Assembly (NCBI GenBank): GCA_037441385.1 | Contig: JBBISH010000003.1 | Location: forward strand, 47,192-111,191 | DNA: 64,000 nt | Direction: 5' to 3' | Origin: Myxococcales bacterium | Lineage (GTDB): Bacteria; Myxococcota_A; UBA9042 | Shown here: positions 1-64,000 of the stretch, one piece after another | How the letters are laid out: every line of letters starts with the position of its first letter | How positions within the stretch are numbered: the stretch's first letter is position 1 | Translations under genes and position numbers: made by a program | The notes under the pieces: model-generated | The model's database searches: none | What the model saw: only the letters and a program-made list of their open reading frames with translations | Told to the model about the DNA's origin: nothing

Positions 1-242
1 TTGCCTTGCAGCGCCAGGTCATACTCACCGGGCGACACGGGCCGGTCGTAGAGTTCTGCGCCCAGGTCGGCCATCAGCTGGCGAGCCCGCTCGGTGGGAC
101 GGGCTTGCGCCATGAACCGCCAGGCGATCGCCGCGCCTGCCAGAGCAAGCACCGCCAGGGCCAGCCAAAGCGCACGGCGCGACTCGGGGCGTTGGCCAGC
201 CACGGCGGCGGTACGGGTTGGTTGTGCTGCAGGTTGCGCCAT
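1..242 (-). CDS. Hypothetical membrane protein, 5'-partial at window edge; ATG at 242 with GGAA about 8 nt upstream
   Basis: Manual minus-strand translation from 242 gives MAQPAAQPTRTAAVAGQRPESRRALWLALAVLALAGAAIAWRF... with one predicted TM helix. It runs off the window start and is not in the ORF track. Confidence 0.35.
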   Translation of the reverse strand, partial: MAQPAAQPTRTAAVAGQRPESRRALWLALAVLALAGAAIAWRFMAQARPTERARQLMADLGAELYDRPVSPGEYDLALQG

Positions 243-300
243 GTCGATTCCGCGCCAGGCCCTTCTGGCGTCGCCAGACTACATCAACCCGGCCAGTCCG

Positions 301-1563
301 TCACGATCCGGGGACGACCGCAGGCGTCGCCGCTTGGCTGAGCGTCACCGCTTGGCTGAGCATCACCGCGTCGGGCGGCGGGACCCACGCTTGACCAGCC
401 GGCGTGGCCAGCTCGGCCAAGCTCTTGCGGTACGCCGGCAGCAGCACCGGGGTGGCGAACACGACGCTGGCGTACTCGCGGCCCAGCGCGCTCACCAGCA
501 CGCCCGGCTGACGCTCGACCCAGCGGCCGGTCTGAGCGGACTTGCGGAGCGCGTCAAAATCCCCCGCGTCCATGGTAAAAAGTTGCGTCCGCTTGGCTAC
601 CACCAGCGCGCCCGAGAGCGGCAGGGGCCAGCAAGGCATCCGACCCGAGCGCAGCGCCCACGCCCCGTCGGCCAAGTCGCCGTCGCAGCTGCCGCTGGCC
701 AAGTGGAAGGTGCCGCGGCGCACGTCGCCGGGGTAACGGACCCGCAAATCGTCGAACTGAAACGACTCGGCGGGCACGGCGGGCAAGACGATCCCCTGCA
801 CGCTGTTCAAGTTGGCCAGTACGACGGCCAGGACCTGCAAGACCGCTCCCGCCCAAGCCAATCCGCGCAACCACCCCGGCGAAGCCCGCCTGCGACCGGC
901 GAGCCCAAGGGGCAGGAATTGCGGTCGCAGCACCACGCCCATCGTCAGGCCACCGACCGCACCGCCCAAATGCGCCACGCGATCCGTGTGTTGCCCGCCC
1001 ACGAGCAGCAGCGCCAGCAAGCACAGACCGGGCACGCCGATCATCAGCCAGCGCATCCGCGGACCCAACCGCGGCGCCAACTTGACACCCAGCGCCACCA
1101 GCGCCGCGACCAGGCCGTAGACGGACCCCGACGCGCCCACCGTCACTTGCAGCGGCGGGTTGCCCAGCATGGCGATGCCCGCGAACAGCCCAGAACCAAA
1201 CCAGATCAGCAGCAGCCGCGCCGGACCGTAGGCGGCTTCGATCGGCCGACCGACCACCCACAGCATCAGCGCGTTGACGCCCAGGTGCAGCACATCGGTA
1301 TGCGCCCAGGTGGGCGTGATCAGCCGCCACCAGTGCCCGCGGACGACGTAATAGGGAATGTGGCCCAAGGCCAGCAGCCACTGCGTGTCGGCGTTGTCGC
1401 CCAGCCAAAGGCCCGCACTGTCTTGCACGAACCAGCTGGCCAGGAGCGCCACGGTCAACCAGCCCACGCCCGGCCGGCGCATCCGCCACGCCAGCCCCAG
1501 CCAGCGCAGCCACGCCAGTTGCACCATGTCGCTGGGCAGTTGGGGCGGACTCGAACCGTCCAC
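301..1563 (-). CDS. Rhomboid-family intramembrane serine protease with C-terminal extension
   Basis: Multiple TM segments. It has the GASGSVYG catalytic Ser motif and a downstream AHLGGAVGG His motif typical of rhomboids (HLGVNALMLW region). Confidence 0.75.
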   Translation of the reverse strand: MDGSSPPQLPSDMVQLAWLRWLGLAWRMRRPGVGWLTVALLASWFVQDSAGLWLGDNADTQWLLALGHIPYYVVRGHWWRLITPTWAHTDVLHLGVNALMLWVVGRPIEAAYGPARLLLIWFGSGLFAGIAMLGNPPLQVTVGASGSVYGLVAALVALGVKLAPRLGPRMRWLMIGVPGLCLLALLLVGGQHTDRVAHLGGAVGGLTMGVVLRPQFLPLGLAGRRRASPGWLRGLAWAGAVLQVLAVVLANLNSVQGIVLPAVPAESFQFDDLRVRYPGDVRRGTFHLASGSCDGDLADGAWALRSGRMPCWPLPLSGALVVAKRTQLFTMDAGDFDALRKSAQTGRWVERQPGVLVSALGREYASVVFATPVLLPAYRKSLAELATPAGQAWVPPPDAVMLSQAVTLSQAATPAVVPGS

Positions 1564-1566
1564 GCG

Positions 1567-2196
1567 CTACTTGCCTCGCGGGAACAGCTTGCCAAAGGCG
1601 CCCAGCACTTCGCGGCGCGTCGCATAGACTTCGCGCATCCGCTCCAGCCGCTCGGCGATCTTGCCCATGCGCTGCTCAAAGGCCGGGCGAATCTCTGCTG
1701 GGATGTCCTGATCGTAGCCGGCGCCGCGGAGCCGCGCGCGAATCTCGGCCGCTTTGCTGTGGGCCGTGTCGATGGCACTGGCGTGCTCCTTCAGATATTT
1801 CTCCAGTTCCGGCAAGGCCTTATCGGGCGTCTTGGCGTTCTTCTCCAAGATGTCGATCCCGCCCTCGATGAGCGTGTTGTTGGTGTCGATCGAGGCCTGC
1901 ACCTCGGCCAGCATCTGGGCGTCCAACTTCAGATCGGGTTTGCCAAAGTACTGGGGCACGTTGCCGGCATCCGGGCCGGTGCAGCCAACGCAATTGGGAT
2001 CGGGCTTGTTGGTCGCGACAAAGCCGCTCGGCTCGGCGCCTGGTCCCACTTGCGTGGCGGTGGATCCGTGCGGCAAATCCGCGGCCTGGCTCGCAGTCGC
2101 GGCGCCAGCAGGTGCCGGTGTGGACTTGTTGCAGGCCGTCAGGCTGGCCATCAACGCCGCGGCAGTCACCAGACCAGCCAAAAGGGGTTGTCGCAT
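1567..2196 (-). CDS. Hypothetical lipoprotein
   Basis: Signal peptide with lipobox SLTAC; no recognisable catalytic motifs. Confidence 0.55.
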   Translation of the reverse strand: MRQPLLAGLVTAAALMASLTACNKSTPAPAGAATASQAADLPHGSTATQVGPGAEPSGFVATNKPDPNCVGCTGPDAGNVPQYFGKPDLKLDAQMLAEVQASIDTNNTLIEGGIDILEKNAKTPDKALPELEKYLKEHASAIDTAHSKAAEIRARLRGAGYDQDIPAEIRPAFEQRMGKIAERLERMREVYATRREVLGAFGKLFPRGK

Positions 2197-2226
2197 CAGT
2201 CCTCGCTTTGGGGGAGGGTTGGCCCG

Positions 2227-3156
2227 CTACAGGGCCTGCAGAAGTTTACGAACCCACTCGGCTTTGGCGTGGTCGGGGAACAGGGACAAGAACTGAGCGT
2301 AGACCTTGCGGGCCTGGGCCGACTTGCCGGTCGATTGGTAGAGCTGACCCAGCAGCAGCATGGCGTCGTCGTAGTTCCCCGCCGACTTCAGCGCTTTTTC
2401 CGCCGGTCCCATCTGGCCCGCGTCAAAGTAGGCGCGCCCCAACAGCGTCAACGTCCGCACCGAGTGCCGCAGCTGCTGCGAGGCCCGCAAGTCGTTGATC
2501 GCGCCGTTCAAGTCGCCTTGCTCCAGCTTGCGTTTGCCGCTGTAGTACAGGTCGGTCGCGTCGGCGCCTTCGGGCACGACCACACCGCCGTCGGCCTTGG
2601 CAGGCTCGGTTTTCGCGGGCTCGACTTTGGCGGGCTCGGCCTTGGCCGCCTTGCTGTCGCTCCTCTCGGCCTTCTCGGTTTTGTCCGATTTGTCAGCCTT
2701 TTCAGCTTTTTCTGCCTTGTCGACTTTCTCCGGTCGCTCGGCTTTGGCGACCACCGGTTCAGCGACCTTGGCCGGTTCAGCCCCTTTGGCTGGCTCTGCG
2801 GCTTTGACCGGCTCGGCGGCCGGCGGGTTCAGTGGCGCGGCCGGCCCTGCGTCGGGTGCAGCTGCGGGCGCGGCAGCCGGCTCGGCGGCCTGTACGACCG
2901 CGGGCGAGGCCGCCGCGGGCTGGGCGACAGGGGTCGCTTCGGCTGGAGCGTCGGCGGCGGTGGGCGAAGCCGCGGTGGGCAACAACTCTGGCTTGTCCAG
3001 CAACTGCTCGACGTGGTGCGCCAAGCGCGGCGGTTGCGGCCCCGGTTCGGCAGTGCAGGCCGCGAACAGGACGGCAACCAGCAGCGCCCCAGACAGCGGC
3101 AGCGACTGCGCGCGGAGGGGAATGGGGCAGGCAATTTGGCGGCGGCAAGCCATCAT
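2227..3156 (-). CDS. TPR-repeat lipoprotein with Ala/Glu/Lys/Pro-rich repeat region (PAKAE/KAEKAEKADK)
   Basis: Probable start MMACRR... with lipobox LFAAC. The C-terminal region is TPR-like (YFDAGQ..., LLLGQLYQSTGK...). Coding low-complexity repeats lie at about 2590-2760. Confidence 0.6.
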   Translation of the reverse strand: MMACRRQIACPIPLRAQSLPLSGALLVAVLFAACTAEPGPQPPRLAHHVEQLLDKPELLPTAASPTAADAPAEATPVAQPAAASPAVVQAAEPAAAPAAAPDAGPAAPLNPPAAEPVKAAEPAKGAEPAKVAEPVVAKAERPEKVDKAEKAEKADKSDKTEKAERSDSKAAKAEPAKVEPAKTEPAKADGGVVVPEGADATDLYYSGKRKLEQGDLNGAINDLRASQQLRHSVRTLTLLGRAYFDAGQMGPAEKALKSAGNYDDAMLLLGQLYQSTGKSAQARKVYAQFLSLFPDHAKAEWVRKLLQAL

Positions 3157-3235
3157 CGGCGATCTCGGTCCTTCGCGGGCCCGTTGGAGCGCAGGGCACC
3201 CGCACGGCCCGATTCGGGCAGCAGGCACGAGCAGG

Positions 3236-4246
3236 TTAGCCCCCGTGCTGGCTCTGGTCAAACGTTTGCCCAATTGCCTGCCAATGCGGTAAAGGCAATT
3301 GCCCGGTCAAATCAAGCCACAGCAAGCTACCTGCCGGATGGGCGGGCAGAGCGCGCAGCTGCAGAAACTGGGGATGGAGACGCGCGGCCAGGGCCTGAGG
3401 ATCTGCGGCCAAGCAGCGCACCGCCGCTCGCAGACCAAAATGACTTGGGGCCACGGCTCCAGGCCAGTTAGAAGCTGCGCCAAGGAATTGGCTAGCCAAC
3501 TCAGCAACTTCACTACGCCGAACCTCGGGCCAGCGCGGCTGCGCAACCAGCCCCTGCAACACGGCCAGGGCGTGCAACTGGGCGCGCTCGCTGAAATGTC
3601 CGCGGCCGTGCAGCGACTCCAGCTCGCTTCCCCAACCCGTGCGCGTGGCCACACCGTACAGCACGGGCTCGCCGGGAGCGTCGGGATCGCGCAGCGCCAG
3701 CACGCACGCGTCGGCGTCTGGCAGTTCCGTGTCCCAGGCCGCCGCAGTACAGTCGGCAATGCGGGCTCGCGCTGGCCGAGCGGCCGAGCCAGCCAGATCG
3801 TCGGCACACGTCAACGCCGGAACTTCGCCCCAGAAAACGGCCTCTGGATGCGCTTGCAGGGCCAGGACCAGACCGGCGGCGTCGGGCAAACCTTGTTCGG
3901 TGCGGCCCACGTCCAAATAGCGTGCGCCTGCCGCCAACGTGGTCAGCGCGACCTGGCCCGCCACCGGCTCGGCCCGCAAGACCACGTCGCCGGGCTGAAG
4001 GAGCCGACCCAGCGCCAAATCCACGGCCTCGCGGTCGCTGGCACAGACGAGCAGGTCGTCGGGTTTCAGCGGCGCGCCGGCCTGCCGCAAGAGCGTCGCC
4101 CATTGCCGCCGAATTTCGCCCAGGTAGTCCCGCTCGGCCAACTCGCGATCCGAAACAGGCCGGTGGTCGCGCCGGGCGGCCGCCAGGTACTTGCGCACCG
4201 GGAAACGCCTTGGGTCGAGCCACGGCGACGCGCTGGTCGGGGTCAC
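3236..4246 (-). CDS. Class I/II aminotransferase-fold protein, possibly a non-catalytic paralogue
   Basis: The GTG start overlaps the upstream stop (GTGA). The N-terminal half matches aminotransferase fold segments (LLVCASDREAVDLALGRLLQPGDVVLRAEP). No SxSK-type Lys motif was recognised. Confidence 0.4.
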   Translation of the reverse strand: MTPTSASPWLDPRRFPVRKYLAAARRDHRPVSDRELAERDYLGEIRRQWATLLRQAGAPLKPDDLLVCASDREAVDLALGRLLQPGDVVLRAEPVAGQVALTTLAAGARYLDVGRTEQGLPDAAGLVLALQAHPEAVFWGEVPALTCADDLAGSAARPARARIADCTAAAWDTELPDADACVLALRDPDAPGEPVLYGVATRTGWGSELESLHGRGHFSERAQLHALAVLQGLVAQPRWPEVRRSEVAELASQFLGAASNWPGAVAPSHFGLRAAVRCLAADPQALAARLHPQFLQLRALPAHPAGSLLWLDLTGQLPLPHWQAIGQTFDQSQHGG

Positions 4247-5913
4247 GCGGCCCTCGCTTCGCTGCGGCGACGCCAGAGCACGATCGCGCCGATGGTCAGT
4301 GCCAGACCGATAGCCAGCCAGCGGGCCGAGGCGTGGCCCTGGCTGTCGAACCCAGGCCGATCCCAATCCGGCGGACGCTCGCCGCGATCCAAGAACTCCA
4401 ACTCCTTGCGGACCCGCTCGGTCTTGTCGGCAAAGGCGATCGCGCCGGGCGCTTCGGCGAGCTCGATGTAGCGGCGCAAATCGCGGGCGGCGGCCCTGGC
4501 GTCTTGATCCTGAAAGACTTTGCTGCGCACGTAGTACACATCCGGGTCCAGGGGCCCGATCTCCACCGCCTTGCGCGCGTACTTCTCGGCCTCGGCCTGC
4601 TGGCCGCTCCAGTAGTTGCCCATGGCCAAATAGATCGGCACGCGGGCTTCGTGCGGCAGCCGGGTTTCCAGCGCGTGGAACAACTCGATGGCGTGGGCAA
4701 AGTCGGCATCATAGAACACTTTGACTGCATACAGAAATTGCGCAACCACGTCGCCGGGGTCGCGGGCGCGTTCGGTCAACTTCGCGGCCAGCCGGTGCCA
4801 CGCTTGTTCGATGTCTGGCCGGCCCTTTGTGCCATGCATTCGATTGAAAACACCCGACAAGTGCGCCAGCACGGACGGTCGGTCCGGCGCCGCGTGGTAC
4901 AGCTCTTCGTACGTCGCCACCGCCTCTTCGAACTGCTGGGCGCGGAAGCAAGCGGTCGCCCACAGCGCCAATGAGTCGGGATCGTTGCGGAAACGCGCAC
5001 GCGCCACCTTGGCCCAGCGCATCTCGGCGGCGGCATCGCCCATCCGCCCGGCCAGCGCTGCACGCTGCAGCAAATCTGCCAGCGAAGCACTTTGACCGTC
5101 GCCGAGTTGCTGGTCCATCAGTGCGGCCGCCGCCGGCCACTGGCCCACCGCGTTGTACCAGTCCAGCTCGCGGTACACCTCGCAAACGTGGGGCTTGGCA
5201 GCCCGTTTGCGGCACTCGGCGCGCGCAAGGTCGGCCTCGGCTGCGCGGCCCAGCGACGCCAGCGCGGCGGCCCGCAGGGGCAGCACCTCGGCCGACACGC
5301 GAGCCACATCCTGGGTCGCCTGCACCACTGCGCCCTGGTACGAACCGGCCAAGTCGCGCTCGCCCAACTGCGCCAGCAGAACGGCCAGTCCCCACGCGAG
5401 CGTCGGCTCGGCAGCGGTGGGGGGCCACTGCTTGGCAAGCGCCAGCGCAGCCTGTTTGGCGCCAGCCGGATCGCGCAACGCCTGCTCGCGGGCGATCAGG
5501 CCCAGCTGCTGCAGGGGCTCGACGGTCGGGGCCTTGCCGGTCGCCTCCACCTGCGTCCAGGCAAACTGCCCGTCCAGTCCGCGCAGCCGCTCGATCAGCG
5601 CCGTGCGCAAGGGCCCTTGCGGCCCTTCAACATGGAACTGCTTGGTGTCGTCGGCCGTTGGGCTGGCGTCGGCCGAGGGGCGGGTCACGTCGAATTGCTG
5701 GGAATCGGCGTCGGCTTTCTGCAAGACCACCTGGATGCGGTCTTGGCGCACCACCACCGACTGCGGCCGATAGCCGTCGCCCAGCGGCGGAGCCTGCGGG
5801 TCGGTCAACGCCCGCGCCAACAGCGGCTGCATTTGCGGGCTCACCACCCACAGCGCCCATGCAGACGGAACCTGGACCAACCACAACGCAATGACGATGA
5901 GACTGCGAACCAT
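4243..5913 (-). CDS. TPR-repeat protein with N-terminal signal/anchor
   Basis: Start MVRSLIVIALWLVQVPSAWA (cat verified at 5911-5913); many TPR-like helical repeats. Confidence 0.65.
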   Translation of the reverse strand: MVRSLIVIALWLVQVPSAWALWVVSPQMQPLLARALTDPQAPPLGDGYRPQSVVVRQDRIQVVLQKADADSQQFDVTRPSADASPTADDTKQFHVEGPQGPLRTALIERLRGLDGQFAWTQVEATGKAPTVEPLQQLGLIAREQALRDPAGAKQAALALAKQWPPTAAEPTLAWGLAVLLAQLGERDLAGSYQGAVVQATQDVARVSAEVLPLRAAALASLGRAAEADLARAECRKRAAKPHVCEVYRELDWYNAVGQWPAAAALMDQQLGDGQSASLADLLQRAALAGRMGDAAAEMRWAKVARARFRNDPDSLALWATACFRAQQFEEAVATYEELYHAAPDRPSVLAHLSGVFNRMHGTKGRPDIEQAWHRLAAKLTERARDPGDVVAQFLYAVKVFYDADFAHAIELFHALETRLPHEARVPIYLAMGNYWSGQQAEAEKYARKAVEIGPLDPDVYYVRSKVFQDQDARAAARDLRRYIELAEAPGAIAFADKTERVRKELEFLDRGERPPDWDRPGFDSQGHASARWLAIGLALTIGAIVLWRRRSEARAA

Positions 5914-6171
5914 GGCCGCAGTATAGGCACAGGCGCAGGCCGGCGGCCACCCACACTGCAGCAATCCTGTACTTTCAGGACGTTTCTGTGCCCACGCGGT
6001 CGCGTATTGCCGTCGCGCCCCCATGTCGCTACCCTGCCGCTACCCTGCCGCTACCCCGGCGCGGCGCTCGTCGCCCGCTGATCCAGCTCAGGGCACTGAC
6101 CCCGATCTCGGATACTGATCCCGGTCTCGGGTAATGAACAAGGTCTTGAGCGATGACCCAGAGGACGCACC

Positions 6172-7983
6172 ATGGCCCAACGCATTGACTTTGCTGCCTT
6201 CCCTGGCGTACGCGAAGAGAGCATGCTGGCGACGATGAACAAGGTCTACGGCCACATCCGCCGTAACCAGATGACCTCGCGCGAGTTCCGCGACTGGCTC
6301 AAAGACGAGAACCTGTGGAACAAAGACGAGGCGCCAGCGCTGTTCAGCTTTGTGGACGTGCTGCAAGACGGCGTGGTGCGCCTGGGGCCGTGGGCCGAGC
6401 GGTTCTTTGCCGCCGACACCGAGGAGGCGATGCGCGACCAGGTGTACCGGCGCCTGATCGACGAAAACACCTTGCTGGTCAAGTACACGCTGGAAGCGCT
6501 GGACGCCGAAGGGGGCGGGCGCCTGCATTCGACCCACGAGTTGCACCGGCTGATGACCAGCTATGTGTATCCGGGCAAGCCGATCACGCTGGAACCCTTC
6601 AAGACCTTTATCAAATGGCTGGTGGTGTCGGGGCGGATGAAGCTCATTGGCATCCGTTGGGGCCTGACCGACGCCGGCAAACAGGCCGTGCCGCGCCTGC
6701 GCACCATCGATGTGGATGAATTCTTGGAAGACGAGAAAAACGCCGAAGCCGCGCCCGCTGCGCCGGCCCCGGTGCCCGTCGTCGCCGCACCGCCGCCGCG
6801 TCCGGCCCCGCCCGCGTCCGAGAAGTTGGCGGCGCCCGTGCCAGCCAAAGCGGCGCCGGCCAAGGCCGCAACCAAAGGCGACGACGAGGAATTCGAAGAA
6901 GACCTGGACATGCCGCCCGAGGCCGAGCCGGTCGACGAGGCGGCCTTTGCCAAGTACGCCGCGCAATTCGAAGCGCCCATCGACGAGCCCGCCAAGGCGC
7001 CCGCCAAGGCGCCGGCCAAGGTCAAGACAGAGACAAAGAACGCCCCTGCTCCTGCCCCAGCGCCGCTGGCGGTGCCAGAACTGCAGCCGCTGCCCCAGGT
7101 TGCGCAGACACCCAGCGTGGCGACCGCCCAACCGCTCCACACCGAGACGACCCCGCCGCAGGTGCTGGTCCGCTTTGCCCGGGTCGAGGCGGCCTGCCAG
7201 CGCGCCCCGCTCGATCCGGCCGCGGTGGTGCAGGCCCTGCGCGATCACGGCCGCACGGCCGGCCTGGGCGGTGGGTCGCTGCTGTTGGCCCATGGTCTAG
7301 AAAGTCGCATGGCGCAAAACGAACCGGCGCGACACCTGTTCTTGGCGGCCCTGCTGGCCCGCTGCTACGCGGTGACCGGCGATGCCACTTTGGCCGATGA
7401 ACTGCTGGAGCGCACTGGCGGCACACTGACGCCGCTGGCGCTGCTGCTCGACCGGCCCGAGGCGCTGGTCGATGGTCTGGTGCGTTGGAATCTGGCCGGA
7501 TCCGCGCCGGCGGTAGCGCAGCTACGGGCGGTGCTGACGGACGCGGCCATTGGCGGCCGGGCCCTGAAGGCGCAAGCGGACTTGCCGCAGCAGCTGACCG
7601 AGGCTCCGTCGGCCGAGGTGCTGGTGGGCACTCTGGGCCAGACCGTGCTGCGCGGTGCCCAATCGGTCGCTTGCTTCTGGCTGGTGCGCGAGATGGTGCG
7701 CGCGGGCCTGTGGACCCGGCCCAGCCACAGCGAAATCGCGTTCGTGCCGTGGCGCTGCGTGCGGCTGATGGCCTATCGGCTGCGGCTGATCGATAGCCAC
7801 TTTGCTTTGGGCGTCCCACAGTTGCTGGCCGTCGCCAAACGGCTGGCGGTGCTGTTCCCGCCGAGTTCAGTCGAAGCGGCAGCGCTAGAGGCCCTGGCTC
7901 CGGCCGATCACCTGCGGTTTGACTGCAATGGGGTCGTGGCGTGCCAGCAGCCCTGCGCGGTCCACCCGCAGCAAGCCGGGTAG
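6172..7983 (+). CDS. Hypothetical protein with two globular regions separated by an Ala/Pro/Lys/Glu-rich linker
   Basis: ORF of 603 aa. No recognisable motif in either region; the linker is low complexity (APAAPAPVPVVAAPPPRPAPPASEKLAAPVPAKAAPAKAATKG...). Confidence 0.55.
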   Translation: MAQRIDFAAFPGVREESMLATMNKVYGHIRRNQMTSREFRDWLKDENLWNKDEAPALFSFVDVLQDGVVRLGPWAERFFAADTEEAMRDQVYRRLIDENTLLVKYTLEALDAEGGGRLHSTHELHRLMTSYVYPGKPITLEPFKTFIKWLVVSGRMKLIGIRWGLTDAGKQAVPRLRTIDVDEFLEDEKNAEAAPAAPAPVPVVAAPPPRPAPPASEKLAAPVPAKAAPAKAATKGDDEEFEEDLDMPPEAEPVDEAAFAKYAAQFEAPIDEPAKAPAKAPAKVKTETKNAPAPAPAPLAVPELQPLPQVAQTPSVATAQPLHTETTPPQVLVRFARVEAACQRAPLDPAAVVQALRDHGRTAGLGGGSLLLAHGLESRMAQNEPARHLFLAALLARCYAVTGDATLADELLERTGGTLTPLALLLDRPEALVDGLVRWNLAGSAPAVAQLRAVLTDAAIGGRALKAQADLPQQLTEAPSAEVLVGTLGQTVLRGAQSVACFWLVREMVRAGLWTRPSHSEIAFVPWRCVRLMAYRLRLIDSHFALGVPQLLAVAKRLAVLFPPSSVEAAALEALAPADHLRFDCNGVVACQQPCAVHPQQAG

Positions 7984-8131
7984 CCTCGGGATCGGCCTCG
8001 CCAACCGCCCGCATCCCCAGCGAGTCCTTCGCTCTGGGCCAGTTCGAACGCGATCGGCTTGTATCTGGTGAAGCCCTAACGCAGAATATTGCGCCTGCCG
8101 GCGACCGCCGCGGACGATGACTGCGGGCTCC

Positions 8132-8147
8132 TGGCCAAGTTTCTGCT
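8132..8147 (+). promoter_or_regulatory. Candidate sigma54 (-24/-12) promoter TGGCCAagtttCTGCT upstream of the PPIase gene
   Basis: GG and GC are spaced as in TGGCAC-N5-TTGCA, 35 nt before the ATG at 8182. It sits inside a spurious in-frame N-terminal ORF extension. Confidence 0.25.
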
Positions 8148-8181
8148 TCCCCTTTTGCATAGTTACCCACTATTTCGAGGA

Positions 8182-9246
8182 AAAATGCGTCACCTTTCGA
8201 TGTCGTTGACGGTCGCCCTGGCCGCGTTGGCGCTGGCTCCGGCCTGCAAGAAAGAGCAACCCGCCGAGGCGCCCAAGACCGAAGCCCCCAAGGCCGAAGA
8301 GCCCAAGCCGGCGGATCTGCCCAAGCCCGCCAGCCCGGCCGCCATGCCTGGTGCCGCGGGCGCGGCCGCGATGCCCGGCGCCGTCAGCGCCACTTCGGCG
8401 ATGGAAGGCCCCTGCCCGCTGCCCGGCGAGGACCCGGCTTCGTGCCCGGCCAAGCCTGCCACCGTCGACGACGACATCAAGATCGCCCATGTGCTGATCG
8501 GTTGGGACGGCTCGCTGCCCGGCAAGAAGGCCGGCCGCGACGAAGCCGGCGCCCAAAAGCTCGCCCAGGAAGTGGCCCACAAGGCCCGCACGCAAGGTGC
8601 GGACTTCGTCAAGCTGATCTGGGAATTCAGCCAGGATCCTGGCCCAGGCATCTACGAGGTGACCCCGCCGATGCGCCGCCGCTTTGTGCCCGAGTTCACC
8701 GCCATGGCGCTGTCTTTGGGCGTCAATCAGGTCGACATCGCCAAGACCCGCTTTGGCTTCCACGTGATGAAGCGGATGCCCTTCGACTTCGTCGCGCCCG
8801 AGAAGCCACTGGTCGCGGTGATGAAGGACCCCTGCCCGGCCGAGGGTGAGGATCAGGCCGCCTGCCCCAGCAAGCAGGATCCCAAGCCGACCGAAGTCGA
8901 GGTCACCCACATCCTGATCGCCTACCAGGGCGCGATGCGCTCGACCGCCACCCGCACCAAGGAAGAGGCGGAAAAGCTGGCGATCCAGCTGTGTCACGAC
9001 GCGCGCAAGAAGGGCGCCGACTTCGCCAAGATCAAGGAAGCCGCCAAGTCGGACGATCCCGGCCCGGGCACCTACCCGGTCAGCAAGGACTCGCCGATGG
9101 TGGCGCCGTTCAAGCAACTGGCGCTGTCGCTGGGCGTGGGCCAGGTCGACGTGGTCGAGAGCGACTTTGGCTACCATGTCATGAAGCGCGGCGCGGCGGC
9201 CCCCGCTGCCGGCGGCGCGGACCTTGAGGCCAAGCCAAAGAAATAG
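8182..9246 (+). CDS. Parvulin-type peptidyl-prolyl cis-trans isomerase lipoprotein, two PpiC domains
   Basis: Start MRHLSMSLTVALAALALAPAC (lipobox) with GAGGA RBS. Two rotamase-domain repeats (…HVLIGWDG…FGFHVMKR… and …HILIAYQG…FGYHVMKR…). Confidence 0.8.
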   Translation, partial: KMRHLSMSLTVALAALALAPACKKEQPAEAPKTEAPKAEEPKPADLPKPASPAAMPGAAGAAAMPGAVSATSAMEGPCPLPGEDPASCPAKPATVDDDIKIAHVLIGWDGSLPGKKAGRDEAGAQKLAQEVAHKARTQGADFVKLIWEFSQDPGPGIYEVTPPMRRRFVPEFTAMALSLGVNQVDIAKTRFGFHVMKRMPFDFVAPEKPLVAVMKDPCPAEGEDQAACPSKQDPKPTEVEVTHILIAYQGAMRSTATRTKEEAEKLAIQLCHDARKKGADFAKIKEAAKSDDPGPGTYPVSKDSPMVAPFKQLALSLGVGQVDVVESDFGYHVMKRGAAAPAAGGADLEAKPKK

Positions 9247-9265
9247 TCCGACCAAGGAGCGCGTC

Positions 9266-10312
9266 ATGGTGGTTGCGTGGCAAGACGAACTCGACGCGGT
9301 GCGCGATCGCTGGGTCGCCGCCGCCGCCCAGGTGCCCGACTTGGCCGGCCTGCGGTCGCTGGAAGTGGAAGCGCTGGGCAAGCAAGGCGAAGTGACCCTG
9401 CTGGTCCGCAAAGTGGGCACCATTCCGCCTGAGGATCGGCGGGCCTACGGCGCGGCCGCAGCGGCCGTGAAAGGCCAGGTCGAGCAGGCCGTCGAAGCGC
9501 GCCGCCAAGGCCTGGAACGGGCCGAAGTCGAAGCGGAACTCGCCGATGACAGCTTTGACGAGACCGTGCCGGCCCACGCTGCCTTGGGGCGAGCGGCTCG
9601 CATGGGCCACAGCCACCCGCTCAGCCAAGTGCAGGCCGAAGTGGAGGCCGTGTTCACCTCGATGGGCTTCCACGTACTCGACTACCCCGAAGTCGAGAGC
9701 GAATTCGACAACTTCGAAGCCCTGAACATCCCGGCCTGGCACCCTGCGCGCGAGATGCAGGACACGTTTTGGCTCGAGGGCGGGCATTTGCTGCGCACCC
9801 ACACCTCATCGGGTCAAGTGCGGGCGATGCACGCGTTCCGGCCGCCGTTCCGGGCGATTTTCCCTGGCAAGGTCTACCGTTACGAGGCCACCGACGCGAG
9901 CCACGAGCACACCTTCCATCAGCTGGAGGGCCTGCTCATCGACCGCCACGTGTCGGTGGGCCACCTGCTCGACTCGATGCGCACGTTGCTGTCGGCGATC
10001 CTCAAACGCGACGTGGAAGTCCGTTTGCGGCCAGGCTATTTCCCGTTCGTGGAGCCGGGCTTCGAGCTCGATGTCCAGTGTCAGTTGTGCGGCGGCACGG
10101 GGTGCTCGGCGTGCAAGCAGTCCGGCTGGCTCGAATTGCTGCCGTGCGGGCTGGTGCACCCGCAAGTCCTGCGCGCCGGCGGCCTGGATCCGGCCGAATG
10201 GCAGGGCTGGGCCTTTGGCCTGGGCCTGTCGCGGCTGGTGATGATGCGCTTCCAAGTACCCGACGTCCGACTGCTTTTGTCGGGCGATCTCCGGTGGCTA
10301 AGCCAGTTCTGA
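9266..10312 (+). CDS. pheS: Phenylalanine--tRNA ligase alpha subunit
   Basis: AAGGAG RBS. Class II aaRS motifs (…FRPPFRAIFPGKVYR…, …FPFVEPGFELDV…GWLELLPCGLVHP…). Confidence 0.95.
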   Translation: MVVAWQDELDAVRDRWVAAAAQVPDLAGLRSLEVEALGKQGEVTLLVRKVGTIPPEDRRAYGAAAAAVKGQVEQAVEARRQGLERAEVEAELADDSFDETVPAHAALGRAARMGHSHPLSQVQAEVEAVFTSMGFHVLDYPEVESEFDNFEALNIPAWHPAREMQDTFWLEGGHLLRTHTSSGQVRAMHAFRPPFRAIFPGKVYRYEATDASHEHTFHQLEGLLIDRHVSVGHLLDSMRTLLSAILKRDVEVRLRPGYFPFVEPGFELDVQCQLCGGTGCSACKQSGWLELLPCGLVHPQVLRAGGLDPAEWQGWAFGLGLSRLVMMRFQVPDVRLLLSGDLRWLSQF

Positions 10313-10351
10313 ATACGCCAACCATAGGCCGCGCAGGCCGGCAGGTCGACC

Positions 10352-13021
10352 ATGATCGTCTCCTGGAAGTGGATTTCGCAGTGGGTCGACACCCAGGGCG
10401 TCGATCCCCTTGAGTTCGCCAAGCGTTTTACCTGCACGGTCGCCGAGATCGACGGCGTGCACCGCTGGGGCCACGGCCTGCGGGGCGTGCTGGTCGGCGA
10501 CGTGATCGGCGTCGCGCCCCACCCCAATGCCGACAAACTCCGCCTAGCGACGGTGGATCTGGGCAGTCGCCAGGTGCAGGTGGTGTGCGGCGCGCCGGAC
10601 CTGCGGCTGGGGATGCGCGTGCCGTTCGTGCCGCCGGGGATCAAGTTGCCGTCGGGCATCGAGGTCCGCGACGGAGAGGTGCGCGGCATCAAGTCGCCGG
10701 GCATGCTGGCATCCGAGGCGGATCTGGGCCTGAGCGACGACCACGGCGGGCTGCTGTCGCTGGACGGCGTGCACGCCCCGGCGGGCACCGACCTCACGCA
10801 AGCGGTCGATATCGAAGACGTCTTGTACGAGGTCGACAACAAGTCGATCACCCACCGCCCGGACCTGTGGGGCCAGTACGGTGTGGCGCGCGAAGTGGCG
10901 GCGATGCTGAACAAGCCGCTGCAGCCTTTGGATCTTCGGGTGAATTTGGCTGCGGGCGCGCCGGTCGACGTGGCGGTAGAGACGCCGCTGTGCCCTCGCT
11001 ATTGCTGTGCCCGCGTCGCCGGGGTGACCACGGCGCCGTCGCCGGTGGGCCTGCGCCTGCTGCTGCGGCGGCTGGGGGTGCGGCCGATCAGCAATGTGGT
11101 CGACGCAACCAACCTGGTGATGCTCGAGACGGGCAACCCGTTGCACGCCTTTGACGCGCGCTACGTCCGCGGCAACCAGATTCGCGTGCGGGCGGCGCGG
11201 CCGGGCGAAGTCGTCCGCACGCTGGACGGCCAGGATCGCAGCTTGGTGCCCGCGGATCTGGTGATCGCCGACGGCGAAGGTCCAGTGGCGCTGGCGGGCG
11301 TGATGGGCGGCGGCGACTCCGAGATCCGCGAGGATACGCGCGAGATCATCTTGGAGGCCGCGGCCTTCGACGCGGCGACCGTGCGCAAGACCGCGATGCG
11401 TGTCGGTCTGCGCACCGAGTCCTCGGCCCGCTTCGAGAAAGCGCTGGATCCCGAGCTGGCGCACACGGCGGCGCTGCGCTTCTTGCGGACGCTGCTGGAT
11501 CTTTGCCCGGGTGCGCAGGTCGCAAGCGAGCTGCTGGACGCGGGCGACTTTGCCCGGCAGCGGCCGCCCACGCGCGTCATCGTCAGTCATTGCGACTACC
11601 TGCGGTCGCGCTTGGGCGTCAATAAGACCGAGATGCCAGACGCGTGGATCGTCCACTGCTTGCGCAGCCTTGAGTTTGGCGTCGATCCGCAGCCCAGCGG
11701 CGAATTGGCCGTGCGCGTGCCTACCTACCGCGCCACCAAAGACATCCATCACGCCGAAGACTTGGTCGAAGAGCTGGGACGCCACTACGGCTACCACCGC
11801 ATCGCCAGCCAGGCGCCGCTGATCCCGTCGCGGCCAGCCTACACGCCGGGGACGCGCCTGGCCGAGCGCAAGATTCGCGCGGCGCTGACGCTGCAGCAAG
11901 GCCTGTGCGAAGTGCTGCTCTATGGGTTTGACCACGATGGCCAGCGTCAACGCTTGAGCCTGGCCGAGCCGGGTCTGGGCCGGATGGCCGTGCGCAACGC
12001 CATTTCGCGCGATCAGGGTACGCTCCGCCGCAACTTGGCGCCCAACCTGATCGCCGCGGTGGAGCAGAACCTGCTTCGCGGCGATGGCAAAGAGGCCCCG
12101 CGCGAGGGTTTTGTCGTAGGGCTGTTCGAGTTGGGGCGCGTGTTTGTGCCCGTGGCCGGGCGCACGCTGCCGCAGGCCGAGCGCGATGCGCTGGATCTGG
12201 GCTTGCCCGATCTGGCCAGCGAGCCCGACCACGATCCATTGCGTCAGGCTTGGCTGGGCCGCTTGGGTCCAGAAATGCAGGCGGCGGTCCGCGGCGTGCT
12301 GGCGGCGGACAACCCGCTACCATTGCAACCGATTCGCTTGGGCATCGCGATCGGCGAACGCTTGGGCGGCGGCGCCGAAGGGGCCAAGCGCACGCGTCCG
12401 CAAAAGGCCGTGAGCCAGCGCGTCTTTGCCGAGGCGGTGGCGGCGGTACAGAGCGCGGCGCGGGCCTTGGGCAAGGCCGAGCTGAGCGTGTCGGCGGCGG
12501 TGGCAGGGACCGACACCGAGCAACTGCCGGCGGCGGCTCCGGATTGGGCAACGACTTGGCGGCACCCGCAGCGCTGCGGCTGGCTGCGCGGGGCCAACAG
12601 CGCAGTGGTGGGCCTGGTCACGCTGCTGCATCCCGACGTGCGCCACGCCCTGGATGTGCCGGCCGAGGTGGCCGTAGCCGAGCTGAACCTGGAAGCGCTG
12701 CTGGCGCTCCCCGACGCGCCGGTCAGCGGTCAAGCGCCGGCACGCCATCCGGGTGCCAGCGTCGATTTGACCGTGCCTGTGGCCGCCAGCATTCGCCAAG
12801 CGTGGGTCTGCGCGGCGGTCTTGGCGGACTTGCAGGCGGCGAACTTGCCCGCTGTGGCTGTCCGCTACCTGTACGAGTACGAAGCACCGGGCGGCGCGCG
12901 CAGCATAACCCTGCGCGTAGACTGCCGAACTAGCGAGCGCAGCCTGACCTCGGCCGAGCTGGAGGCCGTCTTGGCCGCCGCCCGCCTCAGCGCCGGGCAG
13001 CACGGGCGGAGCGCATCATGA
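10352..13021 (+). CDS. pheT: Phenylalanine--tRNA ligase beta subunit
   Basis: Canonical N-terminus MIVSWKWISQWVD; has tRNA-binding, B3/B4, B5 and FDX-ACB-like regions; lies immediately after pheS. Confidence 0.95.
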   Translation: MIVSWKWISQWVDTQGVDPLEFAKRFTCTVAEIDGVHRWGHGLRGVLVGDVIGVAPHPNADKLRLATVDLGSRQVQVVCGAPDLRLGMRVPFVPPGIKLPSGIEVRDGEVRGIKSPGMLASEADLGLSDDHGGLLSLDGVHAPAGTDLTQAVDIEDVLYEVDNKSITHRPDLWGQYGVAREVAAMLNKPLQPLDLRVNLAAGAPVDVAVETPLCPRYCCARVAGVTTAPSPVGLRLLLRRLGVRPISNVVDATNLVMLETGNPLHAFDARYVRGNQIRVRAARPGEVVRTLDGQDRSLVPADLVIADGEGPVALAGVMGGGDSEIREDTREIILEAAAFDAATVRKTAMRVGLRTESSARFEKALDPELAHTAALRFLRTLLDLCPGAQVASELLDAGDFARQRPPTRVIVSHCDYLRSRLGVNKTEMPDAWIVHCLRSLEFGVDPQPSGELAVRVPTYRATKDIHHAEDLVEELGRHYGYHRIASQAPLIPSRPAYTPGTRLAERKIRAALTLQQGLCEVLLYGFDHDGQRQRLSLAEPGLGRMAVRNAISRDQGTLRRNLAPNLIAAVEQNLLRGDGKEAPREGFVVGLFELGRVFVPVAGRTLPQAERDALDLGLPDLASEPDHDPLRQAWLGRLGPEMQAAVRGVLAADNPLPLQPIRLGIAIGERLGGGAEGAKRTRPQKAVSQRVFAEAVAAVQSAARALGKAELSVSAAVAGTDTEQLPAAAPDWATTWRHPQRCGWLRGANSAVVGLVTLLHPDVRHALDVPAEVAVAELNLEALLALPDAPVSGQAPARHPGASVDLTVPVAASIRQAWVCAAVLADLQAANLPAVAVRYLYEYEAPGGARSITLRVDCRTSERSLTSAELEAVLAAARLSAGQHGRSAS

Positions 13022-14178
13022 CCGAGTATGGCCAGCGGGTTTTGTACTTGTCGGGCCCGATCGAGCCGCCCTGGACGCGCACCGACAAGAACTTGGTGCG
13101 CGGCGTGGCGACCCATCTGAAGCGCTACCGGCCGCGCGTGCTCACCCACGAGGGCGTGCTGTCACAGGATCCGGGCGTCGAGACCGAGCCGGCCTGGGGA
13201 CCGCGCGTTGGCGGCCATACCTCGGTCGGGCGGCGGCTGGGCCTGTTCGCCAAGCTGATCGACATGCACGATGTGGCGTTGCTGCACCTGTTCTGGCCGG
13301 CGGATCGGCTGGTGGCCAGCGTGGTGCGCGCTGGCAGTCGCCTGAACGGCCTGCCGGTGGTCCACACGTTGGTGCACCCGCCGCGAACCACGGTGGGCGT
13401 CGGCGCTGGGCTGGTCGGGTCGACAGTAGTGTGCCTGAGCGACGAGACCGAACAGTCGCTGAATGCGGAAGGAATCCGCAACACCGTGCGCATTCCTGTC
13501 GGCATCGAAGTGGGCCAACCGCTGTCGGCGGGCGACAAGGCCGCCATCCGGCGCAAGTATCGAATCCCGCTGGATCTTCCCGTGGTGGTGTACGCCGGCG
13601 ACTATGCCCACGATCGCGCCGCTCGCACGGTGGCCGCCTCGATGCCGCGGGTGCTTCGCCAGATGGACTGCCACTTTGTGATGGCGTGCCGGATCCGCGA
13701 CGACGACGACGCTCAAGAAGAGCACCGCATCCAAGAGGCGATCGCCGCCGATGGCTTGGCCGAGAAGGTGACATTTCTAAACGAAGTCAAGAGTTTGCGC
13801 GACCTACTCTCGATCGCTTCGGTGCAGGTGTTTCCGGCCGACCACCACTACGAGAAGATGGAACTACCGATGGTCCTGCTCGAAGGCATGGCCGAGGGCG
13901 TGGCGCTGGTGGTGGCGACCAAGCCGCCGCTCACCGAGCTGGTCCACGCTGGCGTCGCCATCGGCATTCCGCCGGCGGATCCCATGGGATTGGCGGTGCC
14001 GGTGGTCGAGCTGTTGCGGCAGCCGGAGCGGGCGCGCGCGATCGGCGAGGCGGGGCGCGAATTGGTGAGCGAGCGCTTTGACATCCGCAAAGTGGCCGCG
14101 CAGTACGAAGAGCTGTACGACGAGGTTCTGGCGCGGCACAAAGTCCGCAGTTCTGGGCACTTCTGGGGCTTGGTGTAG
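13018..14178 (+). CDS. Glycosyltransferase family 4 (GT-B, group 1)
   Basis: ATGA overlap with the pheT stop. The C-terminal GT1 domain has an E..G motif region (…LLEGMAEGVALVVAT…). Confidence 0.75.
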   Translation: MTEYGQRVLYLSGPIEPPWTRTDKNLVRGVATHLKRYRPRVLTHEGVLSQDPGVETEPAWGPRVGGHTSVGRRLGLFAKLIDMHDVALLHLFWPADRLVASVVRAGSRLNGLPVVHTLVHPPRTTVGVGAGLVGSTVVCLSDETEQSLNAEGIRNTVRIPVGIEVGQPLSAGDKAAIRRKYRIPLDLPVVVYAGDYAHDRAARTVAASMPRVLRQMDCHFVMACRIRDDDDAQEEHRIQEAIAADGLAEKVTFLNEVKSLRDLLSIASVQVFPADHHYEKMELPMVLLEGMAEGVALVVATKPPLTELVHAGVAIGIPPADPMGLAVPVVELLRQPERARAIGEAGRELVSERFDIRKVAAQYEELYDEVLARHKVRSSGHFWGLV

Positions 14179-14184
14179 GCGCAG

Positions 14185-15288
14185 ATGGACGCGGGGATGC
14201 CGGCGCAGGCGTGCGCGTGTACGTGGGGGTATGTCGCGGCCGCGGTGACGCTGCTGGCCCTTGCGACCTGGGCGCACCTGAAGTTCTGGGTGGCGCGCCT
14301 GCAGCGGCCGCTGCACTACGACGAGTCTCACCGCATCGACACGCCCGACGGGTCGGCCTTTGACCTGTACCGCCTGGGCCCTGGTACCGCCACGTTGCCG
14401 CCGGTGCTGCTGGTGCACGGCGTTGCGATCAACCACCGCAACCTGGACACGGACGAGAACGTCTCGCTGGCCAGGCACTTGCAGCATCTGGGCCGCGACG
14501 TGTGGTTGCTGCGACTGCGCTGCGGTCGCCACGACCTGAGCCGGCGCGAGCGCCTGACCACCTCGTTTGCCACGCTGGCTCAGTACGACGTGCCGCTGGC
14601 GGCCGCCGAGGTGCTGCGGCGCACCGGCAAGAACCAGTTGGACTACGTGGGTTTTTCCATGGGCGGCATCTTGCTCTACGCCACCTTGGGGCGGGCGCTG
14701 CCGGCCGAGCACGTGCGCCGTGCGGTGATCATGGGCTCGCCGGGGCGAATTGGCGTGATCGTGCCCGGCTTTGGCTGGTTGCGACGGCTGCCGGCCCACT
14801 GGATGCCTAGCGCGCCATTTCGCTTGCTGTCGCAGCTGGTGGCGTTTGCCTGCGAGTGGTTCGATACGCCGATGACGCGCCAGCTCTGTAACTTGGCCAA
14901 TTGCACGCCCGGCTCGGTGCGCCTGACCCTGGTCGAGGCCGTGGCCAGCGTCCCGGGCCCACTGGTCCACGACTTCGTGCGGTTTGCCTACACCGACCAC
15001 AAGGTGCGCTTGGCCGATGGCCGCGACATCCTGGACGATCTGGCCCGCATCGCCGTGCCGGTGCGCTTCTTTGCCGGCGCCGCCGATCGCTTGGGGCCGC
15101 CGCGCGCCCTGCAGACCGCTTTCGAGCGCTGGGGCGCCGCGCAACCGCAGATCGATAAGCACCTGACCATCTTGGGCAAAGCCCACGGCTACAGCGCGGA
15201 CTACGGCCACGCCGACTTGTCGATCGGCCGGCAAGCCGAGCGCGAAGTCTTTGAGCCAATCGGCGAATTCTTGGGAGCTGAAGCCTGA
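14185..15288 (+). CDS. Alpha/beta-fold hydrolase
   Basis: Nucleophile elbow GFSMGG. The N-terminus is hydrophobic, suggesting a membrane anchor. Confidence 0.7.
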   Translation: MDAGMPAQACACTWGYVAAAVTLLALATWAHLKFWVARLQRPLHYDESHRIDTPDGSAFDLYRLGPGTATLPPVLLVHGVAINHRNLDTDENVSLARHLQHLGRDVWLLRLRCGRHDLSRRERLTTSFATLAQYDVPLAAAEVLRRTGKNQLDYVGFSMGGILLYATLGRALPAEHVRRAVIMGSPGRIGVIVPGFGWLRRLPAHWMPSAPFRLLSQLVAFACEWFDTPMTRQLCNLANCTPGSVRLTLVEAVASVPGPLVHDFVRFAYTDHKVRLADGRDILDDLARIAVPVRFFAGAADRLGPPRALQTAFERWGAAQPQIDKHLTILGKAHGYSADYGHADLSIGRQAEREVFEPIGEFLGAEA

Positions 15289-16430
15289 TGAGCCACCGCC
15301 CGCTGCGCATCGCCGTGGATGCCACCACTTGGGCGCCGGGCCGCACCGGCGTGGGCCTGTACACCGAGCGGCTGCTCACCGCGTGGCAGGCGCTGGGCAG
15401 CGGCGACGAATTGATCTTGTTTTCGAACAAGTTTCAAAGCGAGCCGGCGCGGTCCGGCCTGCCGGTCCATGGCCCGAACTTTCCCGTGCGGGCGGTGTGG
15501 CTGCAAGCGGCTTTTCCGTTGCAGCTTGCCCGGTTTCGTCCGGACGTGGCCTTCTACCCCAACTACCTGGCGCCGCTGTTGCCGCTGCCGGGCGTGCCGG
15601 CCGTACTGACCGTCCACGACCTGGCGGTGTTCCTGTACCCAGAGACTTTTACTTTCAAGAAGCGGGTGTTGCAGCGTGCCGCCCTGCCCTATCTAGTGCG
15701 TAGGGCTGCAGCGATCGTGACGCCGAGCGAGAGCACGCGCCGCGACCTGCTGCGCCTGTTGCATCCGCGGCCCGAGCGGGTGGTGGCGACGCCGTTGGCG
15801 GCCCCGGCGGACTTCGATCATCGCCCCGACGAGGCCATGATCGCCAAGTACCGCGCCGAGTTGCAGCTCCCGGATCGCTATGTGCTGGCCGTGGGCACGC
15901 TGGAGCCGCGCAAGAACCAAGTGCGGCTGCTGCGCGCGTTCGAGGCGCTGGCCGACCGCTTCCCCGATGTGCAGCTGGTGGTGGCCGGCGGCAAGGGCTG
16001 GCGCGACGACGAAATCTTGGCCTCCTTGGGCAACACACCGATCAAGCACCGGATTCGCTCGGTGGGTTACGTCACGCCGGAGGCGTTGAAAGTACTGTAC
16101 AGCCAGGCAATGTTACTCGGATATCCCAGCCTGTACGAGGGCTTTGGCCTGCCCGTCGCCGAGGCGATGGCGATGGGCACGCCCGTCCTGACTTCGCGCG
16201 GCTCCTCGCTCGACGAAGTGGCGGCGGGGGCGGCGATCGCCGTCGATCCGCTGAACCAGGCCGAGATCACCGCCGGGCTGGCGCGGCTGCTGGAAGACGC
16301 GGAACTTCGCCAGAGCCTTAGCGAAAAAGGTCTCAAACGGAGCGCAGAGCTCAGTTGGCGGCGCACCGCCGAGCAGACCCGCGAAGTGTTTCTGCGCGTG
16401 CGCGACGGCCGGCGGCCGGATGGGCAATAA
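15288..16430 (+). CDS. Glycosyltransferase family 4 (mannosyltransferase-like)
   Basis: TGATG overlap with the upstream gene. Typical GT4 C-terminal domain (…GYPSLYEGFGLPVAEAMAMGTPVLTS…). Confidence 0.85.
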   Translation: MSHRPLRIAVDATTWAPGRTGVGLYTERLLTAWQALGSGDELILFSNKFQSEPARSGLPVHGPNFPVRAVWLQAAFPLQLARFRPDVAFYPNYLAPLLPLPGVPAVLTVHDLAVFLYPETFTFKKRVLQRAALPYLVRRAAAIVTPSESTRRDLLRLLHPRPERVVATPLAAPADFDHRPDEAMIAKYRAELQLPDRYVLAVGTLEPRKNQVRLLRAFEALADRFPDVQLVVAGGKGWRDDEILASLGNTPIKHRIRSVGYVTPEALKVLYSQAMLLGYPSLYEGFGLPVAEAMAMGTPVLTSRGSSLDEVAAGAAIAVDPLNQAEITAGLARLLEDAELRQSLSEKGLKRSAELSWRRTAEQTREVFLRVRDGRRPDGQ

Positions 16431-16436
16431 CCCGCG

Positions 16437-16676
16437 ATGAGTTCAAACGATCTTCCGCTCGCGTGTCCGGTCACCCAGCAGCCGTTGACGGCGCTGCCGG
16501 ACAACGTACTGGCCGAGCTGCAGCAACTGGCGCAGATCCGGGCCTTGCGCAACGAAAACGCGGGATTGGTGGCCAGCGGTTTTGACGGTGCGCTACAGAC
16601 CGCCGACGGGACGCGCGCGTACCTGGTCTACGACGGCGTCGTGGATCTGCGCCCTGGTGCTGGGGTTTTGCTCTAG
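16437..16676 (+). CDS. Trm112/YcaR-like small protein (UPF0434 family)
   Basis: 79 aa. LACPVTQQPL resembles the LACPVC..L knuckle and AYLVYDGVVDL the conserved C-terminal strand of Trm112p-like proteins. Confidence 0.5.
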   Translation: MSSNDLPLACPVTQQPLTALPDNVLAELQQLAQIRALRNENAGLVASGFDGALQTADGTRAYLVYDGVVDLRPGAGVLL

Positions 16677-16847
16677 TCTGGCTTGCCTCCGTCGATCCAG
16701 AAGCAGCGCACCCCAGTATGGCGGCAATCTCGTTCGCTGGCGGTCCGCGCCCGGATCAACCACCGCGCCGGGACGGGCAGGTTGACAGCCCCGGCGATGC
16801 GGGCCTAGGCTGCTACCAGTCTATTCCAGCAGTGGAATTCGCAAGGT

Positions 16848-18101
16848 GTGCAGGTGGCGCCCGCCCCGACCGAGCCAGAACTCAGTACCGCAGTCCAGGC
16901 TCCCCGCCAAAGGCGATGGCTGCGCTGGCTCGCCGCGTTGGGCGCACTGGCGGCGCTGGCGCTGGCGGTGGACTGGCTCCTGACGCCGGGGCCGGGGACG
17001 TTACTGCTCCAAGAAGTGCGCCCATCCAGATTCTTGGCTCCCGCGGTGAGCGTCGCCGTAATGCGGGATCAACCCGTTTTGCTGCGGTTTCCGAGCAGGA
17101 ACACGGCCGACCTCCTGTCGGTGCGCCGGTTGGCGGGTGGCGTCGCGCTGCCGCTGCCGGTCAGCACGCCGGCCTGGGAATGGCCCCCGTTGGAAGTCGG
17201 CGATCACAACTTCGTGGTCGCCGATGACCGGTTGTTCGTTGTGGAAGTGGCCATTGGTCGGTACCTTGCCAATACCGGCGTGCGGTCACCTGACGGCGGC
17301 CGAGATTGCCTGAGCGTGGTGCCACTCGCGGGCGGCCCCGCCCTGCGCCGCTGCCACTCACCTTCGTTGGACGTCTGGAGCATCGTGCCGGTGGATGCCG
17401 TCGATCGCGACGTGTACTACGCCGGATACTGGCAGGATCACGACGCGGTCGCCCTGGCCGTCGCCGCCGGCGATGGTACCTGGCGTCGGCTCGATGTGGT
17501 CAGCCACGCGCACAACGACACGGACAATGTCGGCAATATCGTCCACGACCGCGACGCCATCTACTGGTCCACTCGGGCCCAGGTGCGGCGCGTAGATCGC
17601 AATAGTGGCCGTGTTCGAACGGTCTTCCACGTCGACTTGCCCACGGGCCGAGAGATCGGCGACGAGCTTGCGCCGCACTTGACCATGGTCGGCCGGACTT
17701 TGGTGGTCGCGTCCTACTCTAGCCTGAGCCCAGACGACTCCGTGCGGCCGGTCTACGCCTTGGATCCCAACCGCGAGGCCCGCGCTTCCACCACCGAACC
17801 GTTTGCCAAGCTGAAATTCACACCCTATCAGTCCACGACCGATGGCGTTGCGCTGTACGGTGCGGGCTCGAGGCGCATCTGGCGCTTGGACCTGGACGGT
17901 CATGCCCAGGCGCTGGCCTCCGTCGATTCAGGCTTCAAGTTGGCAGACTTGGCCGTTGCCGGCGATCGGGTCATCTACGTGGCAGGTTCGTTCCCAGGGC
18001 TCCTCCAGGCACCCAACGACGTGAGCGCCACGACGGCAGACCACCTCGGCGACACGCAAGTAGAACCGAGGACTTACAAGGTCTGGTCCGTGCCCAAGTA
18101 G
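16848..18101 (+). CDS. Hypothetical membrane-anchored protein, possibly a beta-propeller
   Basis: N-terminal TM/signal (WLRWLAALGALAALALAV); recurrent aromatic Y/W-containing blades; no motif recognised. Confidence 0.5.
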   Translation: MQVAPAPTEPELSTAVQAPRQRRWLRWLAALGALAALALAVDWLLTPGPGTLLLQEVRPSRFLAPAVSVAVMRDQPVLLRFPSRNTADLLSVRRLAGGVALPLPVSTPAWEWPPLEVGDHNFVVADDRLFVVEVAIGRYLANTGVRSPDGGRDCLSVVPLAGGPALRRCHSPSLDVWSIVPVDAVDRDVYYAGYWQDHDAVALAVAAGDGTWRRLDVVSHAHNDTDNVGNIVHDRDAIYWSTRAQVRRVDRNSGRVRTVFHVDLPTGREIGDELAPHLTMVGRTLVVASYSSLSPDDSVRPVYALDPNREARASTTEPFAKLKFTPYQSTTDGVALYGAGSRRIWRLDLDGHAQALASVDSGFKLADLAVAGDRVIYVAGSFPGLLQAPNDVSATTADHLGDTQVEPRTYKVWSVPK

Positions 18102-18156
18102 CCCGCGGCTCGGGCCCAGGCTGCTGCCGAAACCGCACCAGCCCGCAGGAGCCCGC

Positions 18157-18759
18157 CTACACGATCCCCCACCACCGCCGCAGATCCAGCCCCACCGCGT
18201 CGAACGGCCGCAGCTTGACGCGCCGCTGCCGTCCTTCGGCGGTCTGGACGATGCTGTAGGCGCCCTCGCGCAGCTCCAGTACCTCCACAGTCTCGAGCAG
18301 CGGGTCGACCAGCCACAGGTGCTGCACGCCCTGCTTGGCGTAGATCGGCAGCTTGCGCATGCGGTCATGGCGAGCGGTACTTGGCGACACCACTTCGCAC
18401 ACCCAGTCGGGCGCCAGCTCGATCCAGGGCGCTTCGCTGCGGGCGGGCATGCGCTCCAACCGCCAACCGGCCAGGTCGGGCACGATCACCTGTGGTGCCT
18501 CGTAGGGCCCCGGAAAGTGCAGCTCGGGCTCGAACAGGATGCGCCAGCCGCCGGGTGTGCGCGGACCACCGCCGCGGCCGAAGAATGCGCCAATCAGCTG
18601 CCCGCCCAGGACCGACGCTGCCTCGGTATGCGCCCCACCCGGCCGCGGCGACAGCACCAGCTCGCCGTCCAGGATTTCGGCGATCTTGTGCTCGGGCGCG
18701 GCCACCACGTCGTCATAGGTGGCGATGTTTCGCTCGGATTTGCGCGCTGTTGCCGGCAT
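18157..18759 (-). CDS. Uma2-family (DUF820) putative restriction-endonuclease-like protein
   Basis: Start MPATARK (cat verified at 18757-18759). YDDV..PE.K.E..DGELV.SP....H and a later D..E.sP core are typical of Uma2 family proteins. Confidence 0.65.
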   Translation of the reverse strand: MPATARKSERNIATYDDVVAAPEHKIAEILDGELVLSPRPGGAHTEAASVLGGQLIGAFFGRGGGPRTPGGWRILFEPELHFPGPYEAPQVIVPDLAGWRLERMPARSEAPWIELAPDWVCEVVSPSTARHDRMRKLPIYAKQGVQHLWLVDPLLETVEVLELREGAYSIVQTAEGRQRRVKLRPFDAVGLDLRRWWGIV

Positions 18760-18845
18760 GTTCCACCTCTGCAGCTGTCCACCAGCATAGCACACGCGCC
18801 AGCGGCATCGACACTGCAGAGGCCCGGCCTCGTGGCCGGAGGCCG

Positions 18846-20045
18846 CTAGCCAAACGCCGCTTTGAGCGCGCCCTCGATGTCGGCCATCTGATCATCCACG
18901 TGCTCGATGCCCACGCTCAGGCGCACCAGCCGGTCGTCGATGCCGATCTCGGCGCGGCGCTCGGGCGGGATCGACGCGTGGGTCATGATGCCGGGGTGCT
19001 CGATCAGCGACTCGACGCCGCCAAGGGACTCGGCCAGCGTGAACACGCGCGTCGCGCTGAGGAATTTGCGGGCGTGCTCGACGTTGCCGTCCAAGTAGGC
19101 GGTGATCATGCCGCCGCCGGCGCGCATTTGCTTTTGCACCAGGGCCCGCTGCGGGTGCGAGTCCAGGCCCGGATAGACGACCTGGGCCACCCGCGGGTGC
19201 TGCTCCAACCACTTGGCGATCGTCAGGGCGTTCTGGCAGTGGCGCTCCATGCGCAGGCCCAGGGTCTTCAGGCCGCGGAGCGTGAGCCACGAGTCGAACG
19301 GGCCCGGCGTGCCGCCGTTGGCGTTCTGCAAGAAGGCGATGCGGTTGGCCAGGTCCTCGTCCTTGACGATCGCCGCGCCGCCCACCACGTCGCTGTGGCC
19401 GCCGATGTACTTGGTGGTCGAGTGCGTGACGATGTCGGCGCCGAGCTCGAGCGGACGCTGCAAGTATGGCGTCGCAAAGGTGTTGTCCACCACCACCAGG
19501 ACGCCGCGGGCATGGGCGCGCCGGCACAGCTCGCCGATGTCGACCACCTTGAGCATCGGATTGGTCGGCGTCTCGATCCACAGCAGCTTGGTCCGCTCTT
19601 CCACCACCGCGTCAAAGGCGGCCGGGTCGCGCAAGTCCGCGTAGCTGAAGCGCACACCGTGGCGACGCCAGACCTTGTCGAACTGACGGAACGTGCCGCC
19701 GTACATGTCGTCCATCGCCACCACGTGGTCGCCGGCGTCCAGCAGCGCGATCAAGGCGTGGGTCGCGGCCAGGCCCGACGAAAAGCACATCGCCCGTGTA
19801 CCGCCCTCCAGGCTCGCCAACGCCGCCTGCAGCGCATCGCGGGTCGGGTTGCTGGTGCGCGAGTACTCGTGGCCCAGGTGCTGGCCCGGCGAGGGCTGGG
19901 CAAACGTAGAGGTTTGGTAAATCGGCACCACCACCGCCCCGGTCAGCCCCTCGGGGTCCTGGCCGGCGTGGATGGCGCGCGTCTCGAAGTGGGCGTGGCT
20001 CCAGTCGTGCTTGGGCGCGGCCGGGGTCGAGAATTCTGCAGACAT
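18846..20045 (-). CDS. Cystathionine gamma-synthase/gamma-lyase family PLP enzyme (Cys/Met metabolism)
   Basis: Has …TRAIHAGQ… and …YDL…, and PLP-Lys context …HSTTKYIGGHSD…. Confidence 0.9.
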   Translation of the reverse strand: MSAEFSTPAAPKHDWSHAHFETRAIHAGQDPEGLTGAVVVPIYQTSTFAQPSPGQHLGHEYSRTSNPTRDALQAALASLEGGTRAMCFSSGLAATHALIALLDAGDHVVAMDDMYGGTFRQFDKVWRRHGVRFSYADLRDPAAFDAVVEERTKLLWIETPTNPMLKVVDIGELCRRAHARGVLVVVDNTFATPYLQRPLELGADIVTHSTTKYIGGHSDVVGGAAIVKDEDLANRIAFLQNANGGTPGPFDSWLTLRGLKTLGLRMERHCQNALTIAKWLEQHPRVAQVVYPGLDSHPQRALVQKQMRAGGGMITAYLDGNVEHARKFLSATRVFTLAESLGGVESLIEHPGIMTHASIPPERRAEIGIDDRLVRLSVGIEHVDDQMADIEGALKAAFG

Positions 20046-20062
20046 TTTGCTACCTCTTGGTT

Positions 20063-21004
20063 TCAGCCGTTGGGATGCTCGGCGTACCAGGCGATCGCCC
20101 GCCGCAGCCCTTCGGCAAATTTCACGGGCGCGGTGTAGCCCAGGTCGCGCTGCGCCGCGCTGATGTCGGCCAGGCTGTCGCGGATATCGCCCGCGCGCGC
20201 CGACATGAACATCGGCTCGATCGACGTACCCAGCAACTGGTTGATGGTATTGACCAGATCCAGCAGCGACACGCGCTCATGGCACGCGACGTTGTAGACG
20301 TTGCCCGGCGCCGCCGGCGCGGTCATCGCCAGCAGGTTGGCCTGCACCACGTTGTCGATGTAGGCAAAATCGCGGGTCTGCCCACCGTCGCCGAACACCG
20401 TGGGCTGCTTGCCGGCCTGCATCCACGTCACAAAGCGCGGGATCACGGCGGCGTACTCGTTTTCGGGCGACTGGCGCGGCCCAAAAACGTTGAAGTAGCG
20501 CAGGGCTACGCACTCCAGGCCGTAGCAGCGGGTCCACACTTTGCAGTAGTGCTCGCCCATCAGCTTCTGCGCACCGTACGGGCTCAGCGGGTCGGGCGCC
20601 ATGGTCTCGACTTTGGGCAAAACCGGCGTTTCGCCATACGCCGCCGAGGACGCCGCGAAATTGACGCGCTTGACGCCAGCCTGCCGCGCTGCCTGCAGCA
20701 CATTCAGCGTGCCGCCGATGTTGACGGCATGGCTCGTCTCGGGGTCTTCCACCGAGCGCGCCACGCTGGGCAAGGCCGCTTGGTGCAAGACGTTGTCTGC
20801 GCCAGCAAACACCTTGTCGAGCAGAGCGCGATCGCGGATGTCGCCCTCGATGATCTCAATATCCTGGGCAATATCCGCCAGATTGACCCGGCGCCCCGTC
20901 GAGAAATTGTCGACGACGCGCACCTTGTCACCGCGCTGCAGGAGCGCGTGGGCCAAATTCGAGCCGATGAAGCCTGCCCCGCCGGTGATGACGACCGTGG
21001 CCAT
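20063..21004 (-). CDS. NAD-dependent nucleotide-sugar epimerase/dehydratase (GalE/WbpP-like)
   Basis: Rossmann motif VVITGGAGFIGSNL and catalytic YxxxK region (…YGAQKLMGE…); short-chain SDR-extended fold. Confidence 0.9.
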   Translation of the reverse strand: MATVVITGGAGFIGSNLAHALLQRGDKVRVVDNFSTGRRVNLADIAQDIEIIEGDIRDRALLDKVFAGADNVLHQAALPSVARSVEDPETSHAVNIGGTLNVLQAARQAGVKRVNFAASSAAYGETPVLPKVETMAPDPLSPYGAQKLMGEHYCKVWTRCYGLECVALRYFNVFGPRQSPENEYAAVIPRFVTWMQAGKQPTVFGDGGQTRDFAYIDNVVQANLLAMTAPAAPGNVYNVACHERVSLLDLVNTINQLLGTSIEPMFMSARAGDIRDSLADISAAQRDLGYTAPVKFAEGLRRAIAWYAEHPNG

Positions 21005-21036
21005 AGCTGCTCCAAATTATGTGATTTTTTGAGAAC

Positions 21037-22284
21037 TTACTGATTCATACCGTCGAGGAACTGCTGATTCGTCTCGTACTTGCGAATCTTGTCCAGCAGG
21101 AATTCCATCGAGTCGATCACGTTCAGCGGGTGTAGCAACTGGCGGAGCAGCCACACACGGTTCAGGGTCCGCTCGTCGAACAGCAGATCTTCCTTGCGGG
21201 TGCCGGACTTGTTGATGTCCAAGCAGGGGAAGATGCGCTTCTCCATCAGCTTGCGATCCAGGTGGATTTCGCAGTTGCCGGTGCCCTTGAACTCTTCGAA
21301 GATCACTTCGTCCATGCGCGAGCCGGTGTCGATCAGCGCGGTACCGATGATCGTCAGCGAGCCGCCCTCTTCGATGTTGCGCGCGGCGCCAAAGAAGCGC
21401 TTGGGCTTGTGCAGCGCGTTGGAGTCCACACCGCCCGACAGGATCTTGCCGCTGGGCGGAACCACGGTGTTGTAGGCGCGCGCCAGGCGGGTGATCGAGT
21501 CGAGCAGGATCACCACGTCGCGGCCGTGTTCGACCAGGCGCTTGGCCTTTTCGATCACCATCTCGGCCACTTGCACGTGACGGCTGGCGGGCTCGTCAAA
21601 CGTCGAGCTGACCACTTCGCCCTGAACGGTGCGCTGCATGTCCGTCACTTCTTCCGGACGCTCGTCGATCAGCAGCACGATCAGGTAGATCTCTTTGTGG
21701 TTGGTGGCGATGGCGTGCGCCAGCTCCTGCAGCAGCACCGTCTTGCCGGTGCGCGGCGGGGCGACGATCAGCGTGCGCTGGCCCTTGCCCTGCGGGCACA
21801 TCAGGTCGACGATGCGCGTCGTGAAGCTTTTGGGGTGGTATTCCAGGCGCATGCGCTCGCTAGGGTACAGCGGCGTCAGGTTGTCGAACAGGATCTTGTT
21901 CTTGGCAACCTCGGGATCTTCGAAGTTGATCTCATCGACCTTGAGCAGCGCGAAGTAGCGCTCGCCTTCGCGGGGCGGCCGAATCTCGCCGCGGACCGTG
22001 TCGCCATTGCGCAGGCCAAAGCGGCGGATCTGGCTGGGCGAGACGTAGATGTCGTCGCTGCCCGGGAAGTAGTTGTAATCCGGCGAGCGCAGGAAGCCGT
22101 AGCCGTCGGGCAGGACTTGCAGCACGCCTTCGGAGTAGATCGCGCCTTCGCGGTTGGTCTGCGCCGTGAGCAGGCTGAAGATCAGGTCCTGGCGGTGCAT
22201 GCTGGCGGCGTCTTCGATGCCGAATTCATTGGCCATTCCAACGAGTTCGGCCATTTTCATATGCTTGAGATCAATCAGATTCAT
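21037..22284 (-). CDS. rho: Transcription termination factor Rho
   Basis: Rho N-terminal domain, CSD-like RNA-binding domain and P-loop (…[12 protein letters not shown]…), Q and R loops. It is preceded by a leader of about 320 nt, as is typical for rho. Confidence 0.97.
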
Positions 22285-22801
22285 AGTTCACCAAAGGCGG
22301 TTGCGGCAGGACGGCTGGCAGGCTTGAGCCAAGCAGGAACGCGGGCGAGTCGCCAGGGCCGCGGGGAAATTCCGCCGGGGAAGGGCAGTGGGGCGAGTTG
22401 GGAGAAGCAGCTAAGTAACGGGAACGAGGGGGCAACTGGGCGCCAGGCGCCAGCTACGATCGACCGTGGTTCTTGGGGCGGACTCGAGGTCAACCGCCGG
22501 GCGGCCAAGCTCGAAACCCCTGGACCTGCGGGTGACGGTGGGCGAAGCATAAGAGTGGCGGCCCGGCCTGTCAAGGCGCCAACTTGGAAGGCATACACTT
22601 TGTCGTTTGGGGCGCCTGCGCTACAGTGCAGGGGCGGGTGAGCGCCCGCGACGGCGGACCATGGCCACGCCCGCAGCCGAAAATGCACACCAGCGCCTGC
22701 GGGTTTCGTGGCGCATGCCTGCGCGGCAAGTCTACAAAAAAACTACTGATCCGCTGCTCGTCGAGCGGCACCGCGCCTTGGCTGGGGCCCGGCGGCGGCG
22801 C

Positions 22802-24034
22802 ATGGGCTTTTGGCGCAGCCTGGGCCGGTCCAACCGACTGTTCCCGCGAAAATTGGTGGTGACCCGCGAAGGCAAATGGATCATCGGCATCGCGATCTTG
22901 CTGGGCGCCGCCGCCGTCAACACCGGCAACAACCTGCTGTACCTGGTCTTGTCGCTGACGATCAGCGTGATCGCGGTGTCGGGCATGCTCAGCGAGTGGT
23001 GCTTGCGCGACCTGGAGCTGCGCCGCCACTACCCGCGCGAGCTGGTCCACGGCGAGGCGAGCGTCCTGCGCATCCAAGTGCACAACGACAAACCACGCGC
23101 GGCGCTGCATCTCGAGGTGGGCGAGGTGCTGGACGGCGAGCCCGACGTGCAGGTGCGCGACGGCTTTGTGCTGCACTTGGCCGGCGGCGAGGTGGGCCAG
23201 GCTTTTGGGGCGATTCGGCCGCTGCGGCGCGGACCGGTGGCAACCGCGGGGATCCAGTTGGCCACCTCGTATCCCTTTGGTTTCGCCCGCAAAGCGCGCA
23301 TTTTTGACGACCCGGCCGAGTTCTTGGTGCTGCCCCAGGTGGCGCCGATGGGACCCGAGTGGCGCGGCTCGCTGGACCGCGGCAGCAGTGAACTGTCACG
23401 CAAGATCGGCCAAGGCGACAATTTTGCCGGGCTGCGCGACGCCCGCCCCGGCGATGCCTTGCGCGACATCTATTGGAAGGCCTCGGCCCGCCGCGGCCGG
23501 CTGATGGCCCGCGAATGGCAGGCCGAAGCGGCCCGCGTCGCGCTGGTGCGCTTTGTGCACGTGGCCCCGGGCAGCGACGATCATCCGCGGGCGCTCGACG
23601 CCGGCTGCGCGCGCGTGGCGGGCCTTTGCCACGCCCTGCTGCAAGCCGGTTTTGCGGTGGGCTTGCAGACGCTGGACGGCTGCGTGGCCCCGGCCGCCGA
23701 TCCCACCGGCCAAGGTGAGCCCCTGCACGATATCCGCCGTACTTTGGCGCAGTTGCTGCCTGCGGATCGCCCACCACCGCCCGAATGGCCGCTGGCCGAC
23801 GACGACTGGGTCGACAAGGTGCGCCTGGCCAAGCAACGGGCGGCTGCCATTTCTCAAGGGCAGGCACTCACTTGGGCACCCGTGGCGGTGCAAGGGCCGG
23901 CCGAGGTCTACCTGGTTCGCTATGTCAGCCGCCAAGACGTGGCCGTCGCCGGCGGGTTCGATGCGCAAGTGCTACTAGACGCCGACGGCAGCGTGGCGGG
24001 CATCGAGCGGCCAGCCGTGCGGGGTGCCGCATGA
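22802..24034 (+). CDS. DUF58 domain protein (MoxR-system-associated)
   Basis: Start MGFWRS…. Has the characteristic membrane hairpin AAVNTGNNLLYLVLSLTISVIAVSG and the DUF58 core with …DNFAGLRDARPGDALRDIYWKASAR…. Confidence 0.75.
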   Translation: MGFWRSLGRSNRLFPRKLVVTREGKWIIGIAILLGAAAVNTGNNLLYLVLSLTISVIAVSGMLSEWCLRDLELRRHYPRELVHGEASVLRIQVHNDKPRAALHLEVGEVLDGEPDVQVRDGFVLHLAGGEVGQAFGAIRPLRRGPVATAGIQLATSYPFGFARKARIFDDPAEFLVLPQVAPMGPEWRGSLDRGSSELSRKIGQGDNFAGLRDARPGDALRDIYWKASARRGRLMAREWQAEAARVALVRFVHVAPGSDDHPRALDAGCARVAGLCHALLQAGFAVGLQTLDGCVAPAADPTGQGEPLHDIRRTLAQLLPADRPPPPEWPLADDDWVDKVRLAKQRAAAISQGQALTWAPVAVQGPAEVYLVRYVSRQDVAVAGGFDAQVLLDADGSVAGIERPAVRGAA

Positions 24035-26370
24035 GCCGGACGGCCAATTGGGATGTGCACAAGACGTTCCAAGCCGTCTCGTATGGTCTGGTAGCGGCTG
24101 CGTTTTTGCCAATCGCGCTGTCAGGCGAGGTCGGCCAGGTCGCCCCGCTGGCCTTTGCGATCGCCGCCATCGCGTCGCTGTTTCGCGATCCGCGCAGCAG
24201 CCCGCCGCGGCCCCAGACCGCGCGCTTGTGGACCGCGGTGGTGCTGGTGGCCTTTGCCGTGCTGGTCACTTGGTCGCTGCAGGACGGCAATTGGCTGTTG
24301 CACGCCCTGGAATTCGCGCTGCTGCTGACCGCGAGCCGGCTTTTTCAACGAAGATTTGCCAAGGATCACCTACAGTTGCTTGGTCTGTCCTTCATCTTGC
24401 TGCTGGTAGCGGCGATCGTGCAGCCCGGTCCGCTGTTCGCCTTGTGTTTCCTGGCCTTTGCGGTGCTGGTCATGTGGGGCCTGAGCCTGCTGCACCTCAC
24501 CCGGCAAATCGAGGTACAGACCGAGACGGGCCCCGAGCACTTGCTGCCCCCCGAGCCGCCTGGGCGCCGCTGGCTGGGTCTGCTGCCGCCCAAACCCGTG
24601 CCGGCTCCAGTGGTTTGGCCCGAATTGCCCGTGCACGCCTCGACCGTGCAGTGGCGATCGCGGCGGCTGCTGGGTCCGCGCTATTTCGCCGTCACGACGC
24701 TGCTCAGCTTGGCGGTGCTGGCCGGTTCGGCGCTGTTCTTCTTCCTGTTTCCGCGCCTGGGCATGGGCTTCTTCTTCGCCCAGACGCGCGCGCCCAAAAG
24801 CGTCATCGGCTTCTCGACCGACGCACAGCTGGGCCAGTTTGGCGCGCTCAAGAACAATGCCGAAGTGGTAGCGCGGGTGACGTTCCCCAACAATCCCGAA
24901 CGATTGCAGCAAAGTTTGCGCTTGCGCGGCGTCAGTTTCGACACGTTTGCCGGCAACGGCTGGACGCGACCGCAAGACGAGCCGTGGCCCCTGCGCGGCA
25001 ACGCGGGGGTCATCCGCGTGCCCCGCGTTGACGAGCCAGATCCCCAGCGCGAGATCAGTTGGCGCGCCGAACTGTACCTAGAGCCGCTGGATCGCCAGCA
25101 GCGCGTGCTGTTCGTGCCGCCGCAGACTTGGGCGGTCGAGCTGCTTGACACGCGCTTTGACTACCTGCGCGGCCGCAAAAAGTCGGTGCTGCGGGCCCAG
25201 AACGGCGATCTGACCTATCAGGCGCCCCCCGATACGGCGCTGCACTACGCGGTCCAGGTCAAAGAAGTTACGGATATCGTGACGGAAGCCCAAGAGTTGC
25301 GCCAGGCCTCGACCCAGATGCCCGCCGAGTTGCGCGATCGCTACACGCAGTTGCCCCCCGACTTGGACCCGCGCATTGCCAAGCTAGCGGCTGAATTGGC
25401 TGGGCAGTCGCCCACTTGGTTCGATCAGGCCTACGCCATCGAGCGCGGCCTGCGCGCAGGTTGGACCTACTCGCTGGCAGGCGACCAAGACGCCCAAGCG
25501 CCGCTCGCGGACTTCCTGTTCGGCAAAAAGCACGGCCATTGCGAGTTCTTTGCCACAGCGATGGTGCTGCTCTTGCGCACGCGCGGGATTCCAGCGCGCG
25601 AGGTCCACGGCTTCGCGGGCGGCACGATCAACCCGATCGGCAACTATCGGATGGTGCGGCAGGGCGACGCCCACGCCTGGGTCGAGGTCTACTTCCCCAA
25701 GATCGGCTGGCGCACCTTCGATCCCACCCCGCCCTCGGGCCAGGTGGCGCCGCCCGACGAAGGGCTGGGCCAGCAGCTACGGCAACTGGCCGACAGTGCA
25801 AGCCTTTTGTGGTACCAGTGGGTGGTCGAGTACGACCTGGACCGGCAGGTCGAGATGCTGCGTTCGTTGGGCGGCCTGCTGAAAAACTTGCGCGGCGACC
25901 GCAGCATGGCCAAGTGGCTGGGCCAAGGCGGCACTACTCAAGAGCAATCCGACGAGCCGCGCTCGCAATTCGACCTGCCCTGGTGGATCTGGCCCGCGCT
26001 GGGAGCGGCGGCGGCCGTGGCGGTGTTTTGGTGGTGGCGTCGCGGCCGCGCCGGCTTGGACGGCTCCCATCTGGATCCAGCCGTGGATCGCGGCGCTCAC
26101 CAACTGCAATTGGCCTTGGCGCGGCAAGGGTGGCAGCGCCTTCCGCACGAAACATGGCATGGTGTCGCGCAGCGTCTCGCGGACGAGGCGAGCCAACTCA
26201 GTGCCGTGCTTGGCCAATTCGCAGACGTCTACGATCGCGCCCGCTATTCGGACGAGGGTGTGCAGCCCCACCGCCGTACCCTGATCGCGCTGACCCAGCA
26301 GGCTGTGGCCGAGGCTCTGCGCCTGGACCGCGAGCGGCGCCGCCACCCCAACCTTTCTGGGCAGCCATGA
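24031..26370 (+). CDS. Transglutaminase-domain membrane protein (TgpA-like, DUF3488 + TGase core)
   Basis: ATGA overlap with DUF58. N-terminal multi-TM region; TGase catalytic core …GKKHGHCEFFATAMVLLLRTRGIPAREV…DAHAWVEVYF…. Confidence 0.8.
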   Translation: MSRTANWDVHKTFQAVSYGLVAAAFLPIALSGEVGQVAPLAFAIAAIASLFRDPRSSPPRPQTARLWTAVVLVAFAVLVTWSLQDGNWLLHALEFALLLTASRLFQRRFAKDHLQLLGLSFILLLVAAIVQPGPLFALCFLAFAVLVMWGLSLLHLTRQIEVQTETGPEHLLPPEPPGRRWLGLLPPKPVPAPVVWPELPVHASTVQWRSRRLLGPRYFAVTTLLSLAVLAGSALFFFLFPRLGMGFFFAQTRAPKSVIGFSTDAQLGQFGALKNNAEVVARVTFPNNPERLQQSLRLRGVSFDTFAGNGWTRPQDEPWPLRGNAGVIRVPRVDEPDPQREISWRAELYLEPLDRQQRVLFVPPQTWAVELLDTRFDYLRGRKKSVLRAQNGDLTYQAPPDTALHYAVQVKEVTDIVTEAQELRQASTQMPAELRDRYTQLPPDLDPRIAKLAAELAGQSPTWFDQAYAIERGLRAGWTYSLAGDQDAQAPLADFLFGKKHGHCEFFATAMVLLLRTRGIPAREVHGFAGGTINPIGNYRMVRQGDAHAWVEVYFPKIGWRTFDPTPPSGQVAPPDEGLGQQLRQLADSASLLWYQWVVEYDLDRQVEMLRSLGGLLKNLRGDRSMAKWLGQGGTTQEQSDEPRSQFDLPWWIWPALGAAAAVAVFWWWRRGRAGLDGSHLDPAVDRGAHQLQLALARQGWQRLPHETWHGVAQRLADEASQLSAVLGQFADVYDRARYSDEGVQPHRRTLIALTQQAVAEALRLDRERRRHPNLSGQP

Positions 26371-27218
26371 GCCATGCGGACTTGCGCGATTTGAGCGGCG
26401 CGGAGGGCCCGGGCCTGTGGCGGCTGCCGTTGCCGTCGCCCACCCTGCCGCCGGCCACCGCCACCAACCACTACCTGGTCGGCGACGATCGCGCTGTGCT
26501 GGTGGATCCGGCCACACCTGGCTCGCAAGCCCAGGCCAGGCTTGGCGATTGGCTGAAGCTGGCCCGCGCGGCCGGCGTCCAAGTTGTGGCGCAGCTGCTA
26601 ACTCACCACCACCGCGATCACATCGGCGCCGCCGAATTCGTTCGCGATTCGTTCCAGCTGCCGATTTGGGCCCACCGCGCCACTGCCGAACGGCTGGCCG
26701 ACCGGCTGCGCGTCGATACTTGGATCGAGGAGGGAGCCACTGTGGCCCACAACCGCGACGGCTCGCCGTGGCAGGCGCTGCACACGCCGGGACACGCTCC
26801 GGGCCATCTCGCGCTGTGGCACGCGGCCTCGCGGCAGGCCGTGGTGGGCGACCTGGTGGCCGGTCAAGGCACGATCCTCATCGATCCCAGCGACGGCCAC
26901 ATGGGCCAGTACCTGGCAAGCCTGCAGCGGGTGGCTGACTTGCAGCCTCGCTCGCTGGCCCCAGCCCACGGGCCAGTACAACTCCAAGCTGCGGAGCTGC
27001 TCGCCCACTACCGCCGGCATCGCCTGGCGCGCGAAGGTGCCGTGCTGCAAGCTCTTTCGTCCACGCCGCAGGCCCCAGCCGATCTCTTGCCGGTAGCCTA
27101 CGCCGATGTGCCGCGGACTACCTGGCCGCTGGCGCTGCGTTCGCTGACGACACACCTGATCCACCTGCAAGAGCAGGGGCTGGCCCTGTCCAGTGCGGCG
27201 GGCTGGCAACGGATTTGA
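26367..27218 (+). CDS. MBL-fold metallo-hydrolase
   Basis: ATGA overlap with tgpA. HxHxDH motif (LTHHHRDHIG) with downstream His (…TPGHAPGHL…). Confidence 0.8.
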   Translation: MSHADLRDLSGAEGPGLWRLPLPSPTLPPATATNHYLVGDDRAVLVDPATPGSQAQARLGDWLKLARAAGVQVVAQLLTHHHRDHIGAAEFVRDSFQLPIWAHRATAERLADRLRVDTWIEEGATVAHNRDGSPWQALHTPGHAPGHLALWHAASRQAVVGDLVAGQGTILIDPSDGHMGQYLASLQRVADLQPRSLAPAHGPVQLQAAELLAHYRRHRLAREGAVLQALSSTPQAPADLLPVAYADVPRTTWPLALRSLTTHLIHLQEQGLALSSAAGWQRI

Positions 27219-27227
27219 CTCGGCGCG

Positions 27228-28865
27228 CTACTTGTGCGAGTGGGGCTTGCCAAGCGTCCCCTGCATGAGCATGACATGGGCGCGGTAGCGGCCCACTTCG
27301 GCCGCCCGGCCCGGCCGCTCCGGCACGACCGAGGTGATCCCCGCGGTCCACACCACCAAGAACACCGCGGTGGCACCCCAACTCCGCCAGCGCGGGGCGA
27401 CCACGCTACCGTCCGGGTTGGGCAGTCGCAGCACCGCGATCCACAAGCCCGCGATCATGGCCAAAAACACCACAAAGCTCGCCGTGGCGGGCAGCCCCAG
27501 CCACTGCCCCACGCTGGGCGAAAACGCCTGCTGAAGCAGCAGCGGCACCACAAGCTCTAGCACTGGCCGCTCTAACTGGGCAAAGTGGTACGGGAACGTG
27601 GCCACCGTGGGCACATGCAGCAACACCGCCAGACCCAGCGCCGCCCACAAGCCCGCCCGCAGCCACCACTTCAACGGAGCCTCCAGCGCGATGGCCAGGC
27701 CCCAGCCCAGCAGCGGTACGATGGGGAGCAAATGCCGTGGCCCGGCACAGTCGCCGGCCGGCCAGTCGGCAAAACCCGACACGAACAGCGCGTAGCCGCC
27801 CGACAGCAGCAACGCCGCCAGCGCGTCCAGCCGCTGACCTGCCGGCGCGTGCGGCGACGCGGCCCGCCACCCCAGTGCGACGGCCGCCGCCGCCAGCCAC
27901 GGGGCGTGGTAGAACAGCCCGCGTCGCGCCGACAAGAGCAGCCCGACCAGCGCGTCGGCCTGCGGCGGCCGGAAACCCAAGAAGCCCGTGTCCATGATGG
28001 CCTTGAGCTGCTGGTCCCCTTTGTACTGGTAGGTGAACCGCAGCGGATGCCCAAGAACCCATTGATTGTAGCCAAGTTGCAGCACAACGCCGGCAACAAG
28101 GCCGCCCCAGATCGGCCACGTCGCGGCAAGCCGCCCCGGCACGTCCCACGCGCGCCAGCCCTGCCCGGCTGCCGGCAAGGGTAGACACCGCAGCCATGCG
28201 TACAGGGCAACCCCGGCGGCCAGCACAAAGACGGGGGTGTCGGTCAGTCCTCCCAGCGCCAGCGCGCCGCCCGCCGCCAGCCCCAAACGCCTTTGCGGCC
28301 GACCGTCGCTGGCCGCCACCCCAAAGAACGCCACCGCCACCGCCGCCGCCGCCAGCGCGTGGCCAAAGAACAGCGACGCATACACGACCAGCGGGCTTGC
28401 GGTCGCCAGCGCGACGGCGGTCAGGGCGACGGACCGCGGCGCGAGCCCAAGGGTCGCCAGGTAGCGCGCCAACGCGTACAGCGCCAGGAGCAGCGGCAAG
28501 ACCATCGTGGCCAGGGTGGCCAGATAGCCGAATTTCCATAGCCCGTCCGTGTCCACATCGGGCTGCAGCGCCCGCAAGGGCAGGTACAGGGGCAGCGCCA
28601 GCAGCGACGCACCCGGCGCCTTGTCCATGTAGACGTGACCGCCATATTCGCTGCGGTCCACAGGAGTTGCACCGTGACGGGCGACCACTGTGTCCAGCTC
28701 GGGCCGCCCCGTCTCAACCACGGCCTGCACAAAGTACAAGCGCATCGCCTCGTTGGCGGTCTGCAGGTAGGGCCAATGGTGACAGTACCAGGCCCACACC
28801 AAGGCGACCACCCACAGCAGCCCAGAAGGCAGTGGGCGGCTTGTTGGGTTGGCGGCGGTCGACAT
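27228..28865 (-). CDS. Polytopic membrane glycosyltransferase (GT39/GT83 PMT/ArnT-like)
   Basis: At least 10 predicted TM helices; the N-terminal loop has a DKAPG motif reminiscent of the DKPP/DE motif of PMT_2 family enzymes. Confidence 0.55.
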   Translation of the reverse strand: MSTAANPTSRPLPSGLLWVVALVWAWYCHHWPYLQTANEAMRLYFVQAVVETGRPELDTVVARHGATPVDRSEYGGHVYMDKAPGASLLALPLYLPLRALQPDVDTDGLWKFGYLATLATMVLPLLLALYALARYLATLGLAPRSVALTAVALATASPLVVYASLFFGHALAAAAVAVAFFGVAASDGRPQRRLGLAAGGALALGGLTDTPVFVLAAGVALYAWLRCLPLPAAGQGWRAWDVPGRLAATWPIWGGLVAGVVLQLGYNQWVLGHPLRFTYQYKGDQQLKAIMDTGFLGFRPPQADALVGLLLSARRGLFYHAPWLAAAAVALGWRAASPHAPAGQRLDALAALLLSGGYALFVSGFADWPAGDCAGPRHLLPIVPLLGWGLAIALEAPLKWWLRAGLWAALGLAVLLHVPTVATFPYHFAQLERPVLELVVPLLLQQAFSPSVGQWLGLPATASFVVFLAMIAGLWIAVLRLPNPDGSVVAPRWRSWGATAVFLVVWTAGITSVVPERPGRAAEVGRYRAHVMLMQGTLGKPHSHK

Positions 28866-28921
28866 GCGGCCAAGCTAGCGCGGCCGACCAAAAAACGCGA
28901 GAGGCTCGTCGCTCGCTGGCC

Positions 28922-29056
28922 CTGATTCGGAATCCGTCTAGTTCGGCTCGAAAACTCCGGCAATTCTGCCGGCCCGAACCGGGGTCCCCGCCTGATTCTC
29001 GCCGGTTGCAGACCGGGTCAGAGAAGCCGTACCTGCGCGAATCAGGTGGGGTTCGT
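28922..29056 (+). repeat. Copy 1 of a ~135-nt structured intergenic element (identical 26-nt core ACCGGGGTCCCCGCCTGATTCTCGCC at 28978-29003)
   Basis: About 75-80% identical to the second copy at 29869-30000 (by eye). Contains the palindrome-like CCGGGGTCCCCGC and a long-range inverted repeat CCTGATTC…GAATCAGG. Confidence 0.6.
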
Positions 29057-29421
29057 ATGACTGGCGCGACACGTCAGCGTTGCAAGAGGCGTGGGGCTGG
29101 GGTAGAGTAACCAAGCTGTGCGCGCCGGGGCGAGGGCAACGCCTTGGATTTCGTGCGCCGAACCTTGGTTTCTTTGGCCATCTGCCCAACCCGCGGCCAC
29201 TCCGCCAGCACTTGGCGAAAGGTACGTCGGCGCAGGGCATGGCGGTCGGAGATCGGTCGGCGGAGAGAGAGAGAGGAGAGCGGAAGAGAAATCATCGGAA
29301 AGGGAAGCGTGCCATGAGGCGGGCCAGTACCCGTAGTGACCTCGGCACCGCGCGCAGTCAACCAGCGCAGAACTCGCAAGCTCAGCCAACGCTTGCCAGC
29401 AAGTCCAACAACGGAGACGCA

Positions 29422-29871
29422 ATGAGCTTCTACATCCAGCGCGACGGTCAACCCAAGGAGTACCCCATCCAGGCGCTGATCGATATGGTCAAGAACGGTA
29501 GCCTGCGCTCCGACGAGTTCGTTTTCGACGGCCGCATGCAAAAGTGGGTGGGCGCGACCCAGGTTGCCGAGCTCGCCGATGCGTGGAAGGCCGTGCAGTC
29601 GGGTGGCGCCAAGGCAGCCAGCGCCCCGGCGGCAGCCCCGTCGGCCCAGGCGCCCGCGGCGGCTGGCGGCGACAAGAAGCGCAGCAAGAAGTTCAGCGAG
29701 ACCTCGTGGTTCATGTCCGCCGTCACCTACGAAGAAGGCGGCCTGACCCCCAGCGAGCTGGCGCCGATGGAAGCCGGCGACAAATTCGAGAATCTGCCGC
29801 CCGTCCCGGACGAGCTGCGCAAGAAGTTCTCGCTGTCGATCGCCGACCTGGACGCGAACAAGAAGAAGTAA
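29422..29871 (+). CDS. DUF4339 (GYF-like) domain protein
   Basis: GGAGA RBS. N-terminal …FYIQRDGQPKEYPIQALIDMVKNGSLRSDEFVFDGRMQKWVGATQVAEL… matches the DUF4339 pattern (WY..dGqq.GP…L..l…G.i..dtlVW.eGM.eW). Confidence 0.55.
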   Translation: MSFYIQRDGQPKEYPIQALIDMVKNGSLRSDEFVFDGRMQKWVGATQVAELADAWKAVQSGGAKAASAPAAAPSAQAPAAAGGDKKRSKKFSETSWFMSAVTYEEGGLTPSELAPMEAGDKFENLPPVPDELRKKFSLSIADLDANKKK

Positions 29872-30000
29872 TCCGGAATCCGTTTCAATCGGATCGAAGC
29901 CCCGGCCGTTTCTTCGGGCCCGGACCGGGGTCCCCGCCTGATTCTCGCCAGTTGCCGAGCGAGTGGGTGAAGCCGTACCGGCGTGAATCAGGTGAGGCTC
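29869..30000 (+). repeat. Copy 2 of the ~135-nt structured element (core at 29924-29949)
   Basis: Begins at the stop of the DUF4339 gene and ends about 40 nt before the aldo/keto reductase start. Same core, palindrome and CCTGATTC…GAATCAGG inverted repeat as copy 1. Confidence 0.6.
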
Positions 30001-30038
30001 CAGCAAGCCCGCGCGACCCGCCCCCCAAAGGACTCGCC

Positions 30039-31004
30039 ATGAAGCTGCGCCGCTTGGCCGGCACCGACCTTGACCTCTCCGTGGTCGGTGTAGGCTGTTG
30101 GGCCATGGGCGGACTCTGGTGGGGCGACGACGTCCGCGACGACGACAGCATCGCCGCCATCCACCGCGCCTTGGACGTGGGCATCAACTGGTTTGACACC
30201 GCCCCGCTGTACGGCCACGGGCACGCCGACGAAATCCTTGTGCGCGCGCTGGGTCCCAGACTGCGCGACGTGGTGATCGCCACCAAGGTCGGTGTGCGGT
30301 GGGATGGCGAGGGCATGCACGCCCGCAGTGATCTGACCCCCGAGCACGTGCGCGCCGACGTGGAGGCGAGCCTGCGCCGACTGGGTCTAGAGCGCCTGGA
30401 CCTGGTGCAGGTGCACTGGCCGTGCGAGCTTGGTACGCCGCTCGAAGCGACCTTGGAAGCCCTGTACCGCCTGCGGGACGAGGGAAAGGTGCGCTACCTG
30501 GGCCTCTGCAACTACAGCGCTCCCCAGCTGCGGCAGGCGGCGGCGGCCGGCGGCATCGACACGCTGCAGACCCCATACTCGATGCTGCGGCGCGAGTTCG
30601 AGGCCGAACTGCAACCGCTGGTGCTCGAGTTCCCGGGCCGCAGCGAGCCCTTGAGTACCCTGGCCTACGAGCCCCTATGCCGCGGCCTGCTGACCGGCAA
30701 GTTCAACGCCACCAGCCGCTTTGCCCAAAGTGACCTGCGCGCGCGCGACGACCGATTCCAAGGCAGCCGCATGCTCCGCGCCCTGACAATCGTCAGCCGT
30801 CTGCAGCTGATCGCCAAGCGCCACGGCGCCCCGCTGGCCGCACTTGCGATTGCGTGGGCACTGCGGCAACCCGGGATGACTCTTGCGATTGCCGGGGCCA
30901 AGCGTGCGGACCAAGTGGCGGTCAACGCCCAAGCTACCGACTGGCTGGATCGCGAAGACCTGTGGGCCGACGTCGACCGAGTCGTGGGCAGCTTCCGCGG
31001 ATAG
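30039..31004 (+). CDS. Aldo/keto reductase
   Basis: AKR signature (…GINWFDTAPLYGHGHADEIL…, …IATKVG…, …GKVRYLGLCNYS…). Confidence 0.9.
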   Translation: MKLRRLAGTDLDLSVVGVGCWAMGGLWWGDDVRDDDSIAAIHRALDVGINWFDTAPLYGHGHADEILVRALGPRLRDVVIATKVGVRWDGEGMHARSDLTPEHVRADVEASLRRLGLERLDLVQVHWPCELGTPLEATLEALYRLRDEGKVRYLGLCNYSAPQLRQAAAAGGIDTLQTPYSMLRREFEAELQPLVLEFPGRSEPLSTLAYEPLCRGLLTGKFNATSRFAQSDLRARDDRFQGSRMLRALTIVSRLQLIAKRHGAPLAALAIAWALRQPGMTLAIAGAKRADQVAVNAQATDWLDREDLWADVDRVVGSFRG

Positions 31005-31036
31005 ACTCCGGCCGCGCCGGCAAAAATCCGTCGAAA

Positions 31037-31417
31037 CTACGGAATGACGGGCGGCTCACCCGCGATCGGATCCGGGTGCAAGTGCTCGATTCGACCGCTG
31101 AACGTGGCGTACAGGACGCAACCTTGCTCGGTGTAGGGCTGATCCACAGTGCCAGGCGGCACGTGGGCAAAGCCGCCGCGCTGCAAGGGATGGCCGGCCA
31201 CAATGGCCTGACCGTCCAGGACGATGACATCCATGCCGTCGTGGGCGAGCGTGCGCGGATAGTGGGTCTGCGGCGTCATGTGGATCAGGACGGCGCCCGC
31301 GCCGCTGTCGGGATCGAAGCGCAGCGACTTGTACGACACGCCCATGGCCGGCGCGCAGGCCCAAGGCAGGTCGTCGGTCGAGGCGACAAAGAATTCGCTG
31401 TTTTGGTAGGTCGACAT
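31037..31417 (-). CDS. Cupin-domain protein
   Basis: 126 aa. Cupin-like motifs G(X)5H.H (…AVLIHMTPQTHYPRTLAHDGMDVIVLDG…) and …GGFAHVPPG…. Confidence 0.6.
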   Translation of the reverse strand: MSTYQNSEFFVASTDDLPWACAPAMGVSYKSLRFDPDSGAGAVLIHMTPQTHYPRTLAHDGMDVIVLDGQAIVAGHPLQRGGFAHVPPGTVDQPYTEQGCVLYATFSGRIEHLHPDPIAGEPPVIP

Positions 31418-31475
31418 CGCATCCTCGCACGGCCGCGGCCCGCACGGCCCACCATAAGGGCAGCCGAGCTTGGCG

Positions 31476-31868
31476 TCAATTCGCGGTCAGCACGCTGAAG
31501 TCGGCGCGATCGCCCGCCACCCGCACCCACAAGACTGCGCGATCGCCCGCCACCTGGTACACCCCCGGCCCCTCGCGCAGCAGCCGGGGGTAGCGGCTGG
31601 TCAGGAATTCGTCGATGCGCGGCGCCAACCCCGGCATCTCGACGCGGCACACCTGCAGGCGCGCGCTTTGCCGCAGGCGCTGGCAGTGGCTGGGCAGGCG
31701 GAAGCCCGCCACCGTCTCTGGGCTCTCGCACAGCAGCCCGCCCAAGCAAGGTTCTTCGCGGGCCGCCCGCGTGGGCGCGCGCACCACGGGACGTGGCGCG
31801 GTGGGCTCGGGCTGGCACCCCAGCAGCGCCAGGGCGACGAGCCAACAAACCGCGCTCCGTGGCTCCAC
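31476..31868 (-). CDS. Small lipoprotein immediately downstream of pilY1 (PilY2-like position)
   Basis: GTG start abuts the pilY1 TAG stop. Signal peptide with lipobox LLGC; about 130 aa. Confidence 0.5.
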   Translation of the reverse strand: MEPRSAVCWLVALALLGCQPEPTAPRPVVRAPTRAAREEPCLGGLLCESPETVAGFRLPSHCQRLRQSARLQVCRVEMPGLAPRIDEFLTSRYPRLLREGPGVYQVAGDRAVLWVRVAGDRADFSVLTAN

Positions 31869-34800
31869 CTAGTCCACCAGCAAGTCCCAGCCGGTTACCA
31901 CCGCAGCCGTGCGCGGTTGCGGCACCTCTTGGGCCACCGTACCCACCGAAGGCTGCCCGCCGGACTTGGGGGCTTGCCCCGCCGCTTGCACGGCCGCGTT
32001 CGGCGTGGCGACCCCAACTTCGTAGCGTGGACGGGCGCCACCCAGGGCTTGGGCGGCGGCAGCACCAGTCAGCGCACCCACGCACTTGGCGTCGGTCGGG
32101 TTGCAGTTGCCCCGGCACGCCGGCACGGCCTGAACGTCGACGGGCGAGGGCCGGTCGCTGCCGATGTCGATCGAGGCGACCTTGGTGGCCGAGCCGTTGG
32201 GGTTGGCAAACGCGCCCGCCAGCGTCGTGGGATCCGACGGCGCGAGCGGCTTATCAAAGCGGGCGCCCCAGAGGCGCGCAATGCCGGTCTCGCAGGCCCC
32301 CTGGCTTTGCACCGCAAAGCTGGCCCAATAGGTGTTCAGGGCAAAGACGAGCGGCGGCCCGACAAAGCGCTCGAAGGCGCTGAGCGCCTTGACCCAGTTG
32401 CGGCTAGCGACGGGCTTGGTGGTGCCATCTCCAAGCGTCTGGATGTCTTCGGTGAGTGAATACACCATGTGAAGTCTGGTGCTGGAGGCCGGGTCATCCA
32501 GATGTCCGGTGCCGTAGCTGACGACCAGACGAGCCGCCGAGGTCGACGCCAAGCTGGGCGCCGCCACGATCGGCACACGGTCCGCCGAGTTGATGTCCAA
32601 GGTGTAGGCCGCGGGCGTACCAGGGCCGCTGTAGGCGTCGTGGAAGAACGCGATGGTCCACTTGGCCGGGTTGGAGTCCGAGAGATCCATCCGCCACAGC
32701 AAACCCTTGGAATCACCAAGATAGCACCGCGTGACCAACTGGCCCGGCGTGGCGTTGTAGCAGGCTGGGTCGCCCCAGAAGTAGCCGGCGTCGTCAGTAC
32801 TGGTGACGGCGGCTGGGATGCCCGCCATGTCCAGGTCCGCCGTAGTGAATTCGCGGATCTTGGCGCCGCTGGCCAAGTCGACGACGAACACGCCACGAGC
32901 GCCCGCCCCATCAACGCCGTAGTTCTTGACGTTGCTGCGGTCCCACGGCATCCCCATCGGGATGACCGCGACCGCGCGCTGGCTGGGCGGTTCGCTGGCG
33001 TCGGCAAAGAACAGGTTGGCGATCGCTGGCTTGGGTAGCGACCGCCCCATGTTCTTATAGGTGGGGAGCGCAAGGCAACGCGGGCCGGCCACACCACCGA
33101 CACTGGCGCCTGGGCCGTAGCAGTGCTGGTCGGGCGCTATTTCCCAAAGCAACTTCGGATCTTCAGGCGCGGTCACATCCAGGGCGGTGTAGCCCGAACC
33201 GCCCTCGCCGGCGCCGACCACCACCACCGCCCGCCACGCGGCCGCCGCTTGGGCGATCGTCATCGCGGCGGTGCGTTGCAGTTGCACGTGGCCAGCGGTC
33301 ACCGCGCCGCCCAGGTACGAGGCGTCGGCGCTGGTCACCAGCTTGAGCGTAGACAGCCTGCTCAGGTTGAAATCGGGCAGCCACGCCCACATCTCGTCGC
33401 CCGCCACAGAGGAATTGGGCGTAGTAATCGCAGGGTTGCGATCGGTGCGGAACGCGTGCAGCAGGCCGTCGTGGGTCGCGACGTACAAGACGGTCGGTCG
33501 CCCGGCCGAGCCCGGCGGGTTGACGGTCGAGTAGTTCGACGCGGTGGGCACAGTGGTCTTGGCGTAGCTCTGGAAGCTTGGCTCGCGCAGGCCGCTGCGG
33601 TCGGCCGGTTCGATGACCGCTGGCGTGGAGCGGGCCGGGGCGCCCAGCGGAGTGCTTTGGCGGCAGGTGCCCGCCTTGCCGTACAGGGCGTCGATCAGGC
33701 TCTGTTTGAAGGCTTCGCGCTGGGTGTTTTGCGACAGGTCGTAGCCGCCATTGGTCACGCAGTCGCCGTACACATTGGGTTCCAGCTTGGGCTCCATGCC
33801 CACGGTGCCAATGCCGAATTCAGTCGCGGTGATCGACGCAGAGTCGAAATTGCGGCGGCTGCCAGCGGTGGTGCTGTACAACAATCGCGGTGCCGATCGC
33901 GACTTGAGCAGCGCGCTGTAGTTCAAGATTTCGCAAACTTGTGCGCGATCCGGCGTCGCTGGGTTCTTGCAGCCGGCCGTGCAGGCATAGATGCGCTGCT
34001 CGATTGTGCCGCCCGATCGCATCGGCTGGCTGAGATTGAATTCCGACGAGCCCATAAAGCCATGCTGCACGTCGGCGGGCTGACCGGTGGCCAGCGTCAC
34101 GATCGGGTGGGTGAACACTTGCTGGGTAGCCGTAGCGGCCGAGATCGCAGGCGCAAGGCCTTTGACCGCTTCGAACGCCGTGCTGGCCAAGATGGCCTTG
34201 TCGGTGCCGCCGGCGGCCGCAAGGTCGTGCAGGAACTGCAGATCGTCGGCTGGCGGTCCCGAAGCGCCGTCGGCAGGGTGGCCGATCGCGATCACATGCA
34301 CCGGCACGCCCATGGCCCACAGCTTGGACGCCGCCAGAAGCGCCGTGGCGCGCCCGTCCGAGTTGCCGTCATCCAGGTTGCCGCCACCGTCCGAGAGCAC
34401 GACCGCGAGGCGCGGCCGGCACTTGGCGTACAGGTCGCCGTTCACGGGGTCGTCGGTCAAGGTCTTGAAGTGGGCGTCCTGGTACAGACCTGGCCCCACG
34501 TAGGCCACCGCGTCCAGCAGTTGCTGCCCCAGCGGCGTGGGACCATTGGCGATTTGGGCCGCCAGGGCTTGCTGGATGGCCGAGTAGGTCGCGGCGCGTG
34601 CGGCCAGCGTGTCGGGCCGGGTCACGGCTACGCTGCGGCTGCCCGCGGCGAACGGGTCCTGCATGCCCAAGTTGGCCTGCCCCCAATAGCTGGTGATGTC
34701 GGGGCCGAACGAAAAGCCGGCGGTCAGGGTATTGCCCTTGTTCAACACCGAGTCGCTCATCAGCAGAGCAAATTTCGCGCCGGGGCCAAACACATCCAGA

Positions 34801-35849
34801 ATTCCATCCTTGCCGGCCGGCACGCCAGAGTTGTTGCCCATGCCGTCCACGCCCTGGGCCACGGTTTCGACCGTGGGGCCTTCGCTGGGGCACAGGTTGC
34901 CCGAAGCCATGCGCAAGACCGGCGCGCCAGACGTGCCTACGGCGGCAAAGGTCATCGCGGGATCCGGAGCCGTGCCACCCACATTGGCATTCTTGTTGCA
35001 GTTGTTTGGCCAACTCGCCGCCGCATACGCCAGCGCCAAGCTCGGAGCCTGGCCGGCCTTGATCGACGCGGTCAGCGCCGCCATCCCCGCAGTGGTGAAC
35101 TGGAACTGCACCGTGGTGCCCACCACGGGGTTGACTCCGGTGACCTCGGACAAGACCATCCGGGCGTCGCTGGTCGCCGCGCAGCAAAACCCGTCGGGGT
35201 CAAGGGTGGGCGAGGTGGTCGATGGCACCATCGTGACGACCATGGGCACTGGAGCCCCCGCGCCGCTGCCCACCGCCGCCACCTGCACGGTGAGGCTCCC
35301 GAGGGGGTAGGACTTGCCCATGTCCAGGCCTGTCCAGTCGAATTGCAGGTAGGGCACGCGGTAGGTCGCCCCGCTGGTGGCAAGCGCGCCGGGCATCGTC
35401 ATCGCCGCGGCGCCCACGCCCGAGGTACCGGCGTTGGTCGGCCCCGGCAGCGACAGCGAGTAGGTCGGCCCGTCGGTCATGCTCAGCCCGGGAATGCACT
35501 TGGGCACGCCATTGGACGGCGCCGGCGGGTTGACGGCCTCTGGTAGCGGTGGCAGTGCCGGTTGCGTGCACGAGTAGCCTAGATACGAACCGCCAATGAT
35601 CTCGCGCAGGGCCACCCAACGCGAGCGGGTGTCGGGCTGTCCACTCTGGCCGCAGGTGGGCACCAGATCGGCAAAAAGCCGATATTGCATCGAGGTCGAC
35701 GCGTCGACGATGAGCAAGACTTCTGGCAGCGCCGCGGCCGCGGCCGTGGCTGGGATCAGTGCCGTCAGGCCAACCAAGCCCAGGGCCAGCCCTGCCCCAG
35801 CCATTGCAGGCCTACCGGTATGGCTGCGAAGCGCAGTGGCGTTGCCCAT
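31869..35849 (-). CDS. pilY1: Type IV pilus tip-associated adhesin PilY1 family protein with N-terminal VWA domain
   Basis: 1326 aa. Signal peptide; VWA/MIDAS-type start VLLIVDASTSM; large C-terminal beta-propeller-like region. Last large gene of the minor-pilin operon. Confidence 0.8.
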   Translation of the reverse strand: MGNATALRSHTGRPAMAGAGLALGLVGLTALIPATAAAAALPEVLLIVDASTSMQYRLFADLVPTCGQSGQPDTRSRWVALREIIGGSYLGYSCTQPALPPLPEAVNPPAPSNGVPKCIPGLSMTDGPTYSLSLPGPTNAGTSGVGAAAMTMPGALATSGATYRVPYLQFDWTGLDMGKSYPLGSLTVQVAAVGSGAGAPVPMVVTMVPSTTSPTLDPDGFCCAATSDARMVLSEVTGVNPVVGTTVQFQFTTAGMAALTASIKAGQAPSLALAYAAASWPNNCNKNANVGGTAPDPAMTFAAVGTSGAPVLRMASGNLCPSEGPTVETVAQGVDGMGNNSGVPAGKDGILDVFGPGAKFALLMSDSVLNKGNTLTAGFSFGPDITSYWGQANLGMQDPFAAGSRSVAVTRPDTLAARAATYSAIQQALAAQIANGPTPLGQQLLDAVAYVGPGLYQDAHFKTLTDDPVNGDLYAKCRPRLAVVLSDGGGNLDDGNSDGRATALLAASKLWAMGVPVHVIAIGHPADGASGPPADDLQFLHDLAAAGGTDKAILASTAFEAVKGLAPAISAATATQQVFTHPIVTLATGQPADVQHGFMGSSEFNLSQPMRSGGTIEQRIYACTAGCKNPATPDRAQVCEILNYSALLKSRSAPRLLYSTTAGSRRNFDSASITATEFGIGTVGMEPKLEPNVYGDCVTNGGYDLSQNTQREAFKQSLIDALYGKAGTCRQSTPLGAPARSTPAVIEPADRSGLREPSFQSYAKTTVPTASNYSTVNPPGSAGRPTVLYVATHDGLLHAFRTDRNPAITTPNSSVAGDEMWAWLPDFNLSRLSTLKLVTSADASYLGGAVTAGHVQLQRTAAMTIAQAAAAWRAVVVVGAGEGGSGYTALDVTAPEDPKLLWEIAPDQHCYGPGASVGGVAGPRCLALPTYKNMGRSLPKPAIANLFFADASEPPSQRAVAVIPMGMPWDRSNVKNYGVDGAGARGVFVVDLASGAKIREFTTADLDMAGIPAAVTSTDDAGYFWGDPACYNATPGQLVTRCYLGDSKGLLWRMDLSDSNPAKWTIAFFHDAYSGPGTPAAYTLDINSADRVPIVAAPSLASTSAARLVVSYGTGHLDDPASSTRLHMVYSLTEDIQTLGDGTTKPVASRNWVKALSAFERFVGPPLVFALNTYWASFAVQSQGACETGIARLWGARFDKPLAPSDPTTLAGAFANPNGSATKVASIDIGSDRPSPVDVQAVPACRGNCNPTDAKCVGALTGAAAAQALGGARPRYEVGVATPNAAVQAAGQAPKSGGQPSVGTVAQEVPQPRTAAVVTGWDLLVD

Positions 35850-35858
35850 CTTCGCCCC

Positions 35859-36434
35859 CTATTGGCCGCACGGCACGGGGCCGACGGTCATGGTCGCTTG
35901 CAGCCGAGTTTGCCCAGACACCATGGCTTCTTGCAGATTCTTGGGTGCCGCTGAGCCGAGCTGCGAGGTGGTGATCATGCGATAAGTGCGGAAGCAATAG
36001 CGCCCCACGTCGTAGCCGGCGGCCGACGCGGCGTCCGAGTCTTGAACCAGCGTGGTAAACCCGACCGAAGCAAACCCCTTGAGTTCGCGACCAAAGCTCA
36101 GGTCGGTGCCGGAGAGAGCTAGCAGGCCGTCGCCCATGTCCTGCATGGTCAAGGTCTTGTTGGCTTTGGCGCCGATGTAGTCCGAAAAACCGCCTTGCAT
36201 CTGCGAGGCCAGGGTCAAGACGCCCAACGTGCCGGCCTCGCCCAGCCGGTACGAGGCGCGCGTCAGGCGCTCGGCGTTGCCCTCGCGGATATCCATGGCC
36301 GTGCGCATGGCCGCGGCGCTCGCCAGCAGCGACAGCAGGCCGAGCATCAGCATGACCATCATCATCACCATGCCGCGCTGATTCGCAGGCACGGCGGGCG
36401 GCACTGGAGCAGCGGTGGGGCGGGGATGAGTCAC
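35859..36434 (-). CDS. pilX: Type IV pilus assembly protein PilX-like
   Basis: N-terminus …QRGMVMMMVMLMLGLLSLLASAAAMRTAMDIREGN… matches the PilX N-domain (QRG + hydrophobic helix). Confidence 0.7.
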   Translation of the reverse strand: MTHPRPTAAPVPPAVPANQRGMVMMMVMLMLGLLSLLASAAAMRTAMDIREGNAERLTRASYRLGEAGTLGVLTLASQMQGGFSDYIGAKANKTLTMQDMGDGLLALSGTDLSFGRELKGFASVGFTTLVQDSDAASAAGYDVGRYCFRTYRMITTSQLGSAAPKNLQEAMVSGQTRLQATMTVGPVPCGQ

Positions 36435-36479
36435 GGGATCCTCGCTGCGGGCACGGCGCGCGCCCGGCTGGTGAAAATT

Positions 36480-37661
36480 CTACAGGTTTCGCGAGACCAA
36501 GGTAGGCAGGGCCACCCGGGTGGCCGCGGTCAGGACAGGGTGGGCCCCATCGCCCTCGCCCGGCAGCTGCCAGGTGGTCAGGGGTTGCCAAGGAACTTCG
36601 CGGGCTTTGTGCACCAGCCGCTTGACCGGCCACGCCGACCGCAGCGACACCTTGACCGTCAAAAAGCGCAAGGCCTCGGGTTTGGCCGCGGCCGTTGTGC
36701 CCAGCGGGCCGTCGCCGCCTTCGAACACCACGTCGGACGACAGCGGGAACACCTTCATCTTGACCACGTCCGGCGCCGGGTCCACGTCCATCCCCATGTC
36801 GTAGAGCTGGAGATCCACCGCGTTTTCGGCCAGGATCAGCTGACCCTTGACGGTCACGCCGTCCACGTCGAGCCGTTCGCGCACCAGCACGCTCTGCAGA
36901 GCCGCGCCCATCCCGTCTTTGAGGGCGCCGGGCCGGGTATCGGCGACCACGCGATAGCGAACAAAGTTCTGCACATCCACGGTGTAGTTGCCGCCCAAGC
37001 CCTGGTACCCGCAGGTCACGCCCGCGGCGATGCGCGGAATGGTGCCCACGACCTTGACTGTGCCCGACGACTGGCTGCCCGAGTCGATGGCGAAGAACAT
37101 CTGCGACCCGTCCGCGCCAGAAATGTGCAAGTACTTGTCTTTGCTAAACGTTTCGTCCCAGGCCTCTTGACTCGCCGGCAGCGTGCCGTCGTCGTACAGG
37201 TGGACCACGTCGCCGTCGATCGACAGCGTGCGGTAGCGCGACTTGACGTCCATGCTGCCAAAGAGCGTGATCGCGACCGGCTTGACGTTGGGGTTCAGAT
37301 CCGCTGCGGCCACGTGGCTGGTGTCGAGCGCGGCCGTCAGCGCTCGCAGCACCGGCACCGGCTTGGGGCAAACCGTGGGATCCACGGCAGTGTTGGGCGA
37401 CGTGTTCGACCCCAGCGAGGTCAGGTCGGCGCGCAAGTGGTCCAGTGAAAAGCGCGCCTGGCGGCCCATGTCGATGCGCTCGTTCTGGTTCTGCATCACC
37501 TCGCCCTGTTGGACAAACAAGGTGGTCAGCGCCATGAACATGACGGTGGCCACCGCCAGCGACATCATGATTTCGATGAGGTTGAAGCCCAATTGCCCGC
37601 GGCGCGTGCCACCCTGAACACGACGAGCGCTGCCGATGGCGGGGCTATTGGACATTGACAT
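36480..37661 (-). CDS. pilW: Type IV minor pilin PilW-like
   Basis: Prepilin-type N-terminal methylation motif GFNLIEIMMSLAVATVMF; about 390 aa, typical of PilW. Confidence 0.75.
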   Translation of the reverse strand: MSMSNSPAIGSARRVQGGTRRGQLGFNLIEIMMSLAVATVMFMALTTLFVQQGEVMQNQNERIDMGRQARFSLDHLRADLTSLGSNTSPNTAVDPTVCPKPVPVLRALTAALDTSHVAAADLNPNVKPVAITLFGSMDVKSRYRTLSIDGDVVHLYDDGTLPASQEAWDETFSKDKYLHISGADGSQMFFAIDSGSQSSGTVKVVGTIPRIAAGVTCGYQGLGGNYTVDVQNFVRYRVVADTRPGALKDGMGAALQSVLVRERLDVDGVTVKGQLILAENAVDLQLYDMGMDVDPAPDVVKMKVFPLSSDVVFEGGDGPLGTTAAAKPEALRFLTVKVSLRSAWPVKRLVHKAREVPWQPLTTWQLPGEGDGAHPVLTAATRVALPTLVSRNL

Positions 37662-38229
37662 TCCTCATGACCAAGCCCGGCAACGACACCGAACCTACGT
37701 TGGCAACATCAAAAAGCATGTCCGTGGGGCAGGCGGCGTACAGCTGCAGGGGCGCGTTGGCCCGCGGCCACGACACGCGCACGTCGGCGCGCACCATGTC
37801 GTTCGACACCCAGGTCAACTTGTAGTGGATGCAGTAGCGAGTGCCGCGATCGTTCGGGATTTCAAGGAGGGCGCCTTGATCGTAGCGCACGTCGGAACCC
37901 AGCGGTCCCACACGCTTGTCGATCGCGAAAGCCGGCGTGGGCCCGGGCAGCCAACCCGTTCCCTGCCCTGGCGACGGCGGCGCGGGCAGGTGCCCCAGGT
38001 ACTCCAAGATGGTGATCGGATTGGCGTCGCCGGTCCACATGGTGGCTTCGCCCTGGATGGTGGCCAGCACGTGTTCGGCCAACTGGGCGCCTACTTGCGC
38101 GTCGCGGCGCTCGCCGGTGCCGTGGGTCGCGTACAGCGCCGTCGCCAACGTGGCAAACAGCCCGATCATGCCGATCGCACCGGCGGCCAGCACTTCGACC
38201 AGCGAAAAGCCGCGCTCGCGAGGCATCAT
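37645..38229 (-). CDS. pilV: Type IV minor pilin PilV-like
   Basis: Start MMPRERGFSLVEVLAAGAIGMIGL (prepilin motif); ATGATGA overlap with the upstream fimT-like gene. Confidence 0.7.
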   Translation of the reverse strand: MMPRERGFSLVEVLAAGAIGMIGLFATLATALYATHGTGERRDAQVGAQLAEHVLATIQGEATMWTGDANPITILEYLGHLPAPPSPGQGTGWLPGPTPAFAIDKRVGPLGSDVRYDQGALLEIPNDRGTRYCIHYKLTWVSNDMVRADVRVSWPRANAPLQLYAACPTDMLFDVANVGSVSLPGLVMRNVNVQ

Positions 38230-38936
38230 TTGGCGCCTCCGCCTTGGCCGTCGCCCTGCAACTGCTCGGTTGGGCGGCCAAAGATCACCCTGGCCGTGCA
38301 GTTGTAGCCGATCTGGACCTGCAGGGGGGTGCCGATTGCGCCACCCCCTTCGGCCCGCGCCAGCTCTAAGACCACGTCCCCCGCCGAGAGCAGCGAGCCC
38401 GTTGGGGCCGAGAACGTGCGGCCGTTGTCGCCGCGGATAAGCCGACCGTCTGGCTTGAAGCACAAAAACGCAGCTGGTGTCCCCACTTCGCTGGGTGCGG
38501 TGCGCGTGAACTGGATCGCCGGGTTGTTATCCGCATTGGTCGCACTGTAGTCCACGGTGCGGACCAAAGACCCCACAGCGACGCTGGCACACGTCGCGTC
38601 GGTGCCCTTGTAGACGCGGAAAAGGTACTGCCCGCCCGCGGATGCACTGTCGAAGACGATCCCGTAGGCCGTGCGGTTGGCCATGGCTTGGCTGCGGGCC
38701 AAGTCGACGGCATAGACCAGTTCGTCGGCGGCGGCGCGCAGGTTGTAGTTCCGAGTCAGGCTGCCGATGCCAGGGATGGCCATGCCGCCCAGCACCATCA
38801 GGATCATCAAGCCCATCATCAGTTCGACCAGCGAGGTGCCCGGCGAGGACCGGCGCCACGCGCGCCGCAGCGCCAGCACGGACACGCTGGGCTCGGCTTG
38901 GTCGCGGTCGGTGGTCGACTGGCCTGCGCTGTTCAT
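38226..38936 (-). CDS. fimT: Type IV minor pilin FimT/GspH-like
   Basis: Start MNSAGQ…; prepilin motif GTSLVELMMGLMILMVLGG. First gene of the minor-pilin operon, downstream of lysA. Confidence 0.65.
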   Translation of the reverse strand: MNSAGQSTTDRDQAEPSVSVLALRRAWRRSSPGTSLVELMMGLMILMVLGGMAIPGIGSLTRNYNLRAAADELVYAVDLARSQAMANRTAYGIVFDSASAGGQYLFRVYKGTDATCASVAVGSLVRTVDYSATNADNNPAIQFTRTAPSEVGTPAAFLCFKPDGRLIRGDNGRTFSAPTGSLLSAGDVVLELARAEGGGAIGTPLQVQIGYNCTARVIFGRPTEQLQGDGQGGGAK

Positions 38937-39048
38937 GCTGCTCCCTGGTGAACACCCGCGGTCCCGCTCAGGACCGCACGACACCCCATTTGGAAAGGTA
39001 CGCAACTTTGGCGCTGTGCACCACATAATTCCGCACGAAGCACGCAGC

Positions 39049-40320
39049 TCAGCGATTTTGCAGGCGGGCTGGCGGCAGCAGCTGTTCACCGCGCCACAGA
39101 TCCTCTAGCGTTTCCCGGGCTCGAATCGGCGTGGCGACATCGCCGTCGACCAAGACTTCGGCGGCGCGCGGACGGCTGTTGTAGTTCGAGGCCATGGCAT
39201 AGCCGTAGGCGCCGGCTCCATAGACGGCCAGCAGATCGTCCTCGCCCACTTCGACAAGCTCGCGATCCTGGGCCAGAAAATCCCCCGACTCGCACACCGG
39301 CCCCACCACGTCGACTGGCCGAACCGGCCGCCCGTCCGGGTTGCCGACCAATTCCAGCGTGTGCCAAGCCTGGTAGAGCGACGGGCGGATAAGGTCGTTC
39401 ATGCCGGCATCGACCAACACGAACTCCTTGTCGCCGTTACGCTTTGTCCCAACCACGCGCGTCAGCAGCACGCCGGCGTTACCCACGATGACACGGCCGG
39501 GCTCGGTCAGGATGTGCAAGCCATGGGCGCGGGCCATCGCCACGATCTGCTGGCCCAATTCGATCGGCGCCGCCGGTTGTTCGTCTCGGTAGGCAATACC
39601 CAAGCCGCCGCCCACGTCCAAGTGCTCTAGGGCAATGCCAGCGGCCTTCAGGCGATCGCAAAGGCCCAACATCTTCTCGATGGCCTGCACGAACGGCGCA
39701 ACCTCCAGGATCTGACTGCCGATATGGCAATCGACCCCCACGATGCGCAGGTGCGGACTTTGGGCCGCCTGCTGGTATAGCGACTCGGCTTCGGCAAAGG
39801 CGACGCCAAATTTGCTGCTTTTCAGCCCTGTTGCGATGTATTTGTGCGTGCGCGGGTCCACGTCGGGGTTGACGCGGAGGCTGATGGGCGCGCGTGTGCC
39901 CAGTTCGGCCGCGACGCGCTCGATGCGGCCCAGCTCGCCGGCGGACTCCACGTTGAAGCACAAGATGCCGCGGCGCAACGCCAAAGCGATCTCGTCGTTG
40001 CGCTTGGCGACGCCCGAAAATACGACCTTGCCGGGATCGCCGCCGGCCCGCATGACCCGCTCCAGCTCGCCCGCCGAGACGATGTCGAAGCCGCTGCCCA
40101 AGCTGGCGAGCACCTGCAAGATCGCAAGGTTACTGCAGGCCTTGACCGCGTAGCACAGCAAATGGTCCAGGCCATGCAGCGCCTCGTCCATCACGCGATA
40201 GTGACGCTCGATGGTGGCGCGGCTGTAGACGTAGGTGGGGGTCCCAAAGTCGGCAGCGATCTGCGCCAACGGCACGCCATCGGCCCACAAGTGACCGTCT
40301 TTACGCTCGAAGTGATTCAT
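39049..40320 (-). CDS. lysA: Diaminopimelate decarboxylase
   Basis: Fold-III PLP decarboxylase: …YAVKACSN…, …GLDVGGGLGIAY…, …EPGR…, …CESGD…. Confidence 0.95.
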   Translation of the reverse strand: MNHFERKDGHLWADGVPLAQIAADFGTPTYVYSRATIERHYRVMDEALHGLDHLLCYAVKACSNLAILQVLASLGSGFDIVSAGELERVMRAGGDPGKVVFSGVAKRNDEIALALRRGILCFNVESAGELGRIERVAAELGTRAPISLRVNPDVDPRTHKYIATGLKSSKFGVAFAEAESLYQQAAQSPHLRIVGVDCHIGSQILEVAPFVQAIEKMLGLCDRLKAAGIALEHLDVGGGLGIAYRDEQPAAPIELGQQIVAMARAHGLHILTEPGRVIVGNAGVLLTRVVGTKRNGDKEFVLVDAGMNDLIRPSLYQAWHTLELVGNPDGRPVRPVDVVGPVCESGDFLAQDRELVEVGEDDLLAVYGAGAYGYAMASNYNSRPRAAEVLVDGDVATPIRARETLEDLWRGEQLLPPARLQNR

Positions 40321-40347
40321 GGTCTGCCTGTGGCGGCGGCTGGTCGA

Positions 40348-42300
40348 TCAGAACGGCAGGACCAAGTGCCCGGTCAACTTCCAGGCATTGGTGGGCGTTT
40401 GCGAGGTGCTGGCGTCGTACCATCCCTCGACCAGGTTGAAGGCGGAACCGGTGATGGCGTAGGCGAAAATCACGTCGGCATAGGCCTGGCCGCGGCGACC
40501 CAGGAAGCCCCGCGCCGCGAGCTCGGTGCCAATGTTGGTGATCTCGCCGGCCTTGCCGCCGGGCGTGCCCGCCGAGTTCTGAGCGATCGCCTGCAATACG
40601 GACAGGTCCAGGCCCAGCATATCCGCAGAGTGCCACGGGAAAGCGTTGATGCTGACCGTGGGCTTGATGTACCAGGCGTTGGTGACGGTGCCGATCAGGT
40701 CGTGGAACAGCAAGTTGTCGACTTGGTAGCCGCGGTTGAATTTGAACCCGGTGATCAAGGTATTGGGCGCGCCGGTGGCCGTGGCGAGCGAGCAGTCCGA
40801 CCGGCCGTAGACGCCGAAGCACTGCGTGTCGTCGCCGCTGGCGCCGCCAAAGTCCAAGTAGTAGCCCATACCCTCGTCTTGGAACGCGGCCTTGCCCGCA
40901 AAGCCCCACATGCTGAGGTCGCGCTTCTTGTCCGCCGTGCCGGCTAGGGCGTTGGCGTCGTCGACTGAACCGCCGATGTAGGCGCCTTCCGCTTCGGCCA
41001 CAAAGCGGCGCAGAGGCGACAGGCGTTGTTCGTAGCGGAACCAGACGTCGGCGATGGCGGCGGTGGCGCCGCGAACCATCAACTGCGCGCTATCCAGGTT
41101 GTTGACGCCCAACTTGCTGGGGTCGGTCGTGCCCTGCAAGTCGTTTTTCTGAGTCCGATAGACCAGGTACAAGCCGCCGTCGATGGCCGGCTTGCGCTCG
41201 ACTTCTAGCAAGTGCTGGCGCGCCGCCGCATCGTCTTCGGACAGGGGCCGACGCATCAGGGCCAAACCGTACTGGCGGACGTCATCGGAACCGGTGGCGT
41301 TGCGGGGCACCACGTCGGGGCGCAGCAGATCGCCCGTCTGCAGGCCATTGGCCAGGTAGTCGTAGAAAACGCTGGCGTACAACTGCGCCTTGGGGATGCC
41401 GGTCACGAAGGCCGCGCGATCCACATAACTACCCGAATCCAAAGCATAGCCGTGGCCATCGGCCGGCCGCCGCGCTCCGCCGTAGTAGAGCGTGGGGCGG
41501 CCCATGTCCCAGCCATCGCCGCCGCCGCCATGGGCGAGCATGCCCAGACCCCAATGGGAGGCCTGGCGTCCCACGCGCAGCACGCCCACCAACGTCTTGA
41601 GCTCGCCGTACAACTCCTTGACGTTCATGACACCGGGCTTGGTGCTCATGGTAAAGGCCGAGATCGGCACGTCGGGTCGCGCCTGGTAGCCCGAGTAGTC
41701 GGGATCGCCGCCCATCACCGCGTTGTCCAGCACGTCGACGGTCGAGACGATGCGCGCGTCTTTGCCGATCGACAGCGTCGGCTGCAGGCGCAAACGCATC
41801 GTGGCGCCGGCCATGGCCGTTTCTTCTGTCGTCTTGCCAACTTTGCCGCTCTGCGTGTTCTTGTCGGGGTCGTTGTTGGTCGGCCACAGCGACAGCGGCG
41901 GCGCCACCGCGCTGGTAGTGATGGCGCGGTTGCCGATCTGCTTGTCGGGCACCGCCATGCCAAGGTGGCCGTTGTTCAGGATCTCGGGCCGGAAGCGGAA
42001 GTAGCCATGCCACTCCAGCTGCAAGAAGCTGGGTGTGGGCGCAGCCTTGGGCGGCGTGGGCAGTGTGCCGTCGTCGATTTGGTCCAGCAGGCCCTTTTTG
42101 GCCGCAGGCGCGGGCTTGGCCGACGGGTCGCGGGGCGCCGTGGCCGTGGCCGGCTCAGGGGCATCGACCGCCGGGGCATCATCTTTGGTTTCTGGCGGTT
42201 CCTGAGCGATTGCCGCCGGAGCCACGCCCAGCACGGCCAACGCCGCCGCCACCACCGCCAAGCGGAGCGAGCGCCGCTGCCAACGCTCGTGCAGGGCCAT
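40348..42300 (-). CDS. Outer-membrane beta-barrel protein (uncharacterised family)
   Basis: Start MALHERW… with signal peptide (…AVLGVAPAAIAQEPP). Alternating amphipathic strands; C-terminal …HLVLPF with terminal Phe, typical of OM barrels. Confidence 0.6.
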   Translation of the reverse strand: MALHERWQRRSLRLAVVAAALAVLGVAPAAIAQEPPETKDDAPAVDAPEPATATAPRDPSAKPAPAAKKGLLDQIDDGTLPTPPKAAPTPSFLQLEWHGYFRFRPEILNNGHLGMAVPDKQIGNRAITTSAVAPPLSLWPTNNDPDKNTQSGKVGKTTEETAMAGATMRLRLQPTLSIGKDARIVSTVDVLDNAVMGGDPDYSGYQARPDVPISAFTMSTKPGVMNVKELYGELKTLVGVLRVGRQASHWGLGMLAHGGGGDGWDMGRPTLYYGGARRPADGHGYALDSGSYVDRAAFVTGIPKAQLYASVFYDYLANGLQTGDLLRPDVVPRNATGSDDVRQYGLALMRRPLSEDDAAARQHLLEVERKPAIDGGLYLVYRTQKNDLQGTTDPSKLGVNNLDSAQLMVRGATAAIADVWFRYEQRLSPLRRFVAEAEGAYIGGSVDDANALAGTADKKRDLSMWGFAGKAAFQDEGMGYYLDFGGASGDDTQCFGVYGRSDCSLATATGAPNTLITGFKFNRGYQVDNLLFHDLIGTVTNAWYIKPTVSINAFPWHSADMLGLDLSVLQAIAQNSAGTPGGKAGEITNIGTELAARGFLGRRGQAYADVIFAYAITGSAFNLVEGWYDASTSQTPTNAWKLTGHLVLPF

Positions 42301-42522
42301 GGCCCGCACCACGTGGGCTTGCGTGTGGGCGATCTCGATCTGCTGGGCCAGTTGCTGCATCATGCTTCCTCCTACCACGGCGCGCATTTCACGCTGGGCC
42401 GGCTAGACAGTCAACACGTGGGCGGGGCTGCCGCCACAAATGGCGCGAAATTCGACGCCTGCCGCCGCAGCCGCCCGCTTCGAGTCGCCCGGCTGGGGCC
42501 GCAGCGAACAGCAAGCTACACC

Positions 42523-43683
42523 ATGATTTTCTTGGACTACAACGCCACGGCTCCGCTCCTCCCGCAGGCCCGCGAGGCGATGCTCCGCACGCTGGAGCAA
42601 GACCTGGGCAACCCGTCGTCTTTGCACCGGGCTGGCCAGCGCGCCCGGGCACTGATCGAGGCGGCGCGGCGGCAGGTGGCCCACCACCTGGGCGCCCGCC
42701 CAGGCCAGATCGTGCTGACCAGCGGCGCGACCGAGGCGAACAATCTAGCTTGGCGTGGCATTCTGACGCCGCAACTGCGCCTTGGGCTGCGGCCGCGGGC
42801 CCTGTTGGCGGCCTTGGACCATCCTTCGGTGGCGGCGTTGGCCGAGCAGCTCCAGGCAGACGGCGTGGAGCTTGGCTGGGTGGCGATCGATCGCGACGGA
42901 CGCCTGGACTTGGCGGCGCTGGCGCAAGCGCTGCAAGCGGCCCCGGCGTTGGTGCACGTGTCGGCGGTGGGTGGCGAGTTGGGCACCTTGGCGGATGTGC
43001 CGGCGATCTGCGCGTTGGTGCGCCAAACGACCGCCCACCTCCACGTAGACGCCGCCCAGGCTTGGGGCCGCGTGCCCGTCCACGTCGAGGCTTGGCCGGT
43101 CGATTCCTTGTCGCTGTCGGGGCACAAGATCGGTGGGCCGATGGGCACGGGTGCCCTGTATCTGCGCGCCGGGGTACGCCCTTTGCCGCTCGCACCTGGC
43201 CACCAAGAGCACGGTCTGCGCGCTGGCACAGAAAACGTGGTGGGCGCGGCCGGGTTTGCTGCCGCCGTTGCGGAACTGCCGGCGCGGCTGGCCCAGGCCC
43301 GCGAAGTGCGCCGCCAACGGGATCTGCTGGCCGAGCTATTGGCGCCGATCGGCGGATTGCTGCGGTTGGGCCCCGCAGACGCGGCCACCGAGGTGGGCAC
43401 GACGCTCTGTGTGGCGATCGCGGGCGTGCCGGCGCCGCTCTTGGTGATGGCCTTGGACTTGGCAGGTGTCGCCGCTTCGGCGGGATCGGCCTGCAGTTCG
43501 GGCACGGCGGAACCGTCGGCTTTGCTGCGCGCCTGCGTGGAATTGGCCGGTCTGGAGCCAGCGCGCGCCCGCCAGGCGATCCGGTTTTCCGTGGGTCCAG
43601 GCCTGAGCGACCAGCAACTGGTAGCTGCCGCCCAGGCCGTGGCCGCGTGCACGGCGCGCATTCGCGGCAGCCGCGTGGAATAG
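42523..43683 (+). CDS. Cysteine desulfurase (IscS/NifS family)
   Basis: N-terminus …FLDYNATAPL…; PLP-Lys in …SLSGHKIGGPMGTGALYL…; active-site Cys in …SAGSACSSG…. Confidence 0.9.
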   Translation: MIFLDYNATAPLLPQAREAMLRTLEQDLGNPSSLHRAGQRARALIEAARRQVAHHLGARPGQIVLTSGATEANNLAWRGILTPQLRLGLRPRALLAALDHPSVAALAEQLQADGVELGWVAIDRDGRLDLAALAQALQAAPALVHVSAVGGELGTLADVPAICALVRQTTAHLHVDAAQAWGRVPVHVEAWPVDSLSLSGHKIGGPMGTGALYLRAGVRPLPLAPGHQEHGLRAGTENVVGAAGFAAAVAELPARLAQAREVRRQRDLLAELLAPIGGLLRLGPADAATEVGTTLCVAIAGVPAPLLVMALDLAGVAASAGSACSSGTAEPSALLRACVELAGLEPARARQAIRFSVGPGLSDQQLVAAAQAVAACTARIRGSRVE

Positions 43684-43809
43684 GCTGGAGCTATCCGTGG
43701 TTCACAGCTTTGGACGGGGCCACCGGTCGCGGGTGCGGCCCCGCGGCATTGGACCTACACGGGCGCTACCCCGTATCATGCGGGCGGCGCAGTCGCTAGA
43801 GCAGCAGGC

Positions 43810-45006
43810 GTGGACAATTACCCAAGCGAAATCCGTGTTCCTGGCGCTGTGAGCGTGCCGCCGCCCAAGAGTGGCGCCATCGTCACGGCCGTGCGCGCCC
43901 ACATGCGCTTGCCCCCCGGCGCCAGCGTCGCGGTCGCCATGAGCGGCGGCGTGGACTCCAGCACGGTCGCGGCCCTCCTCGTCGAGGCGGGCTATCAGGT
44001 TTTTGGTTTGACCGCGCGATTGTACGACCTAGACCCGGCGCAGATCGGTCGCGCGGGCAGTTGCTGCGCACCCGACGACGCCCGCGATGCCAAAGCCGTG
44101 GCCGGCGTGCTGGATATCCCGCACTACACCGTGGACGAGCGCGGGAGTTTCGCGCGCGACGTGATCGCGCCGTTCGAGCAAGCCTGGCAGCGCGGTGATA
44201 CGCCCAACCCGTGTGTCGCCTGCAACCGCTCGCTCAAGTTCGATCGACTGGTGGCCACCGCCCGCGCGCTGGGCGCCATGGCCTTGGCGACGGGCCACTA
44301 CGCGCGCCTGGAGCTGCAAGACGGGCTCCCCACCTTGCGGCGTGGCGTGGATCCCAACAAGGATCAGGCGTACTTCCTGTATCCGTTGGCGCGCGAGGCC
44401 GCTGAATTCGTTCGCTTCCCCCTGGGCGACATGAGCAAGGGTGAAGTGCGCGGCCACGCGCTGCGGCTGGGTGTCCCTACTGCCAGCAAAGCCGAGTCCA
44501 TGGACATCTGCTTTGTGGGGGCCGAGCGCACCCAGGCTTGGCTAGACAAGCGGACGGCGCCGGTGCGGGGCACGATCGTCGATACCCACGGGCGCGTCCT
44601 GGCGGAACATACCGGTCTTGCTGGCTTTACTGTGGGCCAGCGCCACGGCTTGGGCCTGGCCGCGCGCCCCGACGGCAGCCCCTGGTACGTGGTCGACAAG
44701 CGCGGCGACGGCACAGTGGTGGTGGGCGAACGGGCGCAACTGCAGGTGGCACGGCTCGATCTGGGCGAGTGCATTTGGCTGGCTGGCTCGCCGCCCCAGC
44801 AGGGTCAAGAGATCCAGGTGCAAATTCGCCACCGCGGCCAGGCTGTGCCGGCGCAGGTGCTGTCCGCGGGGCCCGACAGCGCAACAGTCCAGGTTGTTGG
44901 TGAATTGCTGGCAGCAGCCCGCGGTCAGAGCGCCGTTCTGTTTGCCGGCGACCGCGTCTTGGGTGGCGGACTCATCACCCAAGCCGAAGGTCGGGAGCCG
45001 CTATGA
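43810..45006 (+). CDS. mnmA: tRNA-specific 2-thiouridylase
   Basis: PP-loop VAMSGGVDSS; …HYTVDER…, …CNRSLKFD…; C-terminal …VVDKRGDG…. The start may instead be the internal ATG (MRLPPG, about 43903). Confidence 0.9.
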   Translation: MDNYPSEIRVPGAVSVPPPKSGAIVTAVRAHMRLPPGASVAVAMSGGVDSSTVAALLVEAGYQVFGLTARLYDLDPAQIGRAGSCCAPDDARDAKAVAGVLDIPHYTVDERGSFARDVIAPFEQAWQRGDTPNPCVACNRSLKFDRLVATARALGAMALATGHYARLELQDGLPTLRRGVDPNKDQAYFLYPLAREAAEFVRFPLGDMSKGEVRGHALRLGVPTASKAESMDICFVGAERTQAWLDKRTAPVRGTIVDTHGRVLAEHTGLAGFTVGQRHGLGLAARPDGSPWYVVDKRGDGTVVVGERAQLQVARLDLGECIWLAGSPPQQGQEIQVQIRHRGQAVPAQVLSAGPDSATVQVVGELLAAARGQSAVLFAGDRVLGGGLITQAEGREPL

Positions 45007-45947
45007 GCGATTTCGTGCGCGGCGAGCGCCGCTCGTCTCGTCCCCTGATTCCCGTGCCCGACACCACGGCCGGCACATTGGAGCTGGTGCGGCGCCTGGG
45101 ATACACGTTTGCCGACCCCAGCTTGCTCGAGGCTTCGTTGACCCATCCGTCGTGGCACAACGAGCATCCCGAGGCCGTGTCCGACAACCAGCGCCACGAG
45201 TTTTTAGGCGACGCCGTGGTTGGCCTGGTGATCACCGAGGCGTTGCTCGAGCGCATGCCCGATCGGCGCGAAGGCCAACTGACCGTGCTGAAATCGCAGT
45301 TGGTGCGCGAGTCGGCACTGGCCGAACTGGCGCAAGCCCTGGGCATCGGCGGCGCGCTGCGCTTGGGCCGCGGCGAAGACTACACCGGCGGGCGCCGGCG
45401 AACTTCCGTGTTGGCCGACGCGTTCGAGGCGGTGGTGGGCGCCGTGTTCGTCGATGGCGGCTATGCTGCAGCGCGCGAGGTGGTGCGGCGCCTGTTCGAC
45501 GACCTGCTCGACGCCGCGGCTGCTGCGGTGGCCGAGCTGGGTGCGACGCCCACGGCGTTGTCGGCCGGCGTAGCCAATTGGAAGACGGCGGTGCAAGAAC
45601 TGCTGCAGCAGCACGCGAACCTGCCGCCGACCTACGCGGTGGTCGACGAGCAAGGTCCTTTCCACGCGCGGACTTTTGTGGTGCAAGCGACCGCGCGGGC
45701 GGCCGGCGAAAAGGGTGAGGTCGAATTGGTGGGCGTGGGGCGCGGTCCCAGCAAGAAGCTGGCCGAACACGCCGCCGCGTCGGACCTGTACCAGCGCGTT
45801 CTGACCCATGTGAACAACGCCGACCCCACCTTGGCCGCGCTGTTGCAGGCGCCCGTGACCCGCCCCTCGGGTCTGCGCGCTCGCCCGCTCGCGTTGGGCG
45901 ACGTCAAGAAGGCGCCTGACGATGATTCCGATGGCGCGTCCCCATGA
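45003..45947 (+). CDS. rnc: Ribonuclease III
   Basis: ATGA overlap with mnmA. RNase III signature [17 protein letters not shown]; C-terminal dsRBD (…[12 protein letters not shown]…[17 protein letters not shown]…). Confidence 0.95.
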
Positions 45948-46083
45948 TATCGGCTACTCTTGGGGGATTGGCGCCGCGCGGCCGCGTACACAAACCGGGC
46001 CACGCAGGCGGGGAGCGAAGATGTTGAGCCTGAATTGGATTGCGATTGGTGTAGGCGCGGGCCGCCTTGAGGTGCGACAGGCC

Positions 46084-46305
46084 ATGTTGGGTACCTGGGA
46101 AATCATTGCTATTTTGGCGGTCGTCGTGCTCCTGTTCGGCGCGAACAAGCTGCCCCAGCTGGGCAAGGGCCTGGGCGAAGCCATCGGCAACTTCAAGAAG
46201 GCGCAGCGCGAAGGCGAAAAGGGCGTGCTGCACGACGAGATCGATGCGACGCCGCGGGTCGAGGCTGAGCGCAAGAAGAGCCTGGATCGCGACGAGCACG
46301 CCTAG
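46084..46305 (+). CDS. tatA: Twin-arginine translocase subunit TatA/E
   Basis: 73 aa. N-terminal TM plus hinge (…[36 protein letters not shown]…), then acidic/basic tail. Confidence 0.85.
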
Positions 46306-46362
46306 AGACCTGACCAATTACGGTACACTCGTTCAGTTCTTGGATGTTCTGGTCAGGTCTCT
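46304..46362 (+). terminator. Perfect 13-bp inverted repeat (AGAGACCTGACCA / TGGTCAGGTCTCT) with 33-nt AT-richer loop, overlapping the tatA stop; no U-tract
   Basis: Read directly from the sequence. Possible tatA terminator or protein/RNA recognition hairpin. Confidence 0.35.
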
Positions 46363-46626
46363 CGCTGCTAGGTGGGTCGCAAGCTCGCCCCGTTGGGGAC
46401 TCGCCGCTCCAATTGCAGCGGGTCCGGCGCGGCGAAGAACTCAAATTGATGCGCTCTCTAGAACACGGATCCATTTAGACTTTCTCCGCGCAGCCGAACC
46501 GTCGAATTCGGCGCGGTCAATCGCAGCCGGCGCGCACGCACAGGGCTTTGGCGTATCCGACCTGCGGATCGCGGACGCCGGCCGCCGCCCGCGCACAACC
46601 CCAACCACAGGCAGGTACGGCGCCGC

Positions 46627-46670
46627 AAAAACGCGCCGGGGCTGCTCAGGCAAGGACCTGGCAACCCCGG
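46627..46670 (-). terminator. Intrinsic terminator of the MC1-like gene (CCGGGG/CCCCGG stem followed on the minus strand by a U5 tract)
   Basis: On the + strand the sequence reads AAAAA-CGCG-CCGGGG-N23-CCCCGG, i.e. a hairpin plus U-run for a minus-strand transcript ending about 25 nt after the stop at 46693. Confidence 0.55.
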
Positions 46671-46692
46671 ATCGTTGTGCGATGGGCAGCGA

Positions 46693-46965
46693 CTACTTCA
46701 GGTGCTCGACGCCGACCTTCTTGACGGTGGCCTTCCAGACCTTGGCGGGCAGCCACTTTGGGCGATTGGCGGGAGCCGTGGTCTCGACGCGGCCGCCGTT
46801 GAACACGTGCACGCGCTTGGTGCCGCGCTCGCGCAGGCGAATCTCGGTGTAGCCGCGGGCCGCAGCCTTCAGGGCCGCGCCGCGCGGTTGGGCGTTCGAG
46901 AAGACCACGTTGGTGTCCTTGCCTTCCTGCATCAATACGAAATTCTTCTTCTCTTTCTCTGCCAT
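46693..46965 (-). CDS. Chromosomal protein MC1-family DNA-binding protein (archaeal chromatin protein homologue)
   Basis: 90 aa. …NFVLMQEGKD…VFSNAQPRGAALKAAARGYTEIRLRERGTKRVHVFNG… closely matches my recollection of Methanosarcina MC1 (…FVLRDE…GVFTGKQPRQAALKAANRG…IRLRERGTKKVHVF…), recalled from memory and not aligned. Start verified on the minus strand; a longer ORF-track extension is Arg-rich junk. Confidence 0.75.
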   Translation of the reverse strand: MAEKEKKNFVLMQEGKDTNVVFSNAQPRGAALKAAARGYTEIRLRERGTKRVHVFNGGRVETTAPANRPKWLPAKVWKATVKKVGVEHLK

Positions 46966-47329
46966 GATCCAGCTCCCCCCGGATTGCAGCAGCCGGGTGC
47001 CAACCGCACGAGCGGTGCGGTCGTCGTCGGTGCGCCGCGAGCCTGGCCTCTCCAGCCTCGACGGACGAACCCCTATTGGCTCGAATCGGCGACCTGCGCC
47101 GCGGTCGTGCCCTGGCGGTGGCGTCTGCACCGGCCGCCGACCTGGCGCCCTCCGTGCAAAACCCGTGACCGTGTCGCTTCCCGCGGTTGCCCGCCGGCAG
47201 CTCCTCTGTCGCACCACTCACTTGTCGGCAGGTATGGGCCGGTTTTCGTCGTTATGCAAGCGGCAAGCGCGGCGGCAACGCCAGGTGACGATAATTCCGC
47301 TGAAGTTGGCCGCGCGGCAAATTATGCCG

Positions 47330-47361
47330 TTGACAGGCGAGTGCGATTGAGTATCTATATA
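47330..47361 (+). promoter_or_regulatory. Sigma70-like promoter candidate in an AT-rich island (TTGACA-N16-TATCTA / TATATA) between the divergent MC1 and slt genes
   Basis: Perfect -35 hexamer TTGACA at 47330-47335. AT-rich -10 candidates lie at 47352-47361 in an otherwise very GC-rich window. Confidence 0.4.
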
Positions 47362-47434
47362 TTTCAACGCGTTATATGTAGAGCGTCTGCAGTTCAACGA
47401 TTTGGCGGCGCGGCGCGAGCGGCGATTTCCCCAT

Positions 47435-47467
47435 GATCACGGTACGCGAGGGCCGTGATCGTTTTTT
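47435..47467 (+). terminator. Rho-independent terminator / attenuator hairpin GATCACGG-N10-CCGTGATC followed by T6
   Basis: Perfect 8-bp stem plus TTTTTT, about 75-100 nt downstream of the promoter candidate and 255 nt upstream of the slt start. It overlaps the first codons of the spurious ORF-track start at 47433. Confidence 0.5.
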
Positions 47468-47723
47468 GCTGGTCGCGCACAGAATCGCCGGGCGCGGCCC
47501 GCGGTATGGGCCCATTTTGCGTACACCAGCCGGGCGCCGCTCGCCAACGCGCTTGGGACTTCGCCTGATTATTCAGCAGTTGCAAACGGCTCGCGAACTG
47601 GTCAAGTCCGACAATCGTGCTACCGTAGCGGCACGGCAGCATGCAAGCCCTGGCGTGGCGAGCAAGGTGGTGTGGGTGGGCCAGCACAGGGCGAACGCAA
47701 CCAGGGGAGCAGCCGCGTGGCCA

Positions 47724-50225
47724 ATGTGGGCTGCGGTGGGGATCCTGCTTTGGCACGCGGCCGCGACACCGGCTTGGGCGGTGGCTGCGCACGCGCGGGC
47801 CAAGAGTGGCAAGACAGCGGCCGCCAAGGCCGTGCCAACCAAGGCAGCCAAGCCGGCGAGTGCAAAGGGGAAGCCGGCCACTAGCAAGACGTCTGGCGGC
47901 GCGACTGCCAAGAACTCGGGCACAAAGCCGAAACCAGGCAAGGCCAAGGCGGCGGGGAGCGGCAAAAAGGTCAAGGCCGGCAAGACCAAGACGCCCAAAG
48001 TCCCGGCGCACGCGGCGCGAGTGGTGCCCAGCCAAAAACGCAGCCAAGACGGTCGGTCGCACCACGACCACCGCGCCAAATGGGCGCAATTGCACGAACT
48101 GATTCAGCGCTTTCGCGTTGGGGCGTTGGCGGGACTAGACGGCAAGTTGCGCGGCCTGATCGACGGCGCCCAAGGCGATGTGGCACTGGCGGGTTCGCTG
48201 GTGCTGGCACGCACGCAAGCGAGCCTTCGGACTGGTGATCTTGGTGTCCAGGCCTTGGAGGACGCCAAGCCGCTGCGCCAAGCCCTGCCGGCCAGTTGGG
48301 ACTGGGCCCAGATCGAGGTGGACTACGCTGCCGGTCATTTCGGCCAAGCCCTGGAGCACATGCGCGAGTTCCGTAAACAATACGGTGATTTTCGCTGGGC
48401 GGCCGCCGATCTTCTTTATAGCCGGCTTGCCGAGCGGGTCGCGCCCCCCCAAGAGGTCGCGGAGATTGCCCTGGCGCTCTACGAGAAATCGGCGCTGCAC
48501 CTGCCCCGCGACGAGCTGCTGGCGCGCGCGGCCCGGGCCAGCGAGCAGATCGCCGGCCCCAAAGCCATGGGACTATGGCGAAAACTGCTTCTGCAACACC
48601 CAGAGAGCGAGTTCGTCGCCGAAGCCGCGAGCCACGTTGACGTGTCAACCTTGACCGACCCCGAGAACTACGACCGCATGGCGTTGCTGTTTGCGCGCCG
48701 CGCGTACGAGCGCTGCCGCGAGGTCGGAAAGCCCTTGTGGTTCAAGGGATATCGGCTAAGCGAGGTGGGCTACTACCTGGGCAAGATCGGCTCGGAGCGG
48801 CTGCGCGACGACTACCCGGGGGCGGCGGACTACTTGCAGGCGGCCAGTGTGGTCGACGCTCCCCATGCGGCCGCAGCCCTGTCGTCGTATGCCCTGGTGC
48901 TGGGCAAGCTGGGGCGTTTTGACGAGTCGATCGCCAAGTACGACGAATGGCTGCAGCGCTACCCCGCGGTGGGCAACGAGCGCCGGGTCGAACTGCACTA
49001 CGATCGCGCCCGCATGCTGCACGTTTCGGGCAAAAGCCTGCAGGCGGCCGAGGACATGGCCAAGGCGCTCGCGGCCGATGATCGCGGGATCGACGTGGGC
49101 AAGTATCAGTGGTTCGTAGGCTTTTGGTACTACCTGGGCAAGGACTACGGCCGCGCGCTCGAAGCGATGAAACCGCTGCTGGCCAACCCCAACCCGCTGG
49201 TGGGCGGCAAGGCCAACTACTGGACGGCCAAGGCCCTGGATCGCCTGGACCGCCGCGACGAGGCGGTGACGACACTGGACGGGCTGCTGCGGCGCTACCC
49301 CCTGACCTACTACAGCGCCTTGGGCGAGCGGCTCTTGGTCGATTGGGGCAAGGTCGATCACGTGCCCAAAGCTCAGGATTTCTCAAAGGTGATCGATGCC
49401 GCGCCCGATCCGTTTGCCGATCTGGCCGCCGATCCGCAGCTGGACCAGTTGCGCCTGGCCTGCGCGGTGGGCGAGCCCGACAGTTGCCAAGTCGCTTGGG
49501 ACGCGGCCGAAAAGAACCTGCGCAAGCTGCTGGGCGACGACGCGGTGCAAAAACTCCAACGCGAACTGGCCGACCCGCTCGAGCGCTACGCCGATGCGCG
49601 CGAAGAGGCGCTGCGGCAGAACGGCCATGTTTTGCTCAAGTTGCCCACGACCCAGACGCTGGCGGACTGGCGTGCCATCTACCCGCGCGCGTTTGCCACC
49701 CATACGGCCGCGGCAGCCAAGCGGTCGGGCGCGCCCGAGTGGATGATCTACGCCCACATGCTGCAGGAATCGCGCTACAAACCCTGGCTGATCTCGGGGG
49801 CGCCCGCGTACGGGCTGCTGGAGCTGCTGGACCGCACGGCCGCGCGCCTGGCCAAAGAGGCGGGCGACGACTACCAGCTGTGGATGCTGATGCAGCCGCG
49901 CTACAACATCGCGTGGGGCGGCCGCTATCTGGGCGCACTTTATCACAAATTCCACAAGCAGCTGCCGTTCGCCATCGCCAGCTACAACGGCGGGCCAATG
50001 CTGATGGAGTACCACCTGGGTGTGCAAAAGCGACTGCGGCGCGATTTTGACGAACTGATCGACGACCTGGGCCCGCACGAAAGCCGCAATTACGTGCGCA
50101 TGGTCATCGGCTGGTTCTTGCGGTACTTGGCGATCTACGAGAGCCCGAAACGGGCCGCCGAACTGCGCGACGAGCTTCTGCCGCGGCAGTGGTCAGCGGA
50201 ATTTGAACCCGAACCGAATTACTGA
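47724..50225 (+). CDS. slt: Soluble lytic murein transglycosylase (Slt70-like) with Lys/Ala/Pro-rich N-terminal region
   Basis: Signal peptide MWAAVGILLWHAAATPAWA. Lys/Ala-rich segment (AKSGKTAAAKAVPTKAAKPASAKGKPATSK…), superhelical repeat region, and C-terminal SLT domain with catalytic Glu …YAHMLQESRYKP…AIASYNGGP…. Confidence 0.8.
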   Translation: MWAAVGILLWHAAATPAWAVAAHARAKSGKTAAAKAVPTKAAKPASAKGKPATSKTSGGATAKNSGTKPKPGKAKAAGSGKKVKAGKTKTPKVPAHAARVVPSQKRSQDGRSHHDHRAKWAQLHELIQRFRVGALAGLDGKLRGLIDGAQGDVALAGSLVLARTQASLRTGDLGVQALEDAKPLRQALPASWDWAQIEVDYAAGHFGQALEHMREFRKQYGDFRWAAADLLYSRLAERVAPPQEVAEIALALYEKSALHLPRDELLARAARASEQIAGPKAMGLWRKLLLQHPESEFVAEAASHVDVSTLTDPENYDRMALLFARRAYERCREVGKPLWFKGYRLSEVGYYLGKIGSERLRDDYPGAADYLQAASVVDAPHAAAALSSYALVLGKLGRFDESIAKYDEWLQRYPAVGNERRVELHYDRARMLHVSGKSLQAAEDMAKALAADDRGIDVGKYQWFVGFWYYLGKDYGRALEAMKPLLANPNPLVGGKANYWTAKALDRLDRRDEAVTTLDGLLRRYPLTYYSALGERLLVDWGKVDHVPKAQDFSKVIDAAPDPFADLAADPQLDQLRLACAVGEPDSCQVAWDAAEKNLRKLLGDDAVQKLQRELADPLERYADAREEALRQNGHVLLKLPTTQTLADWRAIYPRAFATHTAAAAKRSGAPEWMIYAHMLQESRYKPWLISGAPAYGLLELLDRTAARLAKEAGDDYQLWMLMQPRYNIAWGGRYLGALYHKFHKQLPFAIASYNGGPMLMEYHLGVQKRLRRDFDELIDDLGPHESRNYVRMVIGWFLRYLAIYESPKRAAELRDELLPRQWSAEFEPEPNY

Positions 50226-50234
50226 GCGGGCCAG

Positions 50235-51782
50235 CTACTTCTGCAGGCTGCAGTAGCTCGGCCAGCTGTCGCCCAGGCTGCTGACGAAGGGCGAAGCCTC
50301 GCCCAACTTGTGCGCGAGCAGGAACTTGGCCGCGTAGGCGCCGCCCTCTTTGGGCCACTCGTGCTTGGTGCCGTGGTTGCAGGCGACGACCACGTGGCCC
50401 GAGCCCTTCAGGCTCTCGATCAACGACTTGGCCATCTTGTCGAAGTTCTGCTCGTAGGCAAAGTCGTCCACACCGCCCCAGCTGACGACAAACGGCACGT
50501 TGCCCGACTTGGTGGGCCAGGCGTGCAGGTAGCCGCCCGAGAACGGCGTCGCCGCGGCCACCACATCGCTCTTGTGGATGCCCAGGAAGGTCGACATCAG
50601 GCCGCCGCCCGACATGCCGGTCACGTAGATGCGCTTGGTGTCAAACTTGTACTGCGCGCCGGCGCACTTGAGCAGATCGTCAAAGAACACTAGGTCGGGG
50701 TTGTCGTTCTTGAACAGCGGCGAGCCGTAGTACCAGTCGGTCTTCAGCACGGCCTTGCCCGAAGCGGCGCGCTCGGAGCGGGGCGCGATCAGGATGAACG
50801 GCGTCTTCTGCTGCTCGGCAGTCAGGAAGCTGTCGTCGATCATCGAGCCCGGCTCGCCACCCACGCCGTGGTACAGGAAGATCACCGGCAGACCGGTCAC
50901 ATCGCTGACATCTTTGGGCAGCTGCACGATGTAGGTACGGCTGCGCTCGGCGCTGGTCATGGTGTTCTCGCCGGGCAGGAGAGCCGGGCAAGTCGCGATG
51001 CCGGTGTAAGTCTTGGCGGTGTTGCCTTCGCAGCTGGACTCGGGCGGATCGGTTTGCGTGCCGAACTCGACGGCCTTGAACTTGCTGCCGGTCAGCTTGA
51101 CGCCAAAGTCGGGAACGTTGCCTTCCAAGTCGCCGCAGAACGAATTGAGGCCCGTGAACTTGCCGGTCATGATTAGGCTCAGCTTGACGTCGGTGTCGGT
51201 GGGCGAGCCCTTGGCCGGTAGCACCACGTCGCCAAAGTCGATGGTGAACGAGCCATCGGCCTTGACGACCACGTCGCACGCTGCGGCCATGATGTCCGTG
51301 ACTTCCTTGGTCTTACCCGAAACGGCGCGCAGGGTGATCAGCTTCATCACGCCGCCGCCATCGGCGGTCTGATGGCCGACGATGCTGGCCTTGAAGAACA
51401 GCTGCAAACCGCCGAACGGCGCGGCCTGGGCAGCCAGGAACAGGCCTTGCGGCGGGGTCAATTTGTCGTCGCCAGCCACCGCCGCGGCCTCGTCGGCGTA
51501 CTTGCCGCACCACTTGGTGGGCCCGGTGGCGGTGTCGGCGCTGGTCGTGTCGCCGCCCGCAGTGTCGGCGCCGGTCGTGTCGGCGCCGGTCGTGTCGGCG
51601 CTGGTGGTGTCGCCGCTGGTGGTGTCGCCGCCTTTGGCGTCGGTGCCGCTGGAACTATCCGAGCTAGCGTCGGTTTTGCTGGTCGTGCTGGTGGTGGTTC
51701 CGGCGTCGCTGCCACAGGCGGCCAAGGCCAGCGCCAGACCGGCGCTCAAGAAACCGCAGGAAATTCGGGTACTAAGCTTCAT
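50235..51782 (-). CDS. Esterase lipoprotein, PHB-depolymerase/feruloyl-esterase-like alpha/beta hydrolase
   Basis: Start MKLSTRISCGFLSAGLALALAAC (lipobox), then a Ser/Thr/Asp/Gly-rich linker. Catalytic region …VIFLYHGVGGEPG… with nucleophile elbow GMSGGG. Confidence 0.75.
   Translation of the reverse strand: MKLSTRISCGFLSAGLALALAACGSDAGTTTSTTSKTDASSDSSSGTDAKGGDTTSGDTTSADTTGADTTGADTAGGDTTSADTATGPTKWCGKYADEAAAVAGDDKLTPPQGLFLAAQAAPFGGLQLFFKASIVGHQTADGGGVMKLITLRAVSGKTKEVTDIMAAACDVVVKADGSFTIDFGDVVLPAKGSPTDTDVKLSLIMTGKFTGLNSFCGDLEGNVPDFGVKLTGSKFKAVEFGTQTDPPESSCEGNTAKTYTGIATCPALLPGENTMTSAERSRTYIVQLPKDVSDVTGLPVIFLYHGVGGEPGSMIDDSFLTAEQQKTPFILIAPRSERAASGKAVLKTDWYYGSPLFKNDNPDLVFFDDLLKCAGAQYKFDTKRIYVTGMSGGGLMSTFLGIHKSDVVAAATPFSGGYLHAWPTKSGNVPFVVSWGGVDDFAYEQNFDKMAKSLIESLKGSGHVVVACNHGTKHEWPKEGGAYAAKFLLAHKLGEASPFVSSLGDSWPSYCSLQK
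51535..51640. repeat. About 15-nt tandem DNA repeats (GGTCGTGTCGGCGCC-like) encoding the TTSADTTGADTTGAD linker of the esterase
   Basis: Seen directly; coding low-complexity on the minus strand. Confidence 0.6.
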
Positions 51783-51879
51783 CGTCGTGTTCCATGCAAA
51801 GGGGGTGGTGCCGCAAAGGCTACAGGCCACGGCGGGTCCGCGCAAGTCAGAAGGCGCGCGATCGCGACAGAGGTGCGGC

Positions 51880-52923
51880 GACTTTGCTATGCTGGCCACG
51901 GAGGTGTGGATGCTAGGGCGCGTGCGGATTGTGCTGGGCGGCTTCGCCTTGCTCTTGGTCTGCGTGGGGCTGACGGGCTGTGCCGGCTCGTCGGGGAGCA
52001 GCGACACGGGCAACGCCAGCGATGCCAAGACGGCCGATTTGCCGGGCGACGTGACCGACACGACTCCCCGCGTGCTGGTGGGCGGCGCCGACGATGGCGG
52101 CAACGGGTTCATCGACTGGGCCAGCGGCACCTACCCGGCCACGGTCATCCACGGCCCGCAAGGCGGCCAGCACATCTGGGTCAGCGCCAAGACTAGGAAC
52201 TTGTTCCCCAACAAGGCGCGGATCTCGGTCACGATGTACCTGGAAACGCCCGGCGCCGCCGAAGAAGTGGTCAAACCGGGCACGACCACCGTGACCGGCA
52301 CGCTGAAGGCCTTTCCCGCCCCGCCCGAACTGCCCAGCGAGTGGCTCATCTACGCTGGCCTGCCGGCCTTTGTCAGCCAACCCTGCAAACTGGCCCAACA
52401 AAAGGTGCGGGTCCAGGTCGAGGTCAGCGACCTCTACGGGGTACTGGCGAGCAACAAGGCCTGGATTCGCCCCAAGTGGACGTTTATGCCGTGCGTGGTG
52501 GCGATGGGGGTGGCGGCGGACGGCAAGAGCCCGCAACCGTGGCCGTTCTTCCCGGACGAGGGCGCCAAGCCGGCCCTGGTGGCTGCGCCCAGCGGCGGAG
52601 CGGAATTCCAAGTTGGCGTGCGGACTTTGGGCCTAGCGCCGGCCGCCCCGATGGTGGCGGTCACGCTGATGACCATGCCCACGGACAACACGGAAGGCCA
52701 GATTCTGCCGCCGGGCCGCACGGCGGTGACGACCAGCGCCATCGCGGATCCGCTTGGCGTGGCAGGTTGGTCCGGCCTGGCGGCGGTAAAGGTGCCGGTG
52801 GCGAACCCCTGCCAGGCCAAGAATCAGCGGCTGCGGCTGGTGGTCGAAGTGGCCGACGGGGACAAGCCGTTGGGGTCCGGGCAATCGATCGTCTTGCCCA
52901 GCTGGGGTGGCACGTGTCCGTGA
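51880..52923 (+). CDS. Lipoprotein with duplicated uncharacterised ~130-aa module
   Basis: Signal peptide with lipobox LTGC. Module 1 is GNGFIDWASG…GPQGGQHIWVSAKT…PAFVSQPCKLAQQKVRVQVEVSD…WIRP; module 2 ends …PVANPCQAKNQRLRLVVEVADGD…. Confidence 0.55.
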   Translation, partial: DFAMLATEVWMLGRVRIVLGGFALLLVCVGLTGCAGSSGSSDTGNASDAKTADLPGDVTDTTPRVLVGGADDGGNGFIDWASGTYPATVIHGPQGGQHIWVSAKTRNLFPNKARISVTMYLETPGAAEEVVKPGTTTVTGTLKAFPAPPELPSEWLIYAGLPAFVSQPCKLAQQKVRVQVEVSDLYGVLASNKAWIRPKWTFMPCVVAMGVAADGKSPQPWPFFPDEGAKPALVAAPSGGAEFQVGVRTLGLAPAAPMVAVTLMTMPTDNTEGQILPPGRTAVTTSAIADPLGVAGWSGLAAVKVPVANPCQAKNQRLRLVVEVADGDKPLGSGQSIVLPSWGGTCP

Positions 52924-52931
52924 GCCGCAAG

Positions 52932-53414
52932 ATGTGGCCTCTTTTCGCCGCTTTGGCCGTGGGTTGCGCGAGTTCCACGGGCACGGCCGAGGACCCGCTG
53001 CTGGTCCAGGTCGGCGGCGCCAGCCCAAGCGGCAACGGTTTTGTCGACTGGTCAACCCTGGGTACCGGCGCCGCGATCATCACCGGCATCCAAGGCGGCC
53101 AGCACATTTGGGTCAGCGCCCGCGCCAAGCTGGCGGGTGCTACCACGCTCGACGTGGCCGTCACGATGTACCGCGAGGCCACCGGCGGGCAAGCCGAAGC
53201 GATGGTCAAGCCCGGCACGGTCGAAATCCAGCGCAAAGCCGAAACGGATGGTGCGTGGCAAGTACTGGCCGGCGTCCCGGCTTTTGTCAAGGAACCCTGC
53301 AAGATCCGCGAGCATCGCGTGCGGGTTGAAGCCGTGGTGCGGACGGGCGACGGGCGCACGGCCGCAGCCAAGGCGTGGATCACGCCGCATTTCGACGGCT
53401 ACTGCGATCCGTGA
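52932..53414 (+). CDS. Lipoprotein, single-module paralogue of the upstream gene
   Basis: Lipobox LAVGC. GNGFVDWSTLG…GIQGGQHIWVSARA…PAFVKEPCKIREHRVRVEAVVRTGDG…WITPHFDGYC parallels module 1 of 51880-52923. Confidence 0.55.
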   Translation: MWPLFAALAVGCASSTGTAEDPLLVQVGGASPSGNGFVDWSTLGTGAAIITGIQGGQHIWVSARAKLAGATTLDVAVTMYREATGGQAEAMVKPGTVEIQRKAETDGAWQVLAGVPAFVKEPCKIREHRVRVEAVVRTGDGRTAAAKAWITPHFDGYCDP

Positions 53415-53469
53415 TCGGCCTGCCCACAGGGCGTCCACATTGGCACGGGAGTTGCGGTCGGCAGTTCAG

Positions 53470-55170
53470 CTACGCCGGCCCTTCAGCAAGGTGGGGGGGC
53501 ACGGCCGGGGCTTCGCTCCAAACTGCCACTTCGGCGGCCACGGCAGGCGGCGCGACCTGCTGGCGGACCGGCACGGCGTCCATGGCGTGCTCGGCCAAAG
53601 CCGTGATGGTCAAGCTGGGATTGACGCCCAAATTCGCCGGAATCACCGAGCCATCGCAGACGCGCAAGCCGTGGTAGCCGTGCACGCGCTGCTGGGCATC
53701 CACCACGCCCTGCCCGGGCGCGCCGATGGCGCAGCCGCCCAAAATGTGGGCCGTGGTCGGCACATCCAGCAGCACTTCGTTGATGGCGGACATGGGCACG
53801 CCGCTGGTCTTTTCGGCCAGGCGGCGGGCGACGCGATTGCCCACGGGGATGTAGGTCGGGTTGGCCGATTTGCCCGCCGGCAGTTGTGTGCGCAAGGACT
53901 TGGCAAAGGGCCACCACCAGCGGCGCTTCCACACCGCGGTCAGCGAGTTGTCGAGCGTCTGCATCACCAGCAAGATGATGCCGTGCTTGGCCCAGCCGAA
54001 CTTCCAGCAGGTCTTGGCGAACTGGATCGGATGGGCGAACACAGTCCCAACCCAGCGCAAAGCCCGGGGAATCTTGCCGCCACCGTCGGTGAGCAGCGTG
54101 GCCAACAGGCTCAAAGCGTCGTGCCCTTCGCCATAGCGCACCACCTCGATGTGGGTGTGATCGTCAAAAAACGCGCCCGAAGTGATCGCCACACCCTTGC
54201 TGAAGTCCTCGCCGTTCGAGCTGCCCATCGCGCCGCAGATGGCTTCGCTGTTGGTGCGCAGTTGGTGGCCCAGTGTCGCCGGCAGGTCAGGTAAATCGCC
54301 GCAGTCCTTGGACTTCATTAGCAAAGGCAGCGTACCCAACACGCCGCCCGCGCAGACCACCTCGCGGGCGCGCAGTCGAGTGGTGCGGCCAAGCCAACGC
54401 GCCACGCCGATCGCGGGCCGGATTTCCACCTCGTAGCCGTCTTCGCCGCGGCGAGCCGGACCGCCAAGGCAACGCAGCGCCGTGACCAGCGACTCGGGCC
54501 GAACTTGAGCGCCCAGACGCTCGGCCAAGTACAGGTAATTTTTGTCCAACGTGTTCTTGGCGCCGTGTTTGCACCCCGTCATGCAAGCGCCGCACTGGTG
54601 GCAGCCCGTACGGTCCGGGCCGACACCGCTAAAGTACGGATCGGCCACCGTGCGACCGGGTTCGCCAAAGAACACACCGACATCGGTAGCCTTGAAGGTG
54701 TGCTCGCGGCCCATCTCGACCGCCACTTCGCGCAGCAACCGGTCGGCCGGGCCAAACACCGGGTTGGGCACCGCCCCCAGCATCAGCTTGGCCCGCTGGT
54801 AGTAAGGCGCCAATTCTACTTGCCAATCCGGCGAGAGGCTGGCCCATTGCGGGTCCGTGAAGAACGGCTTGGGCGGCACCAGCAACGTGTTCGCGTAGAC
54901 CAGCGAACCGCCGCCCACGCCCACGCCCGACAGCACCAACACGTCGTCTAGCAAGGTGATCTTCAGGATGCCGACGCAATAGGCCAGGGGCGCCCACAGC
55001 GAACGGAACAAGTTCCAGTTGGACTTGGGAAAATCCTTGGCGGCCCAGCGCTTGCCGCGCTCGACCACGATCACCTTGTAGCCTTTTTCGCTGAGCCGCA
55101 GGGCCGACACCGACCCGCCGAAGCCCGAGCCGATTACCAGTACATCGCAATCGAACCGCGCTTCTTCCAT
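53470..55170 (-). CDS. GMC-family FAD-dependent oxidoreductase (cholesterol oxidase/choline dehydrogenase-like)
   Basis: Start MEEARFDCDVLVIGSGFGGSVSALRL (FAD GxGxxG); start verified on the minus strand. C-terminal GMC region with …H..G.c.MG…. Confidence 0.85.
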   Translation of the reverse strand: MEEARFDCDVLVIGSGFGGSVSALRLSEKGYKVIVVERGKRWAAKDFPKSNWNLFRSLWAPLAYCVGILKITLLDDVLVLSGVGVGGGSLVYANTLLVPPKPFFTDPQWASLSPDWQVELAPYYQRAKLMLGAVPNPVFGPADRLLREVAVEMGREHTFKATDVGVFFGEPGRTVADPYFSGVGPDRTGCHQCGACMTGCKHGAKNTLDKNYLYLAERLGAQVRPESLVTALRCLGGPARRGEDGYEVEIRPAIGVARWLGRTTRLRAREVVCAGGVLGTLPLLMKSKDCGDLPDLPATLGHQLRTNSEAICGAMGSSNGEDFSKGVAITSGAFFDDHTHIEVVRYGEGHDALSLLATLLTDGGGKIPRALRWVGTVFAHPIQFAKTCWKFGWAKHGIILLVMQTLDNSLTAVWKRRWWWPFAKSLRTQLPAGKSANPTYIPVGNRVARRLAEKTSGVPMSAINEVLLDVPTTAHILGGCAIGAPGQGVVDAQQRVHGYHGLRVCDGSVIPANLGVNPSLTITALAEHAMDAVPVRQQVAPPAVAAEVAVWSEAPAVPPHLAEGPA

Positions 55171-55186
55171 GTGGGCTCCTGGGCGG

Positions 55187-56908
55187 CTACTTCCCCTCGC
55201 TGGCCTTGGTGTCCGGGGCCTCGCCGTGGGCGATGTAGGCGCGCGCGTGTTTCCAACCGTAGTACTTCGTCGCGTAGTCCAGCACCATGCGCCGCGCCGA
55301 GAACTGGGGCGCCGTGGCGACCGCAGCCATCTGCATCTTCCGCCAGGCGGCCTTCTCGCCATAATACGTTGGAAGCACGCGCTGTTCCAGGGCACTATAC
55401 AGGGCCTCGGCGTCGCGATCGTCGTCGCGGACCTCTTCGTCTTGGCCGATCGCCCAGCCGTTCCAGCCGTCGACGCAGCCCTCGGCCCACCAGCCGTCCA
55501 GCACGCTCAGGTTGGGCACGCCGTTCAGCGCCGCCTTCATGCCCGAGGTTCCGCAGGCCTCCAGCGGACGGACAGGGTTGTTCAACCACACATCCACGCC
55601 GGCGGTCAGCTTGTGCCCCAGCCACATGTTGTAGTTGGTCAAGAAGCCGATCCGCAGCTCGCCGCGCAGCTTGTGCGACATGGCCAGGATGTCGCGGACC
55701 AGCTTGCGGCCCTCGCCGTCCTTGTCGTGCGCCTTGCCGGCAAACAGGATCTGCAGCTTGCCGCCCGCCAGGCCGATCAAGCGGTCCAGGTTGCGGAAGA
55801 CCAGGTTGGCGCGCTTGTAGCTGGCCATGCGCCGGGCAAAGCCAATGGTCAGCACGTCGGGGTCAAAGCCCAGCTGGGTCATGCCGTTGGCGTACTCCAG
55901 CAGTTCCATCTTGGCGCGGCGGCGGGCGCGGGTGAACGCCTCTGGGTCCACACCGCCAATGTGGTGCAGCACTTCGTGGTTGTCGCGCCAGCCGTGCAGG
56001 TGGTAGTCGAACAGCGCACCCATTTCCGGCGCGACCCAGGTGTCGAAGTGCACGCCGTTGGTCACCGCCTCGATCTCCAACGGCGCCGGGCGACCTTCGC
56101 TGAGGTGCGCCGAGGTGAACAGCGGATTGGCCACGCGCGCGTTGATCACCGACACGCCGTTGACGTGGTCGGCCAGCGAGGCGGCCAGCCACGCCATGTT
56201 TAGCGTCTCGGCCCCGCCCAAGTGCGCGACTTTGGGCGGCACGTGCAGGCCCACGATACGCTGGACATCGCGGTGATCAAAGCGATCGAAGCCCGCTGGC
56301 ACCGGCGTGTGGGTGGTAAAGTGAACGCGCTTGCGCGTCTCGGCCACCGAACCGATGTCCTTGAGCATCGCCGCCGCGAACAGCGCGGTGTGGCCTTCGT
56401 TCAGGTGCGCGTACAGATCCTCGTTGTAGCCCAAAGCCTTGATCGCCTCGTAGCCGCCCAGGCCCAGCACGGCTTCTTGGCGAAGGCGGTTCAGCACGTC
56501 GCCGCCGTACAGCAGGTTGGACACCGGGCGCCACACGGGCGAGTTGCCTTCGACGTCGGTGTCCAAGAACAGCACGGGCACGCCATGGCCGTGGCGACCG
56601 CGCACCCACCGGCGCCAGATCTTGATGCGCACGATCTCGGCCTCGAGTTCAAGCTGCACAACCGTGCCCGTGTCCTCCAGCACATCGGCCGGATCACAAA
56701 GCGGAAAGTCCAGGTGCTGCTCGCCGTAGACGTCGACCGACTGCATGCCATAGCCCTGCTTGTAGAACAGGGTCACGCCGATCAACGGCAGTCCGACATC
56801 GGCCGCGGCCTTGACATGATCGCCGGCCAAGACGCCCAGGCCGCCGGAATAGGTAGGAACTGCCGTGGTGAGACCGATTTCGGCGGTGACGTATGCAATA
56901 TGCCTCAC
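55187..56908 (-). CDS. glgP: Alpha-glucan phosphorylase (GT35, short 'alpha-glucan family' type)
   Basis: N-terminus MRHIAYVTAEIGLTTAVPTYSGGLGVLAGDHVKAA… and PLP-binding region …ACGTSGMKAALNGVPNLSVLDGWW…. Confidence 0.9.
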   Translation of the reverse strand: MRHIAYVTAEIGLTTAVPTYSGGLGVLAGDHVKAAADVGLPLIGVTLFYKQGYGMQSVDVYGEQHLDFPLCDPADVLEDTGTVVQLELEAEIVRIKIWRRWVRGRHGHGVPVLFLDTDVEGNSPVWRPVSNLLYGGDVLNRLRQEAVLGLGGYEAIKALGYNEDLYAHLNEGHTALFAAAMLKDIGSVAETRKRVHFTTHTPVPAGFDRFDHRDVQRIVGLHVPPKVAHLGGAETLNMAWLAASLADHVNGVSVINARVANPLFTSAHLSEGRPAPLEIEAVTNGVHFDTWVAPEMGALFDYHLHGWRDNHEVLHHIGGVDPEAFTRARRRAKMELLEYANGMTQLGFDPDVLTIGFARRMASYKRANLVFRNLDRLIGLAGGKLQILFAGKAHDKDGEGRKLVRDILAMSHKLRGELRIGFLTNYNMWLGHKLTAGVDVWLNNPVRPLEACGTSGMKAALNGVPNLSVLDGWWAEGCVDGWNGWAIGQDEEVRDDDRDAEALYSALEQRVLPTYYGEKAAWRKMQMAAVATAPQFSARRMVLDYATKYYGWKHARAYIAHGEAPDTKASEGK

Positions 56909-56938
56909 GAGATATACTCCTTGTTGCTTGCGAACTTG

Positions 56939-57937
56939 TTAGTACGGACGGTAGCCCGGTGCATAGCCTGGGGGATAGGTGCCTGGGGGATAGGTGCCCG
57001 GGGGATAGGCGCCCGGCGGATAGGCGCCCGGCGGATAGGCGCCCGGCGGTGGATAGGGAGGAGGAGGGGGCGCTGGGCGAAAACTGCGACTTTTCAGCAT
57101 GTCCCAGCTTGGCCACGTGATCGATAGGCCGATCAGGCCCATGACCGGCGGCAGGTTGAATTGGGCCGAAAGCGTGCCCTTCTGGTTTTGCTGCACGACA
57201 AAGTTGGCGTCGCTGAGGACATGGAAGTCCTTGCTCGTCACGCGCCCTTGCGAATCGTAGCCGCCTTGCGTCGCGGTGATCACCAGGTCTTCGGATCGCG
57301 AGCTGCCCTGCGTCAGGCGCGCCGACACCTGGACAAAGGCGTGCGCCCACCAGGCCAAGGTGTATTCCGCGCCGCCGGTCAAGTACCAACCGGTGCGACT
57401 CTCTTTGGAGGTGTACTTGACCGCGTCGCCGTTCTGGATGATGGCGTTGCCGATGCTCACCGGGTCCTGGATCGCCAGCTTGTAGTTGGCCTCTACCTTG
57501 GCGTCTAGATTGAGCCAGCTGATGCCCGCCAACGCGCGCAGACGGCCGTCGCCGCTGGCCAGCGGGTGCTTGTACAGCGCGTCGACTTGCAGCATGTCCA
57601 GGTTGGCTTCGCTGGACAGACCCGGCGCAACCACAAGCCGTGCAAAGGGGAAATCGAGCCCCAGCGGAATCTGCGTCATGCTACCCGTGGGACCGACCTT
57701 GCCGCTTTGCGGGGCCAGTTTGACCGGCAGCGTGAAGGCCTTGCCGGACCAACCCGGCGGGCTCGTCGCGACCATGTCGACGCCAGAAAACGTATACGCG
57801 CCGTCCACTTTGGGGGTCATGACGGTCTGCTGTACGCCCACGCTGCAGCCAGCAACGGCCGCTGCGACGAGCAGGGCGGTACTGGCCCTGACCAGACTGC
57901 GCCGCATTCCGATTGCGCCTGCCACGCCGGTCGGCAT
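56939..57937 (-). CDS. Lipoprotein with C-terminal tandem Y-P-P-G repeats
   Basis: Lipobox VAGC. Beta-rich body, then C-terminus …PPPPPYPPPGAYPPGAYPPGAYPPGTYPPGTYPPGYAPGYRPY. Confidence 0.55.
   Translation of the reverse strand: MPTGVAGAIGMRRSLVRASTALLVAAAVAGCSVGVQQTVMTPKVDGAYTFSGVDMVATSPPGWSGKAFTLPVKLAPQSGKVGPTGSMTQIPLGLDFPFARLVVAPGLSSEANLDMLQVDALYKHPLASGDGRLRALAGISWLNLDAKVEANYKLAIQDPVSIGNAIIQNGDAVKYTSKESRTGWYLTGGAEYTLAWWAHAFVQVSARLTQGSSRSEDLVITATQGGYDSQGRVTSKDFHVLSDANFVVQQNQKGTLSAQFNLPPVMGLIGLSITWPSWDMLKSRSFRPAPPPPPYPPPGAYPPGAYPPGAYPPGTYPPGTYPPGYAPGYRPY
56965..57050. repeat. Tandem 15-nt DNA repeat (GGATAGGTGCCTGGG-like ×5-6) encoding the YPPGA repeats
   Basis: Seen directly; coding on the minus strand. 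Confidence 0.6.
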
Positions 57938-57938
57938 C

Positions 57939-58622
57939 TCAGACCTCGTCCAAAGAGTGGATCAGACGGGGACCGCGATCGACCGGTGCGGGCGCCGCGG
58001 CGTCGCCGCTACCGCCGGTCAGCTGCGCGTATTCCCAGATCATGTCGTTCAGAAGCGCAACGGCTTCGCTGGGATCCACCGCTTCGGCCGGCATGCGCCG
58101 GCACAGGACCACGGCGACCTCGTCTTCGTTGATCGGCAGCAAGCCCAGCGAGCAAGTCATCAGGCGCGGGTTCAGGGCAAACAGCGAAACCCCGCCGTCG
58201 GCCGCCGCAGCCTCTTCCCAGGGCCCCACGATGACGGCGCACAACAGCGCAACCCCCACTGCTGCATCGGGCTCTAGGACCAGAATGCACGTGGCTTCGT
58301 GGCCGGGGTGGACAAACGACAGTGCTACGGCGTCGGTGGCGGCGTCCAGGTCGACGGCGACGTCTGGAATCGCAGCCTCTACGGCCTGCTGCAGGCGCTC
58401 GCCTAGTTGCTGCAAGTTGAACACGAACGTCACCGCGCGGGCGCTGGCCCAGGCGCAGGGTACGGGGTTGCCGGGCACGAGACAAGTCCGGCGCCGCTGT
58501 GCGAGTTGAAGGTTTTGCGGCAGCGTCGCATGATCGCGGCGGCCGTGAATCGAATGCGCTGCGTCGGCGTAGAAGGGCCAGCGGCGTTGCGCGCCCAGCC
58601 GATCGCGATCAGGGGGTTCCAT
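57939..58622 (-). CDS. Hypothetical protein, possibly YbjN-like; first gene of the glgP/GMC operon
   Basis: Start MEPPDRDRLG; no catalytic motif. 1-nt gap to the downstream lipoprotein gene. Its start overlaps the divergent + strand start at 58621 by 2 nt, so one of the two starts may be wrong. Confidence 0.35.
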   Translation of the reverse strand: MEPPDRDRLGAQRRWPFYADAAHSIHGRRDHATLPQNLQLAQRRRTCLVPGNPVPCAWASARAVTFVFNLQQLGERLQQAVEAAIPDVAVDLDAATDAVALSFVHPGHEATCILVLEPDAAVGVALLCAVIVGPWEEAAAADGGVSLFALNPRLMTCSLGLLPINEDEVAVVLCRRMPAEAVDPSEAVALLNDMIWEYAQLTGGSGDAAAPAPVDRGPRLIHSLDEV

Positions 58623-59631
58623 GCAGGGTATCGGTGCAGCGATCGCAAAGAAGGGTTGGCGGCTCGGCCCGACCGTCGCAGCACTGGCGGCACTGCTCAC
58701 GCTCGCCAGTTGCGGAACCAGCACCGTGAGCATGATGGCCGTGCGGCCCGCCATCCTGAACGCGCAGGCGTACGGCGGCACCGTCAGCGTCGCGGGCTTT
58801 GCGCCGGCCCACCCGGACTATGCACTCATTTCCGGGCAGTTCCGCAACGAAGTCGCCGAACGGATCGCCGGCGGCGTGGGCGGAACGGTCCGGCTCTTGG
58901 AGTACGGCGGCGGCCTGGTGATCAGCGGCCGGGTCGAGGCGTATACCGCGCAGCTGCACGCCCACGAGCGCCTGACGACCTGCACCGACAGCGTCAGCGT
59001 GGACGGCGGAAAATCGAGCGCAACCAAGAATATCGAGCGCCCATGCGCTTGGCGCTGGCTCGACTGGCAATGCAGGGTGGTGGTCACGGCCCAGGTCACC
59101 GATCCGTCAGGCCGCGTGCTGATCATCCGGCCGATTTCGTACGAACGCAGCGGCAGCACGACCCAAGTGCGCGACGCAGCCCCAGTACCCCCCAACTTGC
59201 ACCCGATCCTGCAGGAATTGCGCTTGCGTGCCGCCGAAGAGGTGGCCTGGTTGGTCACGCCGCACCACGAGCGGGTCAACGCCGTCTTCTACGACTGCCA
59301 GAAGCCCGCCACGGCTGCGTGCGAATTCGGCGTCAAGCGCATGGCCGAGGCCCGCTACGACGAGGCGGTGGCTGCCTTTACAGACGCCCTGGCACAGCTG
59401 GAGCGGGCGGGCGCTTCGGCGGCGGATCGCGCCAAAGTGCTATGGAACCGGGCGATTGTGCTGCAATTCTCGCGACGCTTCGACGAGGCAGTCGCGGACC
59501 TGCAAGCCGCCCATCGGCTGGATCCGCAGGACGAATACCGCGATCAAATCGCCGTGGTCGAGCGCGAGCGCGCCGCCCACCAACAGCTTCTGGAACAGGG
59601 TCTGGGGCCACAGCCGCAGGCACCAAAGTAG
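58621..59631 (+). CDS. Lipoprotein with C-terminal TPR-like helical region
   Basis: Signal peptide with lipobox LASC. C-terminal …ARYDEAVAAFTDALAQ…NRAIVLQFSRRFDEAVADLQAAHRLDP… is TPR-like. Confidence 0.5.
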   Translation: MQGIGAAIAKKGWRLGPTVAALAALLTLASCGTSTVSMMAVRPAILNAQAYGGTVSVAGFAPAHPDYALISGQFRNEVAERIAGGVGGTVRLLEYGGGLVISGRVEAYTAQLHAHERLTTCTDSVSVDGGKSSATKNIERPCAWRWLDWQCRVVVTAQVTDPSGRVLIIRPISYERSGSTTQVRDAAPVPPNLHPILQELRLRAAEEVAWLVTPHHERVNAVFYDCQKPATAACEFGVKRMAEARYDEAVAAFTDALAQLERAGASAADRAKVLWNRAIVLQFSRRFDEAVADLQAAHRLDPQDEYRDQIAVVERERAAHQQLLEQGLGPQPQAPK

Positions 59632-59635
59632 GCGT

Positions 59636-61006
59636 ATGAACGAAGCAATCGTCTCGCACGACGGACCAGGTCACGCCTGGCTGGCCAGCTTGGGCCGCCG
59701 CGGCATGGAGCTTGGTCTGCAGCGCATCCAGACCCTGCTGCAGCGCTTGGGCGCGCCGCAACAGGCTTTTGCAGTCGTCGCGGTGGCCGGCACGGACGGC
59801 AAGGGTTCCACGTCGGCGATGTTGGCGAGCCTGTTGCAAGCGGCCGAGTTGAAGGTAGGGCACTACACCTCGCCGCACCTGCTCGAGACACGCGAACGCG
59901 TGGCGGTGAACGGAGTTGCAACGACGGCCGAAGCGCTGGATCGAGCGCTTGCGCAGGTGCAGGGCGCGTGCCACACCGATCTCGATCCCACGCCCTTCGA
60001 AGCGCTGACTGCGGCCGCCCTGCTGATCTTTGCTTCCGATCACGTCGACGTGGCCGTGCTCGAAGTGGGCCTGGGCGGCCGCCTGGACGCGGTGAACGCC
60101 ACCGAGCCGGTGGTGAGCGTGATCACCCACTTGGACTACGACCACGTGGCGGTGTTGGGGCACAGCCTGCAGCAAATCGCCTGGGAAAAGGCGGCGATCG
60201 CTCGCGACGGCCGAGCGCTGGTGTGCGCCCAACCGGGCCTGATCAAGCCGGCTCTGCGCAAGCACGGACTGGTGCCGCGCCTGCTGACCTTGGGCCACGA
60301 CATCGTGGTGCAGCAACCCGGCGACTTGCATCGGCAATGGCTCTCGCGGGCGCAACTGGCTGGCCCCGCCCTGGGCGACTCGCTGCCGATCGAGCTGAGC
60401 CTGCCAGGCGCACATCAGCTGGACAATGCCGCCCTGGCCGCCCTGGCCTACCTGGCCTTTGCCGAATGGTGGCTGGGTATGCACAGCAAGTCCTTGCCGC
60501 CGCTCGACGAAGTGACGCCGGCCCTGGCCGAGGTGGCCTGGCCGCTGCGGGCCGAGATCTTGGGCACCGAGCCGCTGGTGGTGGCCGACGCCGCGCACAA
60601 TCCCTCTGGGATCGCGGCCTTTGCCGAGTGGCTGGGCGCGCGCGGCCGCGGTTGGCAGATCATGTTGGCGGTCCGCAATGATCGCGACGCCGAGCAGCTG
60701 CTGCGGCACTTGGCGCCGGTCACCGCATGTTTCTGGTTGCCAAGGTGTACGGGCACCACGCTGCGAACCGCCGAGGAACTGGCCGAATTGGTGGATCGCG
60801 TGGCGCCGGCCTGTGCGGTCGCGGTAGGATCGGCCCACAAGTGCTTGGAACAGGCCCGCCGCGAGGTGGGCAAAGGACCGGGGGTGGCCATCACCGGCAG
60901 CCAGCACGCCCTGGGCGAGTGGCTCAAGACCGGGGTGCTGGCCAGCCCGCAACTGAATCGCCGGTTGGCCTTGGCCAAGGAGCCGGCAATAAAATCGGCA
61001 GGTTAG
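59636..61006 (+). CDS. folC: Bifunctional folylpolyglutamate synthase/dihydrofolate synthase (Mur ligase family)
   Basis: P-loop-like VAGTDGKGST and …TSPHL…ER…; Mur ligase middle and C-terminal domains. Confidence 0.9.
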   Translation: MNEAIVSHDGPGHAWLASLGRRGMELGLQRIQTLLQRLGAPQQAFAVVAVAGTDGKGSTSAMLASLLQAAELKVGHYTSPHLLETRERVAVNGVATTAEALDRALAQVQGACHTDLDPTPFEALTAAALLIFASDHVDVAVLEVGLGGRLDAVNATEPVVSVITHLDYDHVAVLGHSLQQIAWEKAAIARDGRALVCAQPGLIKPALRKHGLVPRLLTLGHDIVVQQPGDLHRQWLSRAQLAGPALGDSLPIELSLPGAHQLDNAALAALAYLAFAEWWLGMHSKSLPPLDEVTPALAEVAWPLRAEILGTEPLVVADAAHNPSGIAAFAEWLGARGRGWQIMLAVRNDRDAEQLLRHLAPVTACFWLPRCTGTTLRTAEELAELVDRVAPACAVAVGSAHKCLEQARREVGKGPGVAITGSQHALGEWLKTGVLASPQLNRRLALAKEPAIKSAG

Positions 61007-61104
61007 TAGGGCGGCGCGGTGCCTACCCCTACCTACCGCGCGAGCGACCCTGGGCGGAGGGTCGGAGCCTCGCAGACGGCCGCCCGACGACAGAGGAGTG
61101 ACCC

Positions 61105-61383
61105 ATGCATCTGCTCAAGATCCTCATGACCCTGGCCATCGGTACCGCCCTGGCGCTGCCCGCGTACGCGGACGGCCGTGGCGGCGGCAATCCCAACCCC
61201 GGCGCGGCTCCGGCGGCGGGCGCGGCCCCGGCTCCGGCCAAGGACGCCCGCAGCGGCGGTGGCACGACGGCTCCGGCCGCGGCCAAAGACAGCCGCAAGG
61301 GCGGCGGCGGCGAGATGAAGGAAGGCAAGCCGGCCAAGGTCAAGAAGGAAAAGAAGGCCAAGAAGGCCAAGAAGGCCAAGTAG
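61105..61383 (+). CDS. Small secreted Gly/Ala/Pro-rich protein with poly-Lys C-terminus
   Basis: Signal peptide [22 protein letters not shown]; C-terminus [18 protein letters not shown]. Confidence 0.45.
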
Positions 61384-61394
61384 CACCCGCGCCG

Positions 61395-61436
61395 CGATCG
61401 CGACCGGCCGACCGCTTGGCAGGCCGGTCGCGATCG
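61395..61436 (+). terminator. Perfect 15-bp inverted repeat hairpin (CGATCGCGACCGGCC-N12-GGCCGGTCGCGATCG) 12 nt after the stop; no U-tract
   Basis: Seen directly; high-GC terminator-like structure. Confidence 0.4.
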
Positions 61437-61450
61437 GCGAAGCTTGCGGC

Positions 61451-61909
61451 ATGGCGCGCGCGATCATCGGCATAACTCGTCTCCATCCCGGGCGCGACGC
61501 CGATCTGCCGCTGCCGCGCTACATGACGAGCGGTGCCGCCGGCGCCGATGTCGTGGCAGCACTCGACGCCCCAATCACCTTACAACCACTTGAGCGCACA
61601 GCTATTTCGACTGGCCTCGCCCTGGCAATTCCGCCGGGCTTTGAAGTGCAGGTACGTCCGCGATCCGGCCTAGCCCTGAAAAGCGGCCTGACGATTTTGA
61701 ACGCCCCCGGCACGATCGACAGCGACTATCGGGGCGAGTTGCGCATCCTACTCGTGAACCTGGGCCACGAGCCGGCGCAAGTGGCCCGCGGCGATCGCAT
61801 TGCCCAGTTGGTGATGGCAAAAGTGGAACAGGCCGAGTTTGAGGAAGTTGCCAGCCTCTCTGCCACGGAACGCGGGCAGGGAGGGTTCGGCTCGACGGGG
61901 CAGAAGTGA
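61451..61909 (+). CDS. dut: dUTP diphosphatase
   Basis: dUTPase motifs …[16 protein letters not shown]…, …RSGLALK…, …[11 protein letters not shown]…, …GDRIAQLV…, …[10 protein letters not shown]. Confidence 0.95.
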
Positions 61910-64000
61910 TCCAGCATCGCCACACAATTCGGGGTTTGCTGGCCGTGGTCGGGTTGGTGCTGGCTGCGCTCGTCGCGGCCCCGCTGGCCTGGGCCGCCGA
62001 GCCGCCAGCGCCCGTGGAACCGCCCCAACTGGTCAAGCCCGTGGAACCGACGTACCCGGCCGAACTGGCCGGGCGGGGTGTGGCCGGCAACGTTGTCGTC
62101 GAGATCGACATCGACGCGACGGGCGCAGTCGTCGCGGCCAAAGTGGTCGAGTCGGCGGGGCCCGAATTTGACGCGGCGGCCTTGGCCGCGGCCAAACAGC
62201 TGCAGTGGCGGCCGGCCAGCCAGGGTGGCAAGGCCATCCCGGTGCGCATCCGTTATCGATTTGCCTTCCGTCCGCCCGTGCCGGCCGAGCGTCGTGGGCC
62301 GGCCGGGTCACAAGGCCGCTATGATCGGCGCGAGGTGGAAGTAGCGCCCGCGGGCGCGAGCAGCCTGGAGGGCGCCGTGATCGAACGCGGCACCGGGCGC
62401 CCCGTGGTCGCCGCGCCCGTCGCCGTGCCGGCCCTGGGGGTCGAGACCACCACCGACAGCGATGGCCGGTTCCGGTTTGGCCTACTCAAACCGGGCACCT
62501 ACGAGTTGTACCTGCCCGGCACCGACCACAAACCGCTGCGTCAGACCGTCGCCATTGCCGGCAAGGGCACGCTGACGGTGCGGCTCAAGGTCGAACGCCT
62601 CTCGTACACGATCTACCGGGCCACCGCCCAAGCGCCACAAGAGGCCGGCGAGACCTCGCGGCGGAGCCTGGGCGTCGAGGAAATTCAGCGCATTCCCGGC
62701 ACTCAGGGCGACGCGTTCAAAGTGGTGTCGAATTTGCCTGGTGTGGCGCGGCCGGTGGCCGGCTCGGGCTTCTTGGTCGTGCGCGGTTCGGCGCCGCAAG
62801 ACACCTTGATCACGGTCGAAGGCGTCCACATTCCGCTAATTTACCACTTTGGCGGGGTGTACTCGATCCTCAACACCGACCTGCTCGAGAGCATCGACTT
62901 CTACCCCGGCGGCTATCCGGTGCGCTACGGACGGCAGTCCGGCGGCCTGATCAATGCCCGGCTGGCGACCCCGCGCGAGCTGGACGGCTGGCACGGTTAT
63001 GCCGAGGCCAACGTCTTTCACGCCGGCTTCCTGCTCAAGGGCCCGCTCGGCAAGGACACCCAGCTGACGCTGGCGGCACGGCGCTCGTACATCGATGCGT
63101 TCTTGAGCTTGGAGCCCATCGCCAAGCTGCTGCCCCTGACGCTGGCGCCGCGCTACTACGACTATCAAGCCAAGCTGGACCATACGTTTTCCGAGCGGAC
63201 CTCGGCGACGATGTTCTGGTTCGGCAGCGACGACAGCCTGACCGCCGTGCTGGCCAACCCACCGGCCGCCTTCCCGCAAGCGCGCGGCGACATCGAGACC
63301 CGCACCTCGTTCCACACCCTGCTGGGGATCCTGCGCCACCGCGGCGACGGCTGGACCTCGACCACCACGCTGGCCGGGACCTTGGGCACAGGCAACGCCA
63401 ACTTTGCCGATCTGTTCCGATTTGACCTGTTCAATCGCGAATACACCCTGCGCCAGGACTTCACGGTTGGCGACGGCCCGGTCCAGCTTCGGCCCGGCTT
63501 GGACATCCTGTGCAACCCCTTCAGCATCGAAGTCTATGCACCGCCCATCCCGGGCACCGGCGAGCGAGGCACCGGCGGCGGTGGCCCCGGGGGGATCCCG
63601 CGCAGCATTCTGGCCAAACAAGAAGGTATCCTGATCGCGCCGTCTGCGTACTTCGACAGTGTTTTCAAGCTGCGGCCGGGGTTGGAGGTGGTGCCGGGCC
63701 TGCGACTGGACCTCTTCCGCGGACTCTCGGGCGGCGAGGGCCTGACCCCGCGCCTGAACACCCGCTGGACGGCAATGCCGGGGCTGACGCTCAAGCTGGC
63801 GTCGGGGATGGCGCTGCAGCGGCCGCAGCCCCAGGAGCTGAGTGATCGCTTTGGCAATCCGAACTTGCAGCCCTTCCGCAGCTACGAGACCGCGGGCGGA
63901 GCCGAGTGGAAGGTCAGCGAAGCCGTGGACCTGGACGTGCAGGTGTTCCGCAAAGATCTTCGCGATTTGGTCATCTACCCCAAGGGCGTGGTCGCCCAGA
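61906..64000 (+). CDS. TonB-dependent receptor with N-terminal TonB C-terminal-like domain and carboxypeptidase-regulatory-like domain (3'-partial)
   Basis: Not in the ORF track because there is no stop in the window. Manual translation from GTG 61906 (GTGA overlap with the dut stop) is stop-free to the window end. It gives a signal peptide, a TonB_C-like segment (…[57 protein letters not shown]…GKAIPV…), a CarbopepD_reg-like segment (…[21 protein letters not shown]…) and a plug (…[21 protein letters not shown]…). Confidence 0.75.

Follow-up and report, generated by a model that had tools for sequence, protein, structure and literature searches.

Two copies of a 132-nt, probably MITE-like repeat flank a DUF4339 gene in a Myxococcales genome

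Two similar segments bracketing a DUF4339/GYF_2 gene, in the 64,000-nt stretch of Myxococcales contig JBBISH010000003.1 analysed here (the window), are probably copies of a 132-nt, non-coding, MITE-like, non-autonomous transposable element. Each copy inserted on its own into one of the spacers flanking the DUF4339 gene, since this gene stands without the repeats in related genomes, and the pair is not a riboswitch or operator for these genes, because close relatives do without both of them.

The copies lie on the same strand, measure 132 nt each and are 77–79% identical, with bounds that were refined by family alignment and empty-site comparison (Table 1). A repeat search (28925–29054 against 29871–30000, 79% identity) and a concordant pairwise alignment both recovered the pair, in agreement with an initial sequence-only reading that had described two diverged, same-orientation copies of about 75–80% identity. 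The gene positions given in that reading were likewise confirmed. Copy 1 lies between a divergent gene for a 545-aa protein (minus strand, ATG at 28865) and the DUF4339/GYF_2 gene (ATG at 29422), and copy 2 begins directly after the DUF4339 stop codon, with 35 nt between its end and the ATG of an aldo/keto reductase gene (30039). No ORF was found within copy 1, and the longest complete ORF inside the element ranges from 0 to 24 aa and is not kept among copies, which marks the element as non-coding at a length below 500 bp. Its GC content (0.62–0.65, against 0.67 for the window) is not AT-rich. A promoter and terminator scan of positions 28600–30300 returned no promoter-like site and no terminator within the elements, and hand inspection revealed no sigma-54 or outward-facing sigma-70 promoter worth claiming. 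A recent local duplication was rejected as the origin of the pair, the two copies being only 77% identical and no closer to each other than to copies in a related groundwater MAG, GCA_016218865.1.

Table 1. Positions of the two repeat copies, their parts and their flanking triplets in the window
Feature	Position	Strand	Observation
Copy 1 of repeat element	28926..29057	+	Covariance model 141.8 bits; orthologous spacer empty in L026 and L027
Copy 2 of repeat element	29872..30003	+	Covariance model 128.4 bits; orthologous spacer 31–32 nt in three relatives
26-nt core, copy 1	28978..29003	+	Exact match; includes the 11-bp palindrome and the 5' arm of the long inverted repeat
26-nt core, copy 2	29924..29949	+	Exact match to core
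Long imperfect hairpin, copy 1	28986..29051 (arms 28986–29002/29035–29051)	+	Folds in the consensus structure; alone -35.5 kcal/mol
Long imperfect hairpin, copy 2	29932..29997 (arms 29932–29948/29981–29997)	+	Folds in the consensus structure; alone -31.2 kcal/mol
Left duplication, copy 1 (TGA)	28923..28925	+	Identical to 29058–29060
Right duplication, copy 1 (TGA)	29058..29060	+	Perfect match to 28923–28925
Left duplication, copy 2 (TAA, the DUF4339/GYF_2 stop codon)	29869..29871	+	Pairs with CAA at 30004–30006
Right duplication, copy 2 (CAA)	30004..30006	+	One change from TAA
Element left terminus			T[A/G]CCAAATCCG...
Element right terminus			...GGTGGGGTGCA[T/C]A

Within the element, conservation is concentrated in a 26-nt core, ACCGGGGTCCCCGCCTGATTCTCGCC, which had been reported as identical in both copies and indeed has exactly two matches in the window, both exact, while none was found in 100 shuffles even when 3 mismatches were allowed. 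Because an identical run of 26 nt has p = 0.015 given 30 mismatches over 131 positions, the core is conserved more strongly than the remainder of the element. The core region is also the most conserved block across the family, an invariance that in the MAG is partly built in, as the 18-nt search probe lay inside the core. A palindrome described as 13 bp long is present, but only 11 bp of it hold: CGGGG-T-CCCCG is perfect, and the outer pair of the 13-mer is mismatched. At one locus (L022, copy at 5049–5179, found without a sequence probe) both palindrome half-sites are altered together, to CAGGG-T-CCCTG. The palindromic core may be a protein-binding site, for instance for a transposase. The long-range inverted repeat noted earlier proved longer than claimed, with 15 pairs and two internal mismatches in each window copy. 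The two ends of the element differ: a small hairpin lies close to the left one, and the long hairpin stops about 7 nt short of the right one. These two hairpins are unrelated in sequence, and a conserved 58-nt 5' module lies outside the long one.

Further copies were sought in related genomes, as the sequence-only reading had proposed, and at least 12 were found on at least 10 contigs of GCA_016218865.1. An initial search of a genome collection with the 18-nt core probe returned at least 10 MAG contigs carrying the full element, and a covariance model added copies, bringing full copies to at least 14 on at least 11 sequences from two genomes, window pair included. Family statistics rest on 14 copies from these two genomes, among the matches listed. 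The same element is dispersed on many contigs of the related genome, which supports the small intergenic repeat family that had been put forward as one reading of the pair. Copies in the MAG adjoin unrelated housekeeping genes in both orientations; neighbours of copies outside the window include genes for a histidine kinase, an inositol monophosphatase and a GH31 glycosidase, among others, and copy orientation relative to neighbouring transcription (roughly 7 sense and 4 antisense) is without bias. Most copies outside the window are solitary, and at L022 two copies bracket a histidine kinase gene. Element boundaries are sharp: information content falls at both ends, and flank similarity is at noise level, including a right-flank similarity between L005 and L009 that was considered as a sign of a longer element and rejected. 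The possibility that the copies represent a minus-strand 5' leader of a gene family was also set aside, downstream sequences and genes being unrelated.

Between the two genomes, copies are 69–84% identical, as compared to a 34–42% difference at fourfold-degenerate sites of flanking orthologs, and the element is thus better kept than neutral sites, as would be expected if only intact copies propagate. In addition, Logan contigs (k=31) from the source sample terminate within the element, with a break at the core of copy 2; although the window copies share only 26 nt, these contig ends suggest that further copies exist in the window's own genome. Other candidate matches were attributed to chance: nine from the genome scan (Micromonospora, Haloferula and others) had only the 18-mer in common, two metagenome-scan loci obtained with a pattern leaving both stem arms free were rejected by the covariance model, and a single viral-contig locus was likewise dismissed. 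BLAST against plasmid and phage collections gave no match to the element, no copy was found in the 38 kb of distant relatives L030–L032, and neither a transposase nor a full-length parent IS turned up in the retrieved loci or the neighbouring genes inspected.

Comparison of filled and empty sites points to insertion of the element into pre-existing spacers. The order of the 545-aa gene, the DUF4339/GYF_2 gene and the aldo/keto reductase gene is kept in three relatives, whose orthologs are 89% (L026), 86% (L027, which is MAG GCA_016218865.1) and 82% identical. In these relatives the DUF4339-reductase spacer is 31–32 nt long (32 nt in the third, from gene coordinates), versus 167 nt in the window, and the element is absent there. 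The site in the divergent region is also empty in L026 and L027, and the covariance model finds nothing at either locus; a spacer of 172 nt in a more distant relative is of unrelated sequence. A converse case is provided by the MAG copy at L005, which has an RNase_T-like gene on one side and a GH31 gene on the other. In L029 and in L028, which belongs to the window's own genome, this gene pair overlaps by ATGA and the site is empty. With the window sites empty in relatives and the L005 site empty in the window's genome, insertion polymorphism is seen in both directions. Copy 2 and the L005 copy, the latter with 17 extra and unexplained nucleotides at its right junction, both lie in formerly tight operon junctions.

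At both window sites the lengths fit the element plus one triplet. Excess length at the copy 2 site is 135 nt, i.e. the 132-nt element plus 3 nt, and removal of the element and one triplet from the copy 1 site leaves a 38-nt stretch, as compared to 37 nt in L026. At the end of the DUF4339 gene, the relatives have a TAG stop, which a 3-nt spacer separates from CGCGCGACCC; the reconstructed empty site of copy 2, AAGAAGTAA-GCC-CGCGCGACCC, fits this layout (TAG-ACC-CGCGCGACCC). Across the 14 copies, left and right triplets match at 26/42 positions (permutation p = 4e-4), and their middle base agrees in 12/14 copies (permutation p = 5.5e-5), in a register that was picked after inspection of the flanks and with perfect triplets in only 3/14 copies. 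To the left of the copies, T-N-A-T is semi-conserved. The element has weak terminal inverted repeats: at zero offset a mean of 9.5 of the 24 end positions agree, compared to 6.4 ± 1.5 in column permutations (p ~0.03), with several other offsets scoring nearly as high, and the matches fall mainly in a terminal TA/TR and a sub-terminal ATTCG.

We propose that a transposase encoded elsewhere in the genome would bind the ends of the element and cut its target at a T-N-A triplet with a 3-bp stagger, as the duplication suggests, and that repair would then copy the triplet onto both sides. In the lineage of the window, such an element would have landed twice within 1 kb, presumably once in the divergent spacer, at a TGA lying 58 nt upstream of the gene for the 545-aa protein, and once in the DUF4339/GYF_2 gene at its TAA/TAG stop codon; there, the left triplet of the duplication would now act as the stop. 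The family is dispersed in the genomes of uncultured, Myxococcota-like bacteria that form a narrow clade, with the core and long hairpin most likely kept because only intact copies could be moved again. Any effect on neighbouring genes would be a by-product, one candidate being a predicted RNA hairpin of about -31 to -36 kcal/mol between genes that were once 31 nt apart.

Among the alternatives raised by the sequence-only reading, a + strand cis-regulatory RNA (riboswitch or leader) for the DUF4339 and aldo/keto reductase genes would explain why each window copy stands 5' to a + strand gene with a stable predicted fold, and one G-U pair, kept in 13/14 copies, fits the + strand. This explanation is nonetheless very improbable: none of the three relatives carries the element on the reductase side, L026 and L027 lack it at the upstream site as well, and the other copies stand beside unrelated neighbours in both orientations, at the sense to antisense ratio given above. 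A search of Rfam 15 with the whole window gave no match at the gathering threshold, and with 28850–30100 at E up to 10 only chance-level matches were obtained (E ≥ 1.5, 13–18 bits). In a small structure alignment of the 14 copies, which were collected in part by way of the stem's 5' arm, none of the pairs in the 15-pair main stem is altered on both sides and 6 depart only by mispairs, a single apical pair varies on both sides, the RNAalifold check of stem covariation returned a covariation term of +0.52, and fold z-scores for the + strand are only -1.5 to -1.6. The covariation previously read into the apical TTGC hairpin did not hold up across the 14 family members, in which 37–59% of cells pair depending on register and no compensatory pair is supported. 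Absence at the orthologous loci also argues against a regulator-binding module for these genes. Just as hard to sustain is the idea of gene-cassette recombination sites, either integron attC-like or island attL/attR, that would have brought in the DUF4339 gene. Same-orientation, imperfectly palindromic repeats do bracket one small gene here, as they bracket the histidine kinase gene at L022, but the DUF4339 gene has an unchanged position, with the same neighbours, in repeat-free relatives, each window copy has its own 3-bp duplication, and most copies elsewhere are solitary. Nor did reading the sequence reveal a GTTRRRY-type core site, and no integrase was seen among the neighbours examined.

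Mobility by another route is unlikely, though less so than the cassette and cis-RNA explanations. In a hairpin-based single-strand-DNA element, of REP/REPIN type or derived from IS200/IS605, sub-terminal hairpins would serve as the recognition sites of a RAYT or a tyrosine (HUH) transposase, which would place the element beside a short target and leave that target unduplicated. Such a mechanism would suit the lack of convincing terminal inverted repeats, the asymmetric ends with a small left and a long right hairpin, and the semi-conserved T-N-A-T of the left flank. However, the flanking triplets co-vary copy by copy, most clearly at the middle base, and the excess of one element plus 3 nt at the window sites indicates target duplication, which REP/REPIN and IS200/IS605-type families are not known to make. 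The end hairpins are moreover unrelated in sequence, and no GTAG or CGTC tag was read next to the palindrome. A mobile repeat that has been co-opted by its host, with the core palindrome serving as an operator or the hairpin acting in RNA (processing, stabilising or attenuating), and with its spread rewiring how neighbouring genes are expressed, seems slightly less improbable than the single-strand route but still unlikely. The core conserved beyond expectation in the window and the most invariant block of the family, the better preservation of copies between genomes than of neutral sites, the paired palindrome changes at L022 and the two copies inside formerly tight operon junctions would all be consistent with co-option, and effects on neighbouring genes have been documented for other MITEs (PMC10969869). 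Against this, selection for transposability explains the conservation equally well, core invariance in the MAG stems in part from probe placement, the compensatory case is a single one, and copies show no orientation bias relative to genes.

Overall, the element most closely recalls prokaryotic MITEs such as Correia/NEMIS (Neisseria), ERIC, RUP and QMITE (Coxiella), which have been reviewed (PMC10969869). Like these, it is short, non-coding, multi-copy and intergenic, with a predicted stable stem-loop, short direct duplications at its flanks that decay with age, presence/absence polymorphism between related genomes, and an ability to land within operons, beside start or stop codons. It departs from them in its weak terminal inverted repeats and its internal, asymmetric strong inverted repeat, and, unlike the typical AT-rich MITE (PMC10969869), it is GC-rich like its host. 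The family appears to be undescribed, with no similarity to known families in Rfam, plasmid or phage collections and no description found in the literature searched, including nothing specific in work on myxobacterial MITE/REP families and on IS5 T-N-A targets. Correia elements duplicate TA, whereas the duplication here is 3 bp at T-N-A.

Two families of insertion sequences offer candidate enzymes. T-N-A or TWA targets are preferred by the IS1031/IS427 groups of the IS5 family and by the related eukaryotic PIF/Harbinger-Tourist elements, with which the present repeat shares its 3-nt insertion site; IS5-family ends are of the GAG/GGA type, in contrast to the 5'-T[A/G]CC...GCA[T/C]A-3' termini observed here. 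IS3-family enzymes make 3-bp duplications and have TG...CA ends, and are an equally open candidate as the mover. For the IS1031 group, a three-nucleotide insertion site has been described as a common feature (PMC2516522). REP/REPIN elements are mobilised by RAYTs (PMC3116915, PMC3337134, PMC3733652), and in REPs a GTAG or CGTC tag precedes the palindrome (PMC3733652). The repeat resembles them as a dispersed intergenic sequence with a long imperfect hairpin, conserved arms and a variable apex that persists in its lineage better kept than neutral sequence, and differs from them in its matched 3-bp flanking duplication, its 58-nt 5' module and the missing tag.

The element is of an ordinary kind, and brings to a poorly studied, uncultured, Myxococcota-like clade one family of MITE-like repeats whose 3-bp duplication falls at T-N-A. 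Its main value lies in correct annotation, i.e. in recognising these segments as mobile-repeat insertions instead of a riboswitch, operator or cassette site, and the family also shows a tendency to insert at stop codons and operon junctions. The repeat breaks assemblies of these genomes made from short reads, as seen from the Logan contigs that end within it, and its insertions could be used as polymorphism markers, while the element termini provide a starting point in the search for the transposase that moves it. Should the repeat alter the expression of genes at tight junctions, regulatory variation would have a natural source in it. A stronger version, in which the repeat is a mobile regulatory module whose core binds a host or element protein or whose hairpin acts in RNA, seems to us rather improbable; were it true, each insertion would bring its neighbours under shared control, including the DUF4339-reductase pair, whose operon junction used to be tight. 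A smaller point is that a T-N-A target would favour TGA and TAA stop codons, which the duplication would regenerate, and would thereby allow entry into overlapping ATGA junctions without truncating the upstream protein.

The 132-nt repeat that brackets the DUF4339 gene is a mobile, non-autonomous element of MITE-like type, flanked by a 3-bp T-N-A duplication; its particular family seems not to have been described before. Reading of positions 28700-30200 together with pairwise alignment confirmed two direct copies on the + strand, and a repeat search recovered them (28925-29054 and 29871-30000, 79% identity), ranking them second in size among the window's repeat families. They are 77% identical to one another, no closer than either is to copies in a related groundwater MAG (JACRCU01, GCA_016218865.1, labelled "Deltaproteobacteria bacterium"). 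The 26-nt core noted in the sequence-only reading occurs exactly twice in the window and never in 100 shuffles, even at 3 mismatches; since such an identical run is improbable given 30 mismatches across 131 aligned positions (p = 0.015), the core is preferentially conserved. The internal structure was partly as first described: the palindrome is present, as a perfect 11-bp CGGGG-T-CCCCG rather than a near-perfect 13-bp one; the long inverted repeat was confirmed and exceeds its first-stated length (15 pairs plus two internal mismatches, -31 to -36 kcal/mol when the hairpin is folded alone); and in the proposed apical hairpin just 37-59% of cells pair. When 14 copies were anchored on covariance-model ends, conservation ran from the base preceding model position 1 to model position 131, delimiting a 132-nt element, 5'-T[A/G]CCAAATCC...GGTGCA[T/C]A-3', whose left end reads T[T/C]CGGAATCC in the window.

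Across one genome per GTDB species, an 18-nt core probe matched at least 19 loci, among them ten separate contigs of the MAG, all with a complete ~130-nt element, sharp boundaries and unrelated flanks; the other nine loci share the common 18-mer alone and are not element copies. A covariance model built from 12 copies added two on the MAG contig L022, for at least 14 full copies with 60-95% pairwise identity, and picked up none in the 64-kb window beyond the two already known. Adjoining genes are ordinary and unrelated (hybrid histidine kinase, inositol monophosphatase, methyltransferase, RNase_T-like protein, GH31 glycosidase), and copies lie sense (~7) or antisense (~4) to neighbouring transcription, with ORFs called by frame composition. 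Because JGI metagenomes, viral contigs, plasmids and phages yielded chance matches or none, and three more distant relatives (38 kb) contain no copy, the family looks restricted to a narrow clade. Annotations among relatives of the adjacent 545-aa protein, "Myxococcales bacterium" and "Deltaproteobacteria bacterium", agree with the initial guess of Myxococcota. A small intergenic repeat family is the sole survivor of the three original readings, neither a cis-regulatory RNA nor a regulator-binding module being upheld.

The gene neighbourhood is as originally described (see table), and three relatives, L026, L027 (the MAG itself) and P0004, share the order reductase, DUF4339, 545-aa gene, metallo-beta-lactamase and TgpA, with 545-aa orthologs at 89%, 86% and 82% identity, respectively. 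From the DUF4339 stop to the reductase ATG, all three have 31-32 nt vs. 167 nt in the window, the divergent spacer is shorter by a corresponding amount, and the covariance model detected no element in L026 or L027. In DNA alignment the relatives read AAGAAG-TAG-ACC/CAC-CGCGCGACCC and the window reads AAGAAG-TAA-[132 nt]-CAA-GCC-CGCGCGACCC. Conversely, RNase_T-like and GH31 genes flank a MAG copy at locus L005; in the window's own genome (L028, whose Logan sample is also that of the window's genes) as well as in a further relative (L029), this gene pair overlaps by ATGA and has no element. Filled sites in either genome thus correspond to empty ones in the other, a pattern that marks transposition and not a conserved regulatory feature. 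P0004, the most distant of the three, is also empty, so that the most economical history of the two window insertions is a gain in the window's own lineage.

Coordinates of the element copies and associated features (window positions unless a locus is named)
Feature	Coordinates	Strand
Element copy 1	28926-29057	+
Copy 1 duplication, TGA...TGA, perfect	28923-28925 and 29058-29060	
Element copy 2	29872-30003	+
Copy 2 duplication, TAA...CAA; left triplet is the DUF4339 stop codon	29869-29871 and 30004-30006	
Stop-codon triplet, L005 left flank	~6106-6108	
Stop-codon triplet, L016 (MAG locus) right flank	~1427-1429	
545-aa protein, no Pfam domain	27228-28865	minus
149-aa GYF_2/DUF4339-like protein	29422-29871	+
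Aldo/keto reductase	30039-31004	+
Ends of Logan contigs L001-L003	28957, 29004, 29926, 29945	
L022 element copies	1070-1199; 1530-1660; 5049-5179	minus; +; +
L015 (MAG locus) element copy	1349-1479	
L015 second GGAATCAGGTG	~1309-1333	minus
L005 17 extra nt, GGAGCAGGCGATTGGCC	~5957-5973	minus
L030 (more distant relative) DUF4339-reductase spacer	9107-9278	
Conserved block 3' of copy 1	29076-29165	
(GA)n-like tract, GGAGAGAGAGAGAGGAGAGCGGAAGAGAAATCATCGGAAAGGGAAG	29262-29312	
Conserved block before DUF4339/GYF_2 ATG	29362-29421	
15-nt tandem arrays	51502-51663; 56966-57040	
Long ORFs containing the arrays	51382-52923; 56939-57937	+; minus

The three bases outside each element end resemble T-N-A and agree copy by copy. 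With the register chosen after seeing the flanks, left and right triplets of the 14 copies match at 26 of 42 positions (mean of 17.1 when triplet partners were reshuffled, p = 4e-4), and at the middle base 12 of the 14 copies agree (permuted mean 4.4, p = 5.5e-5, same register). Removing the element plus one triplet recovers the relatives' spacing exactly at site 2 and to within a base at site 1 (38 vs. 37 nt). A 3-bp duplication suggests a staggered cut, probably by a DDE-type transposase, and counts against single-strand mechanisms of the REP/RAYT or IS200/IS605 type. Insertion sites of the IS1031 group, in the IS5 family, likewise span three nucleotides (PMC2516522). Inverted repeats at the element termini are weak (mean 9.5 of 24 positions, p about 0.03), with matches mostly at TA/TR at the tip and at ATTCG 16-20 positions from each end. 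The IS1031 group prefers T-N-A targets, and IS3 elements combine 3-bp duplications with TG...CA ends; we assign the element to no IS family. In 3 of the 14 copies the duplicated triplet is the adjacent gene's stop codon (TAA or TGA); at a genomic GC content of 67%, such codons may represent some of the few T-N-A sites at which an insertion is tolerated. At L005 the inserted copy separated a stop and a start codon that had overlapped as ATGA, and CCATGA is present on both sides of the insertion; at the right junction of this copy, 17 extra nucleotides with a Shine-Dalgarno-like GGAG separate element and GH31 ATG, with no counterpart in the two relatives whose genes overlap there.

An RNA switch, the regulatory alternative, is rejected because the element is absent from orthologous loci and its stem lacks compensatory changes. 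No Rfam model matched the window at gathering threshold, and a permissive search of the region gave chance-level matches only. Among the 15 stem pairs, five are invariant, four show wobble variants, six deviate through mispairs alone and none is altered on both sides, in a sample that is small and biased since 12 of the 14 copies were obtained with a probe inside the 5' arm; the RNAalifold covariation term is slightly unfavourable (+0.52). Transitions yield G-U on the + strand in 4 cells, and C-A or A-C, which would be minus-strand wobble pairs, in at least 6 cells of the 12-copy alignment, so neither strand's pairing is protected. Conservation is nevertheless strong: at fourfold-degenerate sites in the orthologous flanking genes, the window's genome diverges by 34-42% from two relatives, and elements of the two copy-bearing genomes diverge by only 16-31%, the core barely differing. 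The simplest explanation is selection on the element itself, whereby a copy would be recopied only if its binding sites and structure were intact. The core or hairpin may still have a host-level role, with which a joint change of both palindrome half-sites (CAGGG-T-CCCTG), a single case in a copy obtained without the probe, is consistent.

At the locus, insertion of copy 2 turned the 31-nt junction of the co-directional DUF4339 and reductase genes into the 167-nt spacer. The strong hairpin of this copy has no U-tract; instead of intrinsic termination, altered processing or stability of the mRNA is a possible effect. The 35 nt that originally preceded the reductase, AAAGGA included, are intact. 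In L030 (55% ortholog), the same junction spans 172 nt with its own hairpins and a sequence unrelated to the element, and thus expanded independently. Copy 1 lies upstream of the 545-aa gene, 58 nt from its ATG, and ~20 nt upstream of a block conserved in the window, L026 and L027. This block is near-identical within an otherwise diverged spacer, holds weak sigma-70-like hexamers (TTGCAA-17 nt-TAGAGT, 8/12, under the promoter-scan cut-off) and probably serves as the true promoter or leader for DUF4339/GYF_2. Another conserved block immediately precedes the ATG of that gene; the purine-rich tract in the same upstream region is absent from both relatives (alignment gaps of ~18 nt or more).

Copies also cluster: three lie within ~4 kb of L022, two of them bracketing a gene for a 1117-aa hybrid histidine kinase, and the window's only two in 64 kb are 946 nt apart with DUF4339 between them, which suggests local hopping or regional preference. 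All three k=31 Logan contigs from the source sample (SRR11582159) that cover the region end inside the element; since just 26 identical bases are common to the two window copies, that sample or genome is implied to contain additional, more closely matching copies. At L015, a second match to the 3' stem arm, 15 nt past the element's right end, represents what remains of another copy or a 10-11-mer match by chance. The 15-nt tandem arrays elsewhere in the window presumably encode pentapeptide repeats and have no relation to the element.

Follow-up and report, generated by a model that had tools for sequence, protein, structure and literature searches.

The usual DNA benders of bacteria, HU and IHF, are small, basic, and abundant proteins that bend DNA sharply via minor-groove contacts. 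They act as dimers whose proline-tipped arms are inserted from outside the bend, and their fold is unrelated to that of MC1. [quoted passage not shown] In this protein, P72, W74, and M75 of the LP5 arm and K85, K86, R88, and I89 of strand 5 contact the minor groove, and R25 neutralises phosphates, with its exchange for alanine or glutamine (R25A/Q) costing more than 100-fold in affinity (PMC3928310). [quoted passage not shown]

MC1 was still termed archaea-specific in a 2025 Methanosarcina preprint (bioRxiv 10.1101/2025.11.24.690127). Our literature search found no study of a bacterial MC1 beyond a one-line mention, in which Aravind's group states that some bacteria can have MC1 alongside HU (PMC5499826). 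Here, we describe an MC1 gene on a bacterial contig and compare it with its bacterial and archaeal relatives.

The predicted MC1 protein and its DNA-contact residues

The window, i.e. the complete 64-kb stretch of DNA analysed here, has a GC content of 67% and contains on its reverse strand a coding sequence (46693..46965) for a protein of 90 amino acids (MAEKEKKNFVLMQEGKDTNVVFSNAQPRGAALKAAARGYTEIRLRERGTKRVHVFNGGRVETTAPANRPKWLPAKVWKATVKKVGVEHLK), closed by a TAG stop codon at 46693-46695. The initial annotation had noted a close resemblance of this product to Methanosarcina MC1, quoting three peptides and a matching size. All three peptides are found in the translation, and the length of 90 aa compares well with the 93 aa of M. 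thermophila MC1. The product matches positions 1-95 of the 96 positions in the Pfam profile PF05854 (MC1) with an E-value of 1.1e-28 and 99.8 bits (cutoff 23), and a sequence search retrieved the M. thermophila MC1 chains of the PDB (1t23/2khl/2nbj) with an E-value of 9.3e-19. With matches this strong, the resemblance is real and beyond chance. The protein is also small, single-domain, and strongly basic, as expected for the MC1 family, with a predicted mass of 10.1 kDa, a pI of 10.66, and 20 lysine and arginine vs. 8 aspartate and glutamate residues. Judged from these comparisons, it is a bacterial member of the MC1 family, and among the family characteristics checked, an archaeal host is the only one that it lacks. 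MC1 customarily has a euryarchaeal host, which is a matter of taxonomic habit and not a structural criterion.

Two other readings of this sequence were discarded. A longer ORF of 174 aa starting from GTG 47217 is at odds with the length of the homologues (87-99 aa), and the ATG and its Shine-Dalgarno sequence are conserved, whereas the sequence upstream of them is not. A Pfam match of the 90-aa product to Endonuclease_NS was weak (E = 0.017) and fell under the cutoff. No NCBIfam model was matched in a search with the 90-aa product.

The window protein is ~50% identical to M. thermophila MC1, with which it shares the size, the basic charge, and the single domain and, in the predicted structure, the order of secondary structure elements. 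It differs in its bacterial host and in the LP3 loop, which is 6 residues shorter. The equivalents of Q23, P24, R25, P72, W74, P76, and K85/K86 are conserved, and the exchanges relative to M. thermophila include K22 to Ala, M75 to Leu, R88 to Gly, and I89 to Val. In the alignment, R25, P72, W74, M75, and K85/K86 correspond to R28, P69, W71, L72, and K82/K83 of the window protein, and R88 and I89 to G85 and V86. R28, P69, W71, and K83 are invariant in an alignment of 34 bacterial and archaeal sequences. By this alignment, the DNA-contact residues of MC1 are retained in the window protein, including those assigned to DNA binding and bending, with M to L and I to V as conservative swaps.

MC1 proteins are characterised by a preference for bent or distorted DNA and by a pseudo-barrel fold, built from strands 1-2, a helix, and strands 3-5, with the LP5 arm between strands 4 and 5. 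An AlphaFold model of the 90-aa protein (pLDDT 92.3) has the order strand-strand-helix-strand-strand-strand published for MC1. A Foldseek search of the model against the PDB returned no match; thus, family membership rests on sequence. In the viral structure library BFVD, the best matches of the model were giant-virus proteins with TM scores of 0.6-0.79. Among them are a Faunusvirus protein with the annotation "Chromosomal protein MC1 domain-containing", Pandoravirus neocaledonia A0A2U7UBS8, and three M1I/M1H entries. These matches indicate that the predicted MC1 fold is also present in Nucleocytoviricota. Compared with the window protein, the giant-virus MC1-domain proteins (Pandoravirus, chlorovirus-type entries, and Faunusvirus) are far more divergent in sequence, with 18-34% identity and E-values down to 3e-5, and some are parts of longer proteins.

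Gene neighbourhood and candidate transcription signals

Downstream, the MC1 gene faces a convergent tatA gene (46084..46305, forward strand; Pfam TatA_B_E, PF02416, E = 9e-18), and its divergent upstream neighbour encodes a lytic transglycosylase with an SLT domain and TPR (slt; 47724..50225, forward strand; Pfam SLT, E = 5e-15). The Pfam scan of the neighbours agrees with the stand-alone position described in the initial annotation, and in this arrangement the MC1 gene is necessarily monocistronic. Further neighbours identified by Pfam are an RNase III with dsRBD, MnmA, and a class-V aminotransferase. Judged by TatA, the SLT transglycosylase, the bacterial-type RNase III, and MnmA on the contig, the host is bacterial, and the record titles of the relatives name Myxococcales, Myxococcota, or Deltaproteobacteria. 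Elsewhere in the window, from their N-terminal sequences, we take the region at 21037-22284 (reverse strand) to be rho and that at 9224-13021 (forward strand) to be pheS/pheT. No tRNA, rRNA, or Rfam-recognised RNA was found in the 64-kb window (Rfam at gathering thresholds).

Among related loci (numbered L001 onwards), L001 and L002, the closest relatives, are the only ones with tatA next to MC1. The convergent spacer between the two genes measures 387 nt in the window, 576 nt in L001, and 145 nt in L002, and its length is thus not conserved. Directly after the tatA stop codon lies an inverted repeat (GAGACCTGACCA ... TGGTCAGGTCTC; 46304-46362, forward strand) with 12-bp arms and a loop of ~34 nt, which is not followed by a T-run.

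On the other side, the slt ORF (930 aa) is open from 47433, with a GC3 of 0.68 in 47433-47723 vs. 0.81 in the body, and a start candidate at 47724 has GGGGAG upstream and opens a signal-peptide-like sequence (MWAAVGILLW). The segment 47433-47723 is probably non-coding and the real start located near 47724, which gives a divergent slt-MC1 spacer of ~758 nt. The leader or promoter region of slt would then comprise ~290 nt, within which a block at 47540-47660 is conserved in L001 and L002.

This spacer also contains two copies of a palindrome ((A/G)TGATCAC and GTGATC(A/G)N; 47433-47468, forward strand), 12-14 nt apart. The pair is also found in L001 (5508-5534), L004 (5522-5547), L005 (5515-5540), and L006 (2561-2586), and is kept across these relatives despite unalignable flanks. 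In the window, it is followed by T6 and was called terminator-like by the scan, and the first copy includes the ATG at 47433 with which the long slt ORF begins. Elsewhere in the window, GTGATCAC occurs in 3 copies vs. 0.74 expected. As each copy is itself palindromic, the arrangement suggests a pair of putative operators for a dimeric transcription factor and not an RNA hairpin.

The MC1 start codon is preceded at a distance of 7 nt by a Shine-Dalgarno sequence (GGAG; 46973..46976, reverse strand), and GGAG or GAGG is found at equivalent spacing in all 14 slt-linked relatives listed. A candidate promoter lies ~265 nt upstream of the ATG (47231..47259, reverse strand) and consists of TTGCAT (47254-47259), a 17-nt spacer, and CATACC (47231-47236). 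Boxes of the form TTGC(A/G)N-N16-18-NATA(C/T)N are located upstream of MC1, at -99 to -312 from the ATG, in the window and in 12 of the 14 slt-linked loci, and this promoter-like box recurs although the flanking sequence is unalignable between loci. The -10-like hexamer CATACC resembles TATAAT only poorly, and a strict sigma-70 promoter scan of 45800-47800 reported no site, the TTGCAT-N17-CATACC box included. We consider this box a putative MC1 promoter, from which the position of the transcription start is deduced; it would give rise to a 5' untranslated leader of ~259 nt (46966..47224, reverse strand). The fold of the leader (about 259-266 nt) is no more stable than that of shuffled sequences (z = -1.0), and an Rfam search of 45800-47800 at E <= 1 produced no match, also within the leader.

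Divergent promoters had been predicted in an AT-rich island upstream of the gene. An AT-richer stretch is indeed present (47200-47399, 54.5% GC vs. 67% for the window), but the MC1 candidate is located at its gene-proximal edge and not in the AT-richest core. A candidate slt promoter, TTGACA-N16-TATCTA at 47330-47357 (forward strand), is oriented towards slt in the AT-richest part of the spacer; this element is not clearly conserved in L001-L003.

At the other end of the gene, an intrinsic-terminator-like element at 46627..46670 (reverse strand), already pointed out in the initial annotation, was recovered in the same place. It is composed of a 15-bp bulged hairpin (46636-46670) that starts 22 nt past the MC1 stop codon, followed by CGCG and a U5 run (46627-46631). 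In the minimum-free-energy fold, CGCG lengthens the stem by two pairs, up to the U-run, and the 50 nt preceding the U-run fold with ~-30 kcal/mol; for the 101-nt terminator region, the fold has a z-score of only -2.08. A generic terminator scan of 45800-47800 did not call the hairpin, because the U-run sits 4 nt from the core stem. L001 and L002 keep the hairpin, with a compensatory change from G-C to A-U, and non-homologous elements of a hairpin and a T-run follow the MC1 stop codon in L004, L005, L006, L008, L009, and L010. Overall, a hairpin terminator is present after MC1 in 9 of the 11 bacterial loci examined. In the window, transcription would be expected to terminate at this hairpin, with its U-run of only five residues.

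Distribution and origin of bacterial MC1

The MC1 family is small, with 1039 clusters at 90% identity in a word-indexed search and 254 clusters at 50% identity in an exhaustive search among 1.84 billion representatives. Close relatives of the window protein are already named "chromosomal protein MC1 [Myxococcales bacterium]" and similar in MAG entries at NCBI, and a protein search starting from a divergent bacterial MC1 yielded no cultured or named species. The divergent slt-MC1 pair is found in ten loci from a species-dereplicated genome collection (L001-L010) and in four more distinct metagenomic loci (L026, L030, L034, and L041), i.e. in 14 distinct related loci beyond the window, with an MC1 identity of 72-99%. 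Within L001-L010, the MC1 proteins are 74-99% identical, whereas Slt reaches merely 51-79%. One of these loci (L009, CAYHHL010000236.1) is titled "uncultured Enterobacteriaceae bacterium"; its GC content of 65.5% and its esterase-slt-MC1 order, which is that of the Myxococcota-labelled MAGs, indicate that this label is almost certainly wrong. Other high-GC bacterial MC1 loci lack slt and have the gene beside hybrid kinases, TPR proteins, HtrA, or RmuC. Taken together, the bacterial carriers of MC1 are aquatic and uncultured, are mostly labelled as Myxococcota, and fall into one coherent clade. Apart from them, the family is overwhelmingly archaeal; the bacterial members, initially described as sporadic, are not random singletons.

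The nearest non-bacterial kin of the window protein, with 63-69% identity, are the MC1 proteins of marine Group II (MG-II; Poseidoniales/Thalassarchaeaceae) and related planktonic archaea. Unlike the window, the MG-II loci have archaeal contexts (Hjc, CDC48) and mostly a low GC content, with values of 33-46% at many marine loci, and the arm reads ASAPxWLK in the MG-II loci L014/L015 vs. ANRPKWLP in the bacteria. The protein cluster P0242 belongs to Poseidoniaceae, and P0106 (CDC48 context) and P0117 (Hjc context), both ~67% identical to the window protein, are archaeal. The contexts of the latter two rule out that the top 120 homologues are all bacterial, and an identity below ~70% does not by itself separate bacterial from archaeal MC1. 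Two longer predicted proteins, P0243 (293 aa) and P0251 (282 aa), carry the MC1 domain C-terminal to a region of ~200 residues, which we presume to be AMMECR1-like from its appearance; they could be true fusions or merged gene calls.

In a bootstrapped neighbour-joining (NJ) tree of labelled sequences with about 90 columns, bacterial and archaeal MC1 are split with 81% bootstrap support. Bacteria and MG-II-type archaea are together set apart from Methanosarcina, Halobacteria, and another archaeon (97% bootstrap), and they share the LP3 loop shortened by 6 residues and the QPRGAALKAA motif. For MG-II, a gain of MC1 by horizontal transfer was inferred previously (Hocher et al. 2022, PMC7613761). 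The sequences suggest one old inter-domain transfer as the simplest reading, with the NJ tree of ~90 columns giving no direction. MG-II could also have received the gene from the bacteria; this would account for MG-II being isolated among the Diaforarchaea in having MC1. Horizontal acquisition, as initially proposed, is therefore supported as an old event only, since which the gene has fully ameliorated and been inherited vertically in this lineage, and the nearest archaeal kin are of the MG-II type rather than Methanosarcina.

Proposed role and alternative explanations

We propose, with a probability of roughly 80%, that the gene encodes a functional, monocistronic bacterial MC1 that acts as a DNA-bending nucleoid protein and represents either an acquisition of old date that is now fully domesticated or an old shared gene, inherited vertically in the clade. 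Transcription would start at the sigma-70-family-like box ~265 nt upstream of the ATG and produce a transcript that has a strong Shine-Dalgarno sequence behind a long leader and would end at the hairpin and U5 run 22 nt past the stop codon. The 10-kDa monomer with its pI of 10.7 would bind sharply bent DNA from the concave face, where the hydrophobic arm (P69, W71, and L72) and the last strand (K82, K83, G85, and V86) would enter the minor groove, and R28 would neutralise the phosphates drawn together by the bend. The Leu in place of M75, the Ala in place of K22, and the shorter LP3 loop count against this reading. By analogy, a DNA-bending, nucleoid-associated role is most likely for the window MC1, which may compact or protect the DNA in a manner resembling that of HU/IHF.

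The position of such a gene in a bacterium could alternatively have other causes. An assembly or binning artefact, in which a piece of archaeal DNA had been fused to a bacterial contig, might be suspected as the relatives all come from metagenome assemblies and the "Enterobacteriaceae" title of L009 is clearly wrong. However, groundwater, Baikal, other lakes, and marine samples yielded the same gene order independently of each other, the composition along the window has no break at the MC1 gene, and marine archaeal loci with MC1 mostly have 33-48% GC vs. 67% here, making an artefact barely conceivable. The gene might also have arrived recently as a transferred passenger, or be a pseudogene-like insertion in decay, without a role in the host; this would fit the otherwise overwhelmingly archaeal family and the location of the gene amid long non-coding spacers between convergent and divergent neighbours. 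This explanation is highly improbable, since the gene is indistinguishable from the host in GC3 (0.879 vs. 0.79-0.88 in the neighbours) and codon usage (ranking 3rd of 32 genes in conformity to the window bulk, next to the presumed rho), its dN/dS against ten relatives is 0.03-0.26, and its position beside slt is repeated in the 14 distinct loci. Furthermore, no integrase or repeat linked to the gene was found, searches of phage genomes and IMG/VR viral contigs with MC1 retrieved no relative, and a plasmid search matched haloarchaeal megaplasmids only (37-39% identity). Host-like codons, dN/dS, synteny, and the even composition together indicate an old, vertically inherited gene under strong constraint. 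Recent insertion, pseudogene, and assembly chimera can thus all be dismissed for the MC1 gene. The initial annotation had called it functional, naming a recent pseudogene-like insertion as the contrary case; the former view is supported by these data and the conserved Shine-Dalgarno sequence, and the latter is disfavoured.

A more serious alternative, though still an unlikely one, is that the MC1-fold protein mainly regulates transcription at preferred sequences and has a limited regulon, of which slt is one possible target. Such a role is proposed for the MC1b paralogue of M. acetivorans, where the two MC1 paralogues differ and loss of mc1b changes ~10% of genes, with a promoter motif, while mc1a, by contrast, looks like a compaction factor (bioRxiv 10.1101/2025.11.24.690127). 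The conservation of the divergent slt-MC1 pairing in 14 distinct loci beyond the window and the conserved palindromes in the shared 758-nt intergenic region are also compatible with a regulator. On the other hand, the codon usage, one of the best-adapted in the window, and the strong Shine-Dalgarno sequence fit high expression, as would be expected if the protein were abundant. The unrelated neighbours at the other bacterial MC1 loci (hybrid kinases, TPR proteins, HtrA, and RmuC) show that the link to slt is lineage synteny and no general rule. Moreover, monomeric MC1 prefers an asymmetric site, whereas the palindromes are of the classic dimer type. We thus favour the nucleoid-associated DNA bender over a dedicated regulator.

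Public annotation already labels bacterial MC1, and the present data add no new protein family or mechanism. New here are a coherent bacterial MC1 clade, the conserved locus and transcription signals, and the grouping with MG-II MC1. We can only tentatively suggest, as a possibility with the odds against it, that MC1 is a core nucleoid protein throughout the clade, fixed after a single ancient exchange with MG-II ancestors. In the uncultured planktonic and groundwater Myxococcota-type clade, MC1 might take over part of the HU/IHF role. In Thermoplasma, the histone has been replaced by HU; if true, MC1 in place of HU/IHF would be the bacterial counterpart of this replacement. A bacterial clade in which MC1 holds a fixed place in the chromosome and is subject to strong purifying selection thereby offers a testable case of inter-domain exchange of chromatin components, and a candidate for studying how a monomeric archaeal-type DNA bender may coexist with, or substitute for, HU/IHF in a bacterium.

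Follow-up and report, generated by a model that had tools for sequence, protein, structure and literature searches.

The window analyzed here, a 64-kb stretch of DNA from an uncultured member of the Myxococcota, carries two adjacent open reading frames on the plus strand, each beginning with a lipoprotein signal peptide, as the first-pass annotation of this DNA had described. Gene 1 (51910..52923, +), defined from the reading frame and its translation, encodes a two-module lipoprotein of 337 amino acids. Its ATG at 51910 lies 5 nt downstream of a GGAGG at 51900-51904; both the ATG and this Shine-Dalgarno sequence are kept in two orthologous loci (L008 and L009), and a public collection holds an identical 337-aa protein (P0173) with the same start. 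The gene had been drawn from position 51880 to give 347 aa, but the codon at 51880 is GAC, which is no start. Gene 2 (52920..53414, +) encodes a single-module lipoprotein of 164 aa from a GTG that overlaps the stop of gene 1 as GTGA. An alternative ATG at 52932 gives 160 aa, the length of the deposited call for the product (P0001) and of the first-pass gene model; the end of that model is correct, but GTG 52920 is the more likely start because the positively charged n-region comes from it and orthologues begin at the equivalent position. In one relative, the counterparts of genes 1 and 2 have an overlap of 10 bp. Since genes 1 and 2 abut or overlap, they are probably transcribed together.

The signal peptide and lipobox of gene 1 (51910..51981, +) read MLGRVRIVLGGFALLLVCVGLTG followed by C24, with a positive n-region, a hydrophobic core, and the lipobox L-T-G-C; the N terminus can be written MLGRVRIVLGGFALLLVCVG-LTG-C24 and ends ...LLLVCVGLTG-C24, and the AF2 model places a helix at residues 5-19. 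The corresponding region of gene 2 (52920..52967, +) reads VSRKMWPLFAALAVG followed by C16, that is, VSRKMWPLFAAL-AVG-C16, ending ...FAALAVG-C16, and C16 is invariant among 23 relatives. On inspection, both proteins have the features of Sec/SPase II substrates, namely, a positive n-region, a hydrophobic h-region, and a lipobox of the form [LVI][ASTVI][GAS]-C. A lipobox-like motif occurs in 110 of the 169 family proteins, many of the 169 being truncated. Both proteins are therefore predicted to be lipidated after Sec export, at C24 and C16, respectively. Their anchoring membrane is probably the outer membrane, because neither has a Lys at position +2, which is the sorting rule of Myxococcus xanthus. 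In gene 1 the lipobox is followed by a Ser/Gly/Asp/Thr-rich disordered tether (aa 25-52; 51982..52065, +; pLDDT of <50 at residues 20-48), whose dN/dS of 0.35-0.42 is relaxed compared with that of the modules.

Three homologous modules

Together the two proteins contain three homologous modules, each with a length of about 140 aa: two in gene 1 (g1N and g1C) and one in gene 2 (g2). Module 1 (aa 53-195; 52066..52494, +) is canonical, is modeled as a beta-sandwich, and is 44% identical to the module of gene 2 in BLASTP. Module 2 (aa 196-337; 52495..52920, +) is degenerate, with identities of 25% to g2 and 31% to g1N. Module 3 (gene 2, aa 27-164; 52998..53411, +) is again canonical, with an all-beta sandwich in the AF2 model (pLDDT of 88, pTM of 0.79). 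The Smith-Waterman z scores were 43 for g1N versus g2, 13 for g1C versus g2, and 16.5 for g1C versus g1N, and none of 1000 composition-preserving shuffles reached the observed score. Moreover, a profile built from single-module relatives alone recognized both halves of gene 1 (4e-60 for module 1 and 2.8e-13 for module 2), and low-complexity alignment, which had been named as grounds for discarding the repeat, therefore does not explain it. The thrice-repeated module, with two copies in gene 1 and a third in gene 2, is thus well founded.

The signature of the modules is located at aa 82-90 in module 1 (GPQGGQHIW; 52153..52179, +) and at aa 56-64 in module 3 (GIQGGQHIW; 53085..53111, +). In module 2, which is C-terminal in gene 1, the sequence SGGAEFQVGV stands where the signature is expected. 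The core GNGF.DW...G.QGGQHIWVSA, which had been assigned to every module, is accordingly present in modules 1 and 3 but not in module 2. Across 175 family domains, the positions of G-x-Q-G-G-x-H-x-W are conserved at 98% (G), 97% (Q), 95% (G), 86% (G), 98% (H), and 90% (W), and the signature is found in 147 of 169 family proteins. This conservation suggests that the signature forms a ligand contact site, although the strictly invariant Gln and His might just as well serve in catalysis or bind a metal or a cofactor. The dN/dS values are 0.09-0.16 for module 1, 0.12-0.22 for module 2, and 0.14-0.19 for module 3, and module 2 is therefore under purifying selection despite the loss of its signature.

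Each module also has the pair of cysteines that the first-pass annotation had noticed, one in a 'PC' motif and one at the C-terminal end, 35-36 residues apart: C159/C195 in module 1 (codons 52384-52386 and 52492-52494), C301/C336 in module 2, and C127/C162 in module 3 (codons 53298-53300 and 53403-53405). The two Cys columns occur together in 89 of 90 domains (Fisher P = 3e-18, uncorrected for phylogeny), which suggests one disulfide per module, from the 'PC' Cys to the C-terminal Cys. The positions of the cysteines vary between branches of the family, and many members have no Cys other than that of the lipobox.

Family distribution and fold

A profile search retrieved 395 cluster representatives (clusters at 50% identity), and all relatives with a named source come from uncultured Myxococcota genomes. 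Tandem arrays of two or three module genes also occur at other Myxococcota loci. Among 10 relatives scanned for fused domains, fusions were rare; they occur in secreted multidomain proteins and combine the module with a trypsin-like protease in one case and with FG-GAP/ASPIC in the other, as an accessory binding module would be expected to do. The family is real and conserved and is without a counterpart in our Pfam, NCBIfam, and PDB searches, in agreement with the earlier impression that the module corresponds to no recognized domain. Pfam-A 2025 gave no match for either protein at E values of up to 10, and only isolated chance matches were found when 110 relatives were scanned with Pfam. The single match in NCBIfam 20.0 scored 8.6 bits against a cutoff of 250 and covered the signal peptide together with the beginning of the mature protein. 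A PDB sequence search with a single sequence found no match, and with a 110-sequence profile it found only de novo designed Ig domains (E of ~0.004), explained by generic beta-strand patterning. Cluster look-ups and a further homology search gave only the name "hypothetical protein," and the literature held nothing on DUF2330 (see below) or on the signature motif strings. A candidate fourth copy at 1570-2226 of the window (E = 0.002) was rejected, as only the signal-peptide region of the lipoprotein encoded there, which is helical and unrelated, was matched.

The AF2 models of both proteins are beta-sandwiches, with pLDDT values of 88 for gene 2 and 80 for gene 1, and both domains of gene 1 and the domain of gene 2 have a common order of strands and a short helix. 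In these models the module belongs to the Ig-like/fn3/MG class of beta-sandwiches, with two sheets and about seven strands, and can be superposed on known structures of this class. Foldseek against the PDB gave only weak matches (AGS-C, a transglutaminase beta-barrel, and the TEAD YBD; TM of ≤0.44), and the resemblance to the TEAD lipid pocket was too weak to build on.

Genomic context

Upstream of gene 1 lies the gene of an esterase lipoprotein of the PHB-depolymerase family (50235-51782, −). It had been described as convergent with the lipoprotein pair, but it is divergent from gene 1, and the convergent neighbor is instead a GMC oxidoreductase. The region between the divergent genes (51783..51909) is conserved: across the window, L008, and L009, the 206 nt at 51720-51925 have a mean identity of 80% with long invariant blocks, and the synonymous divergence of the flanking genes is 0.65-1.3. 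This region presumably holds a promoter/operator and a 5' leader. No Rfam model matched within 49500-54500, and neither a sigma-70 consensus promoter nor an intrinsic terminator above shuffle expectation was found at the locus.

The GMC oxidoreductase and an alpha-glucan phosphorylase do lie beside the pair, as had been noted, but the functional hint taken from this adjacency fails, since both genes are on the opposite strand and their position can be explained by inherited gene order. Neither the phosphorylase nor the cholesterol-oxidase-like GMC enzyme has an obvious signal peptide as judged by eye. Adjacency to a GMC gene occurs at 9 distinct loci including the window, plus 7 loci with the phosphorylase, and the orientation is always convergent. 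The idea that the GMC enzyme and the module are functionally linked was rejected: the constant convergent orientation fits a single ancestral arrangement, and a different GMC subfamily is found near one distant member. An SLT lytic transglycosylase gene also neighbors the pair in the window; it and the esterase gene are neighbors only in the closest relatives. The window-type module genes form a stand-alone transcription unit between opposite-strand genes, and their operon context is therefore uninformative on function. With the esterase divergent and the GMC and phosphorylase genes on the opposite strand, the neighborhood no longer hints at carbohydrate or polymer binding as had been argued; it speaks neither for nor against such a function, and polymer binding is possible.

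Across the superfamily, just two kinds of gene were found as same-strand operon partners, one for a DsbD-like reductase and one for DUF2330. The former occurs in a distant branch, A5, which is clearly homologous to the window-type family (HHalign, 97.6%, E = 4e-12 over 129 columns). At 23 of the 29 loci with enough upstream sequence, the A5 module gene lies directly downstream, on the same strand, of a gene for a DsbD_TM-thioredoxin fusion. The alignment of this fusion to the DsbD profile begins only near position 170, and DsbD's own Ig-like domain is therefore missing from it. The A5 modules have two invariant cysteines. DsbD-like or DUF2330 genes were found neither in the 64-kb window nor adjoining the window-type relatives, and no closely spaced Cys pair of the redox type was found (spacing of 35-36 residues; many family members have no such pair).

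Discussion

We propose that the pair are paralogous, probably cotranscribed lipoproteins built of three undescribed Ig-like modules, with a non-enzymatic binding or adaptor role in the cell envelope, a reading to which we give about an even chance. According to this proposal, the proteins would be exported by Sec, lipidated at C24 and C16, and anchored in the membrane so as to face the periplasm or be displayed at the cell surface. The turn and strand of the signature in modules 1 and 3 would contact the ligand, and module 2, which has lost the signature, may serve as a structural spacer or a domain for contact with a partner. The modules themselves would act as binding or adaptor units and, we infer, without catalysis.

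A more specific form of binding would make the modules stand-alone CBM-like lectin domains that tether exopolysaccharide, peptidoglycan, or a storage polymer to the membrane, with the Trp stacking on a sugar ring and the Gln, His, and Arg hydrogen bonding to hydroxyls or carboxylates. Chemically, the conserved W/H/Q/R residues are suited to binding sugars, and in the window the pair is neighbored by the SLT lytic transglycosylase and by the PHB-depolymerase-family esterase, which has the conserved divergent promoter region in common with gene 1. However, the adjacency of these two genes does not extend beyond the closest relatives, the phosphorylase and the GMC enzyme are encoded on the opposite strand and have no signal peptide obvious to the eye, and the superfamily's same-strand partners (DsbD-like reductase and DUF2330) are of another kind. 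In addition, structural matches to CBMs, at 7-9% identity, were no better than those to complement MG, adhesin repeat, or fn3 domains; the Pfam CBM models matched neither the window proteins nor any of 110 relatives at E values of up to 0.1; and a CAZyme or glycoside hydrolase was fused in 0 of the 10 relatives scanned. We therefore regard the lectin function as unlikely, although it deserves more weight than the readings that follow.

The operon link in the A5 branch raises another set of ideas. In the broadest of them, the signature beta-sandwich would be an unrecognized class of envelope domain working with thiol-reductase machinery, in which the A5 copy replaces the missing Ig-like output domain of DsbD or is a dedicated client; the window pair would then be a duplicated, specialized offshoot of a Myxococcota-wide envelope redox or maturation pathway, its Gln/His/Trp site holding a substrate or cofactor. 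This scenario strikes us as improbable. We hold it to be slightly more doubtful still that the modules of the pair act directly as an envelope redox partner, either as a stand-alone nDsbD counterpart or as client or adaptor proteins dedicated to a DsbD-type reductase, with the window pair as a paralogous offshoot using a reductase encoded elsewhere. The 23 of 29 A5 loci downstream of a fusion lacking the Ig-like domain and the two invariant A5 cysteines are consistent with such a partner, but neither the window nor the surroundings of its relatives offer a DsbD-like or DUF2330 gene, and with Cys variable or absent in the family, thiol chemistry cannot be the family-wide function. A CX5C motif is a feature of nDsbD in E. 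coli DsbD, and judged by their sequences the modules appear to have no motif of this type. The A5 link would also suit a redox-active cargo, and a further reading has the modules carry a metal, heme, or small cofactor, with the His, together with Gln and Trp, ligating or stacking on a metal ion or tetrapyrrole, as in small beta-sandwich periplasmic chaperones and hemophore-like lipoproteins. In its favor, the module is a small secreted beta-sandwich with one His that is 98-100% conserved and is neighbored by the invariant Gln and the conserved Trp. However, this His is the one potential strong ligand residue conserved family-wide, with no conserved Met, Cys, or second His beside it, and no PCuAC, CopC, YcnI, NEAT, or LPMO model was matched in Pfam. 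The mature N terminus would be the lipidated Cys, and hence a His brace at residue 1 is impossible. We consider a carrier function the least probable of these readings.

The window pair alone is an ordinary lineage-specific duplication of lipoproteins and does not overturn current understanding. Provided that the family proves to be as it now appears, however, it adds a sizeable, well-defined domain family, with 395 clusters and a sharp signature, to the uncharacterized envelope proteome of the Myxococcota, a phylum with complex surface biology. It also offers testable handles: the signature, the high-confidence models, a copy in gene 1 that is naturally "motif-dead," and the sister-branch operon link to a DsbD reductase without nDsbD.

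Compared with known systems, the module is closest in general architecture to generic Ig-like, fn3, and MG domains, such as the MG domains of C3, TEP1, and bacterial alpha-2-macroglobulin and the Ig-like domains of GH2 enzymes. However, identities to these are only 5-13%, with no match at the profile level; the G-x-Q-G-G-x-H-x-W and PC...C pattern is specific to the module family, and the module stands free on a lipoprotein, whereas the generic domains are parts of a large enzyme or opsonin. The porphyran- and agarose-binding CBMs 8wae and 8wac are not known to have glycan-binding residues in common with the module, to which they are 7-9% identical; the module has no glycoside hydrolase attached, and the structural scores are indistinguishable from those of Ig-like folds that are not CBMs. 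The ester- and isopeptide-bond adhesin repeats (Cpe0147 4mkm, 8f9l, 8dj2, and 5u6f) differ in that a cross-link partner, whether Thr, Ser, or Lys, is not conserved in the module family. A cross-link through the invariant Gln was rejected, as the conservation of Thr, Ser, and Lys stays below 65% in every column family-wide. In ester domains the His is upstream of the Gln, and the order in the module motif, Q-G-G-x-H, is different. The known examples of these adhesins are Gram-positive LPXTG fibers, whereas the modules sit on short lipoproteins. Finally, nDsbD, the Ig-like N-terminal domain that serves as the electron-output module of DsbD, is, like the predicted module, a periplasmic Ig-like beta-sandwich.

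RESULTS

Two lipoprotein genes carrying three copies of one module

The stretch (window G+C of about 67%) contains two same-strand ORFs, which are probably co-transcribed, paralogous lipoprotein genes. Gene 1 runs from ATG 51910 to 52923 (+). The first-pass annotation had placed its start at 51880, where the codon is GAC; the real start is indicated by a GGAGG 5 nt 5' of ATG 51910, by the invariance of this ATG and its Shine-Dalgarno sequence in two orthologous loci, and by a protein in a public collection (P0173) that is exactly the 337-aa product. Gene 2 starts at GTG 52920 or ATG 52932 and ends at 53414 (+). The ATG is the deposited 160-aa call (P0001), but the GTG is the likelier start. 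It forms a GTGA overlap with the stop codon of gene 1, contributes the Arg/Lys residues of the signal peptide's n-region, and lies at the position at which the orthologues begin; in one relative, the two counterparts overlap by 10 bp. Textbook lipoboxes were seen by inspection in both products (LTG-C24 in gene 1 and AVG-C16 in gene 2).

Local alignment scores of the modules were compared with those of 1000 composition-preserving shuffles, none of which attained the observed scores (z = 43 for the gene 1 N-module versus gene 2, 13 for the C-module versus gene 2, and 16.5 for the C-module versus the N-module). The corresponding BLASTP identities were 44%, 25%, and 31%, and a profile made only from the single-module relatives of gene 2 matched both halves of gene 1 (4e-60 and 2.8e-13). 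The three-copy repeat noticed earlier is thus real, and a low-complexity artefact is ruled out by the shuffle and profile tests. The core GNGF.DW...G.QGGQHIWVSA, which had been ascribed to every module, is present in the N-module and gene 2 but not in the C-module, which reads SGGAEFQVGV in its place, while the "PC" cysteine and the C-terminal cysteine are kept in all three, as had been described.

All three copies are under purifying selection in the comparison of the window with the two orthologous loci. The dN/dS values were 0.09 to 0.16 for the N-module, 0.12 to 0.22 for the degenerate C-module, 0.14 to 0.19 for gene 2, and 0.35 to 0.42 for the gene 1 tether, which indicates that the motif-less module is maintained rather than decaying.

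Gene 1 is separated from a divergent lipoprotein esterase gene by 127 bp (51783-51909). The enclosing 206-nt region (51720-51925) has a mean identity of 80% across three genomes, and the intergenic segment contains long invariant blocks, such as CGCAAAGGCTACAGGCC, GGTCCGCGCAAG, TCGCGACAG, and ACTTTGCTATGCTG, whereas dS at the synonymous sites of the flanking genes is 0.65 to 1.3. This contrast points to a putative conserved promoter/operator or leader; the segment gave no Rfam match and showed no sigma-70 consensus.

Fold, sequence family, and distribution of the module

The AlphaFold2 model of gene 2 (23-sequence alignment) is a confident all-beta sandwich (pLDDT 88, pTM 0.79), and that of gene 1 (pLDDT 80) consists of a signal helix, a disordered tether (residues 20 to 48), and two sandwiches with identical strand order and the same short helix directly after the PC motif, which indicates that the degenerate C-module retains the fold. 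Foldseek matches in the PDB were weak (best E = 2e-4, TM ≤0.44). Neither protein matched Pfam-A or NCBIfam, no match was found in PDB sequence searches with the single sequence or a 110-sequence profile, and a Pfam scan of 110 relatives gave single chance matches only. The three copies represent a previously undescribed Ig-like domain.

A word-indexed homology search returned 23 close relatives for gene 2 and 5 two-module relatives for gene 1, all "hypothetical," and when a profile was run with full HMMER against 1.84 billion cluster representatives, 395 matched at E ≤1e-3 and 79 at ≤1e-10, most of them 150 to 200 aa long. The signature G-x-Q-G-G-x-H-x-W was found in 147/169 family proteins and is strongly conserved over 175 domains (G 98%, Q 97%, G 95%, G 86%, H 98%, W 90%), followed by a mostly conserved S-x-R. 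The cysteine pattern varies by branch, with none in some; in the PC-cysteine branches, the PC and C-terminal cysteines co-occur in 89/90 domains, which supports, without proving, a structural disulfide, and we infer that each module would be disulfide-stapled. Rare fusions join the module to a trypsin-like protease or an FG-GAP/ASPIC protein.

When each GTDB species, represented by a single genome, was scanned for a sequence pattern, 27 loci were found, all from metagenome-assembled genomes, largely of lakes and groundwater, and mostly labelled Myxococcales, Myxococcota, or Deltaproteobacteria, with a few implausible automatic labels. Those distant members that have a named source come from Labilithrix and Polyangiales. 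Among relatives of named source, the family is limited to uncultured Myxococcota, and these surveys found no cultured organism carrying a member.

Genomic neighborhood

Upstream lie a TPR-SLT lytic transglycosylase gene (Pfam SLT domain; 47433-50225, +) and the PHB-depolymerase-family esterase gene (50235-51782, -). The esterase had been taken to be convergent with the pair; it is divergent from gene 1, and the convergent neighbor is a GMC oxidoreductase gene (about 53470-55170, -), full-length to a cholesterol-oxidase model at a sub-cut-off score (632 versus 850 bits), next to an alpha-glucan phosphorylase gene (TIGR02094; 55187-56908, -). The esterase is itself a lipoprotein (MKLSTRISCGFLSAGLALALAA-C), in which a C-terminal PHB-depolymerase-family domain, scoring below curated cut-offs, is preceded by a middle region without annotation and by a long linker of Thr/Asp/Gly/Ser-rich repeats (...GDTTSGDTTSADTTGADTTGADTAGGDTTSADTATG...). 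The GMC and phosphorylase genes belong to an apparent operon (53470-58781, -) that encodes, in this order, a 280-aa hypothetical protein, a 332-aa OMP beta-barrel-like protein whose tail consists of PPGAY/PPGTY repeats, the phosphorylase, and the GMC oxidoreductase. This order is kept across Myxococcota genomes in which these proteins are just 55 to 65% identical, and the combination of enzymes is an odd one. A 90-aa ORF (46693-46965, -), flanked by the SLT gene and a TatA-like gene, matches the archaeal chromatin protein MC1 over its full length (PF05854, E = 1.1e-28, 99.8 bits) and recurs at the same place in one related Myxococcota contig; such an archaeal nucleoid protein homologue is unusual for a myxobacterial genome.

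Throughout the 31 distinct loci of the window-type branch, module genes occur singly or as tandem arrays of two or three and stand alone, with genes of the opposite strand on either side, so operon logic is uninformative on the function of the window type. Only the window and its closest relatives have a pair of genes of which the first encodes two modules. Tandem arrays of two or three genes with one module each in other Myxococcales (L019, L020, L023, and L031) indicate that tandem duplication is recurrent and not peculiar to this lineage.

Distant branches

A metagenome scan seeded by a distant subfamily, with neighboring ORFs clustered and annotated with Pfam and NCBIfam, gave 80 loci and two recurrent same-strand operons. 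One, found in 34 loci (within L042-L113, e.g., L069:3708-6387 and L085:2506-6441), encodes, in this order, a TPR protein, a DsbD_TM-thioredoxin fusion, and a module lipoprotein, and occurs in 23/29 of those loci of the DsbD-linked branch for which 1.5 kb or more of sequence was available upstream. The match of its DsbD-like protein to the DsbD profile begins at about position 170, so this protein lacks the Ig-like domain found at the N terminus of DsbD. Modules in this branch contain two cysteines that are invariant, and their homology to the window type is clear and extends along the entire domain (HHalign 97.6%, E = 4e-12, 129 columns); some of the lipoproteins have an additional N-terminal domain, Cys-rich and about 150 aa long. 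The other operon, DUF2330 (PF10092) followed by the module, was found in 11 loci. In the DUF2330-linked loci (L035, L084, L071, L087/L091, L114, L098, and L032), the two genes are often on the same strand and overlap in some, and a DsbD-like gene is never also present. No literature on DUF2330 was found in the library searched.

DISCUSSION

Lys at +2 is the rule for inner-membrane retention in M. xanthus. Since neither protein has it, the two proteins, which would be lipidated, probably reside on the outer membrane, facing the periplasm or the surface. The signature may form a binding site, and the motif-less C-module might act as a spacer or scaffold; alternatively, the conserved motif could be purely structural. 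Taken as a whole, a set of lipidated, disulfide-stapled, non-enzymatic binding or adaptor modules that bind through the signature has, in our judgment, about an even chance of being correct.

A glycan or polymer as the ligand, as first proposed from the neighboring enzymes, seems unlikely to us. The immediate convergent downstream neighbor is the GMC oxidoreductase gene in 9 of 31 distinct related loci (window counted) and the phosphorylase gene in 7 further ones, even with a different upstream flank. However, this pattern would fit a single ancestral arrangement from which the GMC gene was later lost, genes in convergent orientation do not share a transcript, and no obvious signal peptide was seen by eye on either enzyme, so the adjacency is weak evidence at best. 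That the window branch works with a thiol reductase, as the DsbD-linked operon might suggest, is improbable: neither a DsbD-like nor a DUF2330 gene lies within the window, and these partners are therefore a lead for the superfamily, not evidence on the window genes. A metal or cofactor bound at the signature is the least probable of these ligands and partners.

The module, with its invariant Q-G-G-x-H-x-W site, its motif-dead copy, and a sister-branch operon encoding a DsbD without nDsbD, is a reasonable rather than a striking target. It is a new sequence family whose fold is very common, its phylum is rich in uncharacterized lipoproteins, and as such it will not surprise a specialist.
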